Positions 1 through 64,000 of a stretch of DNA of 64,000 nucleotides are shown here, in pieces. The position numbers and the translations under genes are program-made. The stretch covers positions 735-64,734 of IMG/VR virus record IMGVR_UViG_3300021255_003269. One strand, 5' to 3'. A model generated the notes under the pieces. It was not told where the DNA came from. It ran no database searches and saw only the letters and a program-made list of their open reading frames with translations. How positions within the stretch are numbered: position 1 is the first letter of the stretch; each line of letters starts with the position of its first letter. This DNA is from a virus. Taxonomy: Duplodnaviria > Caudoviricetes.

Positions 1-2423
1 CTTGCTTCTTCTGCCAATCTCTTCAGTTTGTTGGCATAATTTGCATAAATGGTTTCCTGAATAGTTCCTGAAGATAGTGTAAAGGCATCATTGGTTTCCG
101 CCATTTTTGTGGATTTAACAGTACTCCTGATTTCTTTACCATGTTTATTGGTATAGGTTCTGCCTGTTTCCTCAAAAATCTTTTCGCCATTGTAAAACCG
201 TTCCCGTTGTTCAGGTGTCATTCGCTTCGGATTGGTGATCAGCCTTCTGGCGAACGGATCTTCTTCAGAGCTCGCTTTGGATATCAGAGTAGATGCTCCT
301 CGTTTCGGACCGCCTTGGTATTTGGTCTTCAATTCGGCAATACCATTATCTCGTTCAGACTGTTTCCAATCCAGATGGTGCTTTTCAGCATCAATAACAA
401 CCATGGAATGTCTTACAGCTCGTTCAAGTTCGCTGTCTGTGGCACCTTTGATTGTCATATCAGTGATCAGGTTTGATACACTGCCCATTTCTCGCTGCTT
501 ATGGAATCCATGATCAGCATCAACCGGAGGTGCATCATCTTTTAACTGATACATATCAGTGCTGAAGTTTCGAAGTCCTTCAAGCACTGGTCGAACAGTG
601 ATCCGTTTATCATTGTTCGGAATAACAAGGATCGTATCGCCATCAAAGTCTGCGCCAGACATCTTTGCTGCCATCTTTGGATGGATCATCACAGCATCAA
701 TGGCCAATGTGCCATCAGGTCTGGTCAGAATATCTTTCGCTCGCTTATCCCTATTATTGACAACAAAGTCACCAGCTTCAAAGTTTCCGCCATAAGGATG
801 CCTGATACCAACAAGATGCTCGCCATCATTATAATCATAAGCAACGATCTCGTTTTCTTTCAGCCAGGGTGCTGGCAATATCACACGGCTTCTTTGCCTC
901 GGCAGTGAAGCGCCTTTCAAATGAACTGCAGCGGCATCACAATCATCTGCAAAGCTGCTCATCAATTTGCTCTTGACTGCCGGATTCTGAAGCATATTGA
1001 TCTCGTCGAATTCTTCTTTACGAATATCATAGGCTTCTTTAAGCTGGCTTTGAATCAAACTAGGCCGTTGCTTGGAAAGAAACTGACTGCTCAAAGTCTT
1101 TGACCATTCGTTCCAGTTTCCTTCTTCGTTAACGATGTTCAGAACACTTTGTTGCTTTTTACCGTCTTTATCAATATAATGTCGTTGCGCCCTAATAAGG
1201 TCCTTGTCGTCCCTAATGGTTGCTCCAAACGGATTCGACGGATCAGCATCCTTTTTAATCGGTTTAAAGACCGATGTGTCTGAGGAGTGCCCAAACTTGT
1301 CTGTTCCTTTTGGCTTATTCGTATTAAATATAATGTCAACTCCTGGCGGGAAATCTTTATCATCGCCATACAATGCCATTCCTTTCAAGTAATGTGTAGG
1401 ATCGGGATTGTTGGAGTCTTCTCGTGTGGCAATACGAACCTGGGCATACAGAGCTCGACCTAATGAAATATCATCCACACCACGGCGAAGCTCAATCGTT
1501 CCATCACGGTCCTTGCCTCCTTCTTCAGCATAACGGACCATAATCCGTTTGGCATCCACAGGCTTAGGAGGCGAAAGCTTCTCAAATGAATATCCATGGT
1601 CCTCACTATAGAAGTTCGGAATGGCCAGTTTGTCTTTGTTCTTGGCAATCTCACCATAAGGAACATCATTTTTAGTCAGGATCTTGATTCTTGTTCTCTG
1701 GCCGGTTCCCTGCTGTTGCTGATAAACGGTGGAAACTTTATAACCTTGTTCCTCCATAATCAGTACGGCATTCTTAAGTTTCTGGTTGGAAACGCCCAAA
1801 TACTTTTCAACACCAGCACCGACATCAATATACCGATTATCTTCGACAGCCTGTTTAAGGGCATTGATGACATTCTGTGTTTGCTCAGATCTGGCATTGC
1901 TTTTAGGTTCGAGAAGACTTCGAACAGAGCTTTCATTCGGCAGCTTCATTCGTTTGGCAATTGCAGGATAGCTCATGCCTTTATCACGAAGCCTGGTTGC
2001 TTCAGCAACTCGCTCTTTTCTCATTTCGTCCTCAGCCATACTCAGCTTAGCACGAAACACACTGGTGGTCATGCCCATGCTTCTGGCAATCTCCGTATTG
2101 CTCAGGCCCTTAGACCTAAGCCTTTCCACATTGCCCTTGAAGTTGGCATATCGCTGATAAGGGTTTTCACCGCTTCCCCAAGGATATCTGCCAGAGTGTC
2201 TTGGTGTGCCATAATGCACAAGCACTCCGAGGCTATCCAAGTCCACCATTTCGGTGTAAGGATCATACAAAGGATACAATCGGTTGTTTGCCGGTAATAT
2301 CCCAGCATGAGACAGAGTTCCATCTGTTAATCCCTTAACCTGGATCCCTGTCGCTTCGGTGAATGATCTCGCTGCTGCCAACAGAATATCATCCGCCAGT
2401 AACTGAGTCTCTTGGTCGTTCAT
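1..2423 (-). CDS. Single-chain two-barrel RNA polymerase (YonO/RdRP-like), 3' end truncated by the window edge
   Basis: Hand translation gives an open frame from ATG at 2423 (SD GGAGG) to position 1, about 807 aa. It contains SGADFDGDT at ~636-659 (beta-prime-type catalytic loop), the motif HYGTPRHSGRYPWGSG, and two N-terminal HTH-like segments. Missing from the ORF track because there is no stop codon in the window. Confidence 0.9.
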   Translation of the reverse strand, partial: MNDQETQLLADDILLAAARSFTEATGIQVKGLTDGTLSHAGILPANNRLYPLYDPYTEMVDLDSLGVLVHYGTPRHSGRYPWGSGENPYQRYANFKGNVERLRSKGLSNTEIARSMGMTTSVFRAKLSMAEDEMRKERVAEATRLRDKGMSYPAIAKRMKLPNESSVRSLLEPKSNARSEQTQNVINALKQAVEDNRYIDVGAGVEKYLGVSNQKLKNAVLIMEEQGYKVSTVYQQQQGTGQRTRIKILTKNDVPYGEIAKNKDKLAIPNFYSEDHGYSFEKLSPPKPVDAKRIMVRYAEEGGKDRDGTIELRRGVDDISLGRALYAQVRIATREDSNNPDPTHYLKGMALYGDDKDFPPGVDIIFNTNKPKGTDKFGHSSDTSVFKPIKKDADPSNPFGATIRDDKDLIRAQRHYIDKDGKKQQSVLNIVNEEGNWNEWSKTLSSQFLSKQRPSLIQSQLKEAYDIRKEEFDEINMLQNPAVKSKLMSSFADDCDAAAVHLKGASLPRQRSRVILPAPWLKENEIVAYDYNDGEHLVGIRHPYGGNFEAGDFVVNNRDKRAKDILTRPDGTLAIDAVMIHPKMAAKMSGADFDGDTILVIPNNDKRITVRPVLEGLRNFSTDMYQLKDDAPPVDADHGFHKQREMGSVSNLITDMTIKGATDSELERAVRHSMVVIDAEKHHLDWKQSERDNGIAELKTKYQGGPKRGASTLISKASSEEDPFARRLITNPKRMTPEQRERFYNGEKIFEETGRTYTNKHGKEIRSTVKSTKMAETNDAFTLSSGTIQETIYANYANKLKRLAEEA

Positions 2424-2427
2424 CTTG

Positions 2428-3066
2428 TCATACCTCCAAGAATTTGTTTTCGATCACCTCATTATCATGGATGACCGTCTCTATAATAGCAGAAATATCC
2501 TTTTGTGTGGGGGAATGACACAGAACCTCATTGTTCTGATAGATCCTCAGTTCTGTTCTGCTCTTCTGGAAATTGACTTGCTTTTTGTATTCAAGATAGA
2601 ATAATGCCGCATATATCATTAGCTGGTCCATGCTTGCCGGGTTGGTGCCTGTTTTAAGATCATGAATCCTCAGCACGTTCCGTCCATAGCTAAGTGTGTC
2701 TGCTGTGCCAAATATAAATTCAGAATAGCACACCACCAACTCAGGTGTCATCTTAAACCCAATAGCATCATTGACATAGGGGAGAAGGTTGTAAAACAAA
2801 CGATCTATGTCTATCACTCTGAACGGAATCCCATTCTGTAGCAAATATAACAGAAGAGCATTCTTTTCACTTAAATTGTCGTCCATTGGGAGACGATAAG
2901 CGATTCGATCTTTTGCATAGCTATGAACAAGCGTGCCTATCGGCTGTGAATAGCTGTTGATGTAACGCGCTATCAATTGGTCGTCATTATCATTCAGCCA
3001 ACTGTGCTTACTGGCACCCAATACAGCATGCTTGCCTTCAAGTTCCGAATGTTTGTTGAAGATCAT
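2428..3066 (-). CDS. PD-(D/E)XK exonuclease (Cas4/RecB-like)
   Basis: Motif FGTAD...IHDLKTG...QLMIYA; lies in the replication/recombination block. Confidence 0.8.
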   Translation of the reverse strand: MIFNKHSELEGKHAVLGASKHSWLNDNDDQLIARYINSYSQPIGTLVHSYAKDRIAYRLPMDDNLSEKNALLLYLLQNGIPFRVIDIDRLFYNLLPYVNDAIGFKMTPELVVCYSEFIFGTADTLSYGRNVLRIHDLKTGTNPASMDQLMIYAALFYLEYKKQVNFQKSRTELRIYQNNEVLCHSPTQKDISAIIETVIHDNEVIENKFLEV

Positions 3067-3328
3067 TCAGCACATCCTCCTCGTTTTCTGGAAATATAAA
3101 ACGGCTAAAGCTCATTCCATCCAGCATCGAAACATAATAATCCTGATTCGGCTGATGGCTTGCTTCAGCATCCTTCTTGCACTCCAGAACTGCCCAGTGA
3201 TCTTTATAGAGCACAGTCAGATCTGGAAAGCCTTGCAAATATCCAGCATCGTTTTTGAGGATGACGCAGCCTGGAAATCGATTCTTCAACTTTTTAATCA
3301 AGTTTGCTTGGAAGGTACTTTCTTTCAT
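3038..3328 (-). CDS. VRR-NUC nuclease
   Basis: MKESTFQ...GFPDL...LECK...NQDYY motif; start re-called at the SD-preceded ATG 3328. Confidence 0.85.
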   Translation of the reverse strand: MKESTFQANLIKKLKNRFPGCVILKNDAGYLQGFPDLTVLYKDHWAVLECKKDAEASHQPNQDYYVSMLDGMSFSRFIFPENEEDVLNDLQQTFGT

Positions 3329-3387
3329 GAAAACCTCCAAAAAGAAATAAAACATGTCCTTTCTTTAAAGACATATCTTACTCCTCT

Positions 3388-3413
3388 CTATAATAGAGTA
3401 TGTTTTTCACGCG
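3388..3413 (-). promoter_or_regulatory. Phage promoter motif copy 1 (CGCGTGAAAAACATACTCTATTATAG)
   Basis: Matches the 11-copy consensus (C/A)GCG-N2-AAAAACA-N5-TATAATGA; upstream of VRR-NUC, exonuclease and RNAP. Confidence 0.7.
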
Positions 3414-3435
3414 TGCTGCGAAATCCCTTGTGAAA

Positions 3436-4713
3436 TCAGGCGTTTTCGTCGCTTCGCTTTTCATTTTTTACGAAACCTGTCACACTTTTGGGTTTTGAGC
3501 CTCCAATAAAGGCCGATTCGTTAAAGTTTTTCTTATTTTTCAATGCCCTGGCCATCGCCAAATCGATCTTGCTATCGCTTGTCAAATAATAGTAATATAA
3601 ATCATGATAGGCGGTGTTCAATCTGTCGATCCTGCCAGCTGCCTGCACCATTGTCTTATAACTATAGTTTTGACTATAGAATATAACAGTGTCCGTTTCT
3701 ATGCAGTTCCAGCCTTCGGCTCCGGCAGTGTATTGTACAAGATAGGCCCATCGTCCACCAGTTGGCAATGGCTCATGTTTCTGTCCGTTCCATTCTGCAA
3801 ATGGCCAATTAATGTTTAATAACGTTTCTCTGAGAATGTCCAGCTCATAGTTATAGTTATAGAATATAATTGCACGACGTTTTTCGAACAATATCCTGGT
3901 TATGGAGTTTGCCCGTTCCGGATCGGAATTAACGATCCTCCGCAAGGTATAGCACAACTCTGAAGCTTCTTTGATCGGCTCTTCTGTGTAAGGATTAAAA
4001 CGATGTTTCATTGCAATATCATACAAAGCTTTGCTGTATCCTGTTCTGATCGTCATACTATGGGGGACCGTGCTCTTTTCGAATGACATGCCTACAAGAA
4101 TACTATCACGAAACTTCTCCAATTGCTTTATGTTGCAATATCCACGGATCTGAGGGTACCTTGTGTTGAATCGGTTGTAAATGACATACAACCTCTGAAA
4201 CTCCGTTTTATTCTTAACAAAACCATTGGCTATGAACACTGGTAGATAGTCCATCCAGCAATCTCCTGGAGTGGCACTGAGCAATATCCATTGGTTTCTG
4301 GCTGTGATCTTTAAAAAAGCCTTTGTCCAAGCGCCATAACCAACAACGCGTTGCTCATCAAATATAAAAAAGCATCCTGTAATGGATGTATATTTTTTAA
4401 TATTATTCCAGCTGTCAATTGCCACATGTGCGCCTTTATAACTAGCAGAAGGGTCTGTACTGAGTCCGAATCTGGCGCATTCTCCTTCCCATTCAAAGGT
4501 GTCACGTTTTCTGGCAGTGGTGATAATATAAAGGTCTTTCGGTTTACGCATATTCTCGCAAACTTTGTTGAAATAATAGGCGAGACCCGTTATACTTTTG
4601 CCACTGCCCGTTCCGCCCCAAAGGATCGAACCATTATGCAATCTGTCAAGAGCTGCTTTCTGATGTTCAAATAACTGCATAAAGTGTGGAGAGCGAAGAA
4701 TATCACTCTTCAC
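3436..4713 (-). CDS. SF2 (SNF2-like) helicase
   Basis: Walker A GGTGSGKS, FDEQ, SATP, AGAEGWN and QAAGRIDR motifs. Confidence 0.9.
   Translation of the reverse strand: MKSDILRSPHFMQLFEHQKAALDRLHNGSILWGGTGSGKSITGLAYYFNKVCENMRKPKDLYIITTARKRDTFEWEGECARFGLSTDPSASYKGAHVAIDSWNNIKKYTSITGCFFIFDEQRVVGYGAWTKAFLKITARNQWILLSATPGDCWMDYLPVFIANGFVKNKTEFQRLYVIYNRFNTRYPQIRGYCNIKQLEKFRDSILVGMSFEKSTVPHSMTIRTGYSKALYDIAMKHRFNPYTEEPIKEASELCYTLRRIVNSDPERANSITRILFEKRRAIIFYNYNYELDILRETLLNINWPFAEWNGQKHEPLPTGGRWAYLVQYTAGAEGWNCIETDTVIFYSQNYSYKTMVQAAGRIDRLNTAYHDLYYYYLTSDSKIDLAMARALKNKKNFNESAFIGGSKPKSVTGFVKNEKRSDENA
3470..3492 (+). repeat. 23-bp exact inverted copy of origin iteron 9614-9636
   Basis: ACGAAACCTGTCACACTTTTGGG is the reverse complement of 9614-9636. 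Confidence 0.9.
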
Positions 4714-4736
4714 CCTCCACTCTCCACACTCCTTTC

Positions 4737-5270
4737 TTAGTCGTCCATAATGCCAGCCTTCAGATCATCAAGGCTGCCTTCGTCTTCAAAGATTCGCACG
4801 ACCATCTTGCTCAGGTAAGCGGTTACACCAGTATAAGTCCTGCTTTCGCTCCAACGCCCACGAATGGTCAGGTTGGCCTTTACGATCTGAGCAGAATCCA
4901 GATCACCAACATTACTTTCGTCCATCAGCATTTCACCCTTGCTGCTGACGACGAGGATCTTCGGATTAAGACGGGCAAGATCACTGTCTGCAGGATGATA
5001 CTTTACCTTTACTCGCAACAAATATGTAGGTTCAGCCTGAGGATCACGAGGATTCTCGTTCTTCTTAATGTTCCAGCCTTCTTCCATCAGTTTCTCAACA
5101 TCAACCTGGGAAGGATCCAGAAACACACAGAAATTCCGATCGCCTTCACGGTTATACTGGCCGATCTCCAAGCCACGGAAGTTACGAGGAGTCCAGCGTT
5201 CCGTATTGTAAGGGATGTTCATGTCCTTCAGGATCATCGGTTCAATCGTCTTATGCATAGAAGTTTCCAT
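4737..5270 (-). CDS. Putative single-stranded DNA-binding protein
   Basis: RNFRG...GDRNF pattern, acidic C-terminus, position between polymerase and helicase. Confidence 0.65.
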   Translation of the reverse strand: METSMHKTIEPMILKDMNIPYNTERWTPRNFRGLEIGQYNREGDRNFCVFLDPSQVDVEKLMEEGWNIKKNENPRDPQAEPTYLLRVKVKYHPADSDLARLNPKILVVSSKGEMLMDESNVGDLDSAQIVKANLTIRGRWSESRTYTGVTAYLSKMVVRIFEDEGSLDDLKAGIMDD

Positions 5271-5294
5271 AATATAAATCTCCTTTAATCTTTT

Positions 5295-8200
5295 TTAATT
5301 ATCCCATGGTAAATCAATTTTTGGGTTTTGAGGGTATGGAGCATCGCTGACGAACAAATCAAAAGGCCCAAACTTCTCTATTTCAGCTTTGGCTTCCGCC
5401 GTTCGTTTATCATAGTAGCTACGATCCACCTGGTCTTCCAAACCAAGCTCCCGGACCACTTCGTACTCTTTCCAGCGATATCCTTTTGCGCCATTGGCGC
5501 TGTCATATTTACCTTTATTCTCTCGGACAAGTTCACCGCCATTGCAACCAGGCTTAATCGGGCAGAACGCTCCGCACTTTCCAACGAACACATAATTGTG
5601 CTCATCTTTGCTCAGGTTTTCGTTCATATCCAAATATAAAGCCGTCGTTACGCTATTGACTTCGTACATGTCCTCAAGAGTGATCGGCTCATGTGTAAAC
5701 AGTGTCTTGAACAGATAGCTGTCTTTGAACCAATCTCCGGTTTCAGTCCATTCTCCACCATGATCGTAAAGATCACTTGGAATATAACCATACTTGGCCT
5801 CGGCAGCCTCTTTTGTGTCATACCTGGCAACATAGTCTGCTTTTGTGATCAGGCACATCCGCTCATATGTCGCTTCATGCTCAAAGGTATAGCCATACAG
5901 TTTTCCATAGTCCATGACAAACTTAATAATATCAGGCGTTGCATTCGGGATCTTGATAGAGTCTGTCTTAATATGAGCGACAGTGAATCCTCTCTGCTGC
6001 ACTTCATGCTTTAAGTTGATCATGAACAACGCTCCGCGTTTTGCGACAATGTTATCCACATTCCGTTTATCGCGGAACGGATTATCAAACTTGGCGCTGG
6101 TCAATCCGTATACCGAGTTGATGGCTATCTTAAGTGCCCCTGACAAAGCCTTCGCCTGTTTAGGATCGTTCAGATACTTAGTGAGCTTTCCGCCAAACAG
6201 TTCCTTTGCTTTGTCATATTCTTTGTGCTTAATGTAGATACGAGCCTGCAGAATATCATCAAAGTTCTTAGTATACTCTCCAAGCAATTGCTCAGCTTTC
6301 AGACTATGCGGATGCATGGAAGCAATATCAAGCAATGCCACATTACAGTGAATGCCTGGCTCGGAGTATACATAGCCGCCTTCGCCAACTTCCTCGCCAC
6401 GATATATGCTGGCATAGTATGGTTTCTTTAATGGTAATCCGGATTCATCGGTGGTTATCTGCTTATACTCGTATTTTGGGAACACAGGACGCCCAAGAGA
6501 ATCGAACATCGTCCACTCAGGATCCAAGCCCATCTCGGCCGGTCCGTGTGTGTAGTTCTCAAGCGGTTCGGTAATAGCACCCATGTTTCGGTAATTAAAC
6601 TTACTTTGAGGATGTTTATCATCGCCAAATATAATACGAGTTGTCAGACTGTTTGTTGTAGAGTTAACGCTCATTCCAGCAATATCCGCCAGAATCTGAC
6701 GTGCCGTCCAGTCTGCCTGGCGATCTTCAGAGAAGAACAGAGCTTCAGTGGCAAGCACGTCGTTGTCGCAATAAGCAGCCACTTCCGTCCATTTATCTTC
6801 GGGAACTGGTTCGTTCCATGGCATGCCAAGTTCCTTATGGTGAATGCCCAAGTCGATCTCAAACTTCTTCAAGCTTTGCTTTTTGCTTGAGAAATCGAGA
6901 ATATCCGTCAGACTATAATCCCATGCTTCCCGAAAATAGCCAACACCATTTTCAATAATATCACGACTGACCTGATAGACACGTTCTGGTGGGTAACCAA
7001 GCCGAATGGCATGAAGAATATGATTGTCATACTTCCTGCAGTTAAAACCAATCAAATCATACTTAAGTAATTCCTCAATATCAGTTGGCTTCGGATTGAT
7101 CATGCGAACCACTTTGTTTTCTGGTCCGGCGATCTTCCAGTTGACCATGTTGACATTAGGGAACACTTCAATATCAAAGAACACGATCACACCCTTATGC
7201 TCTGTCGCGATTGGTGTGCTGGCGTCCTGTGACATCCACTTCATCTTTCTGACCAGATCAGTGCAATATCTTTTGTTGTTGGTGCTGCCCATAGCAAAGC
7301 TATAGACCGAAGAACGGAGTCTGCTTACATCATAGTGCTTTCCGCTGTCGTAAGCCTGATCCAGGATCATCTTGATGTAATCGCAGCTCGACTTGGTGCT
7401 CGGGCAGCTATCGATCTCCTTTCTCATAGCTTTATTGATGCAGTTTGTTAGATACCGCTCAATCTCAACAACAGAAATATCTATCATGTTGTTACTCTTT
7501 TCTTTCTTTGGCTTCTGGGGGAGACCACTGGAAATGGTCGCTATTGGAATATCATTACAGTAACTCAGCTTTCTTCTGATCGGAGCTTTTCCACGAAAGA
7601 CTTTGACCTCTACATTTTTGGCATAAAGCGAGAGTAAGGTATCCGTGTCACCTGTATACCTGTAATATAAATGAACGCCAGCTCCACTTTTACTGAATTC
7701 AGCATAAGTCGCTGGCCATTTACTGGCGGCATCCAGATTCAGTTGTGCGTCTTTCTCGCCTTTTTCATTTTTCAAATCAAAGTCGATCATGATCAGCCAT
7801 TCCGGAGGCAGAATATAATGAACTTTGGAAGTGTCCAGGTCTTTCAGTGTTGTTTTGACTTTGTTCCAGGACACCATTCCATCTTCATACTGTGCTTTGC
7901 AATCCTTCAGAATATCATCGAGCAAGCTCTTTGTGCAACTCAATTTGGGAGAATCGTCGACTACCTTCTCAGGTTCTGCACTTTTGCTGTCAGATTCTTC
8001 GCCACTAAGACAATTCTTCTTGAACCCTGTGTACCAGCTTCGAACCTGTACACCATTTACTCTCGTAACTGGAAGAAAGCTGTCGAAATAGTTCTTCAGT
8101 TCATCGCCAAACTTATGCCTCGGATACGCTTTCCTTGTGCGGTCGTCAATGCCAGCTTCGTCGCAGAATGTATTCCACATACTGAACGCATTTTTTAGAC

Positions 8201-9317
8201 TGACCCCATCTTGTAATGCAAAAACATCATACCTGTCTTCGATAAAGTTCAGGAATGCATTTGTTCTGTACATCATTCCGATTGGTTTGTATTCGTCATA
8301 GAAATGCCGTCCAAGCTGCTTATATACTTGAAGACAATGGTAGGCGATACCACCTAGCTCGAACCCGATTCTCTCCATCAGATTGCTGTATTTATTTCCT
8401 GGAATCGGATTCGATTTCTTATTCTTTGGCTCGATATCAATCAGTCTTCGAATCAGACCGCTTTCCTGATCTTTTATCTTGACAGGTTCATTACTGCCAA
8501 TGAATAATGTGCAATGCGGAATATAAGGGTAATGTGGCTTGCCCTTTTCATTCATTAGGATCCGCTCATGACTTACAATGCTGTTCAGTCTTGTAGCGAT
8601 TTCAATGTGGCTCAAATCACCGTCTTCATCAATAGCTACCAACGGATTCGTTCTGAAGCTTTCCATACTGAAATCTTTTGAATCCAGGCATAGAGCTTTT
8701 GAATCAAATACTGCATCATATCCTTGAAACAGTTTTCCGATAATTTTAAGAACCGTTCCTTTGCCAGTTCCTCCTTTACCATACAGCACATAGAACTTTT
8801 CGATCTTCCTGCTATCCCCGCTTAGAATGCTTCCGATCGCCCATTCAATTTTCTGCCGTTCTTCTGGAGCATATAGCAGATCCATCATTTCGTCATATGC
8901 GTCATGACTTGCTTGTGTCAATGTGTATGGCAACCGTTTACTGGCATAGTCGGATCTTGTTACTTCTGTATCTGCAAATATCAGTTTGTCATCGAGTGGA
9001 GTGAACCTGTCCGGCATCTTACTGACATAATCCCGGTATTTGCTCCAACTTCCTGTCCGGAACGATTCCATGCTTGATACCTTGACGAATGGCTCGCCAG
9101 CATTCTCAAGCTCGGTCTTCTTTTTGAACAACTCTTTATCAATGACGTTCTTAACATCATACTCGTTCGTTGACCAAAGACCGGCTTCTTCGTTCCATAT
9201 GGCATAGAAGCTTTTACCTCGGATCATCAGATCAGAATTCTTATCGCCTGTGTGAAAATCAGGGCAGATTTCTGTTCCGTTTTTTGAACGATTCACAACA
9301 ATGCTATAAAAATTCAT
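5295..9317 (-). CDS. SF3 helicase-AEP primase-3'-5' exonuclease-family B DNA polymerase fusion
   Basis: GKGGTGKGT Walker A; DFD...SKSGAGVHLYY AEP motifs; FFDIE exonuclease; LDIASMHP, KIAINSVYG and KTDS PolB motifs, all in one 1340-aa ORF. Confidence 0.85.
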   Translation of the reverse strand: MNFYSIVVNRSKNGTEICPDFHTGDKNSDLMIRGKSFYAIWNEEAGLWSTNEYDVKNVIDKELFKKKTELENAGEPFVKVSSMESFRTGSWSKYRDYVSKMPDRFTPLDDKLIFADTEVTRSDYASKRLPYTLTQASHDAYDEMMDLLYAPEERQKIEWAIGSILSGDSRKIEKFYVLYGKGGTGKGTVLKIIGKLFQGYDAVFDSKALCLDSKDFSMESFRTNPLVAIDEDGDLSHIEIATRLNSIVSHERILMNEKGKPHYPYIPHCTLFIGSNEPVKIKDQESGLIRRLIDIEPKNKKSNPIPGNKYSNLMERIGFELGGIAYHCLQVYKQLGRHFYDEYKPIGMMYRTNAFLNFIEDRYDVFALQDGVSLKNAFSMWNTFCDEAGIDDRTRKAYPRHKFGDELKNYFDSFLPVTRVNGVQVRSWYTGFKKNCLSGEESDSKSAEPEKVVDDSPKLSCTKSLLDDILKDCKAQYEDGMVSWNKVKTTLKDLDTSKVHYILPPEWLIMIDFDLKNEKGEKDAQLNLDAASKWPATYAEFSKSGAGVHLYYRYTGDTDTLLSLYAKNVEVKVFRGKAPIRRKLSYCNDIPIATISSGLPQKPKKEKSNNMIDISVVEIERYLTNCINKAMRKEIDSCPSTKSSCDYIKMILDQAYDSGKHYDVSRLRSSVYSFAMGSTNNKRYCTDLVRKMKWMSQDASTPIATEHKGVIVFFDIEVFPNVNMVNWKIAGPENKVVRMINPKPTDIEELLKYDLIGFNCRKYDNHILHAIRLGYPPERVYQVSRDIIENGVGYFREAWDYSLTDILDFSSKKQSLKKFEIDLGIHHKELGMPWNEPVPEDKWTEVAAYCDNDVLATEALFFSEDRQADWTARQILADIAGMSVNSTTNSLTTRIIFGDDKHPQSKFNYRNMGAITEPLENYTHGPAEMGLDPEWTMFDSLGRPVFPKYEYKQITTDESGLPLKKPYYASIYRGEEVGEGGYVYSEPGIHCNVALLDIASMHPHSLKAEQLLGEYTKNFDDILQARIYIKHKEYDKAKELFGGKLTKYLNDPKQAKALSGALKIAINSVYGLTSAKFDNPFRDKRNVDNIVAKRGALFMINLKHEVQQRGFTVAHIKTDSIKIPNATPDIIKFVMDYGKLYGYTFEHEATYERMCLITKADYVARYDTKEAAEAKYGYIPSDLYDHGGEWTETGDWFKDSYLFKTLFTHEPITLEDMYEVNSVTTALYLDMNENLSKDEHNYVFVGKCGAFCPIKPGCNGGELVRENKGKYDSANGAKGYRWKEYEVVRELGLEDQVDRSYYDKRTAEAKAEIEKFGPFDLFVSDAPYPQNPKIDLPWDN

Positions 9318-9339
9318 GCCATCAATTCTGTATCTCCTT

Positions 9340-9740
9340 TCTGTCAGATTTTTTTCGCGTTGTGACAGGTTTGTGACAAAGCTGCGTTTTTTTTAGCTAT
9401 TTTTATTTCTTTATAAATTTTTTATTTTTCTAATTCAATCTACTACTAAAAATGCACTTTTGTCACAAAACTACTAAAAACCCTTGATATATCAGCATTT
9501 TTAGCAGCTGCGTTTTTCATTTTCGACTGTCACACTGTGACGTTTTTTTGTCACAAAAACTGTAACGCCTTCGCTCTCATCTCTTTTTTCATCAAAAAAC
9601 CTGTCACAATTACCCCAAAAGTGTGACAGGTTTCGTTCAATTGTGACAGGTTTCGTTCAATTGTGACAGGTTTTGTGACGTTTTTTGAAGCATCAAAAGT
9701 GCTTTTTTGGGGGTCTTCCGGCACGTTTTGTCACAGGTTC
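9340..9740. repeat. Putative replication origin with 12 TGTGAC/GTCACA iterons
   Basis: Copies at 9361, 9372, 9462, 9529, 9536, 9550, 9603, 9622, 9642, 9662, 9674 and 9730; a tandem 20-bp unit TGTGACAGGTTTCGTTCAAT; AT-rich 9385-9450; directly upstream of the polymerase gene. Confidence 0.8.
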
Positions 9741-9929
9741 TGCATTTTCAGCAAAATAATTTTTGCCAAAAATCAGTGTTCCGACCAGTTTTCCACGATG
9801 AATCCACTGCCTGATCTGGCCTTCAGTAGTCCCATTTATGAGGCAATACTCATGAATATCAACATATTTTCCATCCGGAATCCCGTCCAATTTATGCCCA
9901 CAAGTTTCCCCATTTTTGACAATTATCAA
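9693..9929 (-). CDS. Small HTH (MerR/excisionase-like) DNA-binding protein
   Basis: EYCLINGTTEGQIRQWIHRGKL resembles a winged HTH; overlaps the last iteron. Confidence 0.55.
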   Translation of the reverse strand: MIIVKNGETCGHKLDGIPDGKYVDIHEYCLINGTTEGQIRQWIHRGKLVGTLIFGKNYFAENAEPVTKRAGRPPKKHF

Positions 9930-9941
9930 CGATGGTCCACC

Positions 9942-10520
9942 TCAATCAATATTGATTTCACAATGCTCGCCAAGCCATGCCTGCATCTGGTACCAAATAT
10001 CTGCTTCCATGTAACCATTCACGGCATATCTGAGTGGAAACAGACCGCCATTCCCATAAGCATCGTACGATCGGTCAAGAACCCGCTGAACAGCCTCTTC
10101 AACAAAGAAATCACCATTCAGATCATCATACCTTTCATCTGTCAATTTGAGCAATCTAAGATTACGGATCAGGCACCAAAAATAATGCTCGGTTTTACTT
10201 GGCTGTCCTTCTTCGCCCATCAGAAAGCTCATTCGCTTCGCCAATCCGATGAGGAATTCCAGCATTGTGCATGCCCCTCGGTTGGTGCTGGATCCGTACT
10301 CGCCATATCTTTGCATGAACTCCACACGCAGCATCAAGCCATCATTCGCCCGATTGCCATCCATTTCAATACTCGGACGAAATATCAGCTGATGCAGCAA
10401 TGTCGTCATACGCAAATAAGGCTTTCCTTTTCCAACACCAACCTTTTTGCATAGCCATTGGAAGTATGGATCATTGTCAATAATTGTCGGAATCGTCCTC
10501 GTCGTCTTCGTCACTGCCAT
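9942..10520 (-). CDS. Conserved phage hypothetical protein
   Basis: 192-aa ORF coupled to neighbours; YFQWL...NRANDG...TMLEFL...GGLFPL pattern recalled from related gut phages. Confidence 0.7.
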   Translation of the reverse strand: MAVTKTTRTIPTIIDNDPYFQWLCKKVGVGKGKPYLRMTTLLHQLIFRPSIEMDGNRANDGLMLRVEFMQRYGEYGSSTNRGACTMLEFLIGLAKRMSFLMGEEGQPSKTEHYFWCLIRNLRLLKLTDERYDDLNGDFFVEEAVQRVLDRSYDAYGNGGLFPLRYAVNGYMEADIWYQMQAWLGEHCEINID

Positions 10521-11184
10521 ACTCCTCCATCCGCTTGATTGTATTATAAGAGGAGGTGCGCTCAGTAATGAAGAAGATGGAGTGAGTCTTGTGATTGAAT
10601 ATCACTCGAATCTGCGGATCACCGGTAGTTTCCGGATCGACGGTCTCAAACATCTCTTTGACATCAAATCCGATGAACTTGTCAGAATCCTCCAGCGGTT
10701 CGTTGTTTTCATCACAAACCAGATTATCTGAAGGATACCAATATAGTTCAATCGGGTCATACTCACCGTCCGGAGCAAGAGACAGCCAATGATGCCAGTC
10801 ATTCATACTGGCCGGCTCAATGGCTTTCAGATCCTTTTTTAGAAAATCTCCGATCTTTTCTACCTCTTCCGGCGTTACCTCCACTTCATTAGGCGCGTCT
10901 TTAGTCCTCGTATCATACTTCGACGTCTGTTCGTTAGTTTCCTTCCAGAGCTTAAAATAAGCCTCCTTACGGACTTCTGTATTATCCTTATTATTATCCT
11001 CAGAAGGCTCTTCAGCGGCCTCTACGGGCTTATTTTCGGCCTTAGAAACCAAATTATCAAGCTCTTCTTCAGAAATCTCTTCAAATTCTACTTCACACGT
11101 CTTTTTACGCACAAAATATCCAGCGCCAAAGCCCGCGCCAAACGACGCGAGCCCAACCAGCGCAAGTTTCATCCAAAGTTTCAT
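10477..11184 (-). CDS. N-terminally membrane-anchored acidic protein
   Basis: Hydrophobic LALVGLASFGAGFGAGYF; SD AAGGAG. Confidence 0.7.
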   Translation of the reverse strand: MKLWMKLALVGLASFGAGFGAGYFVRKKTCEVEFEEISEEELDNLVSKAENKPVEAAEEPSEDNNKDNTEVRKEAYFKLWKETNEQTSKYDTRTKDAPNEVEVTPEEVEKIGDFLKKDLKAIEPASMNDWHHWLSLAPDGEYDPIELYWYPSDNLVCDENNEPLEDSDKFIGFDVKEMFETVDPETTGDPQIRVIFNHKTHSIFFITERTSSYNTIKRMEEYGSDEDDEDDSDNY

Positions 11185-11198
11185 ATCGCATATCTCCT

Positions 11199-12179
11199 TT
11201 AAATTTTATTTAAATTACCATCGCAGTTGAACTCCAGCCAAACGACGTCACTCATGCCACGGATAGCCGGTTCGTTAATTGCGCGGTAGATGCCGAAATC
11301 AATGAACTCATCGCCTCCGGAACCCTTTTTCCAACCGTAATTCCTGACGAAGTTCATGAAGTCACGATATTGGGCCTTTGTCATTCCTGCTTTACGGACT
11401 TCGAATTTGTATCCGAGATGCTTCAACACCTCATACATGGATACTTCTTCTGTCCGTTCGAATTCATGCTTCCACCATTCCTGTTCGCAATGAAGGATAA
11501 ACAGATTCTGTTCAGTACTCGGTTTCCATGTTCTAAACAGATCTTCACAGAACTCAAAACGCCACGGATTATCATTCTCTTTAACGACAGGAATCTTGGT
11601 CTTTACAGTTTTTTCCTTGCCGTCGGCATCGGTAATCTTTTCTTCGATCTCTTTTTCGCCAATGATGCCGCGAGCATACTTCTTATCAGCTTCTTCACCA
11701 AGATCCTCACGAACATTCTGTCGGTAGAACTTGTAGGCTTCCTGAGTTCCCTTTAAAGCCCCGCTCAGGAAGATGTTGCGAGCTCTGAATATCTTAATGC
11801 TCTTGGCACCTAAGCCCATGCCCACGATCAGAGTAGCGCCAGGACCGACAAATTTCTTTGTGACCCTCCACACACCCTTGATTTTAGCGGCTTTCAGTTC
11901 TTTTGTGTGCTGTTTTTCCAAAGCTGCTTGTTCTGGTTCCGGTTTTTTGGAATATCTTTCGTTGATCTCTTCGATTTCGGTGTTGGTTTCTTCCATAACA
12001 TCTTTAACACCGATTGCCTCATAAATAGCCCATCCAAAAGCCACAAGGATGGCCGCACCACCACAAACAGCCAATATCTCAGGCTTATTCTTGTTAACTT
12101 TGGCAACGGCTTTGGCCACCGGCTTGCAACGAAGCAGCGTCCTGCTCATTTTTGTACCGATTTTAGCCAGTCCATTCAT
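11199..12179 (-). CDS. DUF6353-like membrane protein (paralog 1)
   Basis: NKPEILAVCGGAAILV N-terminal pattern, two hydrophobic segments, C-terminal WLEFNCDG; family name from recall. Confidence 0.65.
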   Translation of the reverse strand: MNGLAKIGTKMSRTLLRCKPVAKAVAKVNKNKPEILAVCGGAAILVAFGWAIYEAIGVKDVMEETNTEIEEINERYSKKPEPEQAALEKQHTKELKAAKIKGVWRVTKKFVGPGATLIVGMGLGAKSIKIFRARNIFLSGALKGTQEAYKFYRQNVREDLGEEADKKYARGIIGEKEIEEKITDADGKEKTVKTKIPVVKENDNPWRFEFCEDLFRTWKPSTEQNLFILHCEQEWWKHEFERTEEVSMYEVLKHLGYKFEVRKAGMTKAQYRDFMNFVRNYGWKKGSGGDEFIDFGIYRAINEPAIRGMSDVVWLEFNCDGNLNKI

Positions 12180-12382
12180 TTGTTTCGTTCCTCCTGCAAA
12201 TTGAACTCAAAGATGCTGATTTGCACACCTTTTTCTCGTTCGATAGCTTCCCTTCTATGGGTAAGAGCCGCTTTAGTATACAAATATCTGATCTGTTCAT
12301 CGGACATGGATTTGGCATATTCTTCACCGTATTGTCTGGCAGCCCATGTCCTCATCGTTTCGAATTCTGCCATAAATATCAC
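12176..12382 (-). CDS. Small hypothetical protein
   Basis: 68-aa ORF overlapping the downstream start. Confidence 0.55.
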   Translation of the reverse strand: MIFMAEFETMRTWAARQYGEEYAKSMSDEQIRYLYTKAALTHRREAIEREKGVQISIFEFNLQEERNK

Positions 12383-12383
12383 C

Positions 12384-13043
12384 TCAGCTCAGCACATGCG
12401 CTTTAGGCAGATCCACGATCCATGGGGCATCTGGGTTGCTGATATGGGTCGGAGCTTTGATGGCAAATATCTCATCGGCTTCCCATCCATACTTATCCCA
12501 AGTATAGTCAATCGTCTTACCTTGCATCCAGGCCAGATCCTGAACGCTCAATGTAGCATAAGTGGTCACATAAGCATGCAGACTGCGAATGAAATCTTCA
12601 GCCTTACGCTTTTCACGGAAAGCCGGAGTTTCGTAACCGCTTTGTATTACTTCGGCTTCCTTTTTCTTGTTTTCTTCAAGAGACTTCTGCTGAGCCTGCT
12701 TGTTGGAATAACTGACATAGTTTGTCACGAAGTTTCCGATTGTATTGGTTGTGGAAGATGAAGGCTTACTGTCCTTGTAGAGTTTCAGGTCAATAATACT
12801 TACAAGAATGTTTCTCAGATTATCTTTTGCCTGTGGGATAAACTGATTCTCAGCTACATCTTTCAGTATTTCTTTCAAAGTCCTTCCGCTGAACAACACA
12901 TTTCGAAGCCATTTGACAGCAGTATTTTCATCTTTCTTTTTGACCTGCTTGGCATCGGAAAACTGTGTCATCGCCTTCTTTCGTTCCTCAAAGTCCGGAC
13001 GAGAATTATCATCTTGCCTTTTGAAGCTGTTATTGTCCGGCAT
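12384..13043 (-). CDS. Conserved phage hypothetical protein
   Basis: 219-aa ORF ending in DKYGW...WIVDLPKA, a pattern recalled from related phages. Confidence 0.7.
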   Translation of the reverse strand: MPDNNSFKRQDDNSRPDFEERKKAMTQFSDAKQVKKKDENTAVKWLRNVLFSGRTLKEILKDVAENQFIPQAKDNLRNILVSIIDLKLYKDSKPSSSTTNTIGNFVTNYVSYSNKQAQQKSLEENKKKEAEVIQSGYETPAFREKRKAEDFIRSLHAYVTTYATLSVQDLAWMQGKTIDYTWDKYGWEADEIFAIKAPTHISNPDAPWIVDLPKAHVLS

Positions 13044-13383
13044 TCTCGGCCTCCATTTCTGCCGCTACTTCTTTGGAGACCTCATCAATCTCATTTTTAG
13101 CCTCCTTCAGAGCAGTCTCAGTGTCGTCGCACACTTGGTAGAAATAGTTTTCAATATCTTCGCCGACCTTCATGCCAATCATAAAAGTTCCAAGCATGGT
13201 CATCGCCTTTTTCCACCCTTTCAGCGAAGGCATATGATGACCAATCAGTGTGGTGATAACCATATCTGCGCCAAAACAGATAGCGATGCCAACACCCATC
13301 TTGATTTTATCTTTGGTCGTCAGTTCTTTGTCCTGCATGGAAGCAATGCTCTTAACCATTATCGCTGCTCCTCTCGTTTTCAC
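13030..13383 (-). CDS. Membrane protein with coiled-coil tail
   Basis: Two hydrophobic Gly-rich segments and an acidic helical C-terminus. Confidence 0.6.
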   Translation of the reverse strand: MKTRGAAIMVKSIASMQDKELTTKDKIKMGVGIAICFGADMVITTLIGHHMPSLKGWKKAMTMLGTFMIGMKVGEDIENYFYQVCDDTETALKEAKNEIDEVSKEVAAEMEAENAGQ

Positions 13384-13624
13384 GAATATAATTATTAATA
13401 TTGATCGTTGTTGGCATAGTTGGGTGATTCACAGCAGAATAGTTATCGGATCTGCTACTTCTGAATGTGTCCCATACAATTGCCGCCAAAAATACCAGTT
13501 TACCGATCGTAAACCAGGCTTCACCCTTCTTGGCCACCTTCGTCGTAAGATTGTTTTTAGTTTGCTCAACGACATTTTCAGCTGTTTTTACAGCTTTTTT
13601 AGTAAACCATTGACGAATCGCCAT
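13352..13624 (-). CDS. Single-pass membrane protein
   Basis: WFTIGKLVFLAAIVW segment. Confidence 0.6.
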   Translation of the reverse strand: MAIRQWFTKKAVKTAENVVEQTKNNLTTKVAKKGEAWFTIGKLVFLAAIVWDTFRSSRSDNYSAVNHPTMPTTININNYIRENERSSDNG

Positions 13625-13657
13625 ATTTATTACCCCTATCTGAACCGTTTAAGAGAA

Positions 13658-13697
13658 AATAAAGGGACTTAGTTTTGGTTTGCTAAGTCCCTTTATT
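13658..13697 (-). terminator. Intrinsic terminator
   Basis: AATAAAGGGACTTAG / CTAAGTCCCTTTATT inverted repeat followed by a U-tract on the minus strand. Confidence 0.8.
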
Positions 13698-13717
13698 CTC
13701 AGTTCTTCAGTTCAATA

Positions 13718-13990
13718 TCATTCGGCGGTAGTTGTATCTTCGGTTCCATCACTGATTGCTTCAGGTTCGTCGTCGTTCTTACCTCCAAGCAGATTTGAAA
13801 CCAGCAGCACCACACCACCTACAACAACCGTTGCAACAGCGCCCAGTGCAATCTTGGTACCTAATCCAAGGTTAGCCAGAAAGCCCTTCTTCTCTTCCTT
13901 CGGCGGTTCAGGGGGCAAAGTGTTCGCGGGATTCGGCTTCGTTTCTTCAGTCGTCTTCGTCGTGTCCTTCTTCATTTCTTCAGTAGCCAT
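13718..13990 (-). CDS. Single-pass membrane protein in its own promoter-terminator cassette
   Basis: TM segment IALGAVATVVVGGVVLLV; SD GGAGG; promoter at 14031 and terminator at 13658. Confidence 0.75.
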   Translation of the reverse strand: MATEEMKKDTTKTTEETKPNPANTLPPEPPKEEKKGFLANLGLGTKIALGAVATVVVGGVVLLVSNLLGGKNDDEPEAISDGTEDTTTAE

Positions 13991-14030
13991 AGTGTCTTCC
14001 TCCTAAAATTTTATTGAGAACTTTCGTTCT

Positions 14031-14056
14031 TCACTAATAAGTGTGTTTTTTACGCG
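14031..14056 (-). promoter_or_regulatory. Phage promoter motif copy 2
   Basis: CGCGTAAAAAACACACTTATTAGTGA. Confidence 0.7.
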
Positions 14057-14448
14057 CGGCTCGATTCAAGGATCTGCTCGATTTGTTCCATTGCAGCTTT
14101 GTCTTCCGTCTTCTGATCATTGGTCTGTTCGGAAATATCCAGTGTCAGGTCGTCTTCAGTAATCATGCCTTTCGTTTCGCGATACTTATTGCAGCGGCCG
14201 CACAGCATCTTCCACTTATGCAAACCCTGCGTAAAAGCATTCTTTACAATTCTCTTATTAGATTCAGTGTCAGGAAGAGTGTTGAGATGTTCAACACCGG
14301 TCCGAAGTATGATCAGGCCGAACATCTCTTCGCGGAAGGCTTTCACTAGTTCTTCCTTGGTCTTTTCCTTGCCCCAGCGCATATCCAGACCTTTGATTAC
14401 ATAATCCTTCCAATACTGGTCAATCGTTCTTACGGGTACTTGTCTCAT
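14050..14448 (-). CDS. Hypothetical protein
   Basis: 132-aa ORF with SD AAGGAG. Confidence 0.65.
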   Translation of the reverse strand: MRQVPVRTIDQYWKDYVIKGLDMRWGKEKTKEELVKAFREEMFGLIILRTGVEHLNTLPDTESNKRIVKNAFTQGLHKWKMLCGRCNKYRETKGMITEDDLTLDISEQTNDQKTEDKAAMEQIEQILESSRA

Positions 14449-14460
14449 GCTTAATTCTCC

Positions 14461-14814
14461 TTAGCATTGATGCTCATGCGTTGTTAATTCACGTTCTATT
14501 TCCGGATCACGCATTTTATTATAGCGTTCAATAAAATATAAAGAGGCGAGATAGGCGGCGGCGTTCATATCCGGAATAGGGATCTCCCAAGTTCCGTTAT
14601 GCCAATATCCAACTGTCTCGCCTTCTTCATATACAGCCAGCTTCAGGATCCTGCCTCCATTGATTGCATTCAGATTACCATAATGGGCACCAAGATCAAT
14701 GTCAGCAGTATACCATTTGCCGTCGATCATGATGGATGGATGCTCTGTCTTAGCTTTTACTTCTGGCTCATCCATCAATACATATTTCAGAGGAACATAG
14801 GATTCGGCTTGCAT
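14461..14814 (-). CDS. Hypothetical protein
   Basis: 117-aa ORF in the operon. Confidence 0.6.
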   Translation of the reverse strand: MQAESYVPLKYVLMDEPEVKAKTEHPSIMIDGKWYTADIDLGAHYGNLNAINGGRILKLAVYEEGETVGYWHNGTWEIPIPDMNAAAYLASLYFIERYNKMRDPEIERELTTHEHQC

Positions 14815-15584
14815 CTTAATGTACTAACCATTTCTTTGTGCCCATGAATATCTGTCCACTTGCAGCTGGTGATGTTTGCGGCTACTTCCTTATATCCATT
14901 CCGAAGCATCTCACCTTTGCTCCAGTAGGCATTGCCGCTTTCGCATGCGGGAAGACCGATTTCCTCCAGCAGGCTGTTCATAATGGCTTCATCATCAAAG
15001 TCACTGTCGAACGCTCTGTTGAATCGTTCAAACGCTAATTCGATCCATTCGGGTGAAGCACGGAAATAGACTCCCGTCCATGCCATCTTAAACAGATCGT
15101 CGCCATGACCGGTATGAATGATCTGGTCTTCAGACGGGATCACATCTTTATCAATCTTTTCGCTTTCGGCTGCATTTTCAATCTTTTGGGCTTTTCCTTC
15201 TCCGACGATCTCTCTTGTCTTCTTTTTTAGGATCTCCAGATCCGTTTGGCTCGCAGCCAGCAGACTTGTCACAGTCGCAAATCTCTTGGCGTTCACATGG
15301 GCATTCGTCGCTATCGCCACTGTGGTCGCAATAACACACCCGATCCCAGGCAAATATAACTTCCATACAGTTTTGATGACTTCCTTGGTCCCTTTGACCT
15401 GCTTCTCTTCACACAGCTTAACCGCTTTGATCGTGGCATCTGTAAATGCTGCAGCTGTTCCTGCCACACCGCACATGGCTATGGCGGCCAATATCCAGTT
15501 ACTGTGTTTCGTGCTGAACCGCATCAGTTTTCGTCCGCCTCTCAGAAACGGCTGAATAAACTTAGCGGCTTTCATCACTTTCAT
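14787..15584 (-). CDS. DUF6353-like membrane protein (paralog 2)
   Basis: KHSNWILAAIAMCGVAGTA N-terminal pattern; same two-TM layout as 11199-12179. Confidence 0.65.
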   Translation of the reverse strand: MKVMKAAKFIQPFLRGGRKLMRFSTKHSNWILAAIAMCGVAGTAAAFTDATIKAVKLCEEKQVKGTKEVIKTVWKLYLPGIGCVIATTVAIATNAHVNAKRFATVTSLLAASQTDLEILKKKTREIVGEGKAQKIENAAESEKIDKDVIPSEDQIIHTGHGDDLFKMAWTGVYFRASPEWIELAFERFNRAFDSDFDDEAIMNSLLEEIGLPACESGNAYWSKGEMLRNGYKEVAANITSCKWTDIHGHKEMVSTLRCKPNPMFL

Positions 15585-15756
15585 TTTTTAACTCCTCCAA
15601 ATGTTTCTTCATTGTCTCAGATACCTTATTCATGAATTCCTTAAACCGGTTGGCGCAGTATCTTTGTCCCATTAGGAACCCAATATACCAGACAACCAGC
15701 AGCGCGAGGAACGTCAGCATGAAGTCCCTCATGATGAGTCTGTGCCTCCTTTCCAA
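15562..15756 (-). CDS. Small single-pass membrane protein
   Basis: FMLTFLALLVVWYIGFLMG segment. Confidence 0.6.
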   Translation of the reverse strand: MERRHRLIMRDFMLTFLALLVVWYIGFLMGQRYCANRFKEFMNKVSETMKKHLEELKNESDESR

Positions 15757-15779
15757 TTAGAAAAATATTTATGAAAATA

Positions 15780-15821
15780 AAAAAAGCGATGGCCTGTTAT
15801 TAATTACAAGTCATCGCTTTC
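15780..15821 (-). terminator. Intrinsic terminator
   Basis: AAAGCGATG / CATCGCTTT stem with an A-tract on the plus strand. Confidence 0.7.
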
Positions 15822-15824
15822 TTC

Positions 15825-16079
15825 TCACACCAGTGAGCTTCTTACTTTCATAATATTTGCAGTAAATACTTGGTCGATTCGCTTCTTAAACGGTCTTACC
15901 ATCGGGTTTTCCATCAGTTTGATGAAACTGTCCATGTCCACAGGCACTTCGAACGGAAAAGCCTCTGCTGGCAATGTGAATACACCAAAACTCACATCTT
16001 TTAGCAGTCCAGCTTTCTTCAGTTCGTAAGCCATTTTAAACAGTTCGTCCTGATTATCAATCTTCAGTTTGATCGTCAT
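15825..16079 (-). CDS. Hypothetical protein in a promoter-terminator cassette
   Basis: SD AAGGAGGTG; promoter at 16095. Confidence 0.75.
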   Translation of the reverse strand: MTIKLKIDNQDELFKMAYELKKAGLLKDVSFGVFTLPAEAFPFEVPVDMDSFIKLMENPMVRPFKKRIDQVFTANIMKVRSSLV

Positions 16080-16094
16080 TTACGATCACCTCCT

Positions 16095-16119
16095 TCATAA
16101 GAAGGAATGTTTTTCACGC
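16095..16119 (-). promoter_or_regulatory. Phage promoter motif copy 3
   Basis: GCGTGAAAAACATTCCTTCTTATGA. Confidence 0.6.
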
Positions 16120-16409
16120 TATACTTTCATACGAAAAATCAAAAAAGCAGCGGTTCCAGACAAACTAAGCAAAAACTTACCGACTTCAATATCATCTTTA
16201 TCGTCGTTTACTCTTTTGCTTAATGGACGGATCCTCCAGCAATCTCCCCATTCTGGAATCAGATCTGGTCTTTTCATGCTTTCGAAAGTTGCCTTCATCT
16301 GGCGATGGGCATTATACATAGTGTACACATCAGGATCTTTTGCCAGATCTCTTATGTCTCCAATAGTATAATACCTGGCATCGATTTGCTCAAATGCTTC
16401 AAATAGCAT
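16119..16409 (-). CDS. Hypothetical protein with C-terminal hydrophobic segment
   Basis: SD GAAAGGAG; 96 aa. Confidence 0.65.
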   Translation of the reverse strand: MLFEAFEQIDARYYTIGDIRDLAKDPDVYTMYNAHRQMKATFESMKRPDLIPEWGDCWRIRPLSKRVNDDKDDIEVGKFLLSLSGTAAFLIFRMKV

Positions 16410-16443
16410 AAAACATATCTCCTTTCACATAGCTAAAAATATA

Positions 16444-16589
16444 AAAGAAACAAGTCTATTCACGGCTTCAAACCGTGGTCTCTGTTTCCAGCGTCTTCCT
16501 ATTAGACCATTTAACGGATAGTTTTAAAAACAGCCTCATCGAGTTCGGCTGCCCTCCGTAGGGTTTATACTCCCTAAACTTGCTTCTTC
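16444..16589 (-). ncRNA. Putative structured ncRNA (~146 nt)
   Basis: No ORF; starts at the G after the promoter TATAAT; closed by AAGAAGCAAGT/ACTTGTTTCTT; several hairpins including T-arm-like CACGG-TTTGAAG-CCGTG; U-tract follows. Confidence 0.6.
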
Positions 16590-16613
16590 ATTATAGAGTA
16601 TGTTTTTTGCGCG
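16588..16613 (-). promoter_or_regulatory. Phage promoter motif copy 4
   Basis: CGCGCAAAAAACATACTCTATAATGA. Confidence 0.75.
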
Positions 16614-17255
16614 TTATTGAATAGGATGAACGCCTTCGATGTCGTCGAATATCACTGGAATACGCCGCTTGAACTCATCAAGCAGATCCGTCATTAAATG
16701 CCACATATCAATATGCGCAGCCGAGTCAGCTCTGAGTTTTAAAATGTGACGCCACTCACGATAATTAGCAGTGATGACCAGTTCAGTTTTCGTACAGTTG
16801 GGCAGTACTGATCTTGCTTGCTGTGGAGTCAGGCCATAAGCCAGCAGCTCAAAATATGCGTCTTCTGCTTTTTGGCATGCTTCACGCCAGGCATTGAAAT
16901 CGGCGGCATCCTCATTCATCCACCAAGGCTTGACAAAAGTAATTTCAGCGCCAAATTTGTCCTTGCTGTAATTGCAATATCTTTGGCTCTCCTGTGCAAA
17001 GGATGCCATACGATGCCGGACCAATTCATGGCTCAATGCTCTGTCGACAGTAAACAATACTGTAATATAACCATGCTCGAGCATCGCCTCATGCCCATTT
17101 GCAATGAGATTCTTAATGAGCCTCCTGGCGCTTCCACCATCTTTTGTGATTTTGTCTTCACTTTTGTAGCAGACTCTGGCGATTCTCTCAATTTTCTTGA
17201 GTCTGCTCGGTCCCAATTGGGAGAGAATCTTGAAATCAGCATTCACGAATTTCAT
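16614..17255 (-). CDS. thyX: Flavin-dependent thymidylate synthase
   Basis: ARVCY, GHEAMLEH, RALSHELVRHRMASFAQESQRY, ARSVLPN and WRHILKLR motifs. Confidence 0.97.
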   Translation of the reverse strand: MKFVNADFKILSQLGPSRLKKIERIARVCYKSEDKITKDGGSARRLIKNLIANGHEAMLEHGYITVLFTVDRALSHELVRHRMASFAQESQRYCNYSKDKFGAEITFVKPWWMNEDAADFNAWREACQKAEDAYFELLAYGLTPQQARSVLPNCTKTELVITANYREWRHILKLRADSAAHIDMWHLMTDLLDEFKRRIPVIFDDIEGVHPIQ

Positions 17256-17637
17256 TGTTTTTTAACTCCTTTTCAACAATCATAGTAGTGGGGGAGTGCT
17301 TTAGGCTTTCCACCTGTTTCTGAATATTGGTCAGTTTATGATGCCAGGTATCGATCTTGATTCCTTCCCTCCAGCAAATATCAGCAAACTGTACCCAATC
17401 GGTAAACAGCTCAGACATGAGCGCAGTTCTACAGTCTCTGCCAAGCCCCGGCCTGTTATCGACGGCATAAATATCCGTCTGGCATTCACGGCAGGATACA
17501 GCAAGGTATTCGGCAGTACGGGTAATGTTAGAAATACTAATATCATCACCTTGCAGGTAGCGATATTTCAGTAATCTGCGTGTATCATGGTCGAACACAT
17601 AAATATAAACTCTGCGCTCCATCACATATCCCTCCAT
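17236..17637 (-). CDS. Hypothetical protein
   Basis: 133-aa ORF in the operon. Confidence 0.6.
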   Translation of the reverse strand: MEGYVMERRVYIYVFDHDTRRLLKYRYLQGDDISISNITRTAEYLAVSCRECQTDIYAVDNRPGLGRDCRTALMSELFTDWVQFADICWREGIKIDTWHHKLTNIQKQVESLKHSPTTMIVEKELKNNEIREC

Positions 17638-17640
17638 TAT

Positions 17641-18186
17641 TTAATCCAAACTGAACTTGATCTCCTTGGAACTTTTATTGGTCTTGCCAATCGCATCAGC
17701 AATTCCGCCATAGATCTTCTGAACATTGCTCAGGTTTTCGTTGAATTTCTGCAGCAGGTCCTCAAGATTACCATCGAACTTGTCAAGGATCTTAGCCTCA
17801 GCCTTGTCTCTTGCAGACTTTCGAAGGCTGTCCATATCAATCAGACTAGCTTCTGTGCTGATCTTCTCACTGACAGAATCCTGAATCTCTTTCTGGGCGT
17901 CCTTCACGGCTTTACGAACCTCATTGGTCAGCTGAATATGTGCTTCTGCCATTACCTCGGATTTAACTGCACGCACGACGCCATCAACCTTTTCTTCCGA
18001 TGCTTTTCGAATCGCCTGCTCCACGATTCTGTCATCAATATCTTTAACAGTAATAGACTCCATGTTCTTTACAGAAGTATCAAACTTCTTGCTCAGTTTT
18101 GAGACCTTGTAGATAATCGTTCCACCTACAGTGGCGGCAACGGTCCCCACCAGCATCAAACCAGCAGCGATTAACTTGTTAACCAT
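17641..18186 (-). CDS. Membrane-anchored coiled-coil protein
   Basis: N-terminal TM LIAAGLMLVGTVAATVGGTII followed by a long helical region; SD GAAAGGAG. Confidence 0.75.
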   Translation of the reverse strand: MVNKLIAAGLMLVGTVAATVGGTIIYKVSKLSKKFDTSVKNMESITVKDIDDRIVEQAIRKASEEKVDGVVRAVKSEVMAEAHIQLTNEVRKAVKDAQKEIQDSVSEKISTEASLIDMDSLRKSARDKAEAKILDKFDGNLEDLLQKFNENLSNVQKIYGGIADAIGKTNKSSKEIKFSLD

Positions 18187-18207
18187 ATTCTTTCTCCTTT
18201 CAAATAT

Positions 18208-18246
18208 AAAAGGAAGAAGTCTGTTTTTCAGATCTTCTTCCTTTTA
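18208..18246 (-). terminator. Intrinsic terminator
   Basis: AAAAGGAAGA / TCTTCCTTTT stem. Confidence 0.75.
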
Positions 18247-18247
18247 C

Positions 18248-18427
18248 TTACCTTACTTCGTACTGATCTTTGTTCAGTTCATATACTTGATTCTTTTTCG
18301 GTTCTTGCGCACTGCCCATTTCTGTCTGCGGGTTAAATAAGATTTTGTTCATCATCTTAGCTTCCGCATAAGTCAGTCCAAGGCTGATCGCTGCAAAAAT
18401 GCCCATTTTCAATAACCATTTCCCCAT
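18248..18427 (-). CDS. 59-aa membrane-anchored peptide (not in ORF track)
   Basis: MGKWLLKMGIFAAISLGLTYAEAKMMNK...; SD GAAAGGAGG; own promoter and terminator. Confidence 0.7.
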   Translation of the reverse strand: MGKWLLKMGIFAAISLGLTYAEAKMMNKILFNPQTEMGSAQEPKKNQVYELNKDQYEVR

Positions 18428-18450
18428 AATAAAGTCCTCCTTTCAGGTCT

Positions 18451-18476
18451 TCATTATAGGCAATGTTTTTCACGCG
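18451..18476 (-). promoter_or_regulatory. Phage promoter motif copy 5
   Basis: CGCGTGAAAAACATTGCCTATAATGA. Confidence 0.75.
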
Positions 18477-18661
18477 GAATACACTTCACGGATCAGCTTC
18501 AGTATCTCTTCCGGCGTCTCATTTACGCATCTGGGATCCCCGGCGAAATCGATTCTGCTGGTTCCGTCACTCAATTCAACAATTGCAATAATTTTATCAG
18601 CATTGACCCATATTTTTCTGTTTGTTGTTTTCAGCGAAAGTTTAATAAAATAAGGTCCCAT
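18470..18661 (-). CDS. Small hypothetical protein (FlbD-like pattern)
   Basis: FIKLS...WVNADKIIAI...VNETPEEI; start re-called after SD GAAAGGAG. Confidence 0.6.
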   Translation of the reverse strand: MGPYFIKLSLKTTNRKIWVNADKIIAIVELSDGTSRIDFAGDPRCVNETPEEILKLIREVYSA

Positions 18662-18677
18662 AGTTAGCTCCTTTCTA

Positions 18678-18869
18678 TTAAGACCACCATTTAGGAAAAT
18701 CCCAGAACAAATCGACGCCTTTGCCATAGCCTAATTCTTTTAGTACTCGCATAGCTACTGTGTCGGCATCATAGTGCAGCATTTCCGTGTCATCCTGGCG
18801 TTTCTTTTGAATTGCAACAAGCTCTTCATAGAACTCATCCGGAGTTGTCACATGTTTTTCGTTATCCAT
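18678..18869 (-). CDS. Small hypothetical protein
   Basis: 63 aa; HYDAD...VLKELGYGKGVDLF pattern. Confidence 0.6.
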   Translation of the reverse strand: MDNEKHVTTPDEFYEELVAIQKKRQDDTEMLHYDADTVAMRVLKELGYGKGVDLFWDFPKWWS

Positions 18870-18890
18870 TTTTCTTCGCCTTTCAAAAAT

Positions 18891-18923
18891 AAAAGGGATA
18901 GGTGCTTGTCTCTGACACTTATC
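18891..18923 (-). terminator. Intrinsic terminator
   Basis: AAGGGATA(G/A)GTG / CAC(T)TATCCCTT stem. Confidence 0.7.
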
Positions 18924-18964
18924 CCTTCTGAAGAGTGGCTTCTTCGTTTACAGTTGCCTAAATA

Positions 18965-19519
18965 TCATACCTTACATATTGGTAGCTTCAATGCAAATTG
19001 AGCTATCTTCAACGCTTTCGGACTCTCAAGATCCAGCGCAAATCCAAATCCGGCAATGATCAGAATCACAGCAACCATCAGGATCTTATCAGCTGAAAGA
19101 CCCATAAACTTCATTTCTTTTACAAGTTTCTTGTTTTTCAGTTCTTGCTCAAGGTCTTTCCGCAAACGAGCGAATTCCTCGCTTCCAGGCTTTGGAGCAC
19201 CCATCTTTTCTTGAAGTTTTACTATTTCATCGGTAATCTTACCAGCCACTTCAATTTCTTGTGCTCTTGCCTTTCTTAAAGCATCGAATCGTTCGTCGTC
19301 TGCTGTTATGTATCTGAGCTGTTCCTGAATATCATTAATCGTGTCTTGAACATTGTCAAGCTCGTCCATCTTTTCAGCCAACAGTTCCTGCAGTTGCTTG
19401 TACTCTTCTGATTCCGGATCAGGACCAAATTCTGTCCTTTTCTTGATCGTCGCTATCGTTGCATCAATATCACTCTTCTTTAACTTTCTTGCGGCTTGCC
19501 ACTTTTGTAGAATTGTCAT
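18965..19519 (-). CDS. Coiled-coil protein with C-terminal TM segment
   Basis: Start re-called at MTILQKW (SD GAAAGGAG); TM ILMVAVILIIAGFGFAL. Confidence 0.7.
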   Translation of the reverse strand: MTILQKWQAARKLKKSDIDATIATIKKRTEFGPDPESEEYKQLQELLAEKMDELDNVQDTINDIQEQLRYITADDERFDALRKARAQEIEVAGKITDEIVKLQEKMGAPKPGSEEFARLRKDLEQELKNKKLVKEMKFMGLSADKILMVAVILIIAGFGFALDLESPKALKIAQFALKLPICKV

Positions 19520-20528
19520 TTTGCTCTCCTTTCTTTTTAGCAGCCTTCTCTTCATTATCAGCGATGTTCTTAGTGCTGGCCTTCTCTTTTTCTTTCATGC
19601 TCAGCTCAACACGACGTTTGCCGTCATCGCAACTAACCCGGATCTCTTGAATATCATCCTCATTGATTTCTTTGAAAACATTCAGCTTTTCTTTTTTGCT
19701 TACCGGCATCGGCAGCCAGTCACGAAGTTTGTTGTAATAGTTGCCTTTGTTACCAAGTAGCTTCTTGACCATGCAGAGAACCAGACCCTTTTCCGGATCG
19801 TACTTATCATTTTTACCACACTTGACGACGGTTTTCGTGCCATCCTTCCAGAATACAATAGTGGCAGGGTTCCTATACACTACTGACCAGATCTTCGGAA
19901 GCGTGGCAGGCTGATCTTTAAGTATTAATTGAGCTCCACTTAATGCTGAAATCTCATCAATAAGATGAGCAGTACTTTGAAGTCCTTCAAGCTTGACGCC
20001 GATGTTCATTATGGGTGCCTCCGATCTAACTCCTGCAGTAGTAACATGGAATTCCTTTTTCAAAAATTCACATTCTTCGAATCTATTTCTCAAATTTATT
20101 TCTTCCAAATAATGCCAAATTTTCACACGGAGTCTCTGCGGATAATCAGTTTCGCTAACCTCATAGCAATAGACACGATTTGGAAGCATAGTAACAGATG
20201 CAGCCTCTATATTTGGATTTTCTAAAAACTCTTGTGCTGTAGTAATAACAAGTGTATAGTCCTTGTCAATGAGGAATGATCCATCCGAGCATATCCTATC
20301 ATCAGACAAACGTACTGGCTTGTGGTATGCATGAAGTATGACTTTGGTTAAATCAAACACCCCGTTCTCATTATACAAGTATGCTTTATTCTGTGACATC
20401 GGGAGTATACGGTCTTGTGTAAACCGCGCCATCTGCTTTGAAGACTTTATACAGCAAATCCTAACAGAAGGTATAGCACCATTTTTTGTCATTAAATAAG
20501 GAAGCTGATCTGTGTAATAAATGCTCAT
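19470..20528 (-). CDS. Hypothetical protein with conserved phage C-terminal domain
   Basis: NPATIVFWKDGTKTVVKC...YDPEKGL motif recalled from related phages. Confidence 0.7.
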   Translation of the reverse strand: MSIYYTDQLPYLMTKNGAIPSVRICCIKSSKQMARFTQDRILPMSQNKAYLYNENGVFDLTKVILHAYHKPVRLSDDRICSDGSFLIDKDYTLVITTAQEFLENPNIEAASVTMLPNRVYCYEVSETDYPQRLRVKIWHYLEEINLRNRFEECEFLKKEFHVTTAGVRSEAPIMNIGVKLEGLQSTAHLIDEISALSGAQLILKDQPATLPKIWSVVYRNPATIVFWKDGTKTVVKCGKNDKYDPEKGLVLCMVKKLLGNKGNYYNKLRDWLPMPVSKKEKLNVFKEINEDDIQEIRVSCDDGKRRVELSMKEKEKASTKNIADNEEKAAKKKGEQNDNSTKVASRKKVKEE

Positions 20529-20533
20529 ATTAT

Positions 20534-20854
20534 TTATCTCCTTTTCTTATTCTGCTTGACATAGTTGTCAACAAGCTTTTTCAGGTTTTCGAGTGCAGGT
20601 TCAGTGAACTGAATGCATTTAATCTCATCAATAGGACGATTCTTAAAGAACTTCGCGATATCTTCGGCGAATTTAAGAACCTTGTCTTCCTTTACTTCAT
20701 ACGAGACACCCTCAACATCAGTAGAATGCGAAAGAGGTGGGACATGCATATTCTCAAACTCTTCTGCATCTTCTGCTGTATAAATTGGGAAATCATTGGA
20801 TCCTATCATAATATCCTCAATCCTTCTCACAAATGTGATCTCCTTCTGGAACAT
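20534..20854 (-). CDS. Hypothetical protein
   Basis: Shares the C-terminal module DKVLKFAxDI...IQxxEPxL with 21445-22092. Confidence 0.65.
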   Translation of the reverse strand: MFQKEITFVRRIEDIMIGSNDFPIYTAEDAEEFENMHVPPLSHSTDVEGVSYEVKEDKVLKFAEDIAKFFKNRPIDEIKCIQFTEPALENLKKLVDNYVKQNKKRR

Positions 20855-21029
20855 TATCCAAATGGTATAAGCTTAGTTGCTCAAGGCACAAAGCCGTTTC
20901 TCCAGGATTTGGTGTAGACAATATCCATTGCTCAATCGTGGAATAACCTTTTGCAGCCATCTGGTCTGCTATTATAGCGGCCAATAATCCAGACGTTTTG
21001 CTTGATCCTCTGGCAGCAACGATGAACAT
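20817..21029 (-). CDS. Small hypothetical protein
   Basis: 70-aa ORF coupled to neighbours. Confidence 0.45.
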   Translation of the reverse strand: MFIVAARGSSKTSGLLAAIIADQMAAKGYSTIEQWILSTPNPGETALCLEQLSLYHLDNVPEGDHICEKD

Positions 21030-21031
21030 CG

Positions 21032-21448
21032 TTACACCACGCTTTTAATAGCATTGACAATATAGTCTATTAGTTCTTTTATCCCGTCAATTGTCATGTT
21101 CACATTATCAAAGGTGGCCGTATGAGCAATCAGCATTTCCACGCTTGCTACTTTGCCAGGAATAAATATTGAAGCTATGCATAAGATCAAACCAATTATA
21201 AAGCATATTTTTGTTAATTTTAGAAGATCATGCACCATTACTACTTTGTCTTCATCCGGAACATATACATAATCACCTTTTTTGGCATCATACACACGTT
21301 CTGTCGTATCATCCCGATTATAGAAGTAGCCAATGCAAGTGCCGATTCCAGTAGCTAAAAGAACGCCACCAAAAACCGCGCAAACAGTCTGCAGTATTCC
21401 AAAGACATTAATCCAGTAGAATACAGCAGGGTTGATTACATAATTCAT
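21032..21448 (-). CDS. Two-TM membrane protein
   Basis: MNYVINPAVFYWINV N-terminus; two hydrophobic segments. Confidence 0.7.
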   Translation of the reverse strand: MNYVINPAVFYWINVFGILQTVCAVFGGVLLATGIGTCIGYFYNRDDTTERVYDAKKGDYVYVPDEDKVVMVHDLLKLTKICFIIGLILCIASIFIPGKVASVEMLIAHTATFDNVNMTIDGIKELIDYIVNAIKSVV

Positions 21449-22092
21449 AATGTTCTCCTTTCATGCTCTTTAACGTATCTCTCAGCCAATTCTCTAAACC
21501 ACGTCAAGCTCGGTTCTTTAAGTTGAATATATTGAATATTGTGACCGTCACTTTCAAAAGTTTCGCTGATATCTTTAGCAAACTTTAAGACCTTGTCGTC
21601 CATCAGTTGCATACTCATTCCGGGAATATCAGACTTCTCCTTTGTTTCACATGTGCCGACCTTAGTGACGTTCAACGGTCTAAAATATGATTCTCTGATA
21701 ATGCAAGCCTCATTATTGTCGAGTTTGAATGCCCTAATATACTTGCAACCATCAGGAAGCGTCGGCATATGCTGTAAGAAGAACGGCTCCCACGCCTTTA
21801 CGAAGAACATATCCGTGTTTTCGTTCCTGTTAATATAACCACCCGGGGTCCACTCGAGAATAACCGGCGTATTGTAGAAAGGGTTCTCCCTCTCTTTGAG
21901 GTCATAAATCTTGCCGTTGAGGTTCATGAGTCCGCAAAAATTCACATGGCTCACGATGTCTTTTATTCTAAATGCTTGTTCGACGCCTAGTATGCAGGAT
22001 AGCTGCCTAACGGTGCCATCGAATTCAACAATGTACCAATCGCCGTTAAACTGGCTCAACTCACTTTGATCTGTATATACAGTCGTGGTCAT
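21445..22092 (-). CDS. Hypothetical protein
   Basis: 215 aa; SD GAAAGGAG. Confidence 0.65.
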   Translation of the reverse strand: MTTTVYTDQSELSQFNGDWYIVEFDGTVRQLSCILGVEQAFRIKDIVSHVNFCGLMNLNGKIYDLKERENPFYNTPVILEWTPGGYINRNENTDMFFVKAWEPFFLQHMPTLPDGCKYIRAFKLDNNEACIIRESYFRPLNVTKVGTCETKEKSDIPGMSMQLMDDKVLKFAKDISETFESDGHNIQYIQLKEPSLTWFRELAERYVKEHERRTL

Positions 22093-22114
22093 GATAATCT
22101 CCTTTCAAATATCC

Positions 22115-22342
22115 TTATACCATCGTATTAGCCGGGTGTGTGATCGTAGCCAGATGCCAGTCCTCGTGTCCGTTATCGCCAAACACATAAATCACTCCGG
22201 AATTATACCAATCGCCGGTCGCCATCTTAACTCTAATTGTATTTTGTGATTCATGTTTCCAGGATTCAATATGATCCTTCCAGCCGCCAAAGAATCTCTT
22301 AAACTGCTCAAATAGCCACTTATCGCGTTCTTCTTCAGGCAT
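22115..22342 (-). CDS. Small hypothetical protein
   Basis: 75 aa, TAATG coupling. Confidence 0.6.
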   Translation of the reverse strand: MPEEERDKWLFEQFKRFFGGWKDHIESWKHESQNTIRVKMATGDWYNSGVIYVFGDNGHEDWHLATITHPANTMV

Positions 22343-22605
22343 TATCTTACTTCACCACTTTTCCTATTTTTGACATAAATAATCGAGTCACCATTTTCAA
22401 GCCAAAAACGTATTCCATTTGGTATGCTGACCCAATCTTTCCCTTCGGCAGCAAACGGCGTGCACAAATCGTCAATGTACATATCTCCAGCGGGACGCCA
22501 ATCTGATATTTTCGTTTGTGTCAATGTAAATTGTGATTGTGCATAATCGGCCAATTCACCTAAAGTCATTTGGCATTTCTTGTCATCGCCACATTTTCTA
22601 TTCAT
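22342..22605 (-). CDS. Small hypothetical protein
   Basis: 87 aa; DWRPA...IPNGIRFWLENGDSIIY pattern. Confidence 0.6.
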   Translation of the reverse strand: MNRKCGDDKKCQMTLGELADYAQSQFTLTQTKISDWRPAGDMYIDDLCTPFAAEGKDWVSIPNGIRFWLENGDSIIYVKNRKSGEVR

Positions 22606-22619
22606 GCTGAATTATTCTC

Positions 22620-22775
22620 CTATTTATGCCGCTTAAATTTCCAAGGATTGATGGCCGTTCCTTCGTGTCTTTTATATCCGCATTTCGTACATCTCCACGT
22701 GCCACTGCCGAACATATCAGGAGGACACCACCTCAAATACTTGCCGCAGTTTGGGCATACATCATTTCTTTTCAT
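22620..22775 (-). CDS. 51-aa zinc-ribbon peptide (not in ORF track)
   Basis: MKRNDVCPNCGKYLRWCPPDMFGSGTWRCTKCGY...; SD GGGAG. Confidence 0.65.
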   Translation of the reverse strand: MKRNDVCPNCGKYLRWCPPDMFGSGTWRCTKCGYKRHEGTAINPWKFKRHK

Positions 22776-22787
22776 GAATTAAGCTCC

Positions 22788-23177
22788 CTACTTTATGTAA
22801 TCCAGTTGCTTGCGAATATCACTCGGAACGTTGCCTTCCCATACATACGAGTTTTTCAGCACATATTCATTGTAGGATGCCGCAGTCTTGTTAGCTCTCA
22901 TTTTTGCCTGTTCTGCCCAGCCCTGCTTTTCGGTGTCGGCGCTGTCTTTGTACTGATCGTAGGTCAAGATGTCGCTGGTATAGCTGCTGATCATGGCGCG
23001 GCAGGAATCTTCAACCTTCTTTCGCGTCTGGTACAATGTCGCGTCATCCACCTTGTGCATGGTATACTGGTAACTGTTCCAGACAGCCCGTCCGGACGGC
23101 ACGAGCGTGAAAAACAGCGTTGCCAGTATCAGGATCGTGCAAGCCACGGCTACAATGATCTTTGTTGTTTCACTCAT
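22788..23177 (-). CDS. N-terminally anchored membrane protein
   Basis: TM IIVAVACTILILATLFFTLV. Confidence 0.75.
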   Translation of the reverse strand: MSETTKIIVAVACTILILATLFFTLVPSGRAVWNSYQYTMHKVDDATLYQTRKKVEDSCRAMISSYTSDILTYDQYKDSADTEKQGWAEQAKMRANKTAASYNEYVLKNSYVWEGNVPSDIRKQLDYIK

Positions 23178-23745
23178 TGCTGTTTACCTCATATGTCACA
23201 ACAGGCTTTTCGACCGTGAACGGAATGTCACTGTACAGATACTCTCCAGTCCATTCCACGTATTTTCCATCAGGCGTGAAGAAGAAGATTCCGTTGTCAT
23301 TCTCTCCGTAACTGCCGTCCACGTCCGCAAGCCAATTGTTATATTTCGTGTATCTTTCACCATTGTAAACCAGTTCATAATAATCGCTGTCAGGCGTAAG
23401 AAAACTATTGAGGGATGATACCTTTCCGTCTACAACGAAGCGCCCCACGGTGGCGTTTCCTGCGAAAAGAACGATATATCCAAGTGGCTTTTCTATCTCG
23501 CATACCAATGTGTTCGCCTTTTCGCGCTGACCGTTGACCCAATATGTGCGCCGGATCAGGTTATACCGCTCAAGTGAATAGTTAATATCGGTCGGCGTTG
23601 GCTGGTTGCTGGCAAGATTGTTAGCAACGGCTTTCTGAGCAATTTTGTCTGCGGCGGACCCAGAAACTGGTAGCGGTTCATCTGAACACGCCGTAGTAGC
23701 AACCATAACGACCATAAGGAGCATGATAAACCATAGCTTTTTCAT
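23170..23745 (-). CDS. Putative lipoprotein
   Basis: Signal MKKLWFIMLLMVVMVATTA-C (lipobox-like). Confidence 0.7.
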   Translation of the reverse strand: MKKLWFIMLLMVVMVATTACSDEPLPVSGSAADKIAQKAVANNLASNQPTPTDINYSLERYNLIRRTYWVNGQREKANTLVCEIEKPLGYIVLFAGNATVGRFVVDGKVSSLNSFLTPDSDYYELVYNGERYTKYNNWLADVDGSYGENDNGIFFFTPDGKYVEWTGEYLYSDIPFTVEKPVVTYEVNSNE

Positions 23746-23809
23746 TGTTTTGTCCCTCCGTTCGTTTTTTCATTTGCTTTGGTCAAAAGAGTCATTATCT
23801 TATAGTTGG

Positions 23810-24037
23810 TCATGGTACATCATCCACTCCATCCATTGGTTCAACCCTTGAGGGAGCAGGATGCATCAGGACTTTGGCATAGATTTTCTTGTTGCCTAAG
23901 TAGTCCTCGGATGCGTAGACCGTCGCTTCAATCTTCACAGTCTCGGGATTCCGATCGTGGAAATGCTTTTCAAGGATCCGTTCCAGGTCTTCTTGATCAA
24001 GATCAATCCGCTTTAGCATTGTTTCGATCATTGGCAT
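23810..24037 (-). CDS. Small hypothetical protein
   Basis: 75-aa ORF. Confidence 0.55.
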   Translation of the reverse strand: MPMIETMLKRIDLDQEDLERILEKHFHDRNPETVKIEATVYASEDYLGNKKIYAKVLMHPAPSRVEPMDGVDDVP

Positions 24038-24362
24038 CCTCCAACACTCTTAAAGTCCATAACTTACCATCATGGTTGAGCACTTCGTAATTTTTGTAGA
24101 CCTCTTCCCAAGGAACTGTATCTGGAATATAAGCTTTCACTTCTATGTGCGGCTTTCGAGAAAAAGCAGCAACGGCAAGAAGTGTAAATACAACAATACC
24201 AATACCGGCTAACAAACTGGTACCGTCGTCTCCATCACGCCATGCACTGATTAGAACTGCCAGCATCAGCACTGCAACGATAACACACACAATTCCCCAT
24301 CCAGTTCCACTAGGACAGGTTTTGCTGCTCAATATCATGATTTCAGAAGCGGTTTCAGTCAT
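24003..24362 (-). CDS. Two-TM membrane protein
   Basis: Two hydrophobic segments. Confidence 0.65.
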   Translation of the reverse strand: MTETASEIMILSSKTCPSGTGWGIVCVIVAVLMLAVLISAWRDGDDGTSLLAGIGIVVFTLLAVAAFSRKPHIEVKAYIPDTVPWEEVYKNYEVLNHDGKLWTLRVLEDANDRNNAKAD

Positions 24363-24715
24363 GATTTATTACCTCCTGTCACTTCTTCATATCTCTTTGC
24401 AACATCGTTGTTTTCCTTTGAGATAAGGCCAAGCATCAAAGGAATCGATACTGGCCAAATAATTGAAAGAAACAGGAAATTGGCCGGAAATGTACGTTTG
24501 GTCTTTTGTTTATCATAATTAGCATTATTATGAAGCACATAATTTTGCTGTTTTTCCGGCAGGTCTTTAATGTTCTTCGGATTTTTATAGCAAATAAGAA
24601 AAGTGATTAATACGCAGACCATCCCAATAAGTCCAATGACTAAATATCCGGTGATTGCTAAACCAATACTAATCATTTTGTGTCCTCCTCTGCATAAGCG
24701 CTTTCGATCATCCAT
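24359..24715 (-). CDS. Membrane protein
   Basis: Two hydrophobic segments; start may be MISIGL. Confidence 0.6.
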   Translation of the reverse strand: MDDRKRLCRGGHKMISIGLAITGYLVIGLIGMVCVLITFLICYKNPKNIKDLPEKQQNYVLHNNANYDKQKTKRTFPANFLFLSIIWPVSIPLMLGLISKENNDVAKRYEEVTGGNKS

Positions 24716-24966
24716 TCGAGGTATACTCGAGCCTTCTTAAGATCTTCAATGCCTCCTTTGTTCCTCCAACGGCTGATGTACTTAAGAACATTACCTTCAC
24801 AATATCCTGTAAATTCTTTCGGGTTCAACTTGTCTCTGATGTAGTCGATAACTTCAATGTTGCCCATAGTGTAATGCGATGGGTGATTTACATTATCGAC
24901 TGGGTCCTTTACAGTAATGGTGGCAGGATTAGTTTGACTGACGATCATAATAGTAGCTCCTTTCAA
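24673..24966 (-). CDS. DUF3310 family (T7 gp1.7-like nucleotide kinase domain)
   Basis: DNVNHPSHY...IEVIDYI...GNVLKYISRWRNKGGIEDLKKARVYL. Confidence 0.9.
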   Translation of the reverse strand: MKGATIMIVSQTNPATITVKDPVDNVNHPSHYTMGNIEVIDYIRDKLNPKEFTGYCEGNVLKYISRWRNKGGIEDLKKARVYLEWMIESAYAEEDTK

Positions 24967-25063
24967 TTAGTTAATGAATATAGTTATTTATATAAAAGAC
25001 AAAGGAGCAAGTTCGTCATTCTAGCTCCTTCGCCAAAAATTTAAAAAGAGACTAACTGTCTCT

Positions 25064-25089
25064 TCATTATATAGTGTGTTTTTTACGCG
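25064..25089 (-). promoter_or_regulatory. Phage promoter motif copy 6
   Basis: CGCGTAAAAAACACACTATATAATGA; followed immediately by a hairpin and U-tract. Confidence 0.75.
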
Positions 25090-25134
25090 TGTTAAAAGAC
25101 AAAGAGCCAAGTTCAGCTCTTCATCTTTGAAGAC

Positions 25135-25503
25135 TCAATTGTCGTAATACACCATTCCAATCATTACGTCAGGATATCTTTTCGCTCTTGCATAAATCCT
25201 TACATTGTCACGTCCACATTCTTCGACAGCTAAATTAAGTCCATAACTGTTTCGCTTAGTAATATCTCTTGCCAGGTCATTCATCTTAATGCTCACGAAT
25301 TTCTGATAGCTGTGGGGTCTCGGTCTGTCATCTCTGACCAGTCGCAACCATTCCATTTTCCACATATCTTTCTTATTTCGTGATTCCTGAATGAGAGCAA
25401 ATCTTAAATCGTAATACTCGCGTACTAAATTGTTATATTCTTCTTGTGAAATCTGTCTCGATTGAGTCCATTTCCATTTCAGTTTTTCTAATAAATTGCT
25501 CAT
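25135..25503 (-). CDS. Hypothetical protein in a promoter-terminator cassette
   Basis: Start re-called at MSNLLEK after SD GGAGG. Confidence 0.7.
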   Translation of the reverse strand: MSNLLEKLKWKWTQSRQISQEEYNNLVREYYDLRFALIQESRNKKDMWKMEWLRLVRDDRPRPHSYQKFVSIKMNDLARDITKRNSYGLNLAVEECGRDNVRIYARAKRYPDVMIGMVYYDN

Positions 25504-25547
25504 GTCTATACCTCCTAATTCTGTTGCAGTACCAGACATTTTCGTCT

Positions 25548-25573
25548 TCATTATTAGGAGTGTTTTTGCCGCT
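25548..25573 (-). promoter_or_regulatory. Phage promoter motif copy 7
   Basis: AGCGGCAAAAACACTCCTAATAATGA. Confidence 0.65.
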
Positions 25574-25626
25574 GGATTCGTTTTTCCAAAAATAAAAAAG
25601 GCTGCAAGTAGCAGCCATCGATGGAA

Positions 25627-25929
25627 TTACTTTTTCTGGTATCGTCCTCGCATATCATGCAGCTTCCACATCTTGGCAATCAGTTCTTTTTCAAACTTCG
25701 TTGCCGATCCAGGTACTGCATTTAATACTTTTTGTCGTTCAGTAACCAGTTCGAGTATTTCATCAAATAAGTCATCATACTCTTTCACCTTTTCATTGAG
25801 GCAATAAATATCATCCTCCAGTTCTGTTGCTTCGTTCCACAAATTTTTAACTAGTCTTCCTTCACGCAGTTTGTTGTCTTTCTCCAAATCAACTACGATT
25901 CGTCCAATAGCATCCCAATTCGTTTTCAT
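25627..25929 (-). CDS. Coiled-coil hypothetical protein in a promoter-terminator cassette
   Basis: SD GAAAGGAG; downstream hairpin GGCTGC/GCAGCC. Confidence 0.7.
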   Translation of the reverse strand: MKTNWDAIGRIVVDLEKDNKLREGRLVKNLWNEATELEDDIYCLNEKVKEYDDLFDEILELVTERQKVLNAVPGSATKFEKELIAKMWKLHDMRGRYQKK

Positions 25930-25963
25930 GAAACAGGTCTCCTTTCAATATTTGAGTTGGTCC

Positions 25964-25989
25964 TCATTAAAGGAAATGTTTTTGCCGCT
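25964..25989 (-). promoter_or_regulatory. Phage promoter motif copy 8
   Basis: AGCGGCAAAAACATTTCCTTTAATGA. Confidence 0.65.
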
Positions 25990-26015
25990 TCTTTGGGAGA
26001 AGGCGATCGTTACTG

Positions 26016-26059
26016 CTTGGTAAGGATGAGGTCACCGGTTCAAATCCGGTCATCAGCTC
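26016..26059 (+). other. Putative attP core: 3' half of tRNA-Thr(GGU)
   Basis: CTTGGTAAGGATGAGGTCACCGGTTCAAATCCGGTCATCAGCTC comprises anticodon loop (GGT), T-arm ACCGG-TTCAAAT-CCGGT and 3' acceptor strand; the 5' half (GCTGATG, D-arm) is absent; integrase lies 1.1 kb away. Confidence 0.85.
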
Positions 26060-26230
26060 TGAGAAAGTCTGTCGGAAATGGCAGGCTTTCTTCAATTTTC
26101 AGATATGTTTTTGTGGTATTTGGTAAAAATGAGAAAAAGTGAAATGAGACGCTGGCAATTTTGCGGACGCGCAAAATAACTAAAACGCCTCATTTCACAA
26201 TCGGATGTGTATGGCTACTTTTGGCAACTG

Positions 26231-26386
26231 TCACCTTCCAAACAGGGCAAACACCAAAATGCCGACACATAGAATGACGATCCATTTCGTGGCCCTACCG
26301 AATGTTCCGCCTTTTACTTTTTCGCCAATCAGATCGATGCAAATATAAACTGCCAGCATTACAACTACGGTCACGAACTCTTTCAC
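26231..26386 (-). CDS. Cassette D: 51-aa two-TM peptide (not in ORF track)
   Basis: GTG start inside repeat R4; MKEFVTVVVMLAVYICIDLIGEKVKGGTFGRATKWIVILCVGILVFALFGR. Confidence 0.7.
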   Translation of the reverse strand: MKEFVTVVVMLAVYICIDLIGEKVKGGTFGRATKWIVILCVGILVFALFGR

Positions 26387-26413
26387 ATCATTTCCCTCGC
26401 TTTCCCAAGAATA

Positions 26414-26647
26414 TCAGAAATTGTATCTTGTATCTTTCCATTCGGTTAGTTCTAAGCCATCTCCAAAACCTGTAGATGGAAATTTGAATTCTTTTATAAG
26501 TTTTATAAGGATCTCCATTTGTTCTTTACTCAATGGTGTTGGGACTTTCAAAATATAGGGAATGCCATCGTCTTTGTCGACTCTTACCTGGCCATAATAA
26601 GGCTCTATCGAGTATTTGATCAGCTTCATCGTTTTTTCGTTTTCCAT
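26414..26647 (-). CDS. Cassette C: 77-aa hypothetical protein
   Basis: ATG overlaps the TAA of repeat R3; stop lies inside R4. Confidence 0.7.
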   Translation of the reverse strand: MENEKTMKLIKYSIEPYYGQVRVDKDDGIPYILKVPTPLSKEQMEILIKLIKEFKFPSTGFGDGLELTEWKDTRYNF

Positions 26648-26677
26648 TACATCATTTTCCTCGCTTTCTTAAGAATA

Positions 26678-26968
26678 TTAGTTCTGTTTTAGGTTGGCTA
26701 TGGTCAGCAATCCATTCCATCCCTCTGCCAATTTGTGCATGTTGTCTTCCCACTCGTCCCAAGGCGCTTGTGCTTCTGGATGATCTTTATACCATTGCTT
26801 GATTTCTTTCCACTTTTGAGCAATTATTTCTTTTGAATCAACTTCTGGATTGAATCTTATAGGACAAGTGATTGGTCTGCATTTTTCGCACAACCAGTAT
26901 TTGTCACTTACCAAAGGAGCCCCGCAACGAGAACATCGTTTTTCCATAAATTTTTGTATGTCGACCAT
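26678..26968 (-). CDS. Cassette B: 96-aa zinc-ribbon protein
   Basis: CSRC...CEKC; ATG overlaps the TAA of R2; stop lies inside R3. Confidence 0.7.
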   Translation of the reverse strand: MVDIQKFMEKRCSRCGAPLVSDKYWLCEKCRPITCPIRFNPEVDSKEIIAQKWKEIKQWYKDHPEAQAPWDEWEDNMHKLAEGWNGLLTIANLKQN

Positions 26969-26998
26969 TACATCATTTCCCTCGCTTTCTCAAGAATA

Positions 26999-27160
26999 TT
27001 AGTCGTTTTTGTCAGAAATACTTGATTTCATTTTAGAATTTGCTGGCAATGATTGGCAATCTGCAAATTTTTTGAAAAGCTCTATAAACAGTTTGATAGC
27101 AGTATCTTTTTTCATAGTTACTTCCCAATGAGTTGGAGTTGGGATCTTTTTATTGCTCAC
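26999..27160 (-). CDS. Cassette A: possible 53-aa peptide (not in ORF track)
   Basis: GTG overlaps the integrase TGA; stop lies inside R2; contains tandem TGGCAAT so it may be an att arm rather than a gene. Confidence 0.4.
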   Translation of the reverse strand: MSNKKIPTPTHWEVTMKKDTAIKLFIELFKKFADCQSLPANSKMKSSISDKND

Positions 27161-28305
27161 ATCATTTCCCTCGCTTTCTCAAGAATATCAGTTCTGTACT
27201 TAACATAACGTTTTTCTGTTGTTTCGGTTTTGCTATGACCTAATATCCGTGCAATCATGTCTAATGGCATACCATTTCCTCTCCATTCTGTAGCACAGGT
27301 ATCTCTGAAGTCATGGGCAGAATATCCTTCAAAATGAAAGTGTTTTCGGATTCTTTCGAAGGTGCGGCGTGCTGTAGAATAACATATGGGAGACTCCATC
27401 GTTTTATCCTCATCAGCATAAAGCAAGAAACCATGTTTCAGCATTGGTGAAAGAATTTGCTTAAGCTCGGGATGCAATGGAATCTTACGGATACTAGTCT
27501 TTGTTTTAGGTGTCTTAATCTCAGGTTGATTTCGTTTTGGATGAACAACCGCTCGTTGAACAGTAATCCATTCGTCATCAATATCTTCCCAACGAAGGCC
27601 AAGAACTTCTTCGAATCGCATGCCAGTATAGCATAACAGTGCAGCCATTACCTGTTCTTTTCCCGAAATATCAGTCAACCCAGCTTTGATTTCGTCCATC
27701 TTTTCTTTTGGCAAAGCTTTGTGATGGATCGTTTCATGACCACTGATCTCAATGTTTTTGCTGGCTAAAGGATTCTTTGTCAGAATATCATCCTCAACAG
27801 CGGCATCGAATACCGGATTCATAATGTTCTTAATCTTTAAGATGGTTTCTTTGGAGTAAGTCTTCCCGAGACTGTTAAACCATCGCTGGATGTCTGAACT
27901 TCTGATATGATCAATTCGTGTTGATCCAAAAGCCGGCTCAATGTGATTACGAATGATTCGTCCTCGATTGACCACGGTGTTGGATTGTTGTTTTTGCTTA
28001 AATGTTCCATAATATTCTCTGAGGTAGTCTCCAAACAATGGGCTCCTTTTATCATCTTCTATCCACTCCACAATTCCTTCATTGATCAGCAGTTTTACAT
28101 AATTGTCGAACAGCTCCTGCATTGAATATCCATGAAGCCATTTTGTTTTACCATTAACAACAACCTTCTCAGCTAATCTTTTAGGCATACTATTATCTCC
28201 TTCATGTATGCCTTCGCCCAAAGATGTGCAGTTGTCAAGATTCGCTACCAAGCTCAATAGCTGGTTAATGACCTCATCCTTATTATAAATTTTTGTGCTA
28301 TCCAT
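27157..28305 (-). CDS. int: Tyrosine integrase
   Basis: YTGMRFEEVLGLRWEDID, KT(PK), HDFRDT, LGHS and RY catalytic set; SAM-like N-terminal domain. Confidence 0.95.
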   Translation of the reverse strand: MDSTKIYNKDEVINQLLSLVANLDNCTSLGEGIHEGDNSMPKRLAEKVVVNGKTKWLHGYSMQELFDNYVKLLINEGIVEWIEDDKRSPLFGDYLREYYGTFKQKQQSNTVVNRGRIIRNHIEPAFGSTRIDHIRSSDIQRWFNSLGKTYSKETILKIKNIMNPVFDAAVEDDILTKNPLASKNIEISGHETIHHKALPKEKMDEIKAGLTDISGKEQVMAALLCYTGMRFEEVLGLRWEDIDDEWITVQRAVVHPKRNQPEIKTPKTKTSIRKIPLHPELKQILSPMLKHGFLLYADEDKTMESPICYSTARRTFERIRKHFHFEGYSAHDFRDTCATEWRGNGMPLDMIARILGHSKTETTEKRYVKYRTDILEKAREMM

Positions 28306-28317
28306 GTCAATTATTCC

Positions 28318-28749
28318 TTATAGAAAATCTCCATATACATGCCTTACATGTTTGTGATTACCTCCAGCTTTAATCACTGGAAATGAGACTTCTTGTGGTC
28401 CGTATGCTGTTATGCCAAAGCTGCCAGCATTCGGAAAACGTTTATTCTTTTGTTTTAGCTCCTTAATCTTTCGAATAAATCTATCAGGCGGAATATCACA
28501 AAGCATTTCATATAAACTGCTCTTTATGAATCTTTCGAGAGACGCTTTGGTTCTTAAACTGACCGTCATATCATCACTCTGTCGTGGCCTTACATTATCT
28601 GGATTGTCGCATACATCGTAATAGTCTCGAGCGGCCAAGGCAATAATTGCCGCAGCTAATCTTTTTGCTCCTGCGTCATTCAAATATCTGTAATTTGGAA
28701 AAGCTTCTTCAAATTCAGCCATTTCTTTGTCAACAAATTTTTGGTTCAT
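28318..28749 (-). CDS. Conserved phage hypothetical protein
   Basis: LAAAIIALAARDY motif recalled from a widespread phage family. Confidence 0.65.
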   Translation of the reverse strand: MNQKFVDKEMAEFEEAFPNYRYLNDAGAKRLAAAIIALAARDYYDVCDNPDNVRPRQSDDMTVSLRTKASLERFIKSSLYEMLCDIPPDRFIRKIKELKQKNKRFPNAGSFGITAYGPQEVSFPVIKAGGNHKHVRHVYGDFL

Positions 28750-28924
28750 TGGAGGATCCCCCTGTCAAATAAGTCATTATGCCAATCGTCAAATCGTACA
28801 TTTCCAGCAGTTCCTTATCATCTTGAACTAGTTCACAATTTGCACAATCTCTGTTGCAGGTATTAGCTCTGCTAATACATTCACGTTCGATCTTTAGTAG
28901 CTCAAGTGCTCTCTCTAAAGGCAT
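28730..28924 (-). CDS. Small Cys-containing hypothetical protein
   Basis: ALELLKIERECISRANTCNRDCANCEL; start re-called after SD AAGGAGG. Confidence 0.7.
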   Translation of the reverse strand: MPLERALELLKIERECISRANTCNRDCANCELVQDDKELLEMYDLTIGIMTYLTGGSSNEPKIC

Positions 28925-29156
28925 ATCGTTCCTCCTTCTGTGAATCATCAGAATGCTTAATGTCATATTCCCTAGCATAATGGCTAGTAAAAATTTTAGT
29001 TATTTCGTCGACTATCGCTTTAAACCGCGGGTCATTGTTTGTCATATGAACAGCATACCAGGATTTTCGACTTTCGTATTTTAGTTTTTCCAGAAGTTGT
29101 TGTTTTGATGGATCCTTAGATTTGCCGACATTCTGGACTACAAACTGCTCAGTCAT
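28902..29156 (-). CDS. Small hypothetical protein
   Basis: 84 aa; SD AAAGGTGG. Confidence 0.55.
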   Translation of the reverse strand: MTEQFVVQNVGKSKDPSKQQLLEKLKYESRKSWYAVHMTNNDPRFKAIVDEITKIFTSHYAREYDIKHSDDSQKEERYAFREST

Positions 29157-29192
29157 TGCAATATTCCACCTTTCTTAAAAATAAAAAAGTTA

Positions 29193-29316
29193 AGGAAAGT
29201 GTACCGGATCGAACGGTCGTAACTTTTGTTATGCTCCCACTAAGCACTCATACTTTCCTAAAGAGGGCGTTTTGCTTTTGATGTTATCTCCTTAGGACAT
29301 TCCAGTCCTCCTCTTC
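29193..29316 (-). ncRNA. Putative ncRNA with a tRNA-like 3' domain lacking an anticodon loop
   Basis: AGGAAAGT/ACTTTCCT stem, TGCT-TAGTGGG-AGCA, TAAC-AAAA-GTTA and ACCG-TTCGATC-CGGT arms; own promoter; U-tract downstream. Confidence 0.6.
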
Positions 29317-29340
29317 ATTATCAAGCATGTTTTTAACGCG
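29315..29340 (-). promoter_or_regulatory. Phage promoter motif copy 9
   Basis: CGCGTTAAAAACATGCTTGATAATGA. Confidence 0.7.
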
Positions 29341-29360
29341 AAAAAAAAGAGGAGGCGTGT

Positions 29361-29771
29361 TTACGCCTTAACCTCTTCCAAATGAAACGTCACATCAATC
29401 CAACCAATCAACATTGTAGTCAATTTCAAATGCAGTTCCAGTTCTTCTCCTAACCAAAATTCCCAGTTCATTAACGCGTCGCTTTTACTTGCTATCAGCA
29501 TAAATAACGGATTGCTAGTCATCATATTTGTGAGCATCTCATAATGCTTTTGCCACATAAACTTTTCGTAATCATTATCTCTGTCCTCGCTCGGTTTAAT
29601 TCCGAGGGCATCGGCTTCACGATTCCAATCAGGTATGTGTTTATTCGCTTCGTTCGCATACTCATTGTAATATACAGGATACAGTCCTTCAATTGCTTGC
29701 TTCATCGCTTCTTCGTTATTCAACGGTCCTTCACCAGTCCAGTCAAACTTCATTGCATAATTTGTAGTCAT
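29361..29771 (-). CDS. Hypothetical protein
   Basis: SD GGAGGAG; promoter at 29810. Confidence 0.7.
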   Translation of the reverse strand: MTTNYAMKFDWTGEGPLNNEEAMKQAIEGLYPVYYNEYANEANKHIPDWNREADALGIKPSEDRDNDYEKFMWQKHYEMLTNMMTSNPLFMLIASKSDALMNWEFWLGEELELHLKLTTMLIGWIDVTFHLEEVKA

Positions 29772-29809
29772 AAATATCTCCTCCTATTATTTAATTGGAC
29801 GTTTTCGTC

Positions 29810-29835
29810 TCATTATAGAGCATGTTTCTTACGCG
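29810..29835 (-). promoter_or_regulatory. Phage promoter motif copy 10
   Basis: CGCGTAAGAAACATGCTCTATAATGA; first motif downstream of the late-operon terminator. Confidence 0.75.
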
Positions 29836-29840
29836 AGAGA

Positions 29841-29873
29841 AAAAAAAAGAGCCATGTGCGGGCCACGGCTCTC
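29841..29873 (-). terminator. Late-operon terminator
   Basis: AGAGCCGTG / CATGGCTCT stem followed by T8. Confidence 0.85.
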
Positions 29874-29874
29874 T

Positions 29875-29974
29875 TGCCAGCTTTGGGAGTTGCACCCAAA
29901 TTGCGAGACAAACGTTTATCATGAAAGGAGGTTGAAAGGAGTGAAGAAAGAGCCTCTTCCCAATGTAAGCTGGC
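29875..29974 (-). ncRNA. tRNA-shaped RNA with a 42-nt anti-SD loop in place of the anticodon
   Basis: 7-bp acceptor GCCAGCT/AGCTGGC; T-arm TTGGG-TGCAACT-CCCAA; GAGGC/GTCTC stem closing a loop with two CTCCTTTC motifs. Confidence 0.6.
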
Positions 29975-29980
29975 ATATAG

Positions 29981-30079
29981 AATTCCGCCAGGAGAGGTGA
30001 GGTTGCTAAATATAAGGCTAGCAATGGAACCCTCTCCTGACTTGCGGACACACCGCCATGACCCTCACTCCACGGAATT
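29981..30079 (-). ncRNA. Structured RNA domain 5' of the tRNA-like element
   Basis: AATTCCG/CGGAATT, CAGGAGAGG/CCTCTCCTG, TTGCTA/TAGCAA and GCGG/CCGC stems. Confidence 0.5.
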
Positions 30080-30081
30080 AG

Positions 30082-30414
30082 TTACCAGTTAGGCCCCCGG
30101 AATCCATATCCCCCTGGATAAGGGTACCTACCGGACATATTATCATCATACTCATTCATTGGACTATATGCGCGACTGACATATCGTCCATTTGCTGCAC
30201 GACCGCGACGGCCACTCATGCCAGGTTCTTCTTCCCGGTCATACTCTTCGGCTTCTTTCATAGCTTTATAAGTAGCCAGGCTTTTCATGGTATGAGTTAG
30301 AAGATCAGCTCGTTTAAGGTCGGTCTCACTCATTTCAGCGCCACCTTTAAGCTTCTGTTCGATGGCTTCGAGTTCTTTGCACATGGATTTTTCCAAAGAT
30401 TCGAACTTATCCAT
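30082..30414 (-). CDS. Conserved gut-phage helical protein
   Basis: MCKELE...DLLTHTMKSL...SGRRGRAANGRYVSR pattern (recall). Confidence 0.75.
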   Translation of the reverse strand: MDKFESLEKSMCKELEAIEQKLKGGAEMSETDLKRADLLTHTMKSLATYKAMKEAEEYDREEEPGMSGRRGRAANGRYVSRAYSPMNEYDDNMSGRYPYPGGYGFRGPNW

Positions 30415-30430
30415 ATACTATGCCTCCTTG

Positions 30431-31192
30431 TCAGGCTGCAGCAGGACGAGTAGCAGTGGCAGCAGTAGCTGTAGGCGGATAAAGACTAAGGAAGTACTGA
30501 GTCTGAGCAGTCAGAGCGTTCTGCAGGTAATTATTCTGCGAAATCTGAGAAGCGTTAAACGCAGCCATATTCAGCTGCTGCTGGAGATCAGCAATCTTCT
30601 CATTCTTAGCATCAATCTTATCCTGGCACATCTGATCTCTGATAGACTGGAAGCCATTATTCATGGTATTCAAAACCGTATTGAGTGCGTTAGACACAGA
30701 GGCCCGATCGGCGCACGCCTCGGTGGCAACGGTATACTTCAGGTCAGCAGTGGCCGCCCGGTTTTCGCAGCAGCAGTTCTGGAGAGCAGACTGAAGCGCA
30801 AACTGCTGATTCATGTCCGCCATCTGACGGGAATTAGCAGCGATTTCAGCCTGAGCAAAACCATTAGAAAGACCCTGATTCACACCAGCAAAACCGGTAG
30901 CCAGGCTCTGGTTAACACCGGCAAAGCCATTACACATCGCTGTCTGGATGCTGGAAATGCCGTTAGTCAAGGTGGCCTGATCAAAACCACGCTGAACATC
31001 CTGGCCAACCACAGTAGCACCATTATTGCCACCACCCCAGTTACCGCCAAAGCCATTTCCCCAGCCAAACATAGCCAGAAGAATCAGGATAAACCAAGCA
31101 CCATTACCACCAAAGAAGCCATCATTACCATTACCAAAACTGCCATACGCAGGCGCAACAGGCATATACATACCATTATTTTCAGACGTCAT
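30431..31192 (-). CDS. Gly/Asn-rich membrane and coiled-coil protein with CCC motif
   Basis: TM AWFILILLAMFGW, QRGFD, QNCCCEN and long heptad region; conserved gut-phage family of unknown function (recall). Confidence 0.8.
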   Translation of the reverse strand: MTSENNGMYMPVAPAYGSFGNGNDGFFGGNGAWFILILLAMFGWGNGFGGNWGGGNNGATVVGQDVQRGFDQATLTNGISSIQTAMCNGFAGVNQSLATGFAGVNQGLSNGFAQAEIAANSRQMADMNQQFALQSALQNCCCENRAATADLKYTVATEACADRASVSNALNTVLNTMNNGFQSIRDQMCQDKIDAKNEKIADLQQQLNMAAFNASQISQNNYLQNALTAQTQYFLSLYPPTATAATATRPAAA

Positions 31193-31467
31193 AGTTCCTG
31201 CCCTTCCTTTTTGAGTAAATGTAGTGATTCATAGCCAAGATTTAGTCACATACAATCAAAGGCATCACCTTCAATCTGACTAAAATATAAATTTTTCTTC
31301 AGATTTCTTATATGGCTAAGCTGCCTGTGGTCATAGAAGTAAGGCCACAACAAAATAAAAAAAGCTATTCAGTTGTGCGTTTGGCTGTTTCCTCTTGCTC
31401 TGAACCGATCACACGAATGATACGGATGGACATTTAACGGGACAAATGAAGCCCGCACCAGCAAAAA

Positions 31468-31980
31468 TTATTGTGGAAGTTCAGCGAACGGCCCATCCGA
31501 GCAAAGATAGTCGTCCTCTTTGGCAACATAATAATAATCTACGTCAGCACCATCAGGACTTCTAAACTCAAAAACATATTGTGTTTTTCTTCCATCACTT
31601 GTATCTACATAAGATACGCGAACCGCATTATAAAACGTCGGCAGATATACTGGTGCATGGTAATTAGTGTCTTCATTGAGATCATTAAGACTTATACGGT
31701 CAATATATTCATTTTTTGCAAATACCATGAGGCCATTGGCATTGGCATTAAGTAAATCGGCTGCAGTAATCTCTAACCAATTACATGAGCTCTGATGGGC
31801 ATCTGCATACGGATCTTCGCCTTCTCCTGGATAAGTGCTAACTTGTTTTACAAATAAAAATGGTATATCGTTACCATTTCCATCGCTATGAGAACCACCG
31901 CCGCTAAGTCCTCTAATCGCTTCAACAATCTCCTGACCAGTCGCTTCAGTGATAGAGCCATTACTAATATCATTAGGCAT
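31468..31980 (-). CDS. Leader-bearing paralog 3 (170 aa)
   Basis: SITEATGQEIVEAIRGLSGG leader; YPGEGEDPY and DYLC motifs. Confidence 0.75.
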   Translation of the reverse strand: MPNDISNGSITEATGQEIVEAIRGLSGGGSHSDGNGNDIPFLFVKQVSTYPGEGEDPYADAHQSSCNWLEITAADLLNANANGLMVFAKNEYIDRISLNDLNEDTNYHAPVYLPTFYNAVRVSYVDTSDGRKTQYVFEFRSPDGADVDYYYVAKEDDYLCSDGPFAELPQ

Positions 31981-31996
31981 TATGATCTACCTCCAT

Positions 31997-32518
31997 TTAA
32001 TGCTGTTCATCCCATACCATATTCCTGGAGCAAGGATAATCAGTTTCGTTTTTAGCATATAACCGCACCAGTTTATCCTCGTTGTTGAAACGCACTTCCA
32101 TCGGACCAGAAAGAGTATTATCAACTATCTTCATAGCTTCATAAATCGGCATGAATTGAGAATACGCAATTAGAGCACCCTTAGATTCCTCTACTCCATG
32201 AACAAGAATATAAACTAATTTCCCTGCCGCAAGAGCCTCGAAGATTTTATTGAAGGGCACGTCAAGCCAACTTGTTGCTTCATCTTCTCCTTCGCTACTG
32301 GAAATCGGTTCGTACTGTCCGGCGTACGGATCCGCACCATCACCAGGATATGTTTCGGTAGAATGACAGATTAAGATCTGGCTATCGGTCGGAACAACAG
32401 GAGCGCTTTCCTCTGGTTCAATATCAAAGTCCTCGCCAGAACCAGCCATAATTCGAATAGCTTTCGCAATCTGCTTACCAGTCTTATCAGTGATCGTACT
32501 ATTATTCATGCTATTCAT
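31997..32518 (-). CDS. Leader-bearing paralog 2 (173 aa)
   Basis: TITDKTGKQIAKAIRIMAGS leader; YPGDGADPY and DYPC motifs. Confidence 0.75.
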   Translation of the reverse strand: MNSMNNSTITDKTGKQIAKAIRIMAGSGEDFDIEPEESAPVVPTDSQILICHSTETYPGDGADPYAGQYEPISSSEGEDEATSWLDVPFNKIFEALAAGKLVYILVHGVEESKGALIAYSQFMPIYEAMKIVDNTLSGPMEVRFNNEDKLVRLYAKNETDYPCSRNMVWDEQH

Positions 32519-32530
32519 TATTTTTCCTCC

Positions 32531-33091
32531 TTACTCGTCCGTTTGCGACGGATGATCTGGGTCTACCATTACAGCATCACAAGGATAGTCTGAATCCTTA
32601 ATAGCATACATGTTCTCAACAGTAACATTATTGCTTGTAGTCGGAACATTATAAAAATGAAGAGCCATCACGTCGTTTTCTGTTGATGTGTAAAAATAAC
32701 TCGGCATGATGAATAATTGAGAAATGGCGGCTGATCTTGAAACATCGTCCCCAGTTCGTTCTCCAATCGGAATGTAATCAAGAACTTCTGAACTAATAAT
32801 GCAAACAATTTTACCATTTCTCATTGCTTGCTTAATCTCTCCGAAAGTAGCATCAAGCCAAGTATGAGCTGTATTAGCTGTTTCCGCCCCTGGCATCTGT
32901 TCGTATTGTCCTTCGTATGGATCTTCACCATCACCAGGATAATTATCTACCACATGGATGACATAAAACAGCGATTCATTTGTCTTAGATTCTTCATCAC
33001 TAGAAGAACCACCACCTCCCAGATTTCTGAGAGCTTCTACAATTTTCATACCGGTTTCTTCAGTCAGGGACGCTTTTTGTTCGTTTGCCAT
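32531..33091 (-). CDS. Leader-bearing paralog 1 (186 aa)
   Basis: SLTEETGMKIVEALRNLGGG leader; YPGDGEDPY and DYPC motifs; start re-called at MANEQ. Confidence 0.75.
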   Translation of the reverse strand: MANEQKASLTEETGMKIVEALRNLGGGGSSSDEESKTNESLFYVIHVVDNYPGDGEDPYEGQYEQMPGAETANTAHTWLDATFGEIKQAMRNGKIVCIISSEVLDYIPIGERTGDDVSRSAAISQLFIMPSYFYTSTENDVMALHFYNVPTTSNNVTVENMYAIKDSDYPCDAVMVDPDHPSQTDE

Positions 33092-33368
33092 GTTTCTTTT
33101 CCTCCTTGTGAAACCATTCATCAGCGGCCTCATTCATAGCAGCTTCGTCAGCAATAACCGGATTGCCATTGTCATCCAGCATTGCATATTCCTTATCCAA
33201 AGTTGCCATGCACGGGCCGCCTTTTTTAGCACAAAACTTTTTATTGCACTTTCTATTTAGCACATAATTGCAGACGTAAGGCGTGTCGTCAATTTTGTAC
33301 AACTTAGTCGCCTTCTTCTGCTGGTTTTTCACTCTCCGGGATCTCATGCCAATCGTCCGGTACTCCAT
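33060..33368 (-). CDS. Cys-containing hypothetical protein
   Basis: YVCNY...CNKKFC...PCMAT; overlaps both neighbours, start uncertain. Confidence 0.5.
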   Translation of the reverse strand: MEYRTIGMRSRRVKNQQKKATKLYKIDDTPYVCNYVLNRKCNKKFCAKKGGPCMATLDKEYAMLDDNGNPVIADEAAMNEAADEWFHKEEKKHGKRTKSVPD

Positions 33369-33756
33369 TGGTCAGGCAGACACCAGTATACATGACGGAA
33401 AAATTGCTCTTGCTAAGGCGATACCGCCCCTTATCGGGATTGCAAATGACCACTTTTCCGTTATCGTCCACGCCACAGACAACAATCCAGTGGCAGTATT
33501 TCCACCAGACGATAGACGGGCGATCCTGCTTCAGGACATCCAGATAAGTTTCCTGCCAGGCTTTCATATCAAGACCGTGGGCGTTCCCGACGCGCAGCAT
33601 ATCCTTGGCAGAGCATCCGACCAACCGGGTATTAAGCTCCTCGCCAAGCTGATCCAGCGGAACCTGAATACCATAGTAGTCAAGCAGCATTTGAAGGCAC
33701 GTAGCGCCACAATCGAACTTTTTTGGACTGGTAATCGGTGTTACATCATAAACCAT
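33304..33756 (-). CDS. Stand-alone C39-family cysteine peptidase
   Basis: DCGATCLQMLLDYYG (catalytic Cys), YCHWIVV (His) and CNPDKG; no ABC transporter fused. Confidence 0.85.
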   Translation of the reverse strand: MVYDVTPITSPKKFDCGATCLQMLLDYYGIQVPLDQLGEELNTRLVGCSAKDMLRVGNAHGLDMKAWQETYLDVLKQDRPSIVWWKYCHWIVVCGVDDNGKVVICNPDKGRYRLSKSNFSVMYTGVCLTNGVPDDWHEIPESEKPAEEGD

Positions 33757-33769
33757 ATGATAGCCCCCC

Positions 33770-33940
33770 TTACCGAAGCGGATCGACAGGGACAGTAATC
33801 ACATCAAAGGTGAACCGTTTCTGCTCTGCCAGTCTAAGCGTTTCCTGGTCAAGCTGGGGCTGTCCAGTCTTTGCGATGTCTACGTCTTTCTGATCCATGA
33901 TCTGAGTCATAATCTGCAAATTATCCTGTTTCATACTCAT
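33770..33940 (-). CDS. 56-aa peptide (not in ORF track)
   Basis: MSMKQDNLQIMTQ...VPVDPLR; SD GGAGGG. Confidence 0.55.
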   Translation of the reverse strand: MSMKQDNLQIMTQIMDQKDVDIAKTGQPQLDQETLRLAEQKRFTFDVITVPVDPLR

Positions 33941-33949
33941 GCCCTCCCA

Positions 33950-34333
33950 TTAAATAAAGTGGACTCTTCCGAACGTATACTCATCATCTTCTGAGGAATC
34001 ATACCAGACGCCAATGCTTTCCAGCATTTCTTCAAGCTCAAGCATTTCCTCAGACTTCGGCAGCGCATGATATTCATCCACAATGGTAAACTCATCCACC
34101 TGTTTAGGCAGCACAACCAGATATTGGGTCTGCTTATCATAGACGAGTTCACGATCTGGATGAATGTGCTTTGTCCACCCCAAACGGATTCTCTCTTCGG
34201 GATTCTCATCAAAATAAGCCTTAACATTGACAATATATTTCCCGGTAATGCTCCTGTCACTGTCGATGGTAAATTCATTTACGGTTTTTCTTTTTCCATC
34301 AACCAGTTTTTCATAGTCATACGTGGTTGCCAT
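33950..34333 (-). CDS. Hypothetical protein
   Basis: 127 aa; SD GAGGAG. Confidence 0.7.
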   Translation of the reverse strand: MATTYDYEKLVDGKRKTVNEFTIDSDRSITGKYIVNVKAYFDENPEERIRLGWTKHIHPDRELVYDKQTQYLVVLPKQVDEFTIVDEYHALPKSEEMLELEEMLESIGVWYDSSEDDEYTFGRVHFI

Positions 34334-34348
34334 GCTCTCGCTCCTCTC

Positions 34349-35683
34349 TTACGTTGTCGGAATGCTACTATGTGTATTCATGAAGCGCCAGATTTTGATA
34401 CCATCGATGGACATGTAATGCAGATCCACCATGTTCATGCCGGCAGTTTCAGCCTGCGTGTGTTCAGTAGCAATTTTGACGCCTTCGGGAACAACAAGAG
34501 TTGAGCTATAAGAGCCAGCATGACGAAGCCTGATCTCAAACCAAGCACCATGACCGTCATCCTCAATTTCAGGAAGAACGTATTCCTGCGGACAGTCAAC
34601 AATCTCGTCAAACTGATAGGTCACATTGCGAGCCATTCCCTCAAAAATGAGCTTGCTGTGGTTGTAGTACGCCGGGATCGGGTCACCAATGGTGATAACA
34701 GCCTCGGTGTACTCGGTGCCGGACTTGGTGTAGTATGTCACGCCGTTCTCGAAGGTGCCTGCAGCCTGCTCGTAGGCGGTGGTCTGCTCGTAGTAGGTAT
34801 CGGCTGGGACGGCCTCGCCCACAGTGACGGTGGCGGGGGTATAGGTGCCGTCTTCGCCCTTGGTATAGTAGGTCTTGCCATCCGTGAACGTGGTGTCCTT
34901 GGTCAGCGCATACTGGTGCGTCTGCACGTAGTATGCCGGGACCGGGACGGCGGAGCGCTCATAATAGGTATCAGGCGTCACGGCTTCGCCAGCGGTCACG
35001 GTCGCAGCTGTGTAGGTATCGTCTTCACCCTTCATGTAATAGGTCTTGCCAGTCTGAAAGGTTTCATCTGCGGTCAGCGCGTAGCTATATGCATCCACCT
35101 CAGCCGGGCTGTAGACTTCGCCAGATTTGGTGAAATACTTCTTGCCCTCCTGGAACATGGTATCAGCAGTGAGGGCATACTCCCAGGTAGCATACGGCGA
35201 AATGTCATACACATAAAACGTTGTACGATAATCAAGATTACGGACGGCCAAATCGGATGCGCGGAAAATGAAGGTTTCCGAAGTCGATCCATCCCAGCTA
35301 ATCGCAACAATCTTTGCCATTGCCGCCACATCAAACATGACAGCTGCATCCACATAGTCAGCCCCGACCGCCACAATTGCATTCGCACCTGTGACAGTAG
35401 TAATATTGCTTACTGACACCCCATCAGGAGCGCTAATACGGGCAAAGATATACCAGCCCTTTTCAGTGATTCCATAAGCCGAATACTGGCTTATATCGTC
35501 CACATATACGGGAATTCCGATGGCTTCAATCACCTTTGAACCATCTTTAAGCGGTGTACTGTTCAGCGATGTAACCCGATTGGATTTGTTTACTATTGCT
35601 TCATCGCCTCCAAGGTTTCTGATCGCTTTGATAATCTCCTGACCGGTAGCTTCGGTGATGGAAGATTTTAAATCAACTGCCAT
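34349..35683 (-). CDS. Leader-bearing protein with internal T/Y-rich repeats (possible fibre or surface protein)
   Basis: SITEATGQEIIKAIRNLGG leader; repeats of ALTxDxTFxxGKTYY. Confidence 0.75.
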   Translation of the reverse strand: MAVDLKSSITEATGQEIIKAIRNLGGDEAIVNKSNRVTSLNSTPLKDGSKVIEAIGIPVYVDDISQYSAYGITEKGWYIFARISAPDGVSVSNITTVTGANAIVAVGADYVDAAVMFDVAAMAKIVAISWDGSTSETFIFRASDLAVRNLDYRTTFYVYDISPYATWEYALTADTMFQEGKKYFTKSGEVYSPAEVDAYSYALTADETFQTGKTYYMKGEDDTYTAATVTAGEAVTPDTYYERSAVPVPAYYVQTHQYALTKDTTFTDGKTYYTKGEDGTYTPATVTVGEAVPADTYYEQTTAYEQAAGTFENGVTYYTKSGTEYTEAVITIGDPIPAYYNHSKLIFEGMARNVTYQFDEIVDCPQEYVLPEIEDDGHGAWFEIRLRHAGSYSSTLVVPEGVKIATEHTQAETAGMNMVDLHYMSIDGIKIWRFMNTHSSIPTT

Positions 35684-35723
35684 AATATAAATCGACTCCT
35701 TTAAAAATGTTTAATTGATGTAC

Positions 35724-35847
35724 GAGGTTGGGACTTGCCGACGTTGACAAGCCCCTTTCCCTCTATCACGCCGACAGCTTTCAGGTCTGAGTAGCTTTCA
35801 CCCTTTCCCGTCAGTCTGGCTGTCGGTTACTCACTTGTTCAGCCGTG
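35724..35847 (-). ncRNA. Candidate structured intergenic RNA
   Basis: CCGACAGC/GCTGTCGG, CACG/CGTG, GGGGCTTG/CAAGTCCC and GAGG/CCTC stems; GAAA loops. Confidence 0.4.
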
Positions 35848-35872
35848 TGTTTGAGTGTGCAAAAGTGTTATT

Positions 35873-36115
35873 TCAATCAGGAATCACTTTGTTCTGGAAT
35901 TTCTTGTAAGCATCCAGGTACCATTCCTTCTTATCGCCGTTGTACGTCAGTTCATAATACATACCGTCGAAGAGGGAGGTGCTGAGTAGATACTTCCAGT
36001 TTTGCAACGCCTTACACTTCCAGACGATGTAGACTTCAAAGTCGGGTTCGGGATCTGATTTGTCCAAGTGCTCCGCTACATAATTGAGCACAAGCTGAAT
36101 AGCTCTTTCGTCCAT
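35873..36115 (-). CDS. DUF6275-like protein
   Basis: VYIVWKCKALQNWKYLLST...DGMYYELTYNGDKKEWYLDAYKKFQN (recall). Confidence 0.8.
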   Translation of the reverse strand: MDERAIQLVLNYVAEHLDKSDPEPDFEVYIVWKCKALQNWKYLLSTSLFDGMYYELTYNGDKKEWYLDAYKKFQNKVIPD

Positions 36116-36130
36116 GTTTTATCCTCCTAT

Positions 36131-37570
36131 TTAAGTCAACATCGCCAACAGCGCTTTCAGTTGCGCCGCTGTAATGGTTACCTCGTCAGCCGTGCCCTTG
36201 CCCAAGGTCAGGTTGCCAGCCAGTTCTTCATTGCCATTCCAGTCAAGTGTACGAGCATTGGAACGATGAGACGCATCCTGGCCATTTCCTACAGTCTCGA
36301 TATACTTACCGCGTGTTGCTGCAGACCCCGGTACTGTATCACCCTCAGCATTATACTCTCCGAATGCATGCTGGGATCTGCCGCGTGCGATCGTGTACTG
36401 CCCTTCCGCATGAGAAGACTGCCCAATAGCTTTTGCTGTGAGCCCTTCGGAATGAGAATAGTCACCAGCAGCTCTCGTGCCATAGCCTTCGGCATGCGAA
36501 TTGGCTCCCTCAGCCGATGTTGCGTTTCCCTCACTATGAGAATTAGCACCGGTGGCTTTTGTATTATGTCCATGTGCTATAGAATGACCACCACTTACTT
36601 CGTTTGAGTTCGGTGTTCCAAGTATCACCGATCCTGATCCAGTACCTTCATAACCAATTTTTGCTATCTCGACTAGCATATTAGCGATATCGGAATTATG
36701 CTTTTTTTGCAGATCGCTAAGCCTGGTTTTAAACTCAGAATCATTTGCATATTTTCTGGCATTATACGAATAATCTACAGAGCCAGTTCCGCAATAAATA
36801 ACATTTGTGCCACTCCTGAGCGTCATTTCAATCGGCTCAGCGTCTTCGGAATTATCAACAGTATAAGAAGTACTTACGGCTTCTTCATAAGTATTGTCCC
36901 TAATACTTTCTGGGCGTAACATAATATTTGACACATAAGATGTTTCACCAACATGATTGCTTTTCATTGAAAATTTATAAGTACAGCTTAATCTTGGTTC
37001 TATTACATCAATTATGCATTCTACAAACGTTTCTGTATATGTGTCGTCAACTACTGGTACTGTCATATTTAACATTTTAAGCTTCCAAGAACGGCTGCTT
37101 TCATCATAATACTCATAATCAGAGACATCATGAAGATCTGGAAGCCATCCTTTAAAATTGAAAGATAATATGTATTTGCCAACAGGCAGTATATCGTCAA
37201 ACTTAATCTGAAAGCTCCAATTTTTGTTTTTTCCTTCTTCTTGTGTAAATTCTATTGTCGAAGAACCTGTATATAAATTTTTGTTAGCAAAAACAAGTTT
37301 TTGTGTTGTCATTGGATCGCTACTTGACGAGTATGGAGTTGGGATATCTGTTTTCTCAACTGTGGCAATCAATTTGTCATCGTAGTTATCATCCACGACG
37401 ATGAGGTTTTTAGACCCATTAATCTTATCAATAACTGCATCTTTTGCATTTTCGCCAATCTCCAGACTGTTTTCGTTTACTGTTTCAATACCTGCAGCGA
37501 TAGCTTCTCTGACGTCACGGCCATAGACCGCTTTCCTGATTTGCTGAGTATATTGACTGATGTCAGCCAT
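36131..37570 (-). CDS. Tail fibre/receptor-binding protein with YadA-head-like repeats
   Basis: N-terminal AVYGRDVREAI anchor; 14-aa repeats SH[AS]EGxxTxAxG. Confidence 0.75.
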   Translation of the reverse strand: MADISQYTQQIRKAVYGRDVREAIAAGIETVNENSLEIGENAKDAVIDKINGSKNLIVVDDNYDDKLIATVEKTDIPTPYSSSSDPMTTQKLVFANKNLYTGSSTIEFTQEEGKNKNWSFQIKFDDILPVGKYILSFNFKGWLPDLHDVSDYEYYDESSRSWKLKMLNMTVPVVDDTYTETFVECIIDVIEPRLSCTYKFSMKSNHVGETSYVSNIMLRPESIRDNTYEEAVSTSYTVDNSEDAEPIEMTLRSGTNVIYCGTGSVDYSYNARKYANDSEFKTRLSDLQKKHNSDIANMLVEIAKIGYEGTGSGSVILGTPNSNEVSGGHSIAHGHNTKATGANSHSEGNATSAEGANSHAEGYGTRAAGDYSHSEGLTAKAIGQSSHAEGQYTIARGRSQHAFGEYNAEGDTVPGSAATRGKYIETVGNGQDASHRSNARTLDWNGNEELAGNLTLGKGTADEVTITAAQLKALLAMLT

Positions 37571-37573
37571 AAT

Positions 37574-37855
37574 TTATCTCCTTCCGTACATCCCATACAG
37601 TTGCTGAATCTGCTGATCAGTGATACCTCTGGTTTGCTGCAGATAGCTTAGGATCTGTACCGGATCATTTTCGATGTTTGCTGGAATATCCGGGAACTTC
37701 TGTTTTACAAAAGCTGCCGGATTATTCATTGCCTGCATGATTGTTGCAAGCGGATTCATAGGCGGCTGCATCTGTGCCGGTGCTTGTGGTAAAGTTTGTG
37801 GCATATTACCCGACATCATCTGACCGCTTGACAGCATCTGATAAAGAGGATTCAT
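37574..37855 (-). CDS. Gln/Met/Pro-rich small protein
   Basis: MNPLYQML...DPVQILSYLQQTRGITDQQ; conserved gut-phage family (recall). Confidence 0.75.
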   Translation of the reverse strand: MNPLYQMLSSGQMMSGNMPQTLPQAPAQMQPPMNPLATIMQAMNNPAAFVKQKFPDIPANIENDPVQILSYLQQTRGITDQQIQQLYGMYGRR

Positions 37856-38358
37856 CGATTAGCACCTCGATTCTGTCCGTTGTTGCTGCCATTTTGATTC
37901 ATATTCTGCTGACCGTTTTTCAGCAGATTCTTTATATCGTTCACTTCATTTTTAATTTGCTCAAAATCTTCTTTAGTGGCATAGTTTCCATTACCAATAG
38001 AACCGTTATTCCCTGCAGTGCCACTATTGCCAGCAGGAAGATAAACAGGAGTCTGCTGATTGTCAATAGTATAATGGATCTTCTGCAGGGGATTCGGCAT
38101 ACCCATCTGGTTAATACTCTTCAGGTAAATTACAGGCTCATTGGTGTCCCACAATGCAATCGGCACTCCAACAGGCCAACCCTGAGGCATCTGAAATGCT
38201 TTAGCTCCAACTTCGCCATCTACCCAGATCATTCCCTGAGCGTTATTCTGCTGCTGAGACGGCTGTGGCTGCTGGCTGTAACCATTATACATAGGAGTAC
38301 CGGACACATAAGGATAGCCAGGCACATTCATTAAATTCTGACCATAATTGTAAGCCAT
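37852..38358 (-). CDS. Gln/Asn-rich protein
   Basis: IWVDGEVGAKAF...LWDTNEPVIYLKS...YATKEDF; conserved gut-phage family (recall). Confidence 0.75.
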   Translation of the reverse strand: MAYNYGQNLMNVPGYPYVSGTPMYNGYSQQPQPSQQQNNAQGMIWVDGEVGAKAFQMPQGWPVGVPIALWDTNEPVIYLKSINQMGMPNPLQKIHYTIDNQQTPVYLPAGNSGTAGNNGSIGNGNYATKEDFEQIKNEVNDIKNLLKNGQQNMNQNGSNNGQNRGANR

Positions 38359-38376
38359 AAAACATTCTCCTTCCAT

Positions 38377-38793
38377 TTACCTGATTACTTTCCAGAAAAA
38401 ACTTGGGATCTCATCACCAGAGTCCCAGCTGTCATAGTAATCACCATCGATCACGGCTACAGCATGACTTCCGGTGCCAATAATGTAGGTTCCTTTAGGA
38501 TATATCTCGGCAAATTTCTTAATCGTTGTGCATCTCGGACAGCTTACAGGCAGCATAAATGGCTTGCATCCCCGAAGCTGTAAATAATGCCCCCATACGG
38601 CATCCGCAGAGGGCATATTACAATCGTGACGTCCGAGTTCACATAGGTCGTCATAAACATCATACCAGTTCATATTAAAAGCAAAACAGATGGCCCGTAT
38701 TACACAGTCAGCCACCTGTTTATGCTTTGGATTTGGATTAACGTTAATCCACATTAGGTTTGTCGGTCCAAGGCTCCTCGTAGCCCATTGCAC
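38377..38793 (-). CDS. Papain-like (Cys-His-Asp) hypothetical peptidase
   Basis: DCVIRAI...SHAVAVIDGDYYDSWDS; true start probably near 38754. Confidence 0.55.
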   Translation of the reverse strand: MQWATRSLGPTNLMWINVNPNPKHKQVADCVIRAICFAFNMNWYDVYDDLCELGRHDCNMPSADAVWGHYLQLRGCKPFMLPVSCPRCTTIKKFAEIYPKGTYIIGTGSHAVAVIDGDYYDSWDSGDEIPSFFWKVIR

Positions 38794-39013
38794 GTTTGCT
38801 ATCGTTAATGCCTTCCGTGGTCGGGTCTACGATAACACCAAGAACACTCAGAAGTAGCAGCAACTGGTTAACGAGGCTCATGACGGTATTCTGAGTAACA
38901 ACAGGAGCGATTTCAAACATGCCGAGAATCGAGTACACAAAACTCACGACTACGCCAATAAAACTGGCCAGCCACACCTTGTTCTTAAATCTTACCTTCC
39001 AATTAACTGTCAT
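38744..39013 (-). CDS. Holin (phiLC3-like)
   Basis: NWKVRFKNKVW...GVIVDPTTEGINDS. Confidence 0.9.
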   Translation of the reverse strand: MTVNWKVRFKNKVWLASFIGVVVSFVYSILGMFEIAPVVTQNTVMSLVNQLLLLLSVLGVIVDPTTEGINDSKRAMGYEEPWTDKPNVD

Positions 39014-39456
39014 TTTGATTTACCTCCAATTCGTGTTGCGAGAAACTGAGTCATGTTGGCAGTGGCGTCCTTCATTTCTTTACTGTCTCCACCAACATTT
39101 CCGTATTGTGCCATAGCCATCAGATATTGGCATATGGCAACCAAGCCTTCCTGCATACTCTTCTGTGATTCCTGAAGGCCGGAAACGATCAGTTCGTGAT
39201 TATCTAACCTGCTCTTATCTTTTGCTAAATTTCGTTCAATCTCTTTGAATCGCGGTTCCAGTTTGTCTATCACTTTCTGGCTGACCGCTTCAGCAAAATC
39301 AGGTTTCTCTGCTTCTCTTTTCTGTTTCCTGCGCTCCACGATCGTTCGAATGGCGTCGTACACTCGATAAACTATCATGAACAGGATGCACAACGCCAAC
39401 AGGCCGTAGAGCGTAGTCCAAAACACTGTTGGGGTGAACTTCTCCACCGTAGGCAT
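39010..39456 (-). CDS. Membrane-anchored coiled-coil lysis-cassette protein
   Basis: N-terminal TM; lies between endolysin and holin. Confidence 0.65.
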   Translation of the reverse strand: MPTVEKFTPTVFWTTLYGLLALCILFMIVYRVYDAIRTIVERRKQKREAEKPDFAEAVSQKVIDKLEPRFKEIERNLAKDKSRLDNHELIVSGLQESQKSMQEGLVAICQYLMAMAQYGNVGGDSKEMKDATANMTQFLATRIGGKSK

Positions 39457-39474
39457 TACATCACCTCCAAACGT

Positions 39475-40467
39475 TTACTCGTTCATCATTTCGTCCACAT
39501 ATTTCTTTAGCTCTTCGATAGATCTCTTTAGTTCTTCGAGCTTTTCAGCAGCATGGTCAATCTTATGCCGTAGCTCTTCATAATCAGAAGTTTCGGCCGG
39601 CTGCTCATCGGGTTCGTCCTTAAGCAATTCTGCCCAGGTTTTCGGCCCGACAATGCCATCAGCTGTCAGACCATGACTATTCTGGTACTGCTGAACAGCC
39701 CTCTTGGTTGCCATGCCGAAAATACCATCTGCTTCAATACCCAGCAATTTTTGAAGCTTCTTTACTTCTTCACCGAAATCGCCTTTCTTAAGCATGACCG
39801 GCGAACTTTCGACAGGAATAGCATCTACATACTCCACTTCAATCCCCTCCTCAATGACTTTTGCCACTGCAGCACGGAAATCATTCATGTTAAGGCCATA
39901 CTTTCTCAACCAATTAGTAATATCGCTGTGATTGCTGGCATAACCAGCCCGATGGAGCTCGCTGTGATCCATTACAGCAGTTCCGCATATGGTTTTTTCA
40001 GTAGGGGAGACGCCCATATGCTTACAAAGGTAGGCTGTCAGTTTAACTGCTTTATCCATGACTGCTTCACGGAAGTAAGCCTCGTCATTGATTTTGCAGC
40101 AAGTCTCGAAGCCGATGTAACCAGCTTTATTGGCATTTCCCTTTGACGCACTGCCCGAAAGCCAGCATCTCTGGTTCCACGGCAATGTCTGGTAAACAGC
40201 AACAGAACCATCGTCGAGTTTGCCAATATAGGCATTCGCGCAAACGGTGACATTCGGACGATTGTGACTATTGTTATAGCGATTCTTACCAAGCAATCCA
40301 TCATTCGGCTGTACATAACGCTTAAGATATGGATTTCCCGGATTATGTTTTGGATCACCAGAAGCTGTGCAATGCACCTGAACGCCTACCTGTTCCTGAA
40401 TCGGAGATTTCTGATAGCACTTGGAATTCGTGAAAAATAGCCTGTGAATGACCAATTTATGTGCCAT
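39475..40467 (-). CDS. Endolysin: N-acetylmuramoyl-L-alanine amidase plus PG-binding domain
   Basis: VHCTA...YIGFE...DHSE...HSD amidase motifs; LKKGDFGEEVKKLQ...ADGIFG...ADGIVGPKTW. Confidence 0.9.
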   Translation of the reverse strand: MAHKLVIHRLFFTNSKCYQKSPIQEQVGVQVHCTASGDPKHNPGNPYLKRYVQPNDGLLGKNRYNNSHNRPNVTVCANAYIGKLDDGSVAVYQTLPWNQRCWLSGSASKGNANKAGYIGFETCCKINDEAYFREAVMDKAVKLTAYLCKHMGVSPTEKTICGTAVMDHSELHRAGYASNHSDITNWLRKYGLNMNDFRAAVAKVIEEGIEVEYVDAIPVESSPVMLKKGDFGEEVKKLQKLLGIEADGIFGMATKRAVQQYQNSHGLTADGIVGPKTWAELLKDEPDEQPAETSDYEELRHKIDHAAEKLEELKRSIEELKKYVDEMMNE

Positions 40468-40473
40468 TTTGAT

Positions 40474-40797
40474 TTACCTGTCCTTTGGCAAATACTCAAC
40501 AGGAACGGTCGGGATATCAAGTTCTCGAGAAGTATCCCCATTGCCTTCCATCCACACCAAAAACGACTGCTCTCCCGGTTTAAATTCGGAATGTCCGAAT
40601 TTGGTATAGCCACGGTAGATGTTCTTGTAACCGCCGAACTTGAAAGTCATTTCTTTGGTTGCTTCAGGATCAATAAGAGCAAAGAACACTTTTTTGATCT
40701 CATCAACTGTGCTGGAGATGACAAGATGATCCGGATCTGCTACCCAGCCAATCGTGCCATCAAATTCGAGACCGTTATTCAGCGTTATTGTTGTCAT
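40474..40797 (-). CDS. Hypothetical tail-associated protein
   Basis: Start re-called at MTTITLNNG. Confidence 0.6.
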   Translation of the reverse strand: MTTITLNNGLEFDGTIGWVADPDHLVISSTVDEIKKVFFALIDPEATKEMTFKFGGYKNIYRGYTKFGHSEFKPGEQSFLVWMEGNGDTSRELDIPTVPVEYLPKDR

Positions 40798-40969
40798 GAT
40801 CGGACACCTCTTTTGCAGGCTGTTCAAAAGCGGCGATTTCTGGACGAAGCTTTTCCAAAAGCCAAATACAGCCCAACATATGATCCATGTTTTCTTTGCC
40901 GGACACACTGACAGTACAAAGGGTATTGATAACATCGGTGATCTGCTTATTAACTTCCTGTGGTGTCAT
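40775..40969 (-). CDS. Small hypothetical protein
   Basis: SD GAGGAG; 64 aa. Confidence 0.6.
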   Translation of the reverse strand: MTPQEVNKQITDVINTLCTVSVSGKENMDHMLGCIWLLEKLRPEIAAFEQPAKEVSDHDNNNAE

Positions 40970-40988
40970 ATATGAATCTCCTCACTTT

Positions 40989-43900
40989 TTAAGTAATTTC
41001 AATATAGTATTCTTCGTCATACTTTCTGGTGGCCTTAACGGTGTAACTTGATGTCCCAATATTAACCCAAGTGCCACTCGCATTTTTTCCTTGTAACTGC
41101 GCCACGATTATTCTGGTTGAACTTGTGCTTCCATATTTGGCGCTTCCTGACTTCCATGAAAAAGTAGCGCGATAGCTTGAATAAATAGAAACTGGCGCAG
41201 GTGCCTGGAATTTAATATACTGTTTGCCGCCAGACTTTGGAGTGACCTCAACCTGATAATACTTACTGGTCGTTAGCGTACCTTTATCCGTGCCATCCGA
41301 ATAAGCAGTGTCCGATGGACCATTCAAGTTTATAGATGTAATACCAGCGGATTCTGCTACCCCATCGGTATGACCGTGTGAATAAGCATCCGATCCACTT
41401 ACAATGACTGCTTTACCATCATATGGACTATTGGAAATATTACTACCGGTAACACGAAGTGGAACAGTGTATTCTTTTTCGTCTCTATTATATACAGCAT
41501 TAGCACCTGGTCTTAAAGTGACATCTGTAATCGCGCCAGTTGGCTTGGAGTTGGCGACGCGGGCCACAACTTTATCATTGGCATCATAGATGTACGCGTA
41601 ATCATTATTGCAGGCGACACCGTAACTCAAGTAGGAGAGTGTGTCCTTTTGCAATGACGGATATGGGATGAGCATCAGGTTGCTGCTGGTCTGTGGAGAT
41701 GGCAGTGCCGCCGTGACCGCGCTACCTGCTTGCTGCCACCCGGAGATCTCTGCTGCCGATACCAATTTCTTGCATTCTGTGGTATCGGCTATCTTAAAAT
41801 TTGTTTTTATCGTATCTCCATTGATCTTTGTTAATGTTAATACCATCTTTCCAGCAAGATCGCCAGAACCTTCAGAAAAATCAGCTCCGATCAATGCGTT
41901 GCTTATGTTTGTTGAAACTGCACTACCGCCAGCATCAGTTCCGCCATTAACATAAATCGTTCCTGCTCTGAGAGTAGTAAATATTCCATTAGACGCGCTT
42001 ACATAAGTATTAGCTGTAATCGTATTTGCGGTAATCGTGTCAATCTTGGCTTTAACAGCGTTCAACTCACCAATACTGGCTTTACCAGCAATCAGTGTGT
42101 CGACAACAGCCAGCTTGGTTTTGAAACTCGGGATCTCGTTTTCGAGGTCTGAGAAATCGGCAGCGGTAACAAAGCCTGGGGAAACAACGGTAGCCCCATC
42201 TTTATCCTTGTAGCTTACTGTATTATTCAGGAAAACCAGCCAATTTTCATCTGTGCCATCGGCTTTCTTGCCGAACAGACCAGTACCAAGAATACCGCTA
42301 AGCTTAAACTTTTCAGAAGCATTTCCGTCACGGCCAAGGATTTCTGATGCAGCACCTTTCATACTGAGCATGGAAGTGACGTCACCATCAAGAACTTTAT
42401 TAATATCTTCAAGACCATTACCGAGTTCGATGCCAGAACCAGCAAGCAAACCCTTAATGCCATCAGCCGCTGCTGTGACCTGAGTTTCTGTTGTGCCAGT
42501 GTCAGAATCTGTCAGCAATTTACCAATTTCCAATTTGCCGCCATCGCCAGTATCATTTGCACCGATTTTTACAACTTCTCCGGTATACTTCTTAACCTGT
42601 TCCTCAGTCCAGTTTTCGGATCCTTCAGGAGGGGCCTGAGCAATGGAAATATACCGTTTATCACCATTGATCAGAATAGAATTCACCAGATCTCCGGATT
42701 CATCTATAAAGTGCTGATCAATATTTTCTTTACCCGAACCTTTGATGGAGAACTCAGCATTATGGCCGTCAAGAACCATGGTATAAACATTATAGTTTTC
42801 ACCGGCTAGCTTCTTTTTGATGGCCATATATGCCGTCTGCAGAACTTCTGATTCGGCCTTATCACCATACTTAGCCCGATATTTGTCATACTGCTCGCTA
42901 TTATGAGCGCCATCCAGAACAAACGCCCACAACATTTGCTCAGTAAGCTCTTTATTTGCGTCATATCCTTTATCTTTGTTTCCGTCTTCTTTCTTTTTTC
43001 CGGCAGATCTTGTGCTGCTCTTTTTATTCTGAGCTTTATACCCATAATTCTTTTTCAGAATCTGATTGGGAATTCCGACGGTATAATTATTCTTATCCGG
43101 ATGATGCAAGTCATATGTTGCTGACATAATCACCATCGTCTTATCGATCATGGCACCAGGATCAGTATCCCTCTTGTTGATATCCGGATAAATGACATGC
43201 ACGCGTTTGCCAATTACATATTTCCCAAGTTCGCTTTGCAATACATGCATATCAAGAGCACTAATACTGAATGAAGAAAGACCGCCATTGTAGTTATTCT
43301 TCATCCAATCTGTTGCATAGGACCAAAGCTTGGCTTGAGTATCAGCATTACTGAAATTTTCTGTCTTAAAAATATAGCCATAGTCATTGATTGCATTCTC
43401 ATAGTCGGCTTTGCTATGAAAACCGGAATTCAATTGGGCATCGGAAAAAACCTTTGTCAACTGAGGTACAAGAATGAATTTATTATTTCCATGTATGTCA
43501 TTCTTATAGCCTTTAATGTACAGGCTCTTACCCTTAGCACTGCCGACCGGAATGAGCGCTGTGAAAATATTGTTGACTTCAGAACTGCTATTAATGTCGA
43601 TCAGATTTTCGCCAAGCTCCATCGGCTGGTCAATAATGTCCGTTTCATAATAATTATTGAGCCAATCCAAATACGTGGTGCCATTTTGATAGCGAGTCCT
43701 GAAATAACCACCAAACTCATCTGCAAGATTACTGAGAACACTCTGAGTATCACTCCAACTACTGGATCCATATTTGTATGAAGCAGTTGTCGTTACTTTT
43801 TGTGACGCAGCAGTAGCAGAAGTGTATTGGCCTGGAACTTCACCGAGAACAAACTTTTTATCGGCAATATCATTTGCCATCTGAGTATTATGGTTGTTGA

Positions 43901-44303
43901 TAAGTTTCTTCAAGAAAGTCAGGGCATCCGTTGAAGGACGCTTGTCATCCGTAATACCCTCCATCTGGCTGTCAATAAAGAATGCCAGATCTCCTTCGCA
44001 ATGTACCTTCTTTACTCCGCTCAAATGCCCGGTGTCGATTGTCAATACTCGGCCTCTGAAAAGTGTTGTCCCGTCGTATACGCAACGGAAAATTGTCTTC
44101 ATCTGTTTGAAAGATTCATAATAGGGATGGCCAGGATTCATGCTGAATTCCAGACTTCCAGCTTTTCCCATATCGCATTGAATCTTTGGATCCACCAACA
44201 CATTATCTTCGCCTGGCTCCATCGGAATCGTATACAGCAACTTTTCATTTGCCACATAAGTGCCGTCACGTCGATAGAAGTTTTTAATGTAAATATCGAA
44301 CAT
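40989..44303 (-). CDS. Tail-associated (Tal/baseplate hub, endopeptidase-tail-like) protein
   Basis: MGKAGSLEF...FRGRVL...CEGDLAF...YLDWL...FTALIPVG; follows Dit. Confidence 0.85.
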   Translation of the reverse strand: MFDIYIKNFYRRDGTYVANEKLLYTIPMEPGEDNVLVDPKIQCDMGKAGSLEFSMNPGHPYYESFKQMKTIFRCVYDGTTLFRGRVLTIDTGHLSGVKKVHCEGDLAFFIDSQMEGITDDKRPSTDALTFLKKLINNHNTQMANDIADKKFVLGEVPGQYTSATAASQKVTTTASYKYGSSSWSDTQSVLSNLADEFGGYFRTRYQNGTTYLDWLNNYYETDIIDQPMELGENLIDINSSSEVNNIFTALIPVGSAKGKSLYIKGYKNDIHGNNKFILVPQLTKVFSDAQLNSGFHSKADYENAINDYGYIFKTENFSNADTQAKLWSYATDWMKNNYNGGLSSFSISALDMHVLQSELGKYVIGKRVHVIYPDINKRDTDPGAMIDKTMVIMSATYDLHHPDKNNYTVGIPNQILKKNYGYKAQNKKSSTRSAGKKKEDGNKDKGYDANKELTEQMLWAFVLDGAHNSEQYDKYRAKYGDKAESEVLQTAYMAIKKKLAGENYNVYTMVLDGHNAEFSIKGSGKENIDQHFIDESGDLVNSILINGDKRYISIAQAPPEGSENWTEEQVKKYTGEVVKIGANDTGDGGKLEIGKLLTDSDTGTTETQVTAAADGIKGLLAGSGIELGNGLEDINKVLDGDVTSMLSMKGAASEILGRDGNASEKFKLSGILGTGLFGKKADGTDENWLVFLNNTVSYKDKDGATVVSPGFVTAADFSDLENEIPSFKTKLAVVDTLIAGKASIGELNAVKAKIDTITANTITANTYVSASNGIFTTLRAGTIYVNGGTDAGGSAVSTNISNALIGADFSEGSGDLAGKMVLTLTKINGDTIKTNFKIADTTECKKLVSAAEISGWQQAGSAVTAALPSPQTSSNLMLIPYPSLQKDTLSYLSYGVACNNDYAYIYDANDKVVARVANSKPTGAITDVTLRPGANAVYNRDEKEYTVPLRVTGSNISNSPYDGKAVIVSGSDAYSHGHTDGVAESAGITSINLNGPSDTAYSDGTDKGTLTTSKYYQVEVTPKSGGKQYIKFQAPAPVSIYSSYRATFSWKSGSAKYGSTSSTRIIVAQLQGKNASGTWVNIGTSSYTVKATRKYDEEYYIEIT

Positions 44304-45074
44304 TTATAATGAGCCTCCAACAAAGTGCACAGTGGCGGATCCAATACCGGAAACGGTAATCTTGTTATTACCAGAAAGTGCCTTCCCCAAATAGACATCG
44401 CCACTGACAGCTTGATTAATCGTCCTGCCGTTCAAAGTCAACGACACCGTGTTTCCTTTTTGCACTGTGACATTGGCCCAAACACGGAACGGGTAGTCAT
44501 AACCTTGGAATACTGTCTGATAAGTAGTATTATTGACAGTAATACCATTCAAGGAAGCATAATAATCGTAATCGGTTTCAAAGTTAAAGTTGTCCCAAAT
44601 CATGTCTTCGTCGCCTTCACTTCTAAGACGAAGCTTATAGGGATTGATTTGATAGTTGATTGTGATCCGGCTGTTACTGGGCTCGCTTCTCCAATTATCG
44701 ACAGAAAAACGCCCTTCCCAATACCAGCCTGGATCATCTTCCAATACAATTTTAAATCTTTTGCCATGCAGATAATTCATGATCCTTTGCCGTATGGTTT
44801 CCCAATACTCATGATCATTATCCACATAAAAGTCCCACGATCCTTGCCGCATACCGTAAATGGGTCTGCTGACAAGGAAAGCGGTCATATCAATAGCGCC
44901 ATCGCGCCCTGGAATCTCTACGAAATTCGTGGAAACTCCAGGGCTTGCGACGCTAGGACGTTCCGAGGGAATCAAATGCCAATCATCCCAGGTGTTGACC
45001 CCCATAAACTGTCCTTCCTTTTCATGGCCGGACGGATACAGAGATCCATCCCCGAAGGTGATTGAATGATACAT
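44304..45074 (-). CDS. Distal tail protein (Dit)
   Basis: VEIPGRDG...YLHGKR...YWEGRF...INPYK; follows the tape measure. Confidence 0.85.
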   Translation of the reverse strand: MYHSITFGDGSLYPSGHEKEGQFMGVNTWDDWHLIPSERPSVASPGVSTNFVEIPGRDGAIDMTAFLVSRPIYGMRQGSWDFYVDNDHEYWETIRQRIMNYLHGKRFKIVLEDDPGWYWEGRFSVDNWRSEPSNSRITINYQINPYKLRLRSEGDEDMIWDNFNFETDYDYYASLNGITVNNTTYQTVFQGYDYPFRVWANVTVQKGNTVSLTLNGRTINQAVSGDVYLGKALSGNNKITVSGIGSATVHFVGGSL

Positions 45075-48000
45075 TTAATTGCCCCTCTCTTCATAGAACT
45101 GTGACCGCCCAATCTGCTCATCAACATAGGGAGCAATCGCGCCAGCCACAACACCGGTATCCAATACCAACTTCATCTTAGCGATTTCAGTACCAAGATT
45201 CGTAATCTTTGTGCCAAGGTCTGCCATTCGAGAGTAAATACCGGACAAATCGGTGCCATTTTGATTTGTTCTTTCGGATGCCCGTTCATCTGGAACATAA
45301 TCACTGGCCAACCTGCTAGATGCAGTTGTGTCAATTGTCATGCCCTTATTGGTCATCCATTCACGCATAATAGCAATGCCAGCAGCCATATTCGTCAAAT
45401 CAAGAACAGGGGTGATTGTCGGATCAAGATCCGTGCCCTCTTCCAGCATCTGGGAAATAACGGTTGCTATTGTCACAACACCGTTGAGAACATCATCCTG
45501 AAGCTGGTCCATCGCTGCCGTATAAGAAGCACTGGCCAACTGACGGGCGGCATCCATTGCAGTGTTGCAATTATCTGTTATGCCTTTTGCAATACCATCA
45601 GCGATGTTCTTACCAACAGCTTCAAAGTTAAACGATTGATCGATTTCAGATAGCCGTTTTAGCCCTTCCGCCATCATTGTGAACATGCTGATGTTGTCAT
45701 AGTTAATATCTCCATATTCATCCATAGCATGAGAAATAGTTGCCATCAGATTAACGATCGCTTGGCCGATTCCTTCAGACTGTTTCTCACCGAAGGTGTT
45801 TTCCGATCCGGTCAATACGGCAAGCATTGACTCGAAGCCCTCCATGTAGTGGGCCGCGTCAAATACTTTATCACCCATTCCAGTGAACACAGCAAGAATA
45901 TCCGCGATTCCCTTAGCCATCTCAATAGCAGGACCGGCTTTAGCAGGATCAAAGTCAGATCCGAGGCTGTCGTTGAACGAACTTAATCCGCCGCCGAGCT
46001 TTTTGAGATCATCGCCAAGATTATCAAGAGAATAATCTCCGCCACCGAAAGCAGTTCTGAAAATATTTCCAAGACCGCCAACAGTCGGCATTTTTCCACG
46101 AAGATCTGTAATGAACTTCGTTACCTGACCAAGAACGGTTGTCGCATTATCAAACTGCTCAGGATCGACTAATTTCTTTTCGCCTTCCTTGCCAGCAAGT
46201 GTTTGACCAAATCTCCCAAGCTCTTCACATACTCCGGCAAAAGTGCCAAGATCTGTCTTCAAATTTTCAAGACTGTAGTCTTTTCCACCGAAGCCAGTTT
46301 TGATGATATTGAAAATACCACCAATTGTAGGCATCTTTTCAGACAAGGTAGTGATGAATTTAGTGATGGAATCAATGGCTGTTGTAGCTGCCGTAATATC
46401 AGATTCGGAAGGAACCTTATGCTCGTCGTCCTTGCCATTGAGTATCTCTGCGATCTTGCAAAGTTCCTCACAAACGAGCCCGAATTGATGGACATCCTTA
46501 CGAAGAGCCTCAAGATTGTAATTATCTCCGATGATAATATCATGAATGATATTGATCATACCGCCGATTGAATTCAGCTTCCATGGCAATTGCGCCATAA
46601 AACCGACAATCAGATCCAATGCCGAAATGACAGCCTTAAGAGTTGACCGATCTACAACCTTACTGTTTCCATCTTTATCTACAAGAATGCCAGTTAACTT
46701 AACAAGCTCCTTGCAGGTGTCACCGAAAGCATCGACGCCTTCAGTCAGATCCTTTGCGCTGTAGTCATGTCCTTTGAATATCAATTCGATCAAACCAGGA
46801 ACATGGGGCATCTTTTCAGAAAGGCTCTGCAAGAATCCGACAATCTGATCAAGCACCGCCAATGCTTCACTGATGGCGGCAGCGTTAATTGTTGATTCAC
46901 CATTCTCATCCACAAGACGACCGGAGAAGTCAACAAGGGCAACACCAAGCGCTGTGATTTCAACCGCCAGATCAGAAAGATTTTCCTTGCGTCCGACGAT
47001 AAGCTGCTTCAAGCCGCCAATCTCAGGAAGCCTTGTCTTAAGATCTGAAAGGAAGGTCAAAGCATCAAGGGCCTTCTGGAAACTGCCTTCTTCAGCTTCA
47101 CCCCAGGATACGGAAGTGGCGAAGCTTTTCAATGCACTGCCGAGCGCTTCGATGTCCTTGCCAAACTGCGTCAGTTGGTTATTGCTGATTTCGCTATTAG
47201 TGAACCAATTGATGACTTCGATGATAGCATCCTGGCCAATCAACTGACCACGAATAGCAGCAAATACACCAAGAGCATCTGTTGCGGATTTTATCTTTCC
47301 TTCATCGATCCCCTGAGTGTTATCCACAAAAGACTTCAATGCAGTACTCAACGCAATGATGTCCAAACCGAATTCAGCAAGACCATATGGTGTAATGCCG
47401 GAATCTTTAAACGCAGTAGCGGCTTTAAGATTATCGGCTGTCAGTTTTTGTTTCAAATCTCCACCAAGGAAGTCAAGAAGCATAATCGCCTGACTCGTAT
47501 TGGGTCCGAGTCCCTTACTGGCGTCGGAGAATTTGACAATCGCTCCAGCAAGAGCAGCCAAATCAGCACCAAAGCTTCCAAGTTCTGCTTCTTTTGGAAT
47601 ATCAGGAATCGCAAACCCACCATTGTTCGTTAAAGATTGTGTGATTGCCTGAAGAATAGCCACTGCGCCTTGAGCATTACTCGTTGGATCGCCTTCGATT
47701 CCAGTAACTTCGCTAGCGCCTTCTGCATATAGCATCATAGCGCCACCAAGACCGGCAAGCTGACCTTTGAACTGATCAAGTCCGACAGTTGACAAAATCC
47801 TCAAATCCTCGGCGCATCCAGCCAATTCTTTAATCAGCTGAAGCGGTTTGGATTCAGAAGCCGTTGTCATGTCGTTCCCAAGATAATCAAATGCATAAAG
47901 GCCGACACCAAGCTTATAGAATTCCGTGGCCAAGTTACCAATGCTGAAATTACGAAGCTGTTCACCATAATTGAGCAAGGTATCTATCATTTTGAATGAA

Positions 48001-51000
48001 ACGGCACTGCTTGGTTCCGGAAGATTTCTTGTATGGTTTGCAAAGCTTTCCAAACCAGTTCCAAGGTCGAACAAAGCAACCGAGAAATCATTGATTAGAG
48101 AAGCATAGCTGCCAAAGCCCTTGAGCTTGGACATCATGGTCTTAAGTTTTTCAAGAACCATGCTTCCGCGATCGACACCACTGTCGTCTGTTGATTTCAT
48201 CTTAGCCGAGAAATCCTGAACAAGTGTAGCAATTAAGTTCAGTTTTGCGCTGAATTCGACTAACGAATTACCAACTGAATTAATTAACAAAGGAACCACA
48301 ACGCTAAGCACAAGCGCAATAGCGGCAATACCTCCGCTGATCAGAAGAATGGCTTTCAGACCGGCTCCAATAGGCACAGCCGAAAGAATAGAGATTGCTC
48401 CTGCCATGCCAAGCATCATTGCAGTGAGGCCGACAGTAAACGTCAGTATGGTTGCCCAACCAATGTCCTTGACACCTCGTAATGCCAGCGAAATTGCAAC
48501 AATAACGAGAACAAGACCAAGCATGGTGACCAAATTCTTGGCGCTTACATCAACATTCTTCATAGCAAGTGAGAATATCAGCAGACTAGCAAGGATGTCG
48601 ATCAAGCCGAAAATGACTTGATTGAAACCCTCGGGGCTCATCCCGGCAAAAGGCTCCAAACCTTTTACCAATACTGCAATGGCCAATGTAAGAATGATCA
48701 AGCCGGATATCTTAACAGAAGCGGCATCAAGCTTGCTTAGTAAGAATGCGAATATCAGCAGACTAGCAAGAACATCGATCAAACCAAGGATAGCTCGATT
48801 GAAACCTTCCTGGGTCATATTGGCGAAACTGGTTAGAGCAAGAGCAATAATGCCAATGCCTACGCCAAGAGCTGCCAGACCAGCAATTTCAGCACTACTA
48901 ATATTCAGCTTCTTGATTGCATATGTGAACAGCAGCAAAGAACCAAGAACGACAATCAAACCAAGCAAAGATCTTCCCCAAGCATCCCAAGGCATCAATG
49001 CAAATGGAACAATGGAGAGCACCAGAATGCCAATGCCGGCAGCCAAGGCCGCAAGACCAGCAAGCGCCACGGATTTGATTTCGAGTTTCTTCAAACTCTT
49101 TGCAAATATGAACAACACATACATGACAGCGATCAAACCGAGCAACGACCTGGCGAATGCCTGCCATGTCATCAAAGCAAATGGTACGATCGACAGAACG
49201 AGAATACCAATACCGGCAGCCAAAGCCGCAAGGCCAGCAAGCTCGACGGAACTAATTTGCAATTGCTTTAATTTCTTGCTGAATAGAATCAAAGCCACCA
49301 TGACAGCCGCTAAGCCAAGCAAAGACCTAGCGAATGCCTCCCATGTCATAAACGCAAATGGCACGATGGCCAAAACAAGAATACCAATACCGGCAGCCAA
49401 AGCCGCAAGGCCAGCAAGCTCAACGGATTTTAGTTCGAGCTTCTTGAGCCTTTCGCTGAATAGAATCAGTGCTGTCATAACAGCGGCCAAACCAAGCAAT
49501 GACCTGGCAAATGCCTGCCATGACATCAAAGCGAATGGCACGATTGACAGAACAAGAATGCCAATGGCAAATGCAAGTGCCGTCAAACCTTTGAGACCAG
49601 TCTTTTCAAGTTTAAGATCTTTCAGCTTCTTGGTGAACAGGATCAGTGCACCAAGAATAATGACGAGACCTAAGATTGCCTGCAGCCAACCAGTAAATGA
49701 AAGCTTTCCAAGAGGAACTAAAGCAAGTGCCAGCAATGCCACTGCAGCCGTCATAGCAGATAATGCGAAACCAAGTGACATCAACCGAGCTGCCATGCCA
49801 AGCTGGTCTTTTAAGGTTCCATCAGAGAACTCTTTCTTGATTGCTCTATTAAACAGAACAATAGCACCCATGATTAAGCCCATGGCTACAATACCCTGAA
49901 CAATCGAGCTAAGCTTCATGCTGCCAAGTATTGCCACGATCCCTACGAAAATAGCAATGCCTTCTGCCATTTTGAGTAAGTATTCGCCATAATCGTCATA
50001 TCGGACCTTGAAGCCATTCTTGAAACTTTCAGCAACCTCGCCAACGGCCCACTGAAGGTTTGTAGCCAGCTTCTTCACATTAGATACTAATCGGAAAATC
50101 TTCCAAACAGTGGCTACGCCAAGGAACGCCATGATCAAGCCATAAAGATTTTGTCCTTTGAACCAACCTGCTACTTCGGCAATAAATTTGTATGCCGTTC
50201 CGAAACCAAAGTTTGTTTCAAGCAAATTGTTCAGATCAAATTTATGGAATGAACTGAACAAATTCGTGAATACGCTAAACAAACCATTGAATCCGCTTTC
50301 GAAGAATTTTCTGATTCTTGTGAAAACCGAATCATTCTCGCCAGCTACGTCATCACCCCAAAGACCAAACAAATCTTTGAATGCATTGCGGACAGGTTCA
50401 GGAATGGTTTCAATCAAATTATTGAAAATCTCGTGGAAGCGGTCTCTTAACTGCTCTCCAAGTTTTGCTAAAGATTCCACATTCAGAATCTTAGACATCA
50501 TCTTATCAAAAGCTTTACCGATCTTATTACCAAGTTGAGAAATCGTCTTCGGATCAAAATTGCTGGCAAACAACTCTTTAAGAATGTCCAGCATATCACC
50601 GATGAATTCAATAAATGGCCCGGCAACACGAGTAACAATTGTACTGACGCGTTTAAAAGCTTCTGTTAAGAAACTCATCGCAGCAGCAAAGAAGCCGCTT
50701 TCATTCCCCCATTTAATGAAGGTCAATAGCAGATCAAGGAAAGCGGATGACACGGTGTTTACTGCATCGTTGATCGGCTTAAGAACCTCAAGCAGTGAGT
50801 CAAAGAAGCTTCGAACACTCTTGGATTTCTCAGCATCATTTGCCGTATCATACAACATTGACCCAAGCGTCGAAAAGAAGTTCGTAACCGCGTCAATGGT
50901 CGGCTGCATCTGCTTTTTAAGTTCGCCCATAAAACGAGCGAATTCATCAACAAATATGATGCCCAATGCCACGCCTGCAGAGAAACCATCAACAGCATTC

Positions 51001-52736
51001 TTGATCATTTCGAGACGAGTCGTCGTTTTATCGCCGATCTGAACTTCTTCGTTGAAGAAATCACGAATCGAACTCATGAAATCACGAAGGCTCTGACTCA
51101 TTTCTTGAAGCTTAAGTCCAAGCCATGCTTCTTTGAAGCCCTCATCGCTCCAATGCAGCTGTTCGCCACCTGTGGCGAATATCTTCACCATGTCCCAGAA
51201 GCCATCGGCTATGATTTTTCCGACATCATCGAATAAATCAAGCAGACCGTAAGCGCCTGTTTCAACGTCCTTACCATAATCTCCGAGAATGGTATCAATA
51301 ATAGACTGGCGACCGCCACCTGTAGCCCAAACTCTGAGTATGGCATTTCGGGCATTCTTCAGCTTATCGAGAGACTCGATGACACGTTCACAAAGTGAAG
51401 TAAACAACTCCATGGCATCTGTAACATCGCCAAATACAATTCTGAAACTCTCCATCCAGCCGGTGGAAACGGATTCTTTAATGGCGTTCATGGCATCGGC
51501 GAATGTTAGTGCTCGCTGAGCGGATTTATAAGCAACTTCGGCAAATTTGTAGTCGCTTAGAATAGCCCCGACAGTGTTCTTAGATGCCCATTTTGTGTTA
51601 AGAGTCTGCTCGATATTATTGGCGGTTACTTCAACTTCTTTACCATACTTCTTGCTATTCGTATAGTACTTTTTATTTTTAATAACGAGATCACCAGTAG
51701 CAACACCGGCTTTAATCAACTTTTCACGAAGATCGTCGGCTATGGCAGAAGATTCTTTGCTGATTTCATTGAAGTCATCATACGTCAGAACACCTTTTTC
51801 GGTAGCCCTTGTAAGAATGTCCATGGCTTTCTCGGATTTTTCAGGATCCAATTCAGCATAGAAATACTTATCGAAAACGGCCATCATAGTGTCTTTCGAC
51901 AGCCATTTTTTATTAAGTGTATTTTCCAAGCTATCGGCAATTACTTCAACTTGCTTGCCATATTTTTTACCATTCGTATAATACTTATTCTGCTTTTTAA
52001 CTAGGTCGCCAGTTGCTACAGCGGTGTCAAGAATACTCTGTCGAAAATCAGAAGTAATGATATGCGCCGAACCATTCAGGCTTTGCCAATGCTGAAGACT
52101 CAAAAAACCATTTCCCATGGCCTTTGAGAAAACACCCATGGCAACACTAGCTTCAGCAGCGCCTTTGCCGGCTTTAGAAGACATATTGTAAATGCCTTCA
52201 AGGGCACGTTCAGATTCTCCAAGCCCTCTGCCAACTGCCGTAAATTCGGACAATTTATCAGCCATCACTTGGAAATTAGCACTAGTCTGGTCTGTATATT
52301 TCTGGACACGGTCGAACATGGCATAAGCTTGTTCTTCCGTATGCTTGCCAGAAGCGATAAGAGCCTGAACGGCCTTATTCATGGCATCGTATTTTGATTG
52401 ACCAACGAGTATCTGAGCAGACGTAAAGCTTTTGATAAAGCTTTCCATTTGAATGGCGGCGCTCTCGATTCCGTTCCTGATTCGCGAAATCACAAACTCG
52501 CTGACGTCACCAAGACCTGTGAATTTGTCTGTCAACCGCTGGATATTAGATGTCAAATTGTGAAGATCAATGGACTCAAATCCAGCAAAGAATTTCTTGA
52601 GTCCTTTCGAAGTGGATTCAAAATCCAATTCCTTCTTAAAATCTTCAAGACTCTTTTTGCTCTTGGCAATGTTTCGTTCAAACTGCCGATTTTCAAAATG
52701 CATCTCAATAATTCTGGTATCAGCATCATTAGGCAT
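45075..52736 (-). CDS. Tape measure protein
   Basis: About 2550 aa, helical, with ~59-aa hydrophobic repeats near 48600-49750; start re-called at MPNDADT after SD GGAGGTG. Confidence 0.9.
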   Translation of the reverse strand: MPNDADTRIIEMHFENRQFERNIAKSKKSLEDFKKELDFESTSKGLKKFFAGFESIDLHNLTSNIQRLTDKFTGLGDVSEFVISRIRNGIESAAIQMESFIKSFTSAQILVGQSKYDAMNKAVQALIASGKHTEEQAYAMFDRVQKYTDQTSANFQVMADKLSEFTAVGRGLGESERALEGIYNMSSKAGKGAAEASVAMGVFSKAMGNGFLSLQHWQSLNGSAHIITSDFRQSILDTAVATGDLVKKQNKYYTNGKKYGKQVEVIADSLENTLNKKWLSKDTMMAVFDKYFYAELDPEKSEKAMDILTRATEKGVLTYDDFNEISKESSAIADDLREKLIKAGVATGDLVIKNKKYYTNSKKYGKEVEVTANNIEQTLNTKWASKNTVGAILSDYKFAEVAYKSAQRALTFADAMNAIKESVSTGWMESFRIVFGDVTDAMELFTSLCERVIESLDKLKNARNAILRVWATGGGRQSIIDTILGDYGKDVETGAYGLLDLFDDVGKIIADGFWDMVKIFATGGEQLHWSDEGFKEAWLGLKLQEMSQSLRDFMSSIRDFFNEEVQIGDKTTTRLEMIKNAVDGFSAGVALGIIFVDEFARFMGELKKQMQPTIDAVTNFFSTLGSMLYDTANDAEKSKSVRSFFDSLLEVLKPINDAVNTVSSAFLDLLLTFIKWGNESGFFAAAMSFLTEAFKRVSTIVTRVAGPFIEFIGDMLDILKELFASNFDPKTISQLGNKIGKAFDKMMSKILNVESLAKLGEQLRDRFHEIFNNLIETIPEPVRNAFKDLFGLWGDDVAGENDSVFTRIRKFFESGFNGLFSVFTNLFSSFHKFDLNNLLETNFGFGTAYKFIAEVAGWFKGQNLYGLIMAFLGVATVWKIFRLVSNVKKLATNLQWAVGEVAESFKNGFKVRYDDYGEYLLKMAEGIAIFVGIVAILGSMKLSSIVQGIVAMGLIMGAIVLFNRAIKKEFSDGTLKDQLGMAARLMSLGFALSAMTAAVALLALALVPLGKLSFTGWLQAILGLVIILGALILFTKKLKDLKLEKTGLKGLTALAFAIGILVLSIVPFALMSWQAFARSLLGLAAVMTALILFSERLKKLELKSVELAGLAALAAGIGILVLAIVPFAFMTWEAFARSLLGLAAVMVALILFSKKLKQLQISSVELAGLAALAAGIGILVLSIVPFALMTWQAFARSLLGLIAVMYVLFIFAKSLKKLEIKSVALAGLAALAAGIGILVLSIVPFALMPWDAWGRSLLGLIVVLGSLLLFTYAIKKLNISSAEIAGLAALGVGIGIIALALTSFANMTQEGFNRAILGLIDVLASLLIFAFLLSKLDAASVKISGLIILTLAIAVLVKGLEPFAGMSPEGFNQVIFGLIDILASLLIFSLAMKNVDVSAKNLVTMLGLVLVIVAISLALRGVKDIGWATILTFTVGLTAMMLGMAGAISILSAVPIGAGLKAILLISGGIAAIALVLSVVVPLLINSVGNSLVEFSAKLNLIATLVQDFSAKMKSTDDSGVDRGSMVLEKLKTMMSKLKGFGSYASLINDFSVALFDLGTGLESFANHTRNLPEPSSAVSFKMIDTLLNYGEQLRNFSIGNLATEFYKLGVGLYAFDYLGNDMTTASESKPLQLIKELAGCAEDLRILSTVGLDQFKGQLAGLGGAMMLYAEGASEVTGIEGDPTSNAQGAVAILQAITQSLTNNGGFAIPDIPKEAELGSFGADLAALAGAIVKFSDASKGLGPNTSQAIMLLDFLGGDLKQKLTADNLKAATAFKDSGITPYGLAEFGLDIIALSTALKSFVDNTQGIDEGKIKSATDALGVFAAIRGQLIGQDAIIEVINWFTNSEISNNQLTQFGKDIEALGSALKSFATSVSWGEAEEGSFQKALDALTFLSDLKTRLPEIGGLKQLIVGRKENLSDLAVEITALGVALVDFSGRLVDENGESTINAAAISEALAVLDQIVGFLQSLSEKMPHVPGLIELIFKGHDYSAKDLTEGVDAFGDTCKELVKLTGILVDKDGNSKVVDRSTLKAVISALDLIVGFMAQLPWKLNSIGGMINIIHDIIIGDNYNLEALRKDVHQFGLVCEELCKIAEILNGKDDEHKVPSESDITAATTAIDSITKFITTLSEKMPTIGGIFNIIKTGFGGKDYSLENLKTDLGTFAGVCEELGRFGQTLAGKEGEKKLVDPEQFDNATTVLGQVTKFITDLRGKMPTVGGLGNIFRTAFGGGDYSLDNLGDDLKKLGGGLSSFNDSLGSDFDPAKAGPAIEMAKGIADILAVFTGMGDKVFDAAHYMEGFESMLAVLTGSENTFGEKQSEGIGQAIVNLMATISHAMDEYGDINYDNISMFTMMAEGLKRLSEIDQSFNFEAVGKNIADGIAKGITDNCNTAMDAARQLASASYTAAMDQLQDDVLNGVVTIATVISQMLEEGTDLDPTITPVLDLTNMAAGIAIMREWMTNKGMTIDTTASSRLASDYVPDERASERTNQNGTDLSGIYSRMADLGTKITNLGTEIAKMKLVLDTGVVAGAIAPYVDEQIGRSQFYEERGN

Positions 52737-53113
52737 CAGCGGTTCACCTCCTTCCACAGATTCTTTATCATATCCTTAAATACTGGCCGGATAGCAGGAT
52801 TAACAAAATCCTCGCCTTCGATATACGTGCCATCTTGTAAGCCATGGCCATACATAAGCATAAGCACAACATTCACGCCTTCATTATTATTACTATTTGT
52901 GAAAGCGAGAACGATATGGCCATTTTTATTTTCTTCAATTTCATAGTTCCATGATGCTGCCGTTTTTCCGGTATCAACTGGTGTGGCTTGTTGAAGCATC
53001 TTCACACCAAGTTGTCCATACTTGGAAAGTACGTTCAAATAGTCGCGACGAAGCATACGATTAAAGAATTTTTCAGTTTTACTAAAATTTCCTTTATGCT
53101 TGACCTTTATCAT
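52736..53113 (-). CDS. HK97 gp10-like tail/neck protein
   Basis: TPVDTGKTAASW motif. Confidence 0.75.
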   Translation of the reverse strand: MIKVKHKGNFSKTEKFFNRMLRRDYLNVLSKYGQLGVKMLQQATPVDTGKTAASWNYEIEENKNGHIVLAFTNSNNNEGVNVVLMLMYGHGLQDGTYIEGEDFVNPAIRPVFKDMIKNLWKEVNR

Positions 53114-53117
53114 ATGA

Positions 53118-53672
53118 TCACCCTCTCGAATGAGATCTTGCACGTCTTGCTGCATTCAGATTCTTATAATTAGCTGCCGCTTGACGCTTACTCATCTTCT
53201 TCTTGGGTGCATTCTTCTCGTCGCATACTTTGATTAGCATCATCAATCTGTTCAAATGCCACTTCTGGCAGGGATCGAATGGAATATTGTACGCTGTCAT
53301 ATAATAATAAATGACTTCGCTCGTAAGAACTGTATGCGAGCCACCGCTTTTTCCTTTGCCTTCAATTTTGGAAATCGTGGTGGCTGTCATAGGATCATCA
53401 ATGTAACTACGCACTTCATCCATTTGGTCTGCAGTAATTTGATCATAAATAATTGGATTAACATTCTGAGTAATTGTCATGCATCTTATATAGTCACGAG
53501 TTTCCTCAATAGTCATCTTTTTTTGCTGCAGAAATGGTTTTTTCCATTTTGACTCCCATTTTGAAATTGAGACAAGAGAATGCTCCAGCTGGAGTGTCTG
53601 TCCTTTGATTGTCGTAAACCGCTGGGTCCGTTCATCGAACGAATCACGATCAGGAATAACAAGCTGAAGCAT
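53118..53672 (-). CDS. Tail assembly chaperone-like protein
   Basis: LEHSLVSISKWESKW...WHLNRL; own SD. Confidence 0.65.
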   Translation of the reverse strand: MLQLVIPDRDSFDERTQRFTTIKGQTLQLEHSLVSISKWESKWKKPFLQQKKMTIEETRDYIRCMTITQNVNPIIYDQITADQMDEVRSYIDDPMTATTISKIEGKGKSGGSHTVLTSEVIYYYMTAYNIPFDPCQKWHLNRLMMLIKVCDEKNAPKKKMSKRQAAANYKNLNAARRARSHSRG

Positions 53673-53687
53673 TCCCTGCCTCCTTTA

Positions 53688-54176
53688 TTACTTTACCTCG
53701 CCATCTACAACAGTGAGATTGTTTTCAATGTTAGCTTCGCGTTCACTCTTCTTCTTGGCCCATTCAGCCTTCACACGATCCTGAGCGTCCTTAGTAAGGC
53801 AGCCGGTCAGGAAAGTTACGACGCCATCTTCATCGTTAAGCAGCTCAGTCAAAAGATTATCGTAGGCTTCTGTATTAACGAACCGCTCATAAAGAGGCAG
53901 GCCAGTAGAGTCACGCTTGACAAATGCGCCATCGGGCAGGCGAACACCATAAGAACGGCTGATCAGAATATCGATGATCCTCAGCATTTCGCCCTTATCT
54001 TCATTCTTTGCGGCTCGATTGGCGCTTTCTTCCAGACCGCCAGGAAGACTCGGATCGCTATTGATCTTCGTCAATTCTACCTGAGTCAAATGGAAATAAA
54101 AGTCGTCCGTACGGGAATTACCTTCGAAATCATGGTAAGAAATAGTCTTTTTAATCATTTTTGTTACCCCTTTCAA
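53688..54176 (-). CDS. Tail assembly chaperone
   Basis: MIKKTISYHDFEG...FYFHLT; follows the major tail protein. Confidence 0.7.
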   Translation of the reverse strand: MKGVTKMIKKTISYHDFEGNSRTDDFYFHLTQVELTKINSDPSLPGGLEESANRAAKNEDKGEMLRIIDILISRSYGVRLPDGAFVKRDSTGLPLYERFVNTEAYDNLLTELLNDEDGVVTFLTGCLTKDAQDRVKAEWAKKKSEREANIENNLTVVDGEVK

Positions 54177-54183
54177 TTATAAA

Positions 54184-54224
54184 AGAAAAAAGAAGGGTGC
54201 CAGCTTCAATAGCCAGCACCCTTT
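54184..54224 (-). terminator. Terminator after major tail protein
   Basis: AAGGGTGC / GCACCCTT stem with a U-tract. Confidence 0.75.
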
Positions 54225-54233
54225 TCAAACATC

Positions 54234-54896
54234 TTAAGCAGACAGCAGAGCCAGCACCTCGTCGGGAGACGGCAGATAAGCCTCTTCAGAGTCGGTGCCA
54301 TACAAGGCATCTTCGAGCTTCTTAAGCTTAGCTTTCGCAGCTTCAGTAGTGAAGTCTGTGGAATCGATAACTAGCAGGCTAGTGGCTTTGTGACCGGTGA
54401 CATTGACAGGCGTGGAGTCAAACTCCCAGCTCAGAGTAATGGCATCGGGACTGTCATTAATGGTTTCATAAGCACGCTCAGAAGGAGAGCAAGTGCAGTT
54501 ATAAACCAGATGCAGTTTATAGCCATACTCTGGAGATTCATCATTACCCTGCTCAGTCCGATAACACATACCAAACGCTTCACGAGACTGCTGGCCAATG
54601 GTCACACCAGTGGTCAAGGTCGCTTCGCCATTGCAGGCTGCAAACTCGTCAGGATAAGTATACGCTTCGATCGTACCACCAAAGGTTTCAGCAGAACGGA
54701 AGCTCGCATACTTAATATTGTCAGCATAAAGGTCAGTCTTTTCAGCGCCTTCAGGACTCTCAGTGACACTTGTGAGGCCATTCCAGGCAGCACCAATCCA
54801 CTTCGCAGGGGTCTCGGAATTCTTTCTGTAAACGACACCCTTGGATACGCCATTTTCATACTTCTTCTGGCCCTGTTCATCCCACTTCAGTTTCAT
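54234..54896 (-). CDS. Major tail protein
   Basis: AWNGLTSVTESPEGAE...YADNIKY...IEAYTYPDEF. Confidence 0.9.
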   Translation of the reverse strand: MKLKWDEQGQKKYENGVSKGVVYRKNSETPAKWIGAAWNGLTSVTESPEGAEKTDLYADNIKYASFRSAETFGGTIEAYTYPDEFAACNGEATLTTGVTIGQQSREAFGMCYRTEQGNDESPEYGYKLHLVYNCTCSPSERAYETINDSPDAITLSWEFDSTPVNVTGHKATSLLVIDSTDFTTEAAKAKLKKLEDALYGTDSEEAYLPSPDEVLALLSA

Positions 54897-54910
54897 GTGG
54901 TTTTTCCTCC

Positions 54911-55291
54911 TTAATAATAGATCTTAAAGACATAGTGATTCAAATTGTCGGAAACAAAAAATCGCTGAAACCTACATGTAGGTAATTCAGCAATCTTTTC
55001 CCTTATTACGGATTCAGGATCTCTGTCAATCACAGTTAACTGGTAAACATGATCCCAGTGATATGGGTGATTATTGGCATAAAGCGAAGGCATATCATCA
55101 AGTTTATACACCACACAAGGATACTTTAGCTTTTTGCTTGCCGGTGGTTGAAAATATACATGCTCTTTAGCTTCCTGCTTAATAAGCTCTTGAATATTGT
55201 CGGTTTCAAAATTCAAAGGATCCCATAGCCACTTCTCAAGAGTAGCAAGTTTATCACAGATCATATGATGCAGATCAATCCGTTGGCCCAT
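54911..55291 (-). CDS. Tail terminator / neck protein
   Basis: VYFQPP...YPCVVY...Y.LTVIDRDPES...DNLNHYVF. Confidence 0.75.
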   Translation of the reverse strand: MGQRIDLHHMICDKLATLEKWLWDPLNFETDNIQELIKQEAKEHVYFQPPASKKLKYPCVVYKLDDMPSLYANNHPYHWDHVYQLTVIDRDPESVIREKIAELPTCRFQRFFVSDNLNHYVFKIYY

Positions 55292-55607
55292 TGTATACGC
55301 CTCCGATCTGCAGCATCAACCTGGGGCGTTGGACTTCAACATTTTCAACCTTCCATTTGGTTCCCATCCATTCAACATACTTTATTGCAAAGAAATGTTC
55401 AAATGCATAGGAGTCCGCAATGATGCTGATCCGATTGTTGACAGTTAAATTATCCAAAACGCTATCCTGATTAGATTCATACCGACGATTATTTGAGAGG
55501 ACGTCACCATAGTAATTTCGCTTTTTGATGGCGTCCTCCCAAATTCCATCACGTTCTCCAGTTTGCTCTTCGCTGATCCCGAATCCGACTTCACCGAAGA
55601 ACTTCAT
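55275..55607 (-). CDS. Head-closure (head-tail adaptor) protein
   Basis: YYGDV...ISIIADSYA...KWKVENVEVQRPRL. Confidence 0.75.
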   Translation of the reverse strand: MKFFGEVGFGISEEQTGERDGIWEDAIKKRNYYGDVLSNNRRYESNQDSVLDNLTVNNRISIIADSYAFEHFFAIKYVEWMGTKWKVENVEVQRPRLMLQIGGVYNGPTD

Positions 55608-55618
55608 TTTGATTTACC

Positions 55619-57676
55619 TCAGTCGCCAGTGGTCTCGAACTCGAGAGCAATGGCAGAATAGGGGCGAGTCAGCATGCCGCTGCAACGGGTTTCAAGCAGG
55701 CTCAGTTCCTGGTTGAACCGAATATCGAAGTCGGTGAAATGAGTAATCTCGCCACCCTTAGTAGAACCAACGCTATAGTCAGCCAGATTGACCATAAGAC
55801 CAAGCAGACCATAGTTCTTCTCGACGCCGGAAACAGTCGCCTTACGGGTCTTGCCCTCAAACTGCTCAGCAGTAATGATCTCATTGACATTCAGGGCAGC
55901 CTTCAGCTCAGACACATTGTCATAAATACGACGGCCATTCAGGTCACGAGCCAGCAGCATCACATTGACCAGATGCGGAGTGCAGAAGAAGTCGGGGTTA
56001 CCAGAGCCCTTATACTTCTCACGAGCATACAGCAGCTCCTGAATAATAGCTTCGGCATAAACATAATTATCGCCGAAGTGCTTGCTGGAATCAGCGCCGT
56101 TCATCGTTGTGCGCATGCCTTCGATGTCAACAGTGCGATGGATGGTGAAGAAATCGTCATCAGTCCAAATAGGAATGATCTTGGTCTTATCGATCGCCTT
56201 CACATCATCATCGCCGCCATTGCGGCCATCACCAATCATGATCTGACGGGCCAGTTCCTCGTTCAGATTCATGCGATCGGAGTTGTACATGTAATTAACA
56301 ATGTTAAAGTCAGTGATGTCAAGGATGTCATCACGATCCAGCTTACTAAGAATATAAATCGTGGTCGGATCAACAGTACGACCAAGCAGGTCCAGATTAC
56401 CAACGAATTCCTTCTGAGTCTGCTTCTTGTAGCCACGAGCACGACGATTTTCAATATCGCGCGCATCAGCAAAACGCACACGCAGACGGCTCATGGGGCT
56501 CTTATGAACCTTATTGATAACCTTGCTGATCCAACCCTGATCGGTAGTCAGCATTTCCGGTTCGGGGCCATTCAGCAGCTTATAATCCGGGAACAGCGTA
56601 GAAATGTTATTAAAGCCGAGATCAGCATGAGTCAGCTCATCGAAGTTCAGCTTATTGTCCTCAGCCCAACCCTTAAGCAGATTCTTCAGGCTAAGATGAT
56701 TCTCGCGGGCATAGTTTACCATGTCAGCGCCTTCGGCATGGCTCAGAACAGCAGTCTTGGCGGCCTTGTTGTCACCATAAGTTTCGAAAACATTCGTTTT
56801 CATTTCAAAATCCTCTCCTTCATCATCTGAATGTTCAGCTTCTTCATCAGTGGTTTCGTCATCGCCTTCAAGGGCTCTACCAACCAGGAACTCAACTACC
56901 TGACGTTCCTCTTCGGTCATATCATCAAGAACATCCTGTACGGTACGACCATCATCAGTGCCAGCAGCTTCGCCTTTGTCGTCAGCATGCTCCATTTCTT
57001 CAGGAGGCTGACCACCATTTTCTTTAGATGCCAAGGCCTGCTCAATGAGGAACTCGGTGACTTTACGTTTTTCTTCAGTCATAGCATCGAGAACATCCTG
57101 GACAGTGCGCTCCTTACCTTCAGAAGCCTTCTTTTCTTCTTCTGGTTTTTCCTCATCAGCATGACTCAAAACTTCTTCATTTTTTTCATCCTCCGAATCA
57201 TCTACGTCAGAATGGAACAACTCGATGCCCTCATCTACACGAATAAAGGCTTCAGTGTCACTCTCTTCACCATGCGCCAAAATGGGGAAGTCGATTACTG
57301 CACCGGGATTAGCACCGGCAAGAACCACACTGACTTCCTTAATCGAGCCATGCAGGACATCACCTTTGCTCTGAGTCAGATTATTGGCCCAAATACTGAG
57401 ACTGCATACATCGCCATGGCGAACAATCTCCTTGGCCTGTTTACCGGTATGCGTATCATTGAAAGAACAATACGCATAAACACCTTCGTCCCGATTTTCA
57501 AGAAGCGCATGGCCAAGCACATTTTCAGGATCATTGTGCTGATGCATCCACACCAGCGGTACCACACGACCGTCATCATCTTTAAAAGCATTACGACGAA
57601 TCGTTCGACCATCAGCGCAGCGCAAGTCATTTTTAGTTGCCCAACCGCTGAAGTCATAAGTCTTCGGCTTCTTCAT
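55619..57676 (-). CDS. Prohead protease-scaffold-major capsid fusion
   Basis: VPLVWMH and EVSVVLAGANPGA protease motifs; acidic repeated scaffold region; capsid-type C-terminal ~390 aa. Confidence 0.9.
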   Translation of the reverse strand: MKKPKTYDFSGWATKNDLRCADGRTIRRNAFKDDDGRVVPLVWMHQHNDPENVLGHALLENRDEGVYAYCSFNDTHTGKQAKEIVRHGDVCSLSIWANNLTQSKGDVLHGSIKEVSVVLAGANPGAVIDFPILAHGEESDTEAFIRVDEGIELFHSDVDDSEDEKNEEVLSHADEEKPEEEKKASEGKERTVQDVLDAMTEEKRKVTEFLIEQALASKENGGQPPEEMEHADDKGEAAGTDDGRTVQDVLDDMTEEERQVVEFLVGRALEGDDETTDEEAEHSDDEGEDFEMKTNVFETYGDNKAAKTAVLSHAEGADMVNYARENHLSLKNLLKGWAEDNKLNFDELTHADLGFNNISTLFPDYKLLNGPEPEMLTTDQGWISKVINKVHKSPMSRLRVRFADARDIENRRARGYKKQTQKEFVGNLDLLGRTVDPTTIYILSKLDRDDILDITDFNIVNYMYNSDRMNLNEELARQIMIGDGRNGGDDDVKAIDKTKIIPIWTDDDFFTIHRTVDIEGMRTTMNGADSSKHFGDNYVYAEAIIQELLYAREKYKGSGNPDFFCTPHLVNVMLLARDLNGRRIYDNVSELKAALNVNEIITAEQFEGKTRKATVSGVEKNYGLLGLMVNLADYSVGSTKGGEITHFTDFDIRFNQELSLLETRCSGMLTRPYSAIALEFETTGD

Positions 57677-57690
57677 GAAGTGCCCTCCTT

Positions 57691-59001
57691 TTAATAATTG
57701 TCAATCTCAGAAACCTTCATATCAGCGATATTCGTCGCCGGCTCTTCCGCCGGATAGGCTCCAGATTCTTCTGAATAGCCTTCCATGCCAGGGCCGGGAC
57801 TTGCATTAATGTTCCGGTTCCTGAGTTCGTCTGCTCCGGGATCGATGGCAGGCTTGAAGCCGATCAACTGCCTGACCTCGTTCGGTGTCATGATTTCATT
57901 CATGGCAAACTGACTGCCGAGATTTACAATGGATTCGACAGGAGCAAGCTTGAACAAATCTCTGAAGAACACGATTTTTTGGTTCTGAGAACGAGCTGTT
58001 TTGGTCAGAAATTTTCGATTAAATTCATCTGCAATCGCTGACACAATTGGCTCAATAGTGCGGCTAAAATAATTCAGCATCGTCTTCTCGTCGGCAGTCC
58101 CCTCAAAAACCTCCTTGGTCATACCTAACTGGCTATATAGCATGCTCGTAAGTGAATCAATTTGGGCTAAGAGGTTGTTTTCGACTGGTCGATTTAGCTG
58201 AGTTATCTTCTCTGTAGCGTCCGTATAGGCTACACCGTATTTGCTGGAAGCCAACTGAGATTCAAGTTCTTTACGTCGGTTCTCGGCTTCTTGTTTCCTC
58301 ATAGGAGTTTTTGTCATATACGGAAGGTGAATGATCAAATCCAGTTTGCCGCTGCTTGCTTGTTCATCCACCGCATCAAGAAGACTCATTTTATGAATAA
58401 GCCGTTTCATTGTTGAATTCGGCTCGTTCATCACGTTATAAAGCGGATTTTGAATAATCGCCACAATGCTTTTAGGAAGCGTAATCTCTTCTTTTTTGCC
58501 AGTGGCTTCGTTATACATCCTAAGTCTTACATGCTTTGGATACCATTGCACGATCTGTGCGACACGAAGAGTTTTTATGTCATAGCTGCCTGTCAATCTT
58601 GGATTGAATGTAGTGTCAACTGGCACAGCAGCGATGACACCTTCGTCGCACATGCTTTCGACAAGATCTTGAAAGAAGTCCCGTGAAGTCTGATCGATAT
58701 TAGCCTCAGTATTCATGCAATAATTAAGACCGCTATTAATAGTCTCAACATAGCGGTCGAATTCATCCAATCTGGCATGTTGTATTTTGACAGAACTAAC
58801 GTCTATTGCGATCCTCGTATAAATAGAGGCCACAATCGTTCGTTCAACACCACGGCGTAACGGTATTCGATCCTGCCGAATAGTGTAACTCGGTCCGAGA
58901 TCCTGCCGCTGTATTACCTGCTGATCTCTTCCGAGAAAAGCATTCCATGCATGGCGAACCCGGTCACCAAGACGCATTCCGTCTGCTTGGTAATCAGCCA
59001 A
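57691..59001 (-). CDS. Portal protein (HK97-type)
   Basis: IAIDVSS...LNRPVENNLL...TPNEVRQLIGFKP. Confidence 0.9.
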   Translation of the reverse strand: MADYQADGMRLGDRVRHAWNAFLGRDQQVIQRQDLGPSYTIRQDRIPLRRGVERTIVASIYTRIAIDVSSVKIQHARLDEFDRYVETINSGLNYCMNTEANIDQTSRDFFQDLVESMCDEGVIAAVPVDTTFNPRLTGSYDIKTLRVAQIVQWYPKHVRLRMYNEATGKKEEITLPKSIVAIIQNPLYNVMNEPNSTMKRLIHKMSLLDAVDEQASSGKLDLIIHLPYMTKTPMRKQEAENRRKELESQLASSKYGVAYTDATEKITQLNRPVENNLLAQIDSLTSMLYSQLGMTKEVFEGTADEKTMLNYFSRTIEPIVSAIADEFNRKFLTKTARSQNQKIVFFRDLFKLAPVESIVNLGSQFAMNEIMTPNEVRQLIGFKPAIDPGADELRNRNINASPGPGMEGYSEESGAYPAEEPATNIADMKVSEIDNY

Positions 59002-59023
59002 CGGTATTCGCCTCCTTTAGTTT

Positions 59024-59470
59024 TTAAATAAGCCACTTGGCACCACGGCCGACATGCCTGCGAAGAAATGATGCGGCTTTAGCGTTGCGCAAAAATGTCT
59101 GTCCCAAATCTAATGCCGCTTTATAGTTCTTAGTCATAGCAGCAGCTGTAACACCAATTGCCGTGCCAACAAGGATCTTTTTTGCAGCGCTAATAAGTTC
59201 CTTCTTCACAGGATGCCGATTGTCGATATTCTGTTTATACTGACTTTCGCGCTGCATACGGTTATTGCGGCGGTTTAATTCGTCATCACTAAGCCATTTG
59301 GCTTCATTCTTCTGCCATGTGTCGCTTTCGGCTACTTTTTTTGCTCTCCTACGACCTTTAGGATGTATGAGTGTACCATCTGGATTCTGATAATTACGAA
59401 TTCCCCATTTTTGACCTTTTACGCCATAATGAGCAAGGTAGCCTTCGTATTCAGTATTCATGACGGTCAC
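59024..59470 (-). CDS. DUF7211-like small protein 1
   Basis: YLAHYGVKGQKWGIRNYQNPDGTL. Confidence 0.8.
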   Translation of the reverse strand: MTVMNTEYEGYLAHYGVKGQKWGIRNYQNPDGTLIHPKGRRRAKKVAESDTWQKNEAKWLSDDELNRRNNRMQRESQYKQNIDNRHPVKKELISAAKKILVGTAIGVTAAAMTKNYKAALDLGQTFLRNAKAASFLRRHVGRGAKWLI

Positions 59471-60078
59471 CTCTTAAACTTTGGAGCATTGCGTCGCAAT
59501 TGTTCAAGATTCTTGTTTACTTGATATGTAGCCCTTGCATTTTTAGCTTTCATCATAATCGAACTAAGTGCAGTTTTACCCCAATGAGCAATTTTAGACC
59601 CAGCTCCAGTGTATTTAAGAATACCACCAATAGCAATAGCAGCAGTGGTCATTGGCACAGCATTTCCCATTAGAAAATTCTTGACACCTCTAGCAGTTCG
59701 TGCTGTTGTATCCTTAACGTCTTGAACTTTCCTTTGCCGATTAGCAGTATACTGATTCTTCTCAGAATTCTGTAGGCTAAGCTGTCTTTCAAACTCTTTT
59801 TTATAATCTGGATCTTTACTTCTTTCGTTGACAATATTTCTAATTTTCTTGCGTCTAGTGCCAGCGCCTTCGCCATAATATGCTTTGGCAATGGCATATT
59901 CTTTAGCATCTTTGGCAGCATCTTTATTAAGTTTACGCCAATCTTTCTTATCACCAACGCCATAACGAGTCCGGCCTTCTTGGGTCAAGCTACCATCTTC
60001 ATTTTGAAAACGACGAATACCATGCTTCTGCCCTTTGATGCCATAGTGTTCAAGGTATTGAGAATATTCGTAAGTCAT
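59467..60078 (-). CDS. DUF7211-like small protein 2
   Basis: YLEHYGIKGQKHGIRRFQNEDGSLT. Confidence 0.8.
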   Translation of the reverse strand: MTYEYSQYLEHYGIKGQKHGIRRFQNEDGSLTQEGRTRYGVGDKKDWRKLNKDAAKDAKEYAIAKAYYGEGAGTRRKKIRNIVNERSKDPDYKKEFERQLSLQNSEKNQYTANRQRKVQDVKDTTARTARGVKNFLMGNAVPMTTAAIAIGGILKYTGAGSKIAHWGKTALSSIMMKAKNARATYQVNKNLEQLRRNAPKFKR

Positions 60079-60089
60079 TTCTTTTCTCC

Positions 60090-60602
60090 TTAATGACCAG
60101 AGGGTAATCCTCGAAATCCTATCTGATAATTTCGTTTACTTACATATCTGGCACCCATTTTTCTGTATTTCATATTCTTAATGAAGTTATTAACAACCTG
60201 GCTGTTTTTAGCTTTTACGGCAGCATTCGCTAAGCCTTTAATAGATATAGCACCAGCCTTGAGTATGGTGCGCTTGGCAATATTCTTAAACTTAAAACCT
60301 GTTGCCATATTGGCAAGATTATAGGCTGCGGCTCCATATAGCACAGCTTTAGCTAACCTTATCCTTCTTTTTTTTCTATCTATAGCTTTTTGGCGCTGCT
60401 TTATCAAAGCTTCACGCTTAGCATTTAGCATATCGGGCTGTTCTAACTGCCGTTCAAAACCGTGTAATTCATTGTCAAGTAAGCCATATCTTCTTTTTCC
60501 TTCTGTTGTAAGAGTTCCGTCCTCATTTTGAAAACGACGTTGCCCCCATTTCTGGCCTTTGACACCAAAATGCGCAAGATAAGCTTCATATTCGACGGTC
60601 AT
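60090..60602 (-). CDS. DUF7211-like small protein 3
   Basis: YLAHFGVKGQKWGQRRFQNEDGTLT; start re-called at MTVEYE. Confidence 0.8.
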   Translation of the reverse strand: MTVEYEAYLAHFGVKGQKWGQRRFQNEDGTLTTEGKRRYGLLDNELHGFERQLEQPDMLNAKREALIKQRQKAIDRKKRRIRLAKAVLYGAAAYNLANMATGFKFKNIAKRTILKAGAISIKGLANAAVKAKNSQVVNNFIKNMKYRKMGARYVSKRNYQIGFRGLPSGH

Positions 60603-60625
60603 CTTTGTTCTCCATTCTTGCCAAT

Positions 60626-60651
60626 CGCGGCATAAACATCCTCTTCTATGA
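60626..60651 (+). promoter_or_regulatory. Phage promoter motif copy 11 (only plus-strand copy)
   Basis: CGCGGCATAAACATCCTCTTCTATGA; same spacing as the consensus. Confidence 0.55.
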
Positions 60652-60683
60652 AGAGATAACTCAATACAAAGGAGGATCACAAA

Positions 60684-60800
60684 ATGATTATTAGTGGATT
60701 TTTAGTAAAGGTATGTTTTTGGGTTGGCGTTTATACAATCATAAAAAAGATCATAACTTTTATTAACACAATAAATGAGAACAATAAGAAAGACAATTGA
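60684..60800 (+). CDS. 38-aa hydrophobic peptide, the only credible plus-strand gene (not in ORF track)
   Basis: SD AAGGAGG; MIISGFLVKVCFWVGVYTIIKKIITFINTINENNKKDN. Confidence 0.7.
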   Translation: MIISGFLVKVCFWVGVYTIIKKIITFINTINENNKKDN

Positions 60801-60814
60801 TGATCTCTTCGGAA

Positions 60815-60850
60815 AGAGAGCATGAAAAACATGGCTCTCTTTTTTTTTTT
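60815..60850. terminator. Terminator between TerL and the plus-strand peptide
   Basis: AAGAGAGC / GCTCTCTT stem followed by a long T-tract on the plus strand. Confidence 0.7.
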
Positions 60851-62588
60851 AATCAAATGTCTCTCGATTTAGTTTATATGCAACATAAGCATCGATCAAA
60901 GCTGCAACACTATCAATCTTTTGGTCATAGCGCCTTTTCCACAGTTTACGATTTCCATTAGTGTCCTCAAGAGTAATTGCATTACCCATTGTGAACTTCA
61001 TGATCTCTTGATCAAATATAAGAAGTCGTTCTTCAGCTAATTTCTTAATTTCGCCAATCGGAACGCTTTCGGTCTTAGAACCCTGAGGAACTTTCTCTAC
61101 GCCATATTGGCCGTTCTCTTGGCAATATCTTTCAACAAACTCTCTTGCATTATATGGGTCATAACCAAATGCACGAATATCGTATTCTGCTTTTGTATTA
61201 TATGCATCAAGATCGTCGTATACTTGCATCATATCAAGAACGGCTCCTGGCATAACAACAAGACTATCCTCCTGAAGGAACTTATCATACTCTTGCCGCA
61301 TAGAAGGTGTTAACCGCATCAAAGTTAATTCTGTAATGTAGCAACGTGTCTTTACTCCAAATTGTCCACGACCAAGAGGAAACAAATAAGTAAAAGCACA
61401 GAAGTCGTCACCTTGAGAAAGGTCAGCACCAAGAGCGCAAGACATTCTCCAGAATTCTCGTTTGCGATGAGGAATCGTTTCTTCATAAGTAAAGAAATAG
61501 GTTGAGCCTTCCATAGGGATGTTAAATCTCTTGGCAAGAATATCATTCCTAGCAGCAGGAGCACGCTCGGCTCTTTCTTTTTCCAGCTGATAAGTTTCAT
61601 AACTGACAGTTAGGCCAAGATTCGGATTGGCTTTAAGCCATTTGCTAGGATCATCGACTTCTTTTATATCGTCAAGTTTATAATACCAAATACTAGTATG
61701 AGGATCCTGATATTCGCCACGAAGAATAGACATCAATTCCATCTTAATGTCATCGCCTGGGCCATTACGAACAGTACCTTCTGAACTTGTTGCAACGATC
61801 AGCCAGTCTTCATTTTTAGAAGCGCCTTGCTCAAGAGCACCGACAACATCTTCACGTACGGTACCAGACAGCCACTCGTCAATCGTATTGTATGGCGTTC
61901 TTAAACCATTAAGCTTATCGATACTCATTGGCCTAATTTCGAGCAAACTACCTGTCAAAAAGTTCTCAATTCCTCGCTTCGTACTGGCGAGTTTCGACTT
62001 AAGAAGTTTTGAGCCAACGGTAGCCTGAACACTTCCCTCGACCATAAACTGAATAACTGGTCCTCTTGCTCGAGCGATAGCTGTTCGTAGAGGACTAAGC
62101 ATTTCTTCAGCTTGCTTCATAGTAGGTGCTGTTGTCACCTGATGAGTAGTCTTATTATAGACAATCAGAAAGAATGCCTGAATGCACATGGCATACATTG
62201 TTTTTGCAGCACCACGAGGTATGATTAAGTATTGTTTGTTAATTAACCGCTTTTTAACTCGCCGTTTTATATAATGCCAATGGCCATCGGGACCAGGGCG
62301 AGGGACCGGCCTCTCAACGAAATAATACCAGCCGAAAACCTGCTCAGCCCACAGTTTAAATGTGTCCATGAGGTGAAGATCTTCGCCATCTGTCAATGTC
62401 AATTCATTTTCACAAAATTCAATAAAACCATTAATGGCTTCGTCATCATAGTAATATTTGGGATCACGGATCAATGCATCGATGCGGTTCATTTCCATGC
62501 TGACTTCTTGGCAGACAGGTATCTTACCTTGTATTACAGCATTCCTGAATTGCCCGTAATAAATCGGAGTTGCTGTATTAGATAGCAT
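60849..62588 (-). CDS. terL: Terminase large subunit
   Basis: IPRGAAKT Walker A, IDEW Walker B, GADLSQGDD and GYDPYNA nuclease motifs, KIDSVAALIDA. Confidence 0.95.
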   Translation of the reverse strand: MLSNTATPIYYGQFRNAVIQGKIPVCQEVSMEMNRIDALIRDPKYYYDDEAINGFIEFCENELTLTDGEDLHLMDTFKLWAEQVFGWYYFVERPVPRPGPDGHWHYIKRRVKKRLINKQYLIIPRGAAKTMYAMCIQAFFLIVYNKTTHQVTTAPTMKQAEEMLSPLRTAIARARGPVIQFMVEGSVQATVGSKLLKSKLASTKRGIENFLTGSLLEIRPMSIDKLNGLRTPYNTIDEWLSGTVREDVVGALEQGASKNEDWLIVATSSEGTVRNGPGDDIKMELMSILRGEYQDPHTSIWYYKLDDIKEVDDPSKWLKANPNLGLTVSYETYQLEKERAERAPAARNDILAKRFNIPMEGSTYFFTYEETIPHRKREFWRMSCALGADLSQGDDFCAFTYLFPLGRGQFGVKTRCYITELTLMRLTPSMRQEYDKFLQEDSLVVMPGAVLDMMQVYDDLDAYNTKAEYDIRAFGYDPYNAREFVERYCQENGQYGVEKVPQGSKTESVPIGEIKKLAEERLLIFDQEIMKFTMGNAITLEDTNGNRKLWKRRYDQKIDSVAALIDAYVAYKLNRETFD

Positions 62589-63043
62589 CAGTCATCACGC
62601 TCTTCCAAATAATATGGATCAGAATCCGGCCATTCAGTTTCTTGAGTACTAACTTCATCAGCTTCATCGGCTTCCAACTTCTGGTAATAACCGAGTCTCG
62701 ATCCATCGCCTGGATAGAACTCTGCTTGTTCGCGAAGACGCCATTCGAGCTCTTCTTTTTGCTGTTTGAGTGCATCCATCACAAATGAACTGGCAGGAGG
62801 ATCAAAAACCATTTTGACGCAAATATAGATGTAGTTCTTAACGCCATCGATCATGATCCCTTCAGGATTTAAATCATCCCATGTTTCGTTCGGACCAGTT
62901 ATTGTGATACCCGATCCAACGCCGAGTTGCTGTAAAGTCATTAATGCAGAATTAATAAAAACTATAATATCGACATCGAAGGCTGTATAATCATCGCCAA
63001 GCCCTAGCATCTTCTTTATAGTCAACAAAATACTATTAGGCAT
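62588..63043 (-). CDS. Head-tail connector (gp6/gp15-like)
   Basis: SILLTIKKMLG...FDVDII...LQQLGVG...FDPPASS...ELEWRL; start re-called. Confidence 0.8.
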   Translation of the reverse strand: MPNSILLTIKKMLGLGDDYTAFDVDIIVFINSALMTLQQLGVGSGITITGPNETWDDLNPEGIMIDGVKNYIYICVKMVFDPPASSFVMDALKQQKEELEWRLREQAEFYPGDGSRLGYYQKLEADEADEVSTQETEWPDSDPYYLEERDD

Positions 63044-63094
63044 AAATAATCCTCCTTTCCAATCAAGATAAAAACACCAATCCATGTTCTTAAC

Positions 63095-63538
63095 TTAAGA
63101 AGCCTTCCATGGAATGGTGTCGTTTGGTGTTCTTTCTTTAAACTCTTCTGGCAAAAGTGTTTCATCACCGTAATGAATTGCCTGATGTGTGTTAAACGAA
63201 ACACAGACAACATTATTCATATCGAATATCGCTGGACTGCGGTCCTCAACATCTTTGACGGTTAATGGAATGATGTGGTGAATAATTATTCTATCGCCTA
63301 GGATTTCTCGCCCAGGCATTGCCATATCACAGCCATTATCTCGAACAATTACATCCCGTCTGAATCTCCTCCACTCAGGTGAAGTATACAAAACCTGATT
63401 TAAATATCGTTCGAAGCCAAATGTTGACTCGCCTACGACACCTCCAATGCGAAGGTAATCGTAGCGTTCTATAAATGTCTTTAAACGAATCAATCCTTTG
63501 TAATTTCTAAACGAAAATATAGAACTCGTTTTGTTCAT
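63095..63538 (-). CDS. HNH endonuclease (packaging-associated)
   Basis: EWRRFRRDVIVRDNGCD...IHHI...N...THQAIHYG. Confidence 0.85.
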   Translation of the reverse strand: MNKTSSIFSFRNYKGLIRLKTFIERYDYLRIGGVVGESTFGFERYLNQVLYTSPEWRRFRRDVIVRDNGCDMAMPGREILGDRIIIHHIIPLTVKDVEDRSPAIFDMNNVVCVSFNTHQAIHYGDETLLPEEFKERTPNDTIPWKAS

Positions 63539-63885
63539 TCTATGTCCTCGCTGTCATCACGGTTGATACTGCCGCCATAAGACTTCATAGCATTGGTGGC
63601 CTTTAAGAACAGTTCCTCCAATCTTGCAGTAGACTGAATGGCATTGGTCTTAGCTTCCAATTGCAGTATCTCTTTTTGCAACTTTTGTTTTTCGAGTTCT
63701 TCTTTTGTGGTAGCCAACTTCAAATAATGACAGATCAGCTGATTTGAAGCTGAACCGTCCATTAATTTCTTTTCTGCGAGATCCACAGCTAAAGAAATCA
63801 TCTGCTGTTCTCGCGCAGCCGGGTCTAACGCAGGGGCTCGACGTCTTCCGCCTGGCCGATCTGAGTTTTTTGTCATCCCAGCCAT
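63535..63885 (-). CDS. Putative terminase small subunit
   Basis: PALDPAAREQQMISLA.DLAEK...GSAS.Q...HYLKL; position upstream of HNH and TerL. Confidence 0.6.
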   Translation of the reverse strand: MAGMTKNSDRPGGRRRAPALDPAAREQQMISLAVDLAEKKLMDGSASNQLICHYLKLATTKEELEKQKLQKEILQLEAKTNAIQSTARLEELFLKATNAMKSYGGSINRDDSEDIE

Positions 63886-64000
63886 AGACTTTCCACCCCT
63901 TTTTACAATACTTTCATACTGTTTTATGGGCTGATCGATAGAAACCCGTACCGTTCCAAATATCAATTAACCCATTTTCCCCTCCGGGTTTTTTTCAAAG

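Follow-up and report, generated by a model that had tools for sequence, protein, structure and literature searches.

In temperate phages, accessory genes known as morons, or lysogenic-conversion cargo (Hendrix-type), accrete between the integrase gene and attP, and the classical morons carry a promoter and a terminator of their own. The start-associated sequences (SAS) of Cluster K mycobacteriophages are another kind of recurring element: they are about 13 bp long, contain a ribosome-binding site (RBS) and are scattered through the genome, directly upstream of some start codons; we know of no case in which SAS bound an indel. In tandem tRNA islands, successive inserts are separated by copies of the 3′ end of a gene, and the repeated piece is the att target itself, the 3′ half of the tRNA, duplicated by site-specific integration. 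Integrons combine an IntI integrase, distinguished by an extra domain, with attC sites, which are imperfect inverted repeats forming a hairpin on one strand; their cassettes enter at attI, next to an intI gene of divergent orientation, as circles that the recombinase inserts and excises. T4-type phages carry mobile regulatory cassettes called promoter-early stem-loops (PeSLs; Arbiol et al., 2010, PMC2839356; Comeau et al., 2014, PMC4122927). In RB49 and phi1, two PeSL repeats flank ORFan192 in one genome while a single chimeric repeat is present in the other, recombination between repeats is the proposed driver of this turnover, and each gene brings its own expression signals (PMC2839356; PMC4122927). 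Parts of integrons also occur in phages (Qi et al., 2023, PMC9892861).

The locus described here lies in a window of 64,000 nucleotides, the whole stretch of DNA analysed (positions 735 to 64,734 of IMG/VR virus record IMGVR_UViG_3300021255_003269), which comes from a complete temperate phage whose hosts are Clostridia of the gut or rumen. The int gene (27157..28305, minus strand) encodes a tyrosine integrase of 382 aa that matches Pfam Phage_integrase, Phage_int_SAM_3 and Phage_int_M as well as PHROG 1; with its SAM_3 and Int_M N-terminal domains Int is of the phage type, and the genome has no other tyrosine recombinase. The attP core (26016..26059, plus strand) matches the 3′ part of tRNA-Thr(GGT), anticodon loop through 3′ end, and its pattern occurs once in the window, where ARAGORN finds no whole tRNA; Rfam gave no matches over positions 25500-28500. 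A complete tRNA-Thr(GGT) adjoins related prophages in Clostridia MAGs and several public contigs terminate within the att core. The locus has the organization of a temperate-phage tyrosine-integrase/tRNA att module, with int beside a partial tRNA in the phage and an intact tRNA beside its prophage relatives. The tRNA-Thr attP core named by the first-pass annotation of this DNA is thus borne out, as is its placement of an array of repeats and four ORFs between int and attP. A promoter scan identified a sigma-70-type promoter with a perfect 12/12 match at the annotated start of int (28282..28310, minus strand), which likely drives an operon of int and the cargo genes; a 14-mer resembling the att core is present at this promoter. 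On the minus strand from int onward, no terminator-like site is found before 25616-25600, and between the cassettes promoter and terminator sites are not above chance.

The array is built on copies of the int tail. A probe consisting of 30 nt of this tail has four minus-strand matches in the window, compared with 0.00 expected from 100 shuffles: two without mismatch (27159-27188, within int, and 26970-26999), one with two mismatches (26649-26678) and one with a single mismatch (26385-26414). This confirms the earlier observation that the tail recurs at three further sites with few substitutions. There is no other copy in the whole 64,734-bp virus record, and sub-motifs of the repeat are likewise found at the four copy sites alone; the repeat is therefore not a general RBS context of this phage. 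The dominant RBS of the genome is GAAAGGAG (16 copies vs 2.9 expected), and the linker resembles it. Comparison with other phages showed that the repeat originates from the 3′ end of int, as had been proposed: the C-terminus of Int (ending in EKAREMM) is also conserved among many homologues that lack an array, and all copies bear the tail signature of the window's own phage lineage. We dropped the idea that the tail is the most conserved nucleotide stretch of int, as conservation in sliding windows is higher in the catalytic regions; a 22-nt identity in the tail is limited to a sub-clade.

The native tail, R1 (27157..27191, minus strand), comprises the last 11 codons and the stop codon of int and holds a Shine-Dalgarno (SD) motif and the overlapping GTG start of a 53-aa ORF. 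The three extra copies, all on the minus strand and delimited by the probe and by alignment, join their left-hand neighbours at slightly different positions. The joint of R2 (26965..27002) lies at -36 from the int stop, with an ACT microhomology, and the copy provides a TAA stop, an SD and a TAATG start. In R3 (26644..26687), where, compared with the other copies, the likeness to int extends 7 nt more to the left, the joint is at -41, with an AC microhomology, and the copy provides the last two codons and TAA stop of a zinc-ribbon (Zn) ORF, followed by an SD and a TAATG start. R4 (26383..26417) joins at -34 and gives a TGA stop, an SD and a GTG start. The parents are known for the two joints with microhomology. 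Copies share exact stretches of up to 30 nt, and their flanks are unique. The linker also holds an ATG-ATG-stop mini-ORF. A possible duplication of copies 2 and 3 as a 'type B' unit was discarded, stop type and start type being unlinked in the related contig L119.

In copies 2 to 4, the left-edge triplet terminates the ORF before it (TAA, TAA and TGA, respectively), in agreement with the initial description, and is followed by a GAGG-type SD motif; the next ORF starts at the GTG within ATGATGTGA in copies 1 and 4 and at the ATG of TAATG in copies 2 and 3. It had been suggested that each new gene is in this way automatically coupled in translation. The linkers do contain a stop, an SD and a start, but the overlap of stop and start is true only for int and the first cargo gene, and the junctions between cassettes are ordinary intergenic RBS spacers of ~25-30 nt. 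Depending on copy and lineage, the stop position is TGA, TAA or TAG, while the GAGG and the start codon are kept in every case in the alignment, a pattern suggesting that the stop, SD and start signals of the linkers are under selection. Like SAS, the linkers are a conserved RBS-containing motif that immediately precedes the start codons of certain genes; unlike SAS, they derive from a coding tail.

As first described, the copies separate unrelated small ORFs (53, 96, 77 and 51 aa), which have no mutual similarity. Cargo ORF 1 (26999..27160, minus strand; 53 aa) is a fusion, the 3′ third of which aligns with the 3′ end of the long-form Zn-ribbon cargo genes of relatives; it may be a non-functional chimera, and is 94% identical in phages of the L119 type. 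The gene callers used for the public contigs called all four ORFs in one relative (L005) and missed the 53-aa ORF in L119. Cargo ORF 2 (26678..26968, minus strand; 96 aa) encodes a CxxC...CxxC zinc-ribbon with a helical hairpin, according to its sequence and an AlphaFold2 model (pLDDT 70, pTM 0.40) of insufficient confidence for a fold search, and is present or absent between near-identical phages. Cargo ORF 3 (26414..26647, minus strand; 77 aa) belongs to no known family in Pfam and PHROG searches. Cargo ORF 4 (26231..26386, minus strand; 51 aa), predicted to encode a small membrane protein, has homologues in L007, L040 and L041, and its product is identical in the L119-type phages despite four synonymous changes. 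The GC content of two of the cassettes is 0.32-0.36, compared with 0.43 for the genome. Pfam, PHROGs, NCBIfam and PADLOC suggested no function for the cargo ORFs, and the ESM Atlas gave weak leads only, below 0.9. As small accessory genes of foreign composition at a prophage end next to att, variable among relatives, these ORFs resemble morons, but they have no promoter or terminator of their own and are strung behind int by RBS linkers duplicated from its tail.

Related phages are hypervariable between int and attP: with the int family and the att core unchanged on either side, the region holds 0-6 or more small genes; across the family, the int stop and the att core lie 56 to 2313 nt apart, and gene sets differ in L007, L027, L028, L029, L030, L040, L043, L092, L128 and L130. 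The four-cassette array is found in two further assemblies (L005, from ENA, and L006, from Logan). Three contigs that are 92-98% identical to the window (L119, L120 and L121) have the arrangement int-53-77-51 and differ from it by a 321-nt indel that corresponds to the 96-aa Zn cassette plus one linker, with the alignments on either side overlapping by 46 nt on the linker. This three-cassette form occurs on 6 contigs besides the four-cassette assemblies, and these two variants of the array are the only ones known. Samples carrying them are ENA ERZ12302814, SRR873598, ERZ27280412/18 and ERZ28614353. Cassette number and identity thus vary while the flanks stay fixed, the pattern that the first-pass annotation had proposed to look for, down to a difference of one cassette and one repeat between near-identical phages. 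A second, independent case is provided by L029 and L130: one has a 190-nt cassette (64-aa ORF) that the other lacks, with an SD-containing repeat of 8-12 nt at its bounds; the same cassette turnover is seen in relatives with linkers of just 8-17 nt, and partial echoes of the int tail (10-17 nt) precede internal cassettes in L027 and L029. The Zn cassette is moreover horizontally related across divergent phages. Its body is 86.7% identical at the nucleotide level to that of L028, where int is only 68% identical, and the homology ends at the linkers, 13 nt past the ATG on one side and 8 nt ahead of the stop on the other. In about 110 related loci, copies of the tail (at most 8 mismatches in 30 nt) were found solely in the window's own lineage; L036 was rejected as a carrier, having scored through a different duplication of ~128 nt in the 3′ end of its int gene. 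A blastn search of phage GenBank (INPHARED) with the locus yielded one 41-nt match only, and a scan of IMG/VR with Int as a single protein yielded none.

These features recall PeSLs, in which repeated expression signals flank ORFans in a hyperplastic region; here, four linkers accompany four unrelated ORFs in a hypervariable region, and the 321-nt indel with its 46-nt linker overlap corresponds to the picture seen for ORFan192 in RB49 and phi1. The two systems differ, however, in the nature of the signals, a PeSL consisting of a sigma-70 promoter and a terminator stem-loop, whereas the linkers described here have neither promoter nor terminator and provide a translational stop, an SD and a start. 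They also differ in the length of the repeat (~100 nt for PeSLs vs ~35 nt here), in its derivation from the coding 3′ end of the integrase gene, and in its confinement to one operon of a temperate phage, beside attP. Mini-circles with one chimeric repeat are a further trait of PeSL shuffling. The likeness to tandem tRNA islands lies in the separation of successive inserts by copies of a gene 3′ end, but here the tRNA fragment is single and the repeated int tail is not an att site.

Promoterless single-gene cassettes next to a tyrosine recombinase gene, with one upstream promoter and in variable number, are also reminiscent of integrons, and the first-pass annotation attributed the array to gene capture by the integrase or by recombination at the 3′ end of its gene. 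The int tail would then be recognised by Int or another recombinase, and circular promoterless cassettes with one site each would insert there. This would account for the repeat at each cassette boundary, the polymorphism of one cassette and one repeat, the clustering of the joints within 8 nt, the location of the array directly behind a tyrosine recombinase gene and the horizontal sharing of the Zn cassette. Nevertheless, we consider such capture very unlikely. The left boundaries are unequal (-34, -36 and -41), with the microhomology typical of illegitimate joints rather than the precise boundaries of integron cassettes, and the ends of the cassette ORFs are chimeric with the linker. Int, the sole recombinase found, has no IntI signature: it scored 29.4 bits over 46 residues against TIGR02249 (integrase_gron), for which the cut-off is 265. 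The repeat contains no inverted repeat or attC-like hairpin, the single-stranded DNA folds of the four repeats and two bottom strands having energies of 0 to -1.4 kcal/mol and z-scores of 0 or above relative to shuffles. The cassettes lie downstream of the recombinase gene and are co-directional with it, whereas those of an integron are divergent. Nor does the repeat significantly resemble the tRNA-Thr att core, about 1.1 kb distant, which is the demonstrable working site of this Int family; a resemblance of its left edge to the tRNA 3′ end (8/10 nt) was at chance level by a rough estimate. An exact-pattern scan for the repeat gave 0 matches in IMG/VR, JGI metagenomes and the 185,000 species genomes of GTDB, with a pattern that would miss L119-type linkers, and the cassettes of relatives turn over with linkers far shorter than a full repeat. 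What stands of the earlier reading is thus the int origin of the repeats, the gene-sized units, their turnover and the stop, SD and start signals, but not capture by the integrase. We likewise see only a slim prospect that the int tail is a true secondary recombination site, with a hotspot at cTGAt, used for gene capture by Int or an unrecognised enzyme; if it were, this would be a phage-borne gene-capture system unrelated to integrons in which each captured gene is coupled to integrase expression. On present evidence, the locus is not a new class of recombination system.

A more conservative explanation is that the linkers are passive scars, left over from a few old accidents, that the three-cassette form arose by a one-off deletion between direct repeats, and that the linkers have no continuing role in gene gain. 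Just two variants are known, deletion between 35-nt direct repeats requires no special mechanism, and the linkers diverge at about the rate of their flanks (those of the window and L119 differ at 8 positions in about 107 nt, with neighbouring genes 92-97% identical). We nonetheless think this explanation rather improbable, in view of the independent recurrence of a linker-bounded indel in L029 vs L130 and of the exchange of the Zn cassette between divergent phages, with homology ending at the linkers. The conservation of stop, SD and start through substitutions further suggests that the linkers at the least have a function in gene expression. Because the sequences are metagenome assemblies and the length of the repeat is near common k-mer sizes, an assembly or chimera artefact generated by a short repeat has also to be considered. 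We regard its probability as negligible: the window, L005 and L006 are independent assemblies with an identical array, exact identity between copies extends over at most 30 nt between unique flanks, and the other variant is coherent on all 6 of its contigs.

The explanation that we favour, and find reasonably probable, is that the copies are scars of illegitimate or unequal recombination that were kept as stop-and-RBS linkers and have since then served as short homologies for cassette loss and gain. The int gene would head an operon running through hypervariable small cargo genes to the tRNA-Thr attP, and the end of a cargo gene on one copy of the genome would be fused to the terminal 34-41 nt of int from a second copy, with co-replicating relatives or sister genomes as partners. 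From the microhomologies, we infer an illegitimate route, either unequal crossover or template switch, and each such event would stack one cargo set behind another. Since searches of the phage genome for recombinases of the RecT, ERF and AAA_24 (Sak4-type) families found none, the enzyme involved would be that of the host or an unrecognised one. Random illegitimate recombination would be expected to scatter the three joints more widely than the 8 nt observed, and we propose that their clustering reflects the survival of a narrow class of joints, through selection combined with the stability of short repeats. A surviving joint would spare the SD motif and start on which the downstream gene depends, would let the upstream gene terminate nearby at the TGA that lies out of frame in the tail, and would create a repeat too short to be deleted promptly. 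Copies would be retained for their supply of a stop codon and an RBS, and the resulting ~35-nt linkers would be portable stop, RBS and start modules, allowing promoterless genes to be translated from the int transcript. The same linkers would provide short homologies between which single cassettes could be looped out or re-inserted, giving rise to the natural three- and four-cassette variants, with the Zn indel representing either a gain or a loss.

This locus shows, nearly step by step, how a temperate phage accretes promoterless accessory genes, with a duplicated piece of a coding tail becoming both a reusable stop and RBS linker and a short homology for later cassette loss or gain. It extends repeat-mediated modular shuffling, described for the promoter-terminator motifs of lytic T4-type phages, to linkers of a translational kind within the lysogeny module of uncultured phages of Clostridia, and offers a small, well-defined system for measuring the minimal homology that supports gene turnover. 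The int-to-attP interval of this phage clade is a natural cargo slot, whose genes are likely to be expressed in lysogens; candidate roles for the cargo include exclusion, anti-defence and membrane effects.

Our analysis showed that the 3' end of the integrase gene (int; 27157-28305, minus strand, encoding a 382-aa phage-type tyrosine integrase) recurs between the small genes that follow it. A 30-nt probe from this end has four minus-strand matches, with 0, 0, 2 and 1 mismatches, where chance predicts none; no copy of the repeat was found elsewhere in the genome, and its sub-motifs are likewise confined to these four places in the array. The ORFs between the int-tail copies (53, 96, 77 and 51 aa) show no similarity to one another, confirming that the repeats separate unrelated genes, and belong to no family in Pfam, PHROG, NCBIfam or PADLOC. 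A low-confidence model gives the 96-aa protein (Zn) a zinc ribbon with four Cys and, after it, a helical hairpin; the 51-aa protein (TM) is a small, hydrophobic membrane protein. Since two other assemblies carry the same array unchanged, an artefact was ruled out. The encoded C-terminus, ...EKAREMM, is common to many Int homologues (57-70% identity) that have no array, and every repeat copy bears the tail variant particular to the window's lineage. It is thus int that gave rise to the repeat, as first proposed, and not the reverse.

The window is nearly the whole of a 64,734-bp IMG/VR virus record rated complete by CheckV, with nearly all genes on the minus strand. Int is its sole tyrosine recombinase, and searches for the RecT, ERF and AAA_24 families found no phage recombination protein in the genome. 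The att core (26016-26059), present once in the window, is identical to the stretch of tRNA-Thr(GGT) that begins at the anticodon loop and runs to its 3' end. In Clostridia MAGs, among them ones of Christensenellales and Oscillospiraceae, related integrases adjoin an intact tRNA-Thr(GGT), and contigs L006, L027, L028, L030, L128 and L130, from independent samples, stop inside the 44-nt core, as would be expected if the assembly graph forks there between free phage and either the integrated prophage or the host tRNA. Together these observations make the att assignment sound; the array lies between int and the core. Part of the core (26021-26034) recurs inverted, with all 14 nt matching, at 28269-28282 in int codons ~8-12, immediately next to the -10 box of a sigma-70 promoter that fits the consensus perfectly (28282-28310). 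It is kept in the same place with 0-2 mismatches in L119, L027, L028, L029, L007, L040, L041 and L092, including relatives whose int is just ~68% identical, and is missing from L030 and L043. This 14-mer may serve Int as an operator through which it regulates its own gene, or may pair as RNA over a long range. It also puts in question whether translation of Int begins at M1 or at M40, which is conserved and has an SD before it. A paired TTGCCAA/TTGCCAG motif occurs at the boundary of cargo and P arm in several relatives (L007 ~6490-6510, L040 ~2900-2915, L128 ~4225-4245), and in the window at 27043-27059 (inside the 53-aa ORF), 26221-26227 and 26152-26158 (near the core); these pairs are at most candidate arm-type Int sites, since the heptamer is also enriched genome-wide (46 vs 25 expected).

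The linkers carry conserved expression signals. Alignment A4 sets four linkers of the window beside three of L119, a close relative; all seven retain the GAGG core and the start that follows it, and the stop triplet of the upstream ORF (TGA, TAA or TAG) changes from stop to stop only. With one extra base, the linker is like the prevailing RBS of the genome, GAAAGGAG (16 occurrences vs 2.9 expected). In nearly all clade members the start of the first cargo gene overlaps the int stop or directly adjoins it (GTGA, TAATG or ATGA). Between cassettes, the stop-to-start distance is ~25-30 nt and includes a two-codon remnant ORF. The first-pass annotation was therefore correct about the stop, SD and start, but not about overlap coupling between cassettes, where the junction is an ordinary RBS spacer. 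A sigma-70 consensus promoter (12/12) at the annotated int start and the lack of any terminator-like site after it on the minus strand until 25616 make int and the four ORFs look like one operon. TM is unchanged at the protein level despite 4 synonymous changes in its gene, and five phages share a conserved Zn protein.

Among ~120 related loci, as few as 56 and as many as 2313 nt lie between the int stop and the att core. The small genes of this interval comprise, in the closest clade, one gene in L030; a 54-aa gene and Zn in L028; 62-, 64- and 53-aa genes and Zn in L029; 62- and 59-aa genes and Zn in L130; a 92-aa gene and Zn in L027; a 70-aa gene and TM in L007; a 70-aa gene, TM and a 94-aa gene in L040; and at least six genes in L092. 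With sets that differ in this way between flanks that stay fixed, the interval is a hypervariable cargo slot. Through a homologue of the 77-aa protein, six contigs were reached of a phage (L119 type) that shares 92-98% identity with the window and whose array is int-53-77-51; the 321 nt absent from it are exactly the Zn cassette plus one linker, and at the linker the two segments of the blastn alignment have a 46-nt overlap. Cassette number and identity thus vary in relatives, as the first reading anticipated. A second, independent indel separates L029 from L130: a 190-nt cassette that has an SD-containing repeat of 8-12 nt at its borders. The Zn cassette bodies of the window and L028 are 86.7% identical, int only 68%, and the Zn homology stops 13 nt past the ATG and 8 nt short of the stop, at the linkers, which shows that cargo genes move between divergent phages of the clade. 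Residues ~20-28 of the 77-aa protein (26560-26590) form a 9-residue patch wholly different between the window and L119 in an otherwise 87% identical protein, perhaps because a frameshift was compensated or the stretch was replaced locally. A 668-nt contig of NCBI assembly GCA_001684375.1 has the 77-aa and 51-aa genes adjacent and could point to a host or isolate with the prophage.

The array had been attributed to capture of genes by the integrase or by recombination at its tail. Such site-specific, integron-like capture is very improbable: against the IntI model Int reaches 29 bits, where the cut-off is 265; the repeat forms no hairpin, matches nothing in Rfam and is not meaningfully similar to the att core; the cassettes run in the same direction as int; and their boundaries are imprecise. 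The repeat was also absent from exact-pattern scans of IMG/VR, JGI metagenomes and GTDB species genomes, a pattern outside which the L119-type linkers fall. The left ends of the three copies preceding later cargo ORFs differ, lying at -36 (R2), -41 (R3) and -34 (R4) from the int stop. In R3, int similarity starts 7 nt further upstream, the int tail, read in another frame, forms the final two codons of the Zn ORF, and the parents (L028-type Zn and int tail) have only AC in common. At R2, ACT is common to both parents, and the 3' third of the 53-aa ORF (27006-27062, upstream of R2) is homologous to the 3' extension of long-form Zn-ribbon genes (113-117 aa in L027, L029 and L130; alignment A3), so that this ORF is a chimera produced by recombination, and may have no function as a gene. 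Differing joints, 2-3-nt microhomology and chimeric ORF ends are marks of illegitimate recombination, not of recombinase cutting at a defined site.

The simplest event producing the order cargo A, int tail, cargo B would be an unequal joint formed while two genomes replicate together: the left parent would supply sequence up to its cargo end and the right parent sequence from just inside its int tail. In L027 and L029, internal linkers resemble the phage's own int tail over 10-17 nt, which indicates that the same process occurred elsewhere, leaving shorter remnants. The three joints lie within 8 nt of one another, which we attribute to selection: the SD would need to be kept, an out-of-frame TGA at -33 would yield an immediate stop, and longer repeats would soon be lost by deletion. 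This inferred selection is the least secure step in the account. A rearrangement of a different kind is seen in L036 (4990-5260), a Clostridia MAG prophage at tRNA-Thr, where, next to an intact tRNA-Thr(GGT), a ~128-nt duplication or insertion breaks into the int 3' end and repeats 25-30 nt of the int tail together with a motif that follows it.

The closest published parallel is the modular shuffling mediated by promoter-early stem-loop cassettes (PeSLs) in T4-type phages, in which mini-circles were detected; RB49 has ORFan192 between two PeSLs where phi1 has a single chimeric PeSL (PMC2839356). Unlike a PeSL, the module repeated here is translational, comes from an integrase coding tail and lies in the lysogeny module. 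The integron parts reported in phages (PMC9892861) are of the classical IntI/attC kind, unlike this array. The initial observation is thus confirmed and its interpretation partly supported: the array belongs with repeat-bounded modular shuffling and moron accretion, as a new variant.

What the first reader, a model, noticed from the sequence alone, without database searches (positions are those of the whole stretch)
29875..29974. tRNA-scaffold RNA whose anticodon loop is replaced by a 42-nt loop with two anti-Shine-Dalgarno motifs
Seen (minus strand): GCCAGCT-TA-CATTGGGAA-GAGGC-[42 nt]-GTCTC-GCAAT-TTGGG-TGCAACT-CCCAA-AGCTGGC-A. This is a 7-bp acceptor stem, a stemless D region, a 5-bp anticodon-position stem, a 5-nt variable region and a 5+7 T-arm. 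The loop carries CACTCCTTTC and ACCTCCTTTC, exactly complementary to GAAAGGAG(G), the RBS in front of many genes here (e.g. 4729, 9334, 16419, 18194, 18436, 25939). It lies at the very end of the late operon, before the terminator. Inference: an RNase P/Z-processed regulatory RNA that masks SD sites (early-gene or host shut-off), loosely analogous to tRNA-like P4 CI RNA. A tRNA with an unusual intron is an alternative.
Basis: partly seen in the sequence, partly recalled or inferred. Interest (0 to 1): 0.8.

Follow-up and report, generated by a model that had tools for sequence, protein, structure and literature searches.

The report
tRNA-shaped phage RNA with anti-Shine-Dalgarno loop
A small group of gut and rumen phages ends its late operon with a conserved, tRNA-shaped non-coding RNA whose anticodon arm is replaced by an exposed copy of the ribosome's mRNA-docking sequence, so it probably binds ribosome-binding sites of messages, though no transcript or target has been shown.

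Summary
At 29974..29875 (minus strand) there is a 7-bp acceptor stem and a 5-bp T-arm. Between them lies a CU-rich stretch with CACUCCUUUC and ACCUCCUUUC, followed at once by an intrinsic terminator.

It is not chance. I found the same architecture in two related IMG/VR phages, four metagenome contigs and one weaker candidate. Acceptor and T stems keep pairing through changes on both sides at 6 to 7 of 12 pairs (0/500 shuffles). CCUCCUUU is present and predicted unpaired in every type.

ARAGORN and Rfam 15 do not recognise it, so it is an undescribed RNA family. It is rare: absent from 53 related phage genomes and 49 host genomes.

Best reading, about 0.4: RNase P and RNase Z cut it from the late transcript, and it then pairs with Shine-Dalgarno regions. 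Selectivity for early genes is not supported. Duplex energies do not separate early from late start sites, and no target is conserved.

Expression could not be checked. This scan has noted other anti-SD phage RNAs on other DNA, none alike in sequence.

The parts
29985..30047 (-). Long hairpin between the stop codon of the last late ORF (30082) and the element. It is a candidate protector of the upstream mRNA's 3' end after cleavage.
   Evidence: Fold (CAGGAGAGG/CCUCUCCUG plus CCGC/GCGG). A hairpin lies at the same place in G004, G007 and the four metagenome copies.
29875..29974 (-). tRNA-shaped RNA element, 100 nt, from G+1 to discriminator A
   Evidence: CM R2 scores 100.5 bits here and 38-99 bits in six homologs.
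29968..29974 (-). Acceptor stem, 5' strand (GCCAGCU)
   Evidence: Pairs with 29876-29882. Four of 7 pairs show changes on both sides across homologs.
29922..29952 (-). CU-rich central stretch with CACUCCUUUC (29943..29934) and ACCUCCUUUC (29932..29923), a mimic of the 16S rRNA 3' tail
   Evidence: Predicted mostly unpaired (P 0.58-0.83). CCUCCUUU is kept in all homologs.
29883..29899 (-). T-arm: 5-bp stem with 7-nt loop UGCAACU
   Evidence: Covariation. The same loop occurs in bona fide phage tRNA-Ile(UAU) genes and in the Tymo_tRNA-like consensus.
29876..29882 (-). Acceptor stem, 3' strand (AGCUGGC). Discriminator A is at 29875 and no CCA is encoded.
29836..29874 (-). Intrinsic terminator (GAGCCGUG...CAUGGCUC plus U9)
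   Evidence: Equivalent terminators follow the element in G004, G007 and the metagenome copies.
29810..29835 (-). One copy of the phage's repeated promoter motif (CGCG-N-AAGAAACAT-N5-TATAAT). It starts the next transcription unit and is not part of the RNA.

Best explanation
The element is a member of an undescribed family of phage non-coding RNAs built on a tRNA frame. It keeps the acceptor stem stacked on a T-arm. The anticodon arm is replaced by a variable arm that displays, unpaired, the sequence CCUCCUUU(C), which is the core of the 16S rRNA anti-Shine-Dalgarno tail. It is transcribed as the last part of the late operon. Inferred steps follow. RNase P cuts before G+1, leaving the upstream mRNA capped by the conserved hairpin. 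RNase Z cuts after discriminator A and removes the terminator, which is the usual route for CCA-less tRNA precursors in Firmicutes. The result would be a stable RNA of about 100 nt. Its exposed pyrimidine stretch would then pair with purine-rich ribosome-binding regions (GAAAGGAGG type; in four of five independent types also an anti-start CAU or CAC 4-10 nt upstream of CCUCC) and compete with 30S subunits. Shown here: existence, conservation, covarying stems, the conserved and exposed anti-SD core, and position and orientation. Inferred: transcription, processing, trans action and the set of targets.
For: Homologs with the same layout (hairpin, 7-bp acceptor, central CU-rich arm, T-arm, discriminator A, no CCA, terminator) were found three ways. 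G004 came from a pure structure descriptor. G007 came from CM R1. Four metagenome contigs with the same synteny as the window, and the candidate L217, came from a pattern scan. Covariation: 12/12 pairs are 100% paired with 6 changed on both sides; with seven distinct rows, 96% paired and 7 changed on both sides; 0/500 shuffles in both; slid controls give 39-46% paired. CCUCCUUU is present in G004 and G007, which were found without requiring it. With the tRNA stems constrained, the core is predicted unpaired in all six types (P 0.58-0.98). All copies lie in the sense orientation after the last ORF of a late or lysis block; G007 has endolysin, holin-like ORF, a 117-aa ORF, then the element. Ends look tRNA-like: G+1 in 5 of 6 types and U-1 in 3 of 5 independent types (window, the metagenome group and G004). 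The T-loop UGCAAnU is used by real phage tRNAs. The antisense strand carries no conserved ORF: 19 aa, open-ended, 6 aa, 1 codon, or none. RNase P-processed phage antisense RNAs that occlude ribosome-binding sites are known (C4 of P1/P7, PMC5320573). So is release of a tRNA-like RNA from a transcript's 3' end by RNase P and RNase Z (mascRNA, PMC4919922).
Against: No specific or conserved target was found. The best window target is the start region of the helicase gene at 4713 (-22.7 kcal/mol), but its homolog ranks 89th of 152 in G007. Pairing energies with start regions are about the same as for the 16S tail itself and do not separate early from late genes. A general SD binder would therefore also hit the phage's own late messages. 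The central arm cannot be aligned between types, so its structure rests on single-sequence folds. The four metagenome copies and L217 were found with a pattern that required CCTCCTTTC, so they do not count as independent evidence for that motif. The family is rare: 0 of 53 related phage genomes.
Confidence: 0.4

Rival explanations
1. A cis-acting 3'-end module only. The tRNA-shaped fold, with the flanking hairpin and terminator, serves to process, stabilise or terminate the late transcript. The CU-rich stretch binds a protein or has no trans target.
For: It always lies between the last late ORF and a terminator, with a hairpin upstream. No specific target was found. Another agent of this scan read CU-rich loops on phage terminator hairpins in a similar way (note e1-5467708, unchecked).
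Against: A stabiliser does not need an exact, exposed copy of the anti-SD core kept across copies whose central arms otherwise cannot be aligned. Most relatives with the same promoters and terminators manage without it.
Confidence: 0.2
2. A decoy of the 16S rRNA 3' tail. The stable tRNA frame presents CCUCCUUUC to soak up a factor that recognises or cuts the ribosomal anti-SD, for example a MazF- or RelE-type defence toxin. This would protect ribosomes late in infection.
For: The conserved core equals the 16S tail; G007 carries AUCACCUCCUUU, 12 nt of it. W has two or three copies of the motif. Toxins that remove or cut the 16S anti-SD exist (PMC12274833, PMC12620021). There is no conserved mRNA target.
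Against: No toxin, antitoxin or defence gene is linked to the element in any copy. The flanks of the core differ from the 16S sequence in most copies. This is purely by analogy.
Confidence: 0.12
3. A DNA-level feature: an attP core or a decayed phage tRNA gene (pseudogene) near the integrase, with no RNA function.
For: A tyrosine integrase lies 1.6 kb downstream (28305..27157), and many integrases target tRNA genes. The T-arm resembles phage tRNA T-arms.
Against: An attP needs only one part of a tRNA gene. Here the 5' and 3' acceptor strands covary between phages, which selects for pairing in RNA. A pseudogene would not keep 96-100% pairing. No copy was found in 49 host genomes that carry related prophages. 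In G004 the integrase is 7.7 kb away on the other strand.
Confidence: 0.06
4. The functional strand is the opposite one: a ribosome-binding site plus start codon of a small antisense gene or leader peptide.
For: The reverse complement reads GGAGG, 4-10 nt, then ATG or GTG in W, G004, G007 and L217. The weak CM hits elsewhere are all antisense gene starts.
Against: The ORFs are 19 aa, open-ended, 6 aa and 1 codon. The four metagenome copies have no start codon at a usable distance. There is no peptide conservation. The covarying acceptor stem cannot be explained by coding.
Confidence: 0.03
5. A decoding tRNA with an intron or an oversized anticodon loop.
For: Acceptor stem, T-arm and discriminator are tRNA-like.
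Against: ARAGORN, which allows introns, finds none in the window or in the homologous loci. No 5-bp stem with a 7-nt anticodon loop remains after any excision. Bacterial tRNA introns are group I introns of well over 200 nt (my own knowledge). The central arm ranges from about 35 to about 70 nt with different folds.
Confidence: 0.01

Closest known systems
C4 antisense RNA of phages P1/P7 (Rfam C4 family), and by my own recollection the tRNA-like CI RNA of satellite phage P4
   Same: A phage-encoded small RNA cut out of a longer transcript by host RNase P. Its exposed loops pair with messages, and one loop occludes a ribosome-binding site (PMC5320573, PMC4919922).
   Different: No sequence or CM similarity. 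C4 is three hairpins, not an acceptor stem plus T-arm. C4 has specific targets in its own immunity operon, whereas no specific target was found here. C4 belongs to the immunity region; this element ends the late operon. The hosts here are gut Clostridia, not Proteobacteria.
C-rich / UCCC-motif sRNAs of Firmicutes (RsaE/RoxS, RNAIII hairpins, LhrC)
   Same: Unpaired pyrimidine motifs complementary to the Shine-Dalgarno sequence, often in several copies, are thought to block 30S binding.
   Different: Those are stand-alone, promoter-to-terminator bacterial genes made of simple hairpins. This one is phage-borne, sits in a 3' UTR, is built on a tRNA frame, and carries the full anti-SD CCUCCUUUC rather than UCCC. 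No Rfam hit.
mascRNA / menRNA (tRNA-like RNAs released from the 3' end of MALAT1 and MEN-beta)
   Same: A tRNA-like fold at the 3' end of a long transcript. RNase P makes the 3' end of the upstream RNA, which is protected by a structure, and the 5' end of the small RNA; RNase Z makes its 3' end (PMC4919922). The layout here is parallel: hairpin, tRNA-like fold, trailer.
   Different: Those are eukaryotic and have no anti-SD element. Processing here is only inferred.
Tymovirus tRNA-like 3' element (Rfam RF00233)
   Same: Identical T-arm core GGGUGCAACUCCC, and a position at the 3' end of a viral message.
   Different: 18.4 bits against a gathering score of 40, E = 0.12. Only the T-arm aligns. 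No pseudoknotted acceptor and no anticodon-like arm. A plant RNA virus, so convergence or chance.
Ordinary phage tRNA genes, e.g. tRNA-Ile(UAU) with T-loop UGCAACU
   Same: Acceptor stem, T-arm, discriminator, and the unusual G at T-loop position 2. These are the likely evolutionary source of the frame.
   Different: No D stem in most copies, no anticodon stem-loop, not called by ARAGORN.

Membership tests
tRNA (decoding) | Cloverleaf with a 5-bp anticodon stem and a 7-nt anticodon loop | tested here: not met
   The central arm is 35-70 nt with different folds. ARAGORN finds none in the window or the homologous loci. No Rfam tRNA hit even at E <= 10.
tRNA (decoding) | 7-bp acceptor stem stacked on a 5-bp T stem with a 7-nt T-loop (U at position 1, A at position 5) | tested here: met
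   Covariation at 6-7 of 12 pairs.
tRNA (decoding) | D-arm with a stem | tested here: not met
   Absent in W, the metagenome copies, G007 and L217. Only G004 folds a small hairpin there.
tmRNA | tRNA-like domain with G3:U70, plus a tag reading frame and pseudoknots | tested here: not met
   Pair 3 is C-G or U-A. There is no conserved frame or stop in the central arm. ARAGORN finds no tmRNA.
C4 antisense RNA (Rfam) | Match to the family covariance model | tested here: not met
   No hit at the gathering score or at E <= 10.
C4 antisense RNA (Rfam) | Loops complementary to specific sites, including an RBS, in the phage's own transcripts | tested here: inconclusive
   Generic SD complementarity is present. 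There is no extended, conserved, specific target.
C4 antisense RNA (Rfam) | 5' end made by RNase P from a longer precursor | not testable with these tools
   Only context is available: no own promoter, G+1, and a tRNA-like minihelix.
Firmicutes anti-SD sRNAs (RsaE/RoxS type) | Unpaired pyrimidine motif(s) complementary to SD | tested here: met
   CCUCCUUU with P(unpaired) 0.58-0.98 in six types.
Firmicutes anti-SD sRNAs (RsaE/RoxS type) | Homology to a described family | tested here: not met
   No Rfam match.
Tymo_tRNA-like (RF00233) | Score at or above the gathering threshold over the whole model | tested here: not met
   18.4 bits against 40. Only the T-arm aligns.
attP core derived from a host tRNA gene | Identity to part of a host tRNA gene, with only one part of the tRNA needed | tested here: inconclusive
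   No copy in 49 host genomes with related prophages. Both acceptor strands are present and covary. The true host is unknown.

The most novel reading that the evidence does not exclude
The RNA is a stable stand-in for the 16S rRNA 3' tail mounted on a tRNA body. It could act as a decoy that absorbs host ribonuclease toxins or other factors aimed at the ribosomal anti-SD. Or it could be a ribosome-directed molecule whose tRNA body docks on the 30S subunit while its anti-SD and anti-start stretch holds a message's start region. Either would be a mode of phage control of translation initiation with no described precedent.
Probability: 0.12. Interest if true: 0.9.

Novelty: new variant of a known kind. 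Interest (0 to 1): 0.62.

Why it matters
If the RNA is made and processed as proposed, it would show that phages of Gram-positive gut bacteria reuse the tRNA frame, and with it the host's tRNA maturation enzymes, to deliver an anti-Shine-Dalgarno sequence. That would join three ideas so far known separately: RNase P-processed phage antisense RNAs (C4 of P1/P7, and by my recollection CI of P4), pyrimidine-loop sRNAs of Firmicutes, and tRNA-like RNAs released from 3' ends. It also gives a compact natural scaffold for stable expression of short antisense loops in Clostridia. Finally, it adds a structurally well-defined case to the recurring, still untested theme of 16S-tail mimics in phage genomes seen elsewhere in this scan.

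Tried and rejected
- **ARAGORN and Rfam.** Neither the gathering-threshold scan nor the permissive scan recognised the element.
- **blastn.** An 800-nt query against 50,697 phage records gave no match.
- **Exact 24-mer of T-arm plus acceptor in IMG/VR.** No match.
- **Synteny through the upstream 110-aa ORF.** This gave five relatives, but the DNA after the ORF is unrelated.
- **Baits.** The downstream 136-aa ORF and the C39 peptidase found nothing.
- **Pattern GTCTCGC..GGGTGCAA.TCC.** Only G004 is real; the other hits look like chance.
- **Pattern GGGAAG..GGGTGCAA.TCCC.** This found 42 loci, mostly real phage tRNAs, and no new member.
- **CM R1/R2 over 53 related phage genomes.** The only new member was G007. 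All weak hits were antisense gene starts.
- **CM R2 over 49 host genomes.** Nothing.
- **High-GC metagenome hits (L205, L221, L224, L239).** These pair their ends, but on the other strand they read as a leader in front of an ORF. I rejected them as members.
- **Specific-target search.** No conserved target; the early/late split is not significant in W and is opposite in G004 and G007.
- **Complementarity to the 5' ends of promoter-driven transcripts.** Only 6 nt, probably upstream of the transcription start. Dropped.
- **Antiterminator idea.** In W, GGCUCUUU in the element could compete with the terminator's 3' strand, but this is not conserved in the closest relatives. Dropped.
- **Direct repeat CACTGGTA flanking the G007 copy.** Not seen in the others. 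Dropped.

Full report
**1. What is in the window**

The window is nearly all of a 64.7-kb IMG/VR virus record. All its genes lie on the minus strand. A structural and lysis block runs from 63966 down to 30082. An integrase (28305..27157) and many small early or replication genes follow.

The last late ORF stops at 30082, and the next ORF starts at 29771. Read on the minus strand, the 310 nt between them contain, in order:
- a long hairpin (30047..29985);
- the flagged 100 nt (29974..29875);
- an intrinsic terminator that starts one base later;
- one copy of a promoter motif that recurs five times in the window.

The two CUCCUUUC cores are the only ones on the transcribed strand of the whole window. 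Their complement GAAAGGAG occurs 14 times on the coding strand, against 2.9 expected for both strands together.

**2. Is it more than chance?**

From the window alone, barely. The fold is 2.25 sd better than shuffles. ARAGORN and Rfam see nothing. A simple descriptor (7-bp acceptor, 5-bp T stem, U..A loop) gives dozens of chance hits per genome.

The same descriptor, however, picked out one intergenic hit in a related phage, G004 (IMGVR_UViG_3300028805_000118, L011:16541-16660). That hit has a different acceptor sequence that still pairs, a T-loop UGCAAGU, and UUUCCUCCUUUCA in a hairpin loop.

A covariance model of the two copies then found a third in G007 (IMGVR_UViG_3300028805_000086, L105:1501-1619). 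It has a canonical UUCGAUU T-loop and AUCACCUCCUUU.

A metagenome pattern scan added four contigs in two sequence variants: L225 and L232, and L229 and L240. Their synteny copies the window exactly: a homolog of the 110-aa ORF, a hairpin, the element, a homologous terminator, then the CGCG..TATAAT promoter. The scan also gave a 74-nt candidate in a low-GC phage contig (L217:4098-4171). That one follows an ORF and lies 220 nt before a tRNA-Pro.

Covariation in the acceptor and T stems:

| Alignment | Cells paired | Pairs changed on both sides | Shuffles reaching this |
|---|---|---|---|
| Three independently found copies | 100% | 6 of 12 | 0/500 |
| Seven distinct rows | 96% | 7 of 12 | 0/500 |

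With the 3' partners slid by 1-3 columns, only 39-46% of cells pair. The tRNA-like minihelix is therefore under selection as RNA structure.

**3. Anatomy of the family**

Constant features:
- a hairpin just upstream;
- G+1 (5 of 6 types), and U-1 in three of the five independent types;
- a 7-bp acceptor stem (8 bp is possible in some);
- a 2-nt linker;
- a central arm of about 35-70 nt;
- a short linker;
- a 5-bp T stem (4 bp in some) with a 7-nt loop, UGCAAnU in five types and UUCGAUU in one;
- discriminator A (U in L217), with no encoded CCA;
- a terminator, except in L217.

The central arm cannot be aligned between types, but each has a closing stem:

| Type | Closing stem |
|---|---|
| W | 5 bp |
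| Metagenome copies | 4-8 bp |
| G004 | 6 bp, plus an inner 7-bp hairpin |
| G007 | 11 bp |
| L217 | 7-8 bp |

Each arm also carries CCUCCUUU(C), predicted unpaired with probability 0.58-0.98 when the tRNA stems are fixed.

In the closest relatives, RNAalifold instead pairs the purine run GGAAG(A/G)G with the first pyrimidine motif and leaves AACCUCCUUUC free. Only that second motif is kept there.

In W, G004, G007 and L217, a CAU or CAC lies 4-10 nt upstream of CCUCC. The loop thus reads like the antisense of a complete start region. This is a post hoc observation. The metagenome copies lack it.

The T-loop with G at its second position is not an oddity. Bona fide phage tRNA-Ile(UAU) genes called by ARAGORN carry GGGUGCAACUCCC. 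This also explains the weak Rfam hit to the tymovirus tRNA-like element.

**4. What it is not**

- **Not a decoding tRNA or an intron-bearing tRNA.** There is no anticodon stem-loop, and ARAGORN finds nothing.
- **Not a tmRNA.** There is no G3:U70 pair and no conserved reading frame.
- **Not a member of any Rfam 15 family**.
- **Not an antisense-strand gene.** The opposite strand does show GGAGG plus a start codon in four types. But the frames are 19 aa, open-ended, 6 aa and 1 codon, and the metagenome copies have no usable start.
- **Unlikely to be an attP core or a pseudogene.** Both acceptor strands covary. No copy turned up in 49 bacterial genomes that carry related prophages.

**5. Distribution**

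The family is rare. The helicase used as bait has more than 490 relatives in IMG/VR and 191 in bacterial genomes, mostly gut Clostridia. The model found no further member in 53 related phage genomes. All weak hits there were antisense gene starts.

**6. Function**

The position argues that the RNA is made as the tail of the late transcript: sense strand, no own promoter, directly before the terminator, and after endolysin and holin-like genes in G007.

The frame has what RNase P and RNase Z need: a 12-bp acceptor/T stack, a T-loop, a discriminator and no CCA. The conserved hairpin upstream would protect the new 3' end of the mRNA. This is the logic of mascRNA release from MALAT1 (PMC4919922) and of RNase P maturation of phage C4 RNA (PMC5320573).

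The only sequence kept in the variable arm is the anti-SD core, and it is exposed. Pairing with Shine-Dalgarno regions is therefore the most economical function.

The facts behind it are real but do not discriminate.

GAAAGGAG is scarce on the late side of the element and dense on the early side:

| Genome | Late side (per kb) | Early side (per kb) | Binomial p |
|---|---|---|---|
| W | 0.03 | 0.44 | 0.0004 |
| G004 | 0.12 | 0.39 | 0.07 |
| G007 | 0.07 | 0.55 | 3e-5 |

The same bias is present in G001, which has no element.

Predicted duplex energies between the loop and 89 start regions of the window do not differ between late and early genes (medians -12.4 and -12.65 kcal/mol, p = 0.45). They are close to those of the 16S tail itself. 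G004 and G007 give opposite trends. The best window target is the helicase start region at 4713 (-22.7 kcal/mol), but its homolog ranks 89th of 152 in G007.

So the RNA looks like a general SD binder or a 16S-tail mimic, not a tailored antisense. This keeps two other readings alive: a purely cis 3'-end module, and a decoy for factors that attack the ribosomal anti-SD. Such toxins exist (PMC12274833, PMC12620021).

**7. Limits**

- The four metagenome copies and L217 were found with a pattern that demanded CCTCCTTTC. Only W, G004 and G007 speak independently for the conservation of the core.
- The host is unknown.
- L217 scores only 25 bits, and the CM misaligned its acceptor stem. I read its fold by eye and by constrained folding.

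**8. Verdict**

This is a real, undescribed, rare family of tRNA-shaped phage RNAs that display the anti-SD core. The mechanism is plausible but untested, and the early-gene selectivity is not supported.

This scan has noted other phage RNAs with anti-SD loops on other DNA. None is similar in sequence to this one. The tRNA frame with a replaced anticodon arm is what sets this one apart.

Noticed in passing
window 29193-29316 (minus); L011:16715-16850 (+): A second non-coding RNA candidate follows a copy of the repeated promoter. Its 5' and 3' ends pair (GAAGAGG/CCUCUUU in W, GAAGAAG/CUUCUUC in G004). It holds a tRNA-like part with a canonical T-loop (GGUUCGA) but no anticodon loop. It is conserved in position in G004, right after the element's terminator and promoter. 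No Rfam match. The architecture recalls bacterial Y RNA (YrlA).
   Followed up: partly
window 29835, 29340, 25089, 18476, 16613 (minus); G004 16859; G007 44927 and 47335: A repeated promoter-like motif, CGCG-N-AA(A/G)AAACA(T/C)-N5-TATAAT followed by GAAGA/GAGGA, is shared by W, G004, G007 and the metagenome copies. It may be the promoter of the phage's own RNA polymerase or a strong host-type promoter.
   Followed up: partly
window 4.7-26 kb against 30-64 kb; also G001, G004, G007: Early and replication genes favour the 5'-extended SD (U)GAAAGGAG. Structural genes favour GGAGG(U) or AAGGAGG. The bias is present in all four compared phages, including the one without the element.
   Followed up: yes
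L252:6487-6562, L254:8214-8289, L268:5064-5139: Unrelated IMG/VR phages carry tRNA-Ile(UAU) genes whose T-arm is GGGUGCAACUCCC, with G instead of U at T-loop position 2. This is the same T-arm core as in the tymovirus tRNA-like element.
   Followed up: partly
L205, L221, L224, L239 (metagenome contigs, high GC): A conserved stretch of about 100 nt has CCUCCUUUC and GGUGGGUGCAACUCCCACC. On the opposite strand it reads as a structured leader (P1 CCAGCCG/CGGCUGG enclosing two hairpins) directly before GAAAGGAGG and an ORF, and in L205, L221 and L224 it lies next to a tRNA 3' end. It may be a riboswitch-like leader. Not identified.
   Followed up: no
L024:1040-1130 (minus): A tRNA-like sequence with a D-arm (GCUC...GAGC) and T-loop UGCAAAU lies next to a called tRNA-Ser, but ARAGORN does not call it.
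   Followed up: no
window 4690-4760 (minus): The start region of the conserved helicase gene carries a run of purine blocks (AAGAAAGGAGUGUGGAGAGUGGAGGGUG). It is followed by an inverted repeat of the same blocks inside the gene. It is the best predicted partner of the element's loop in this genome.
   Followed up: partly
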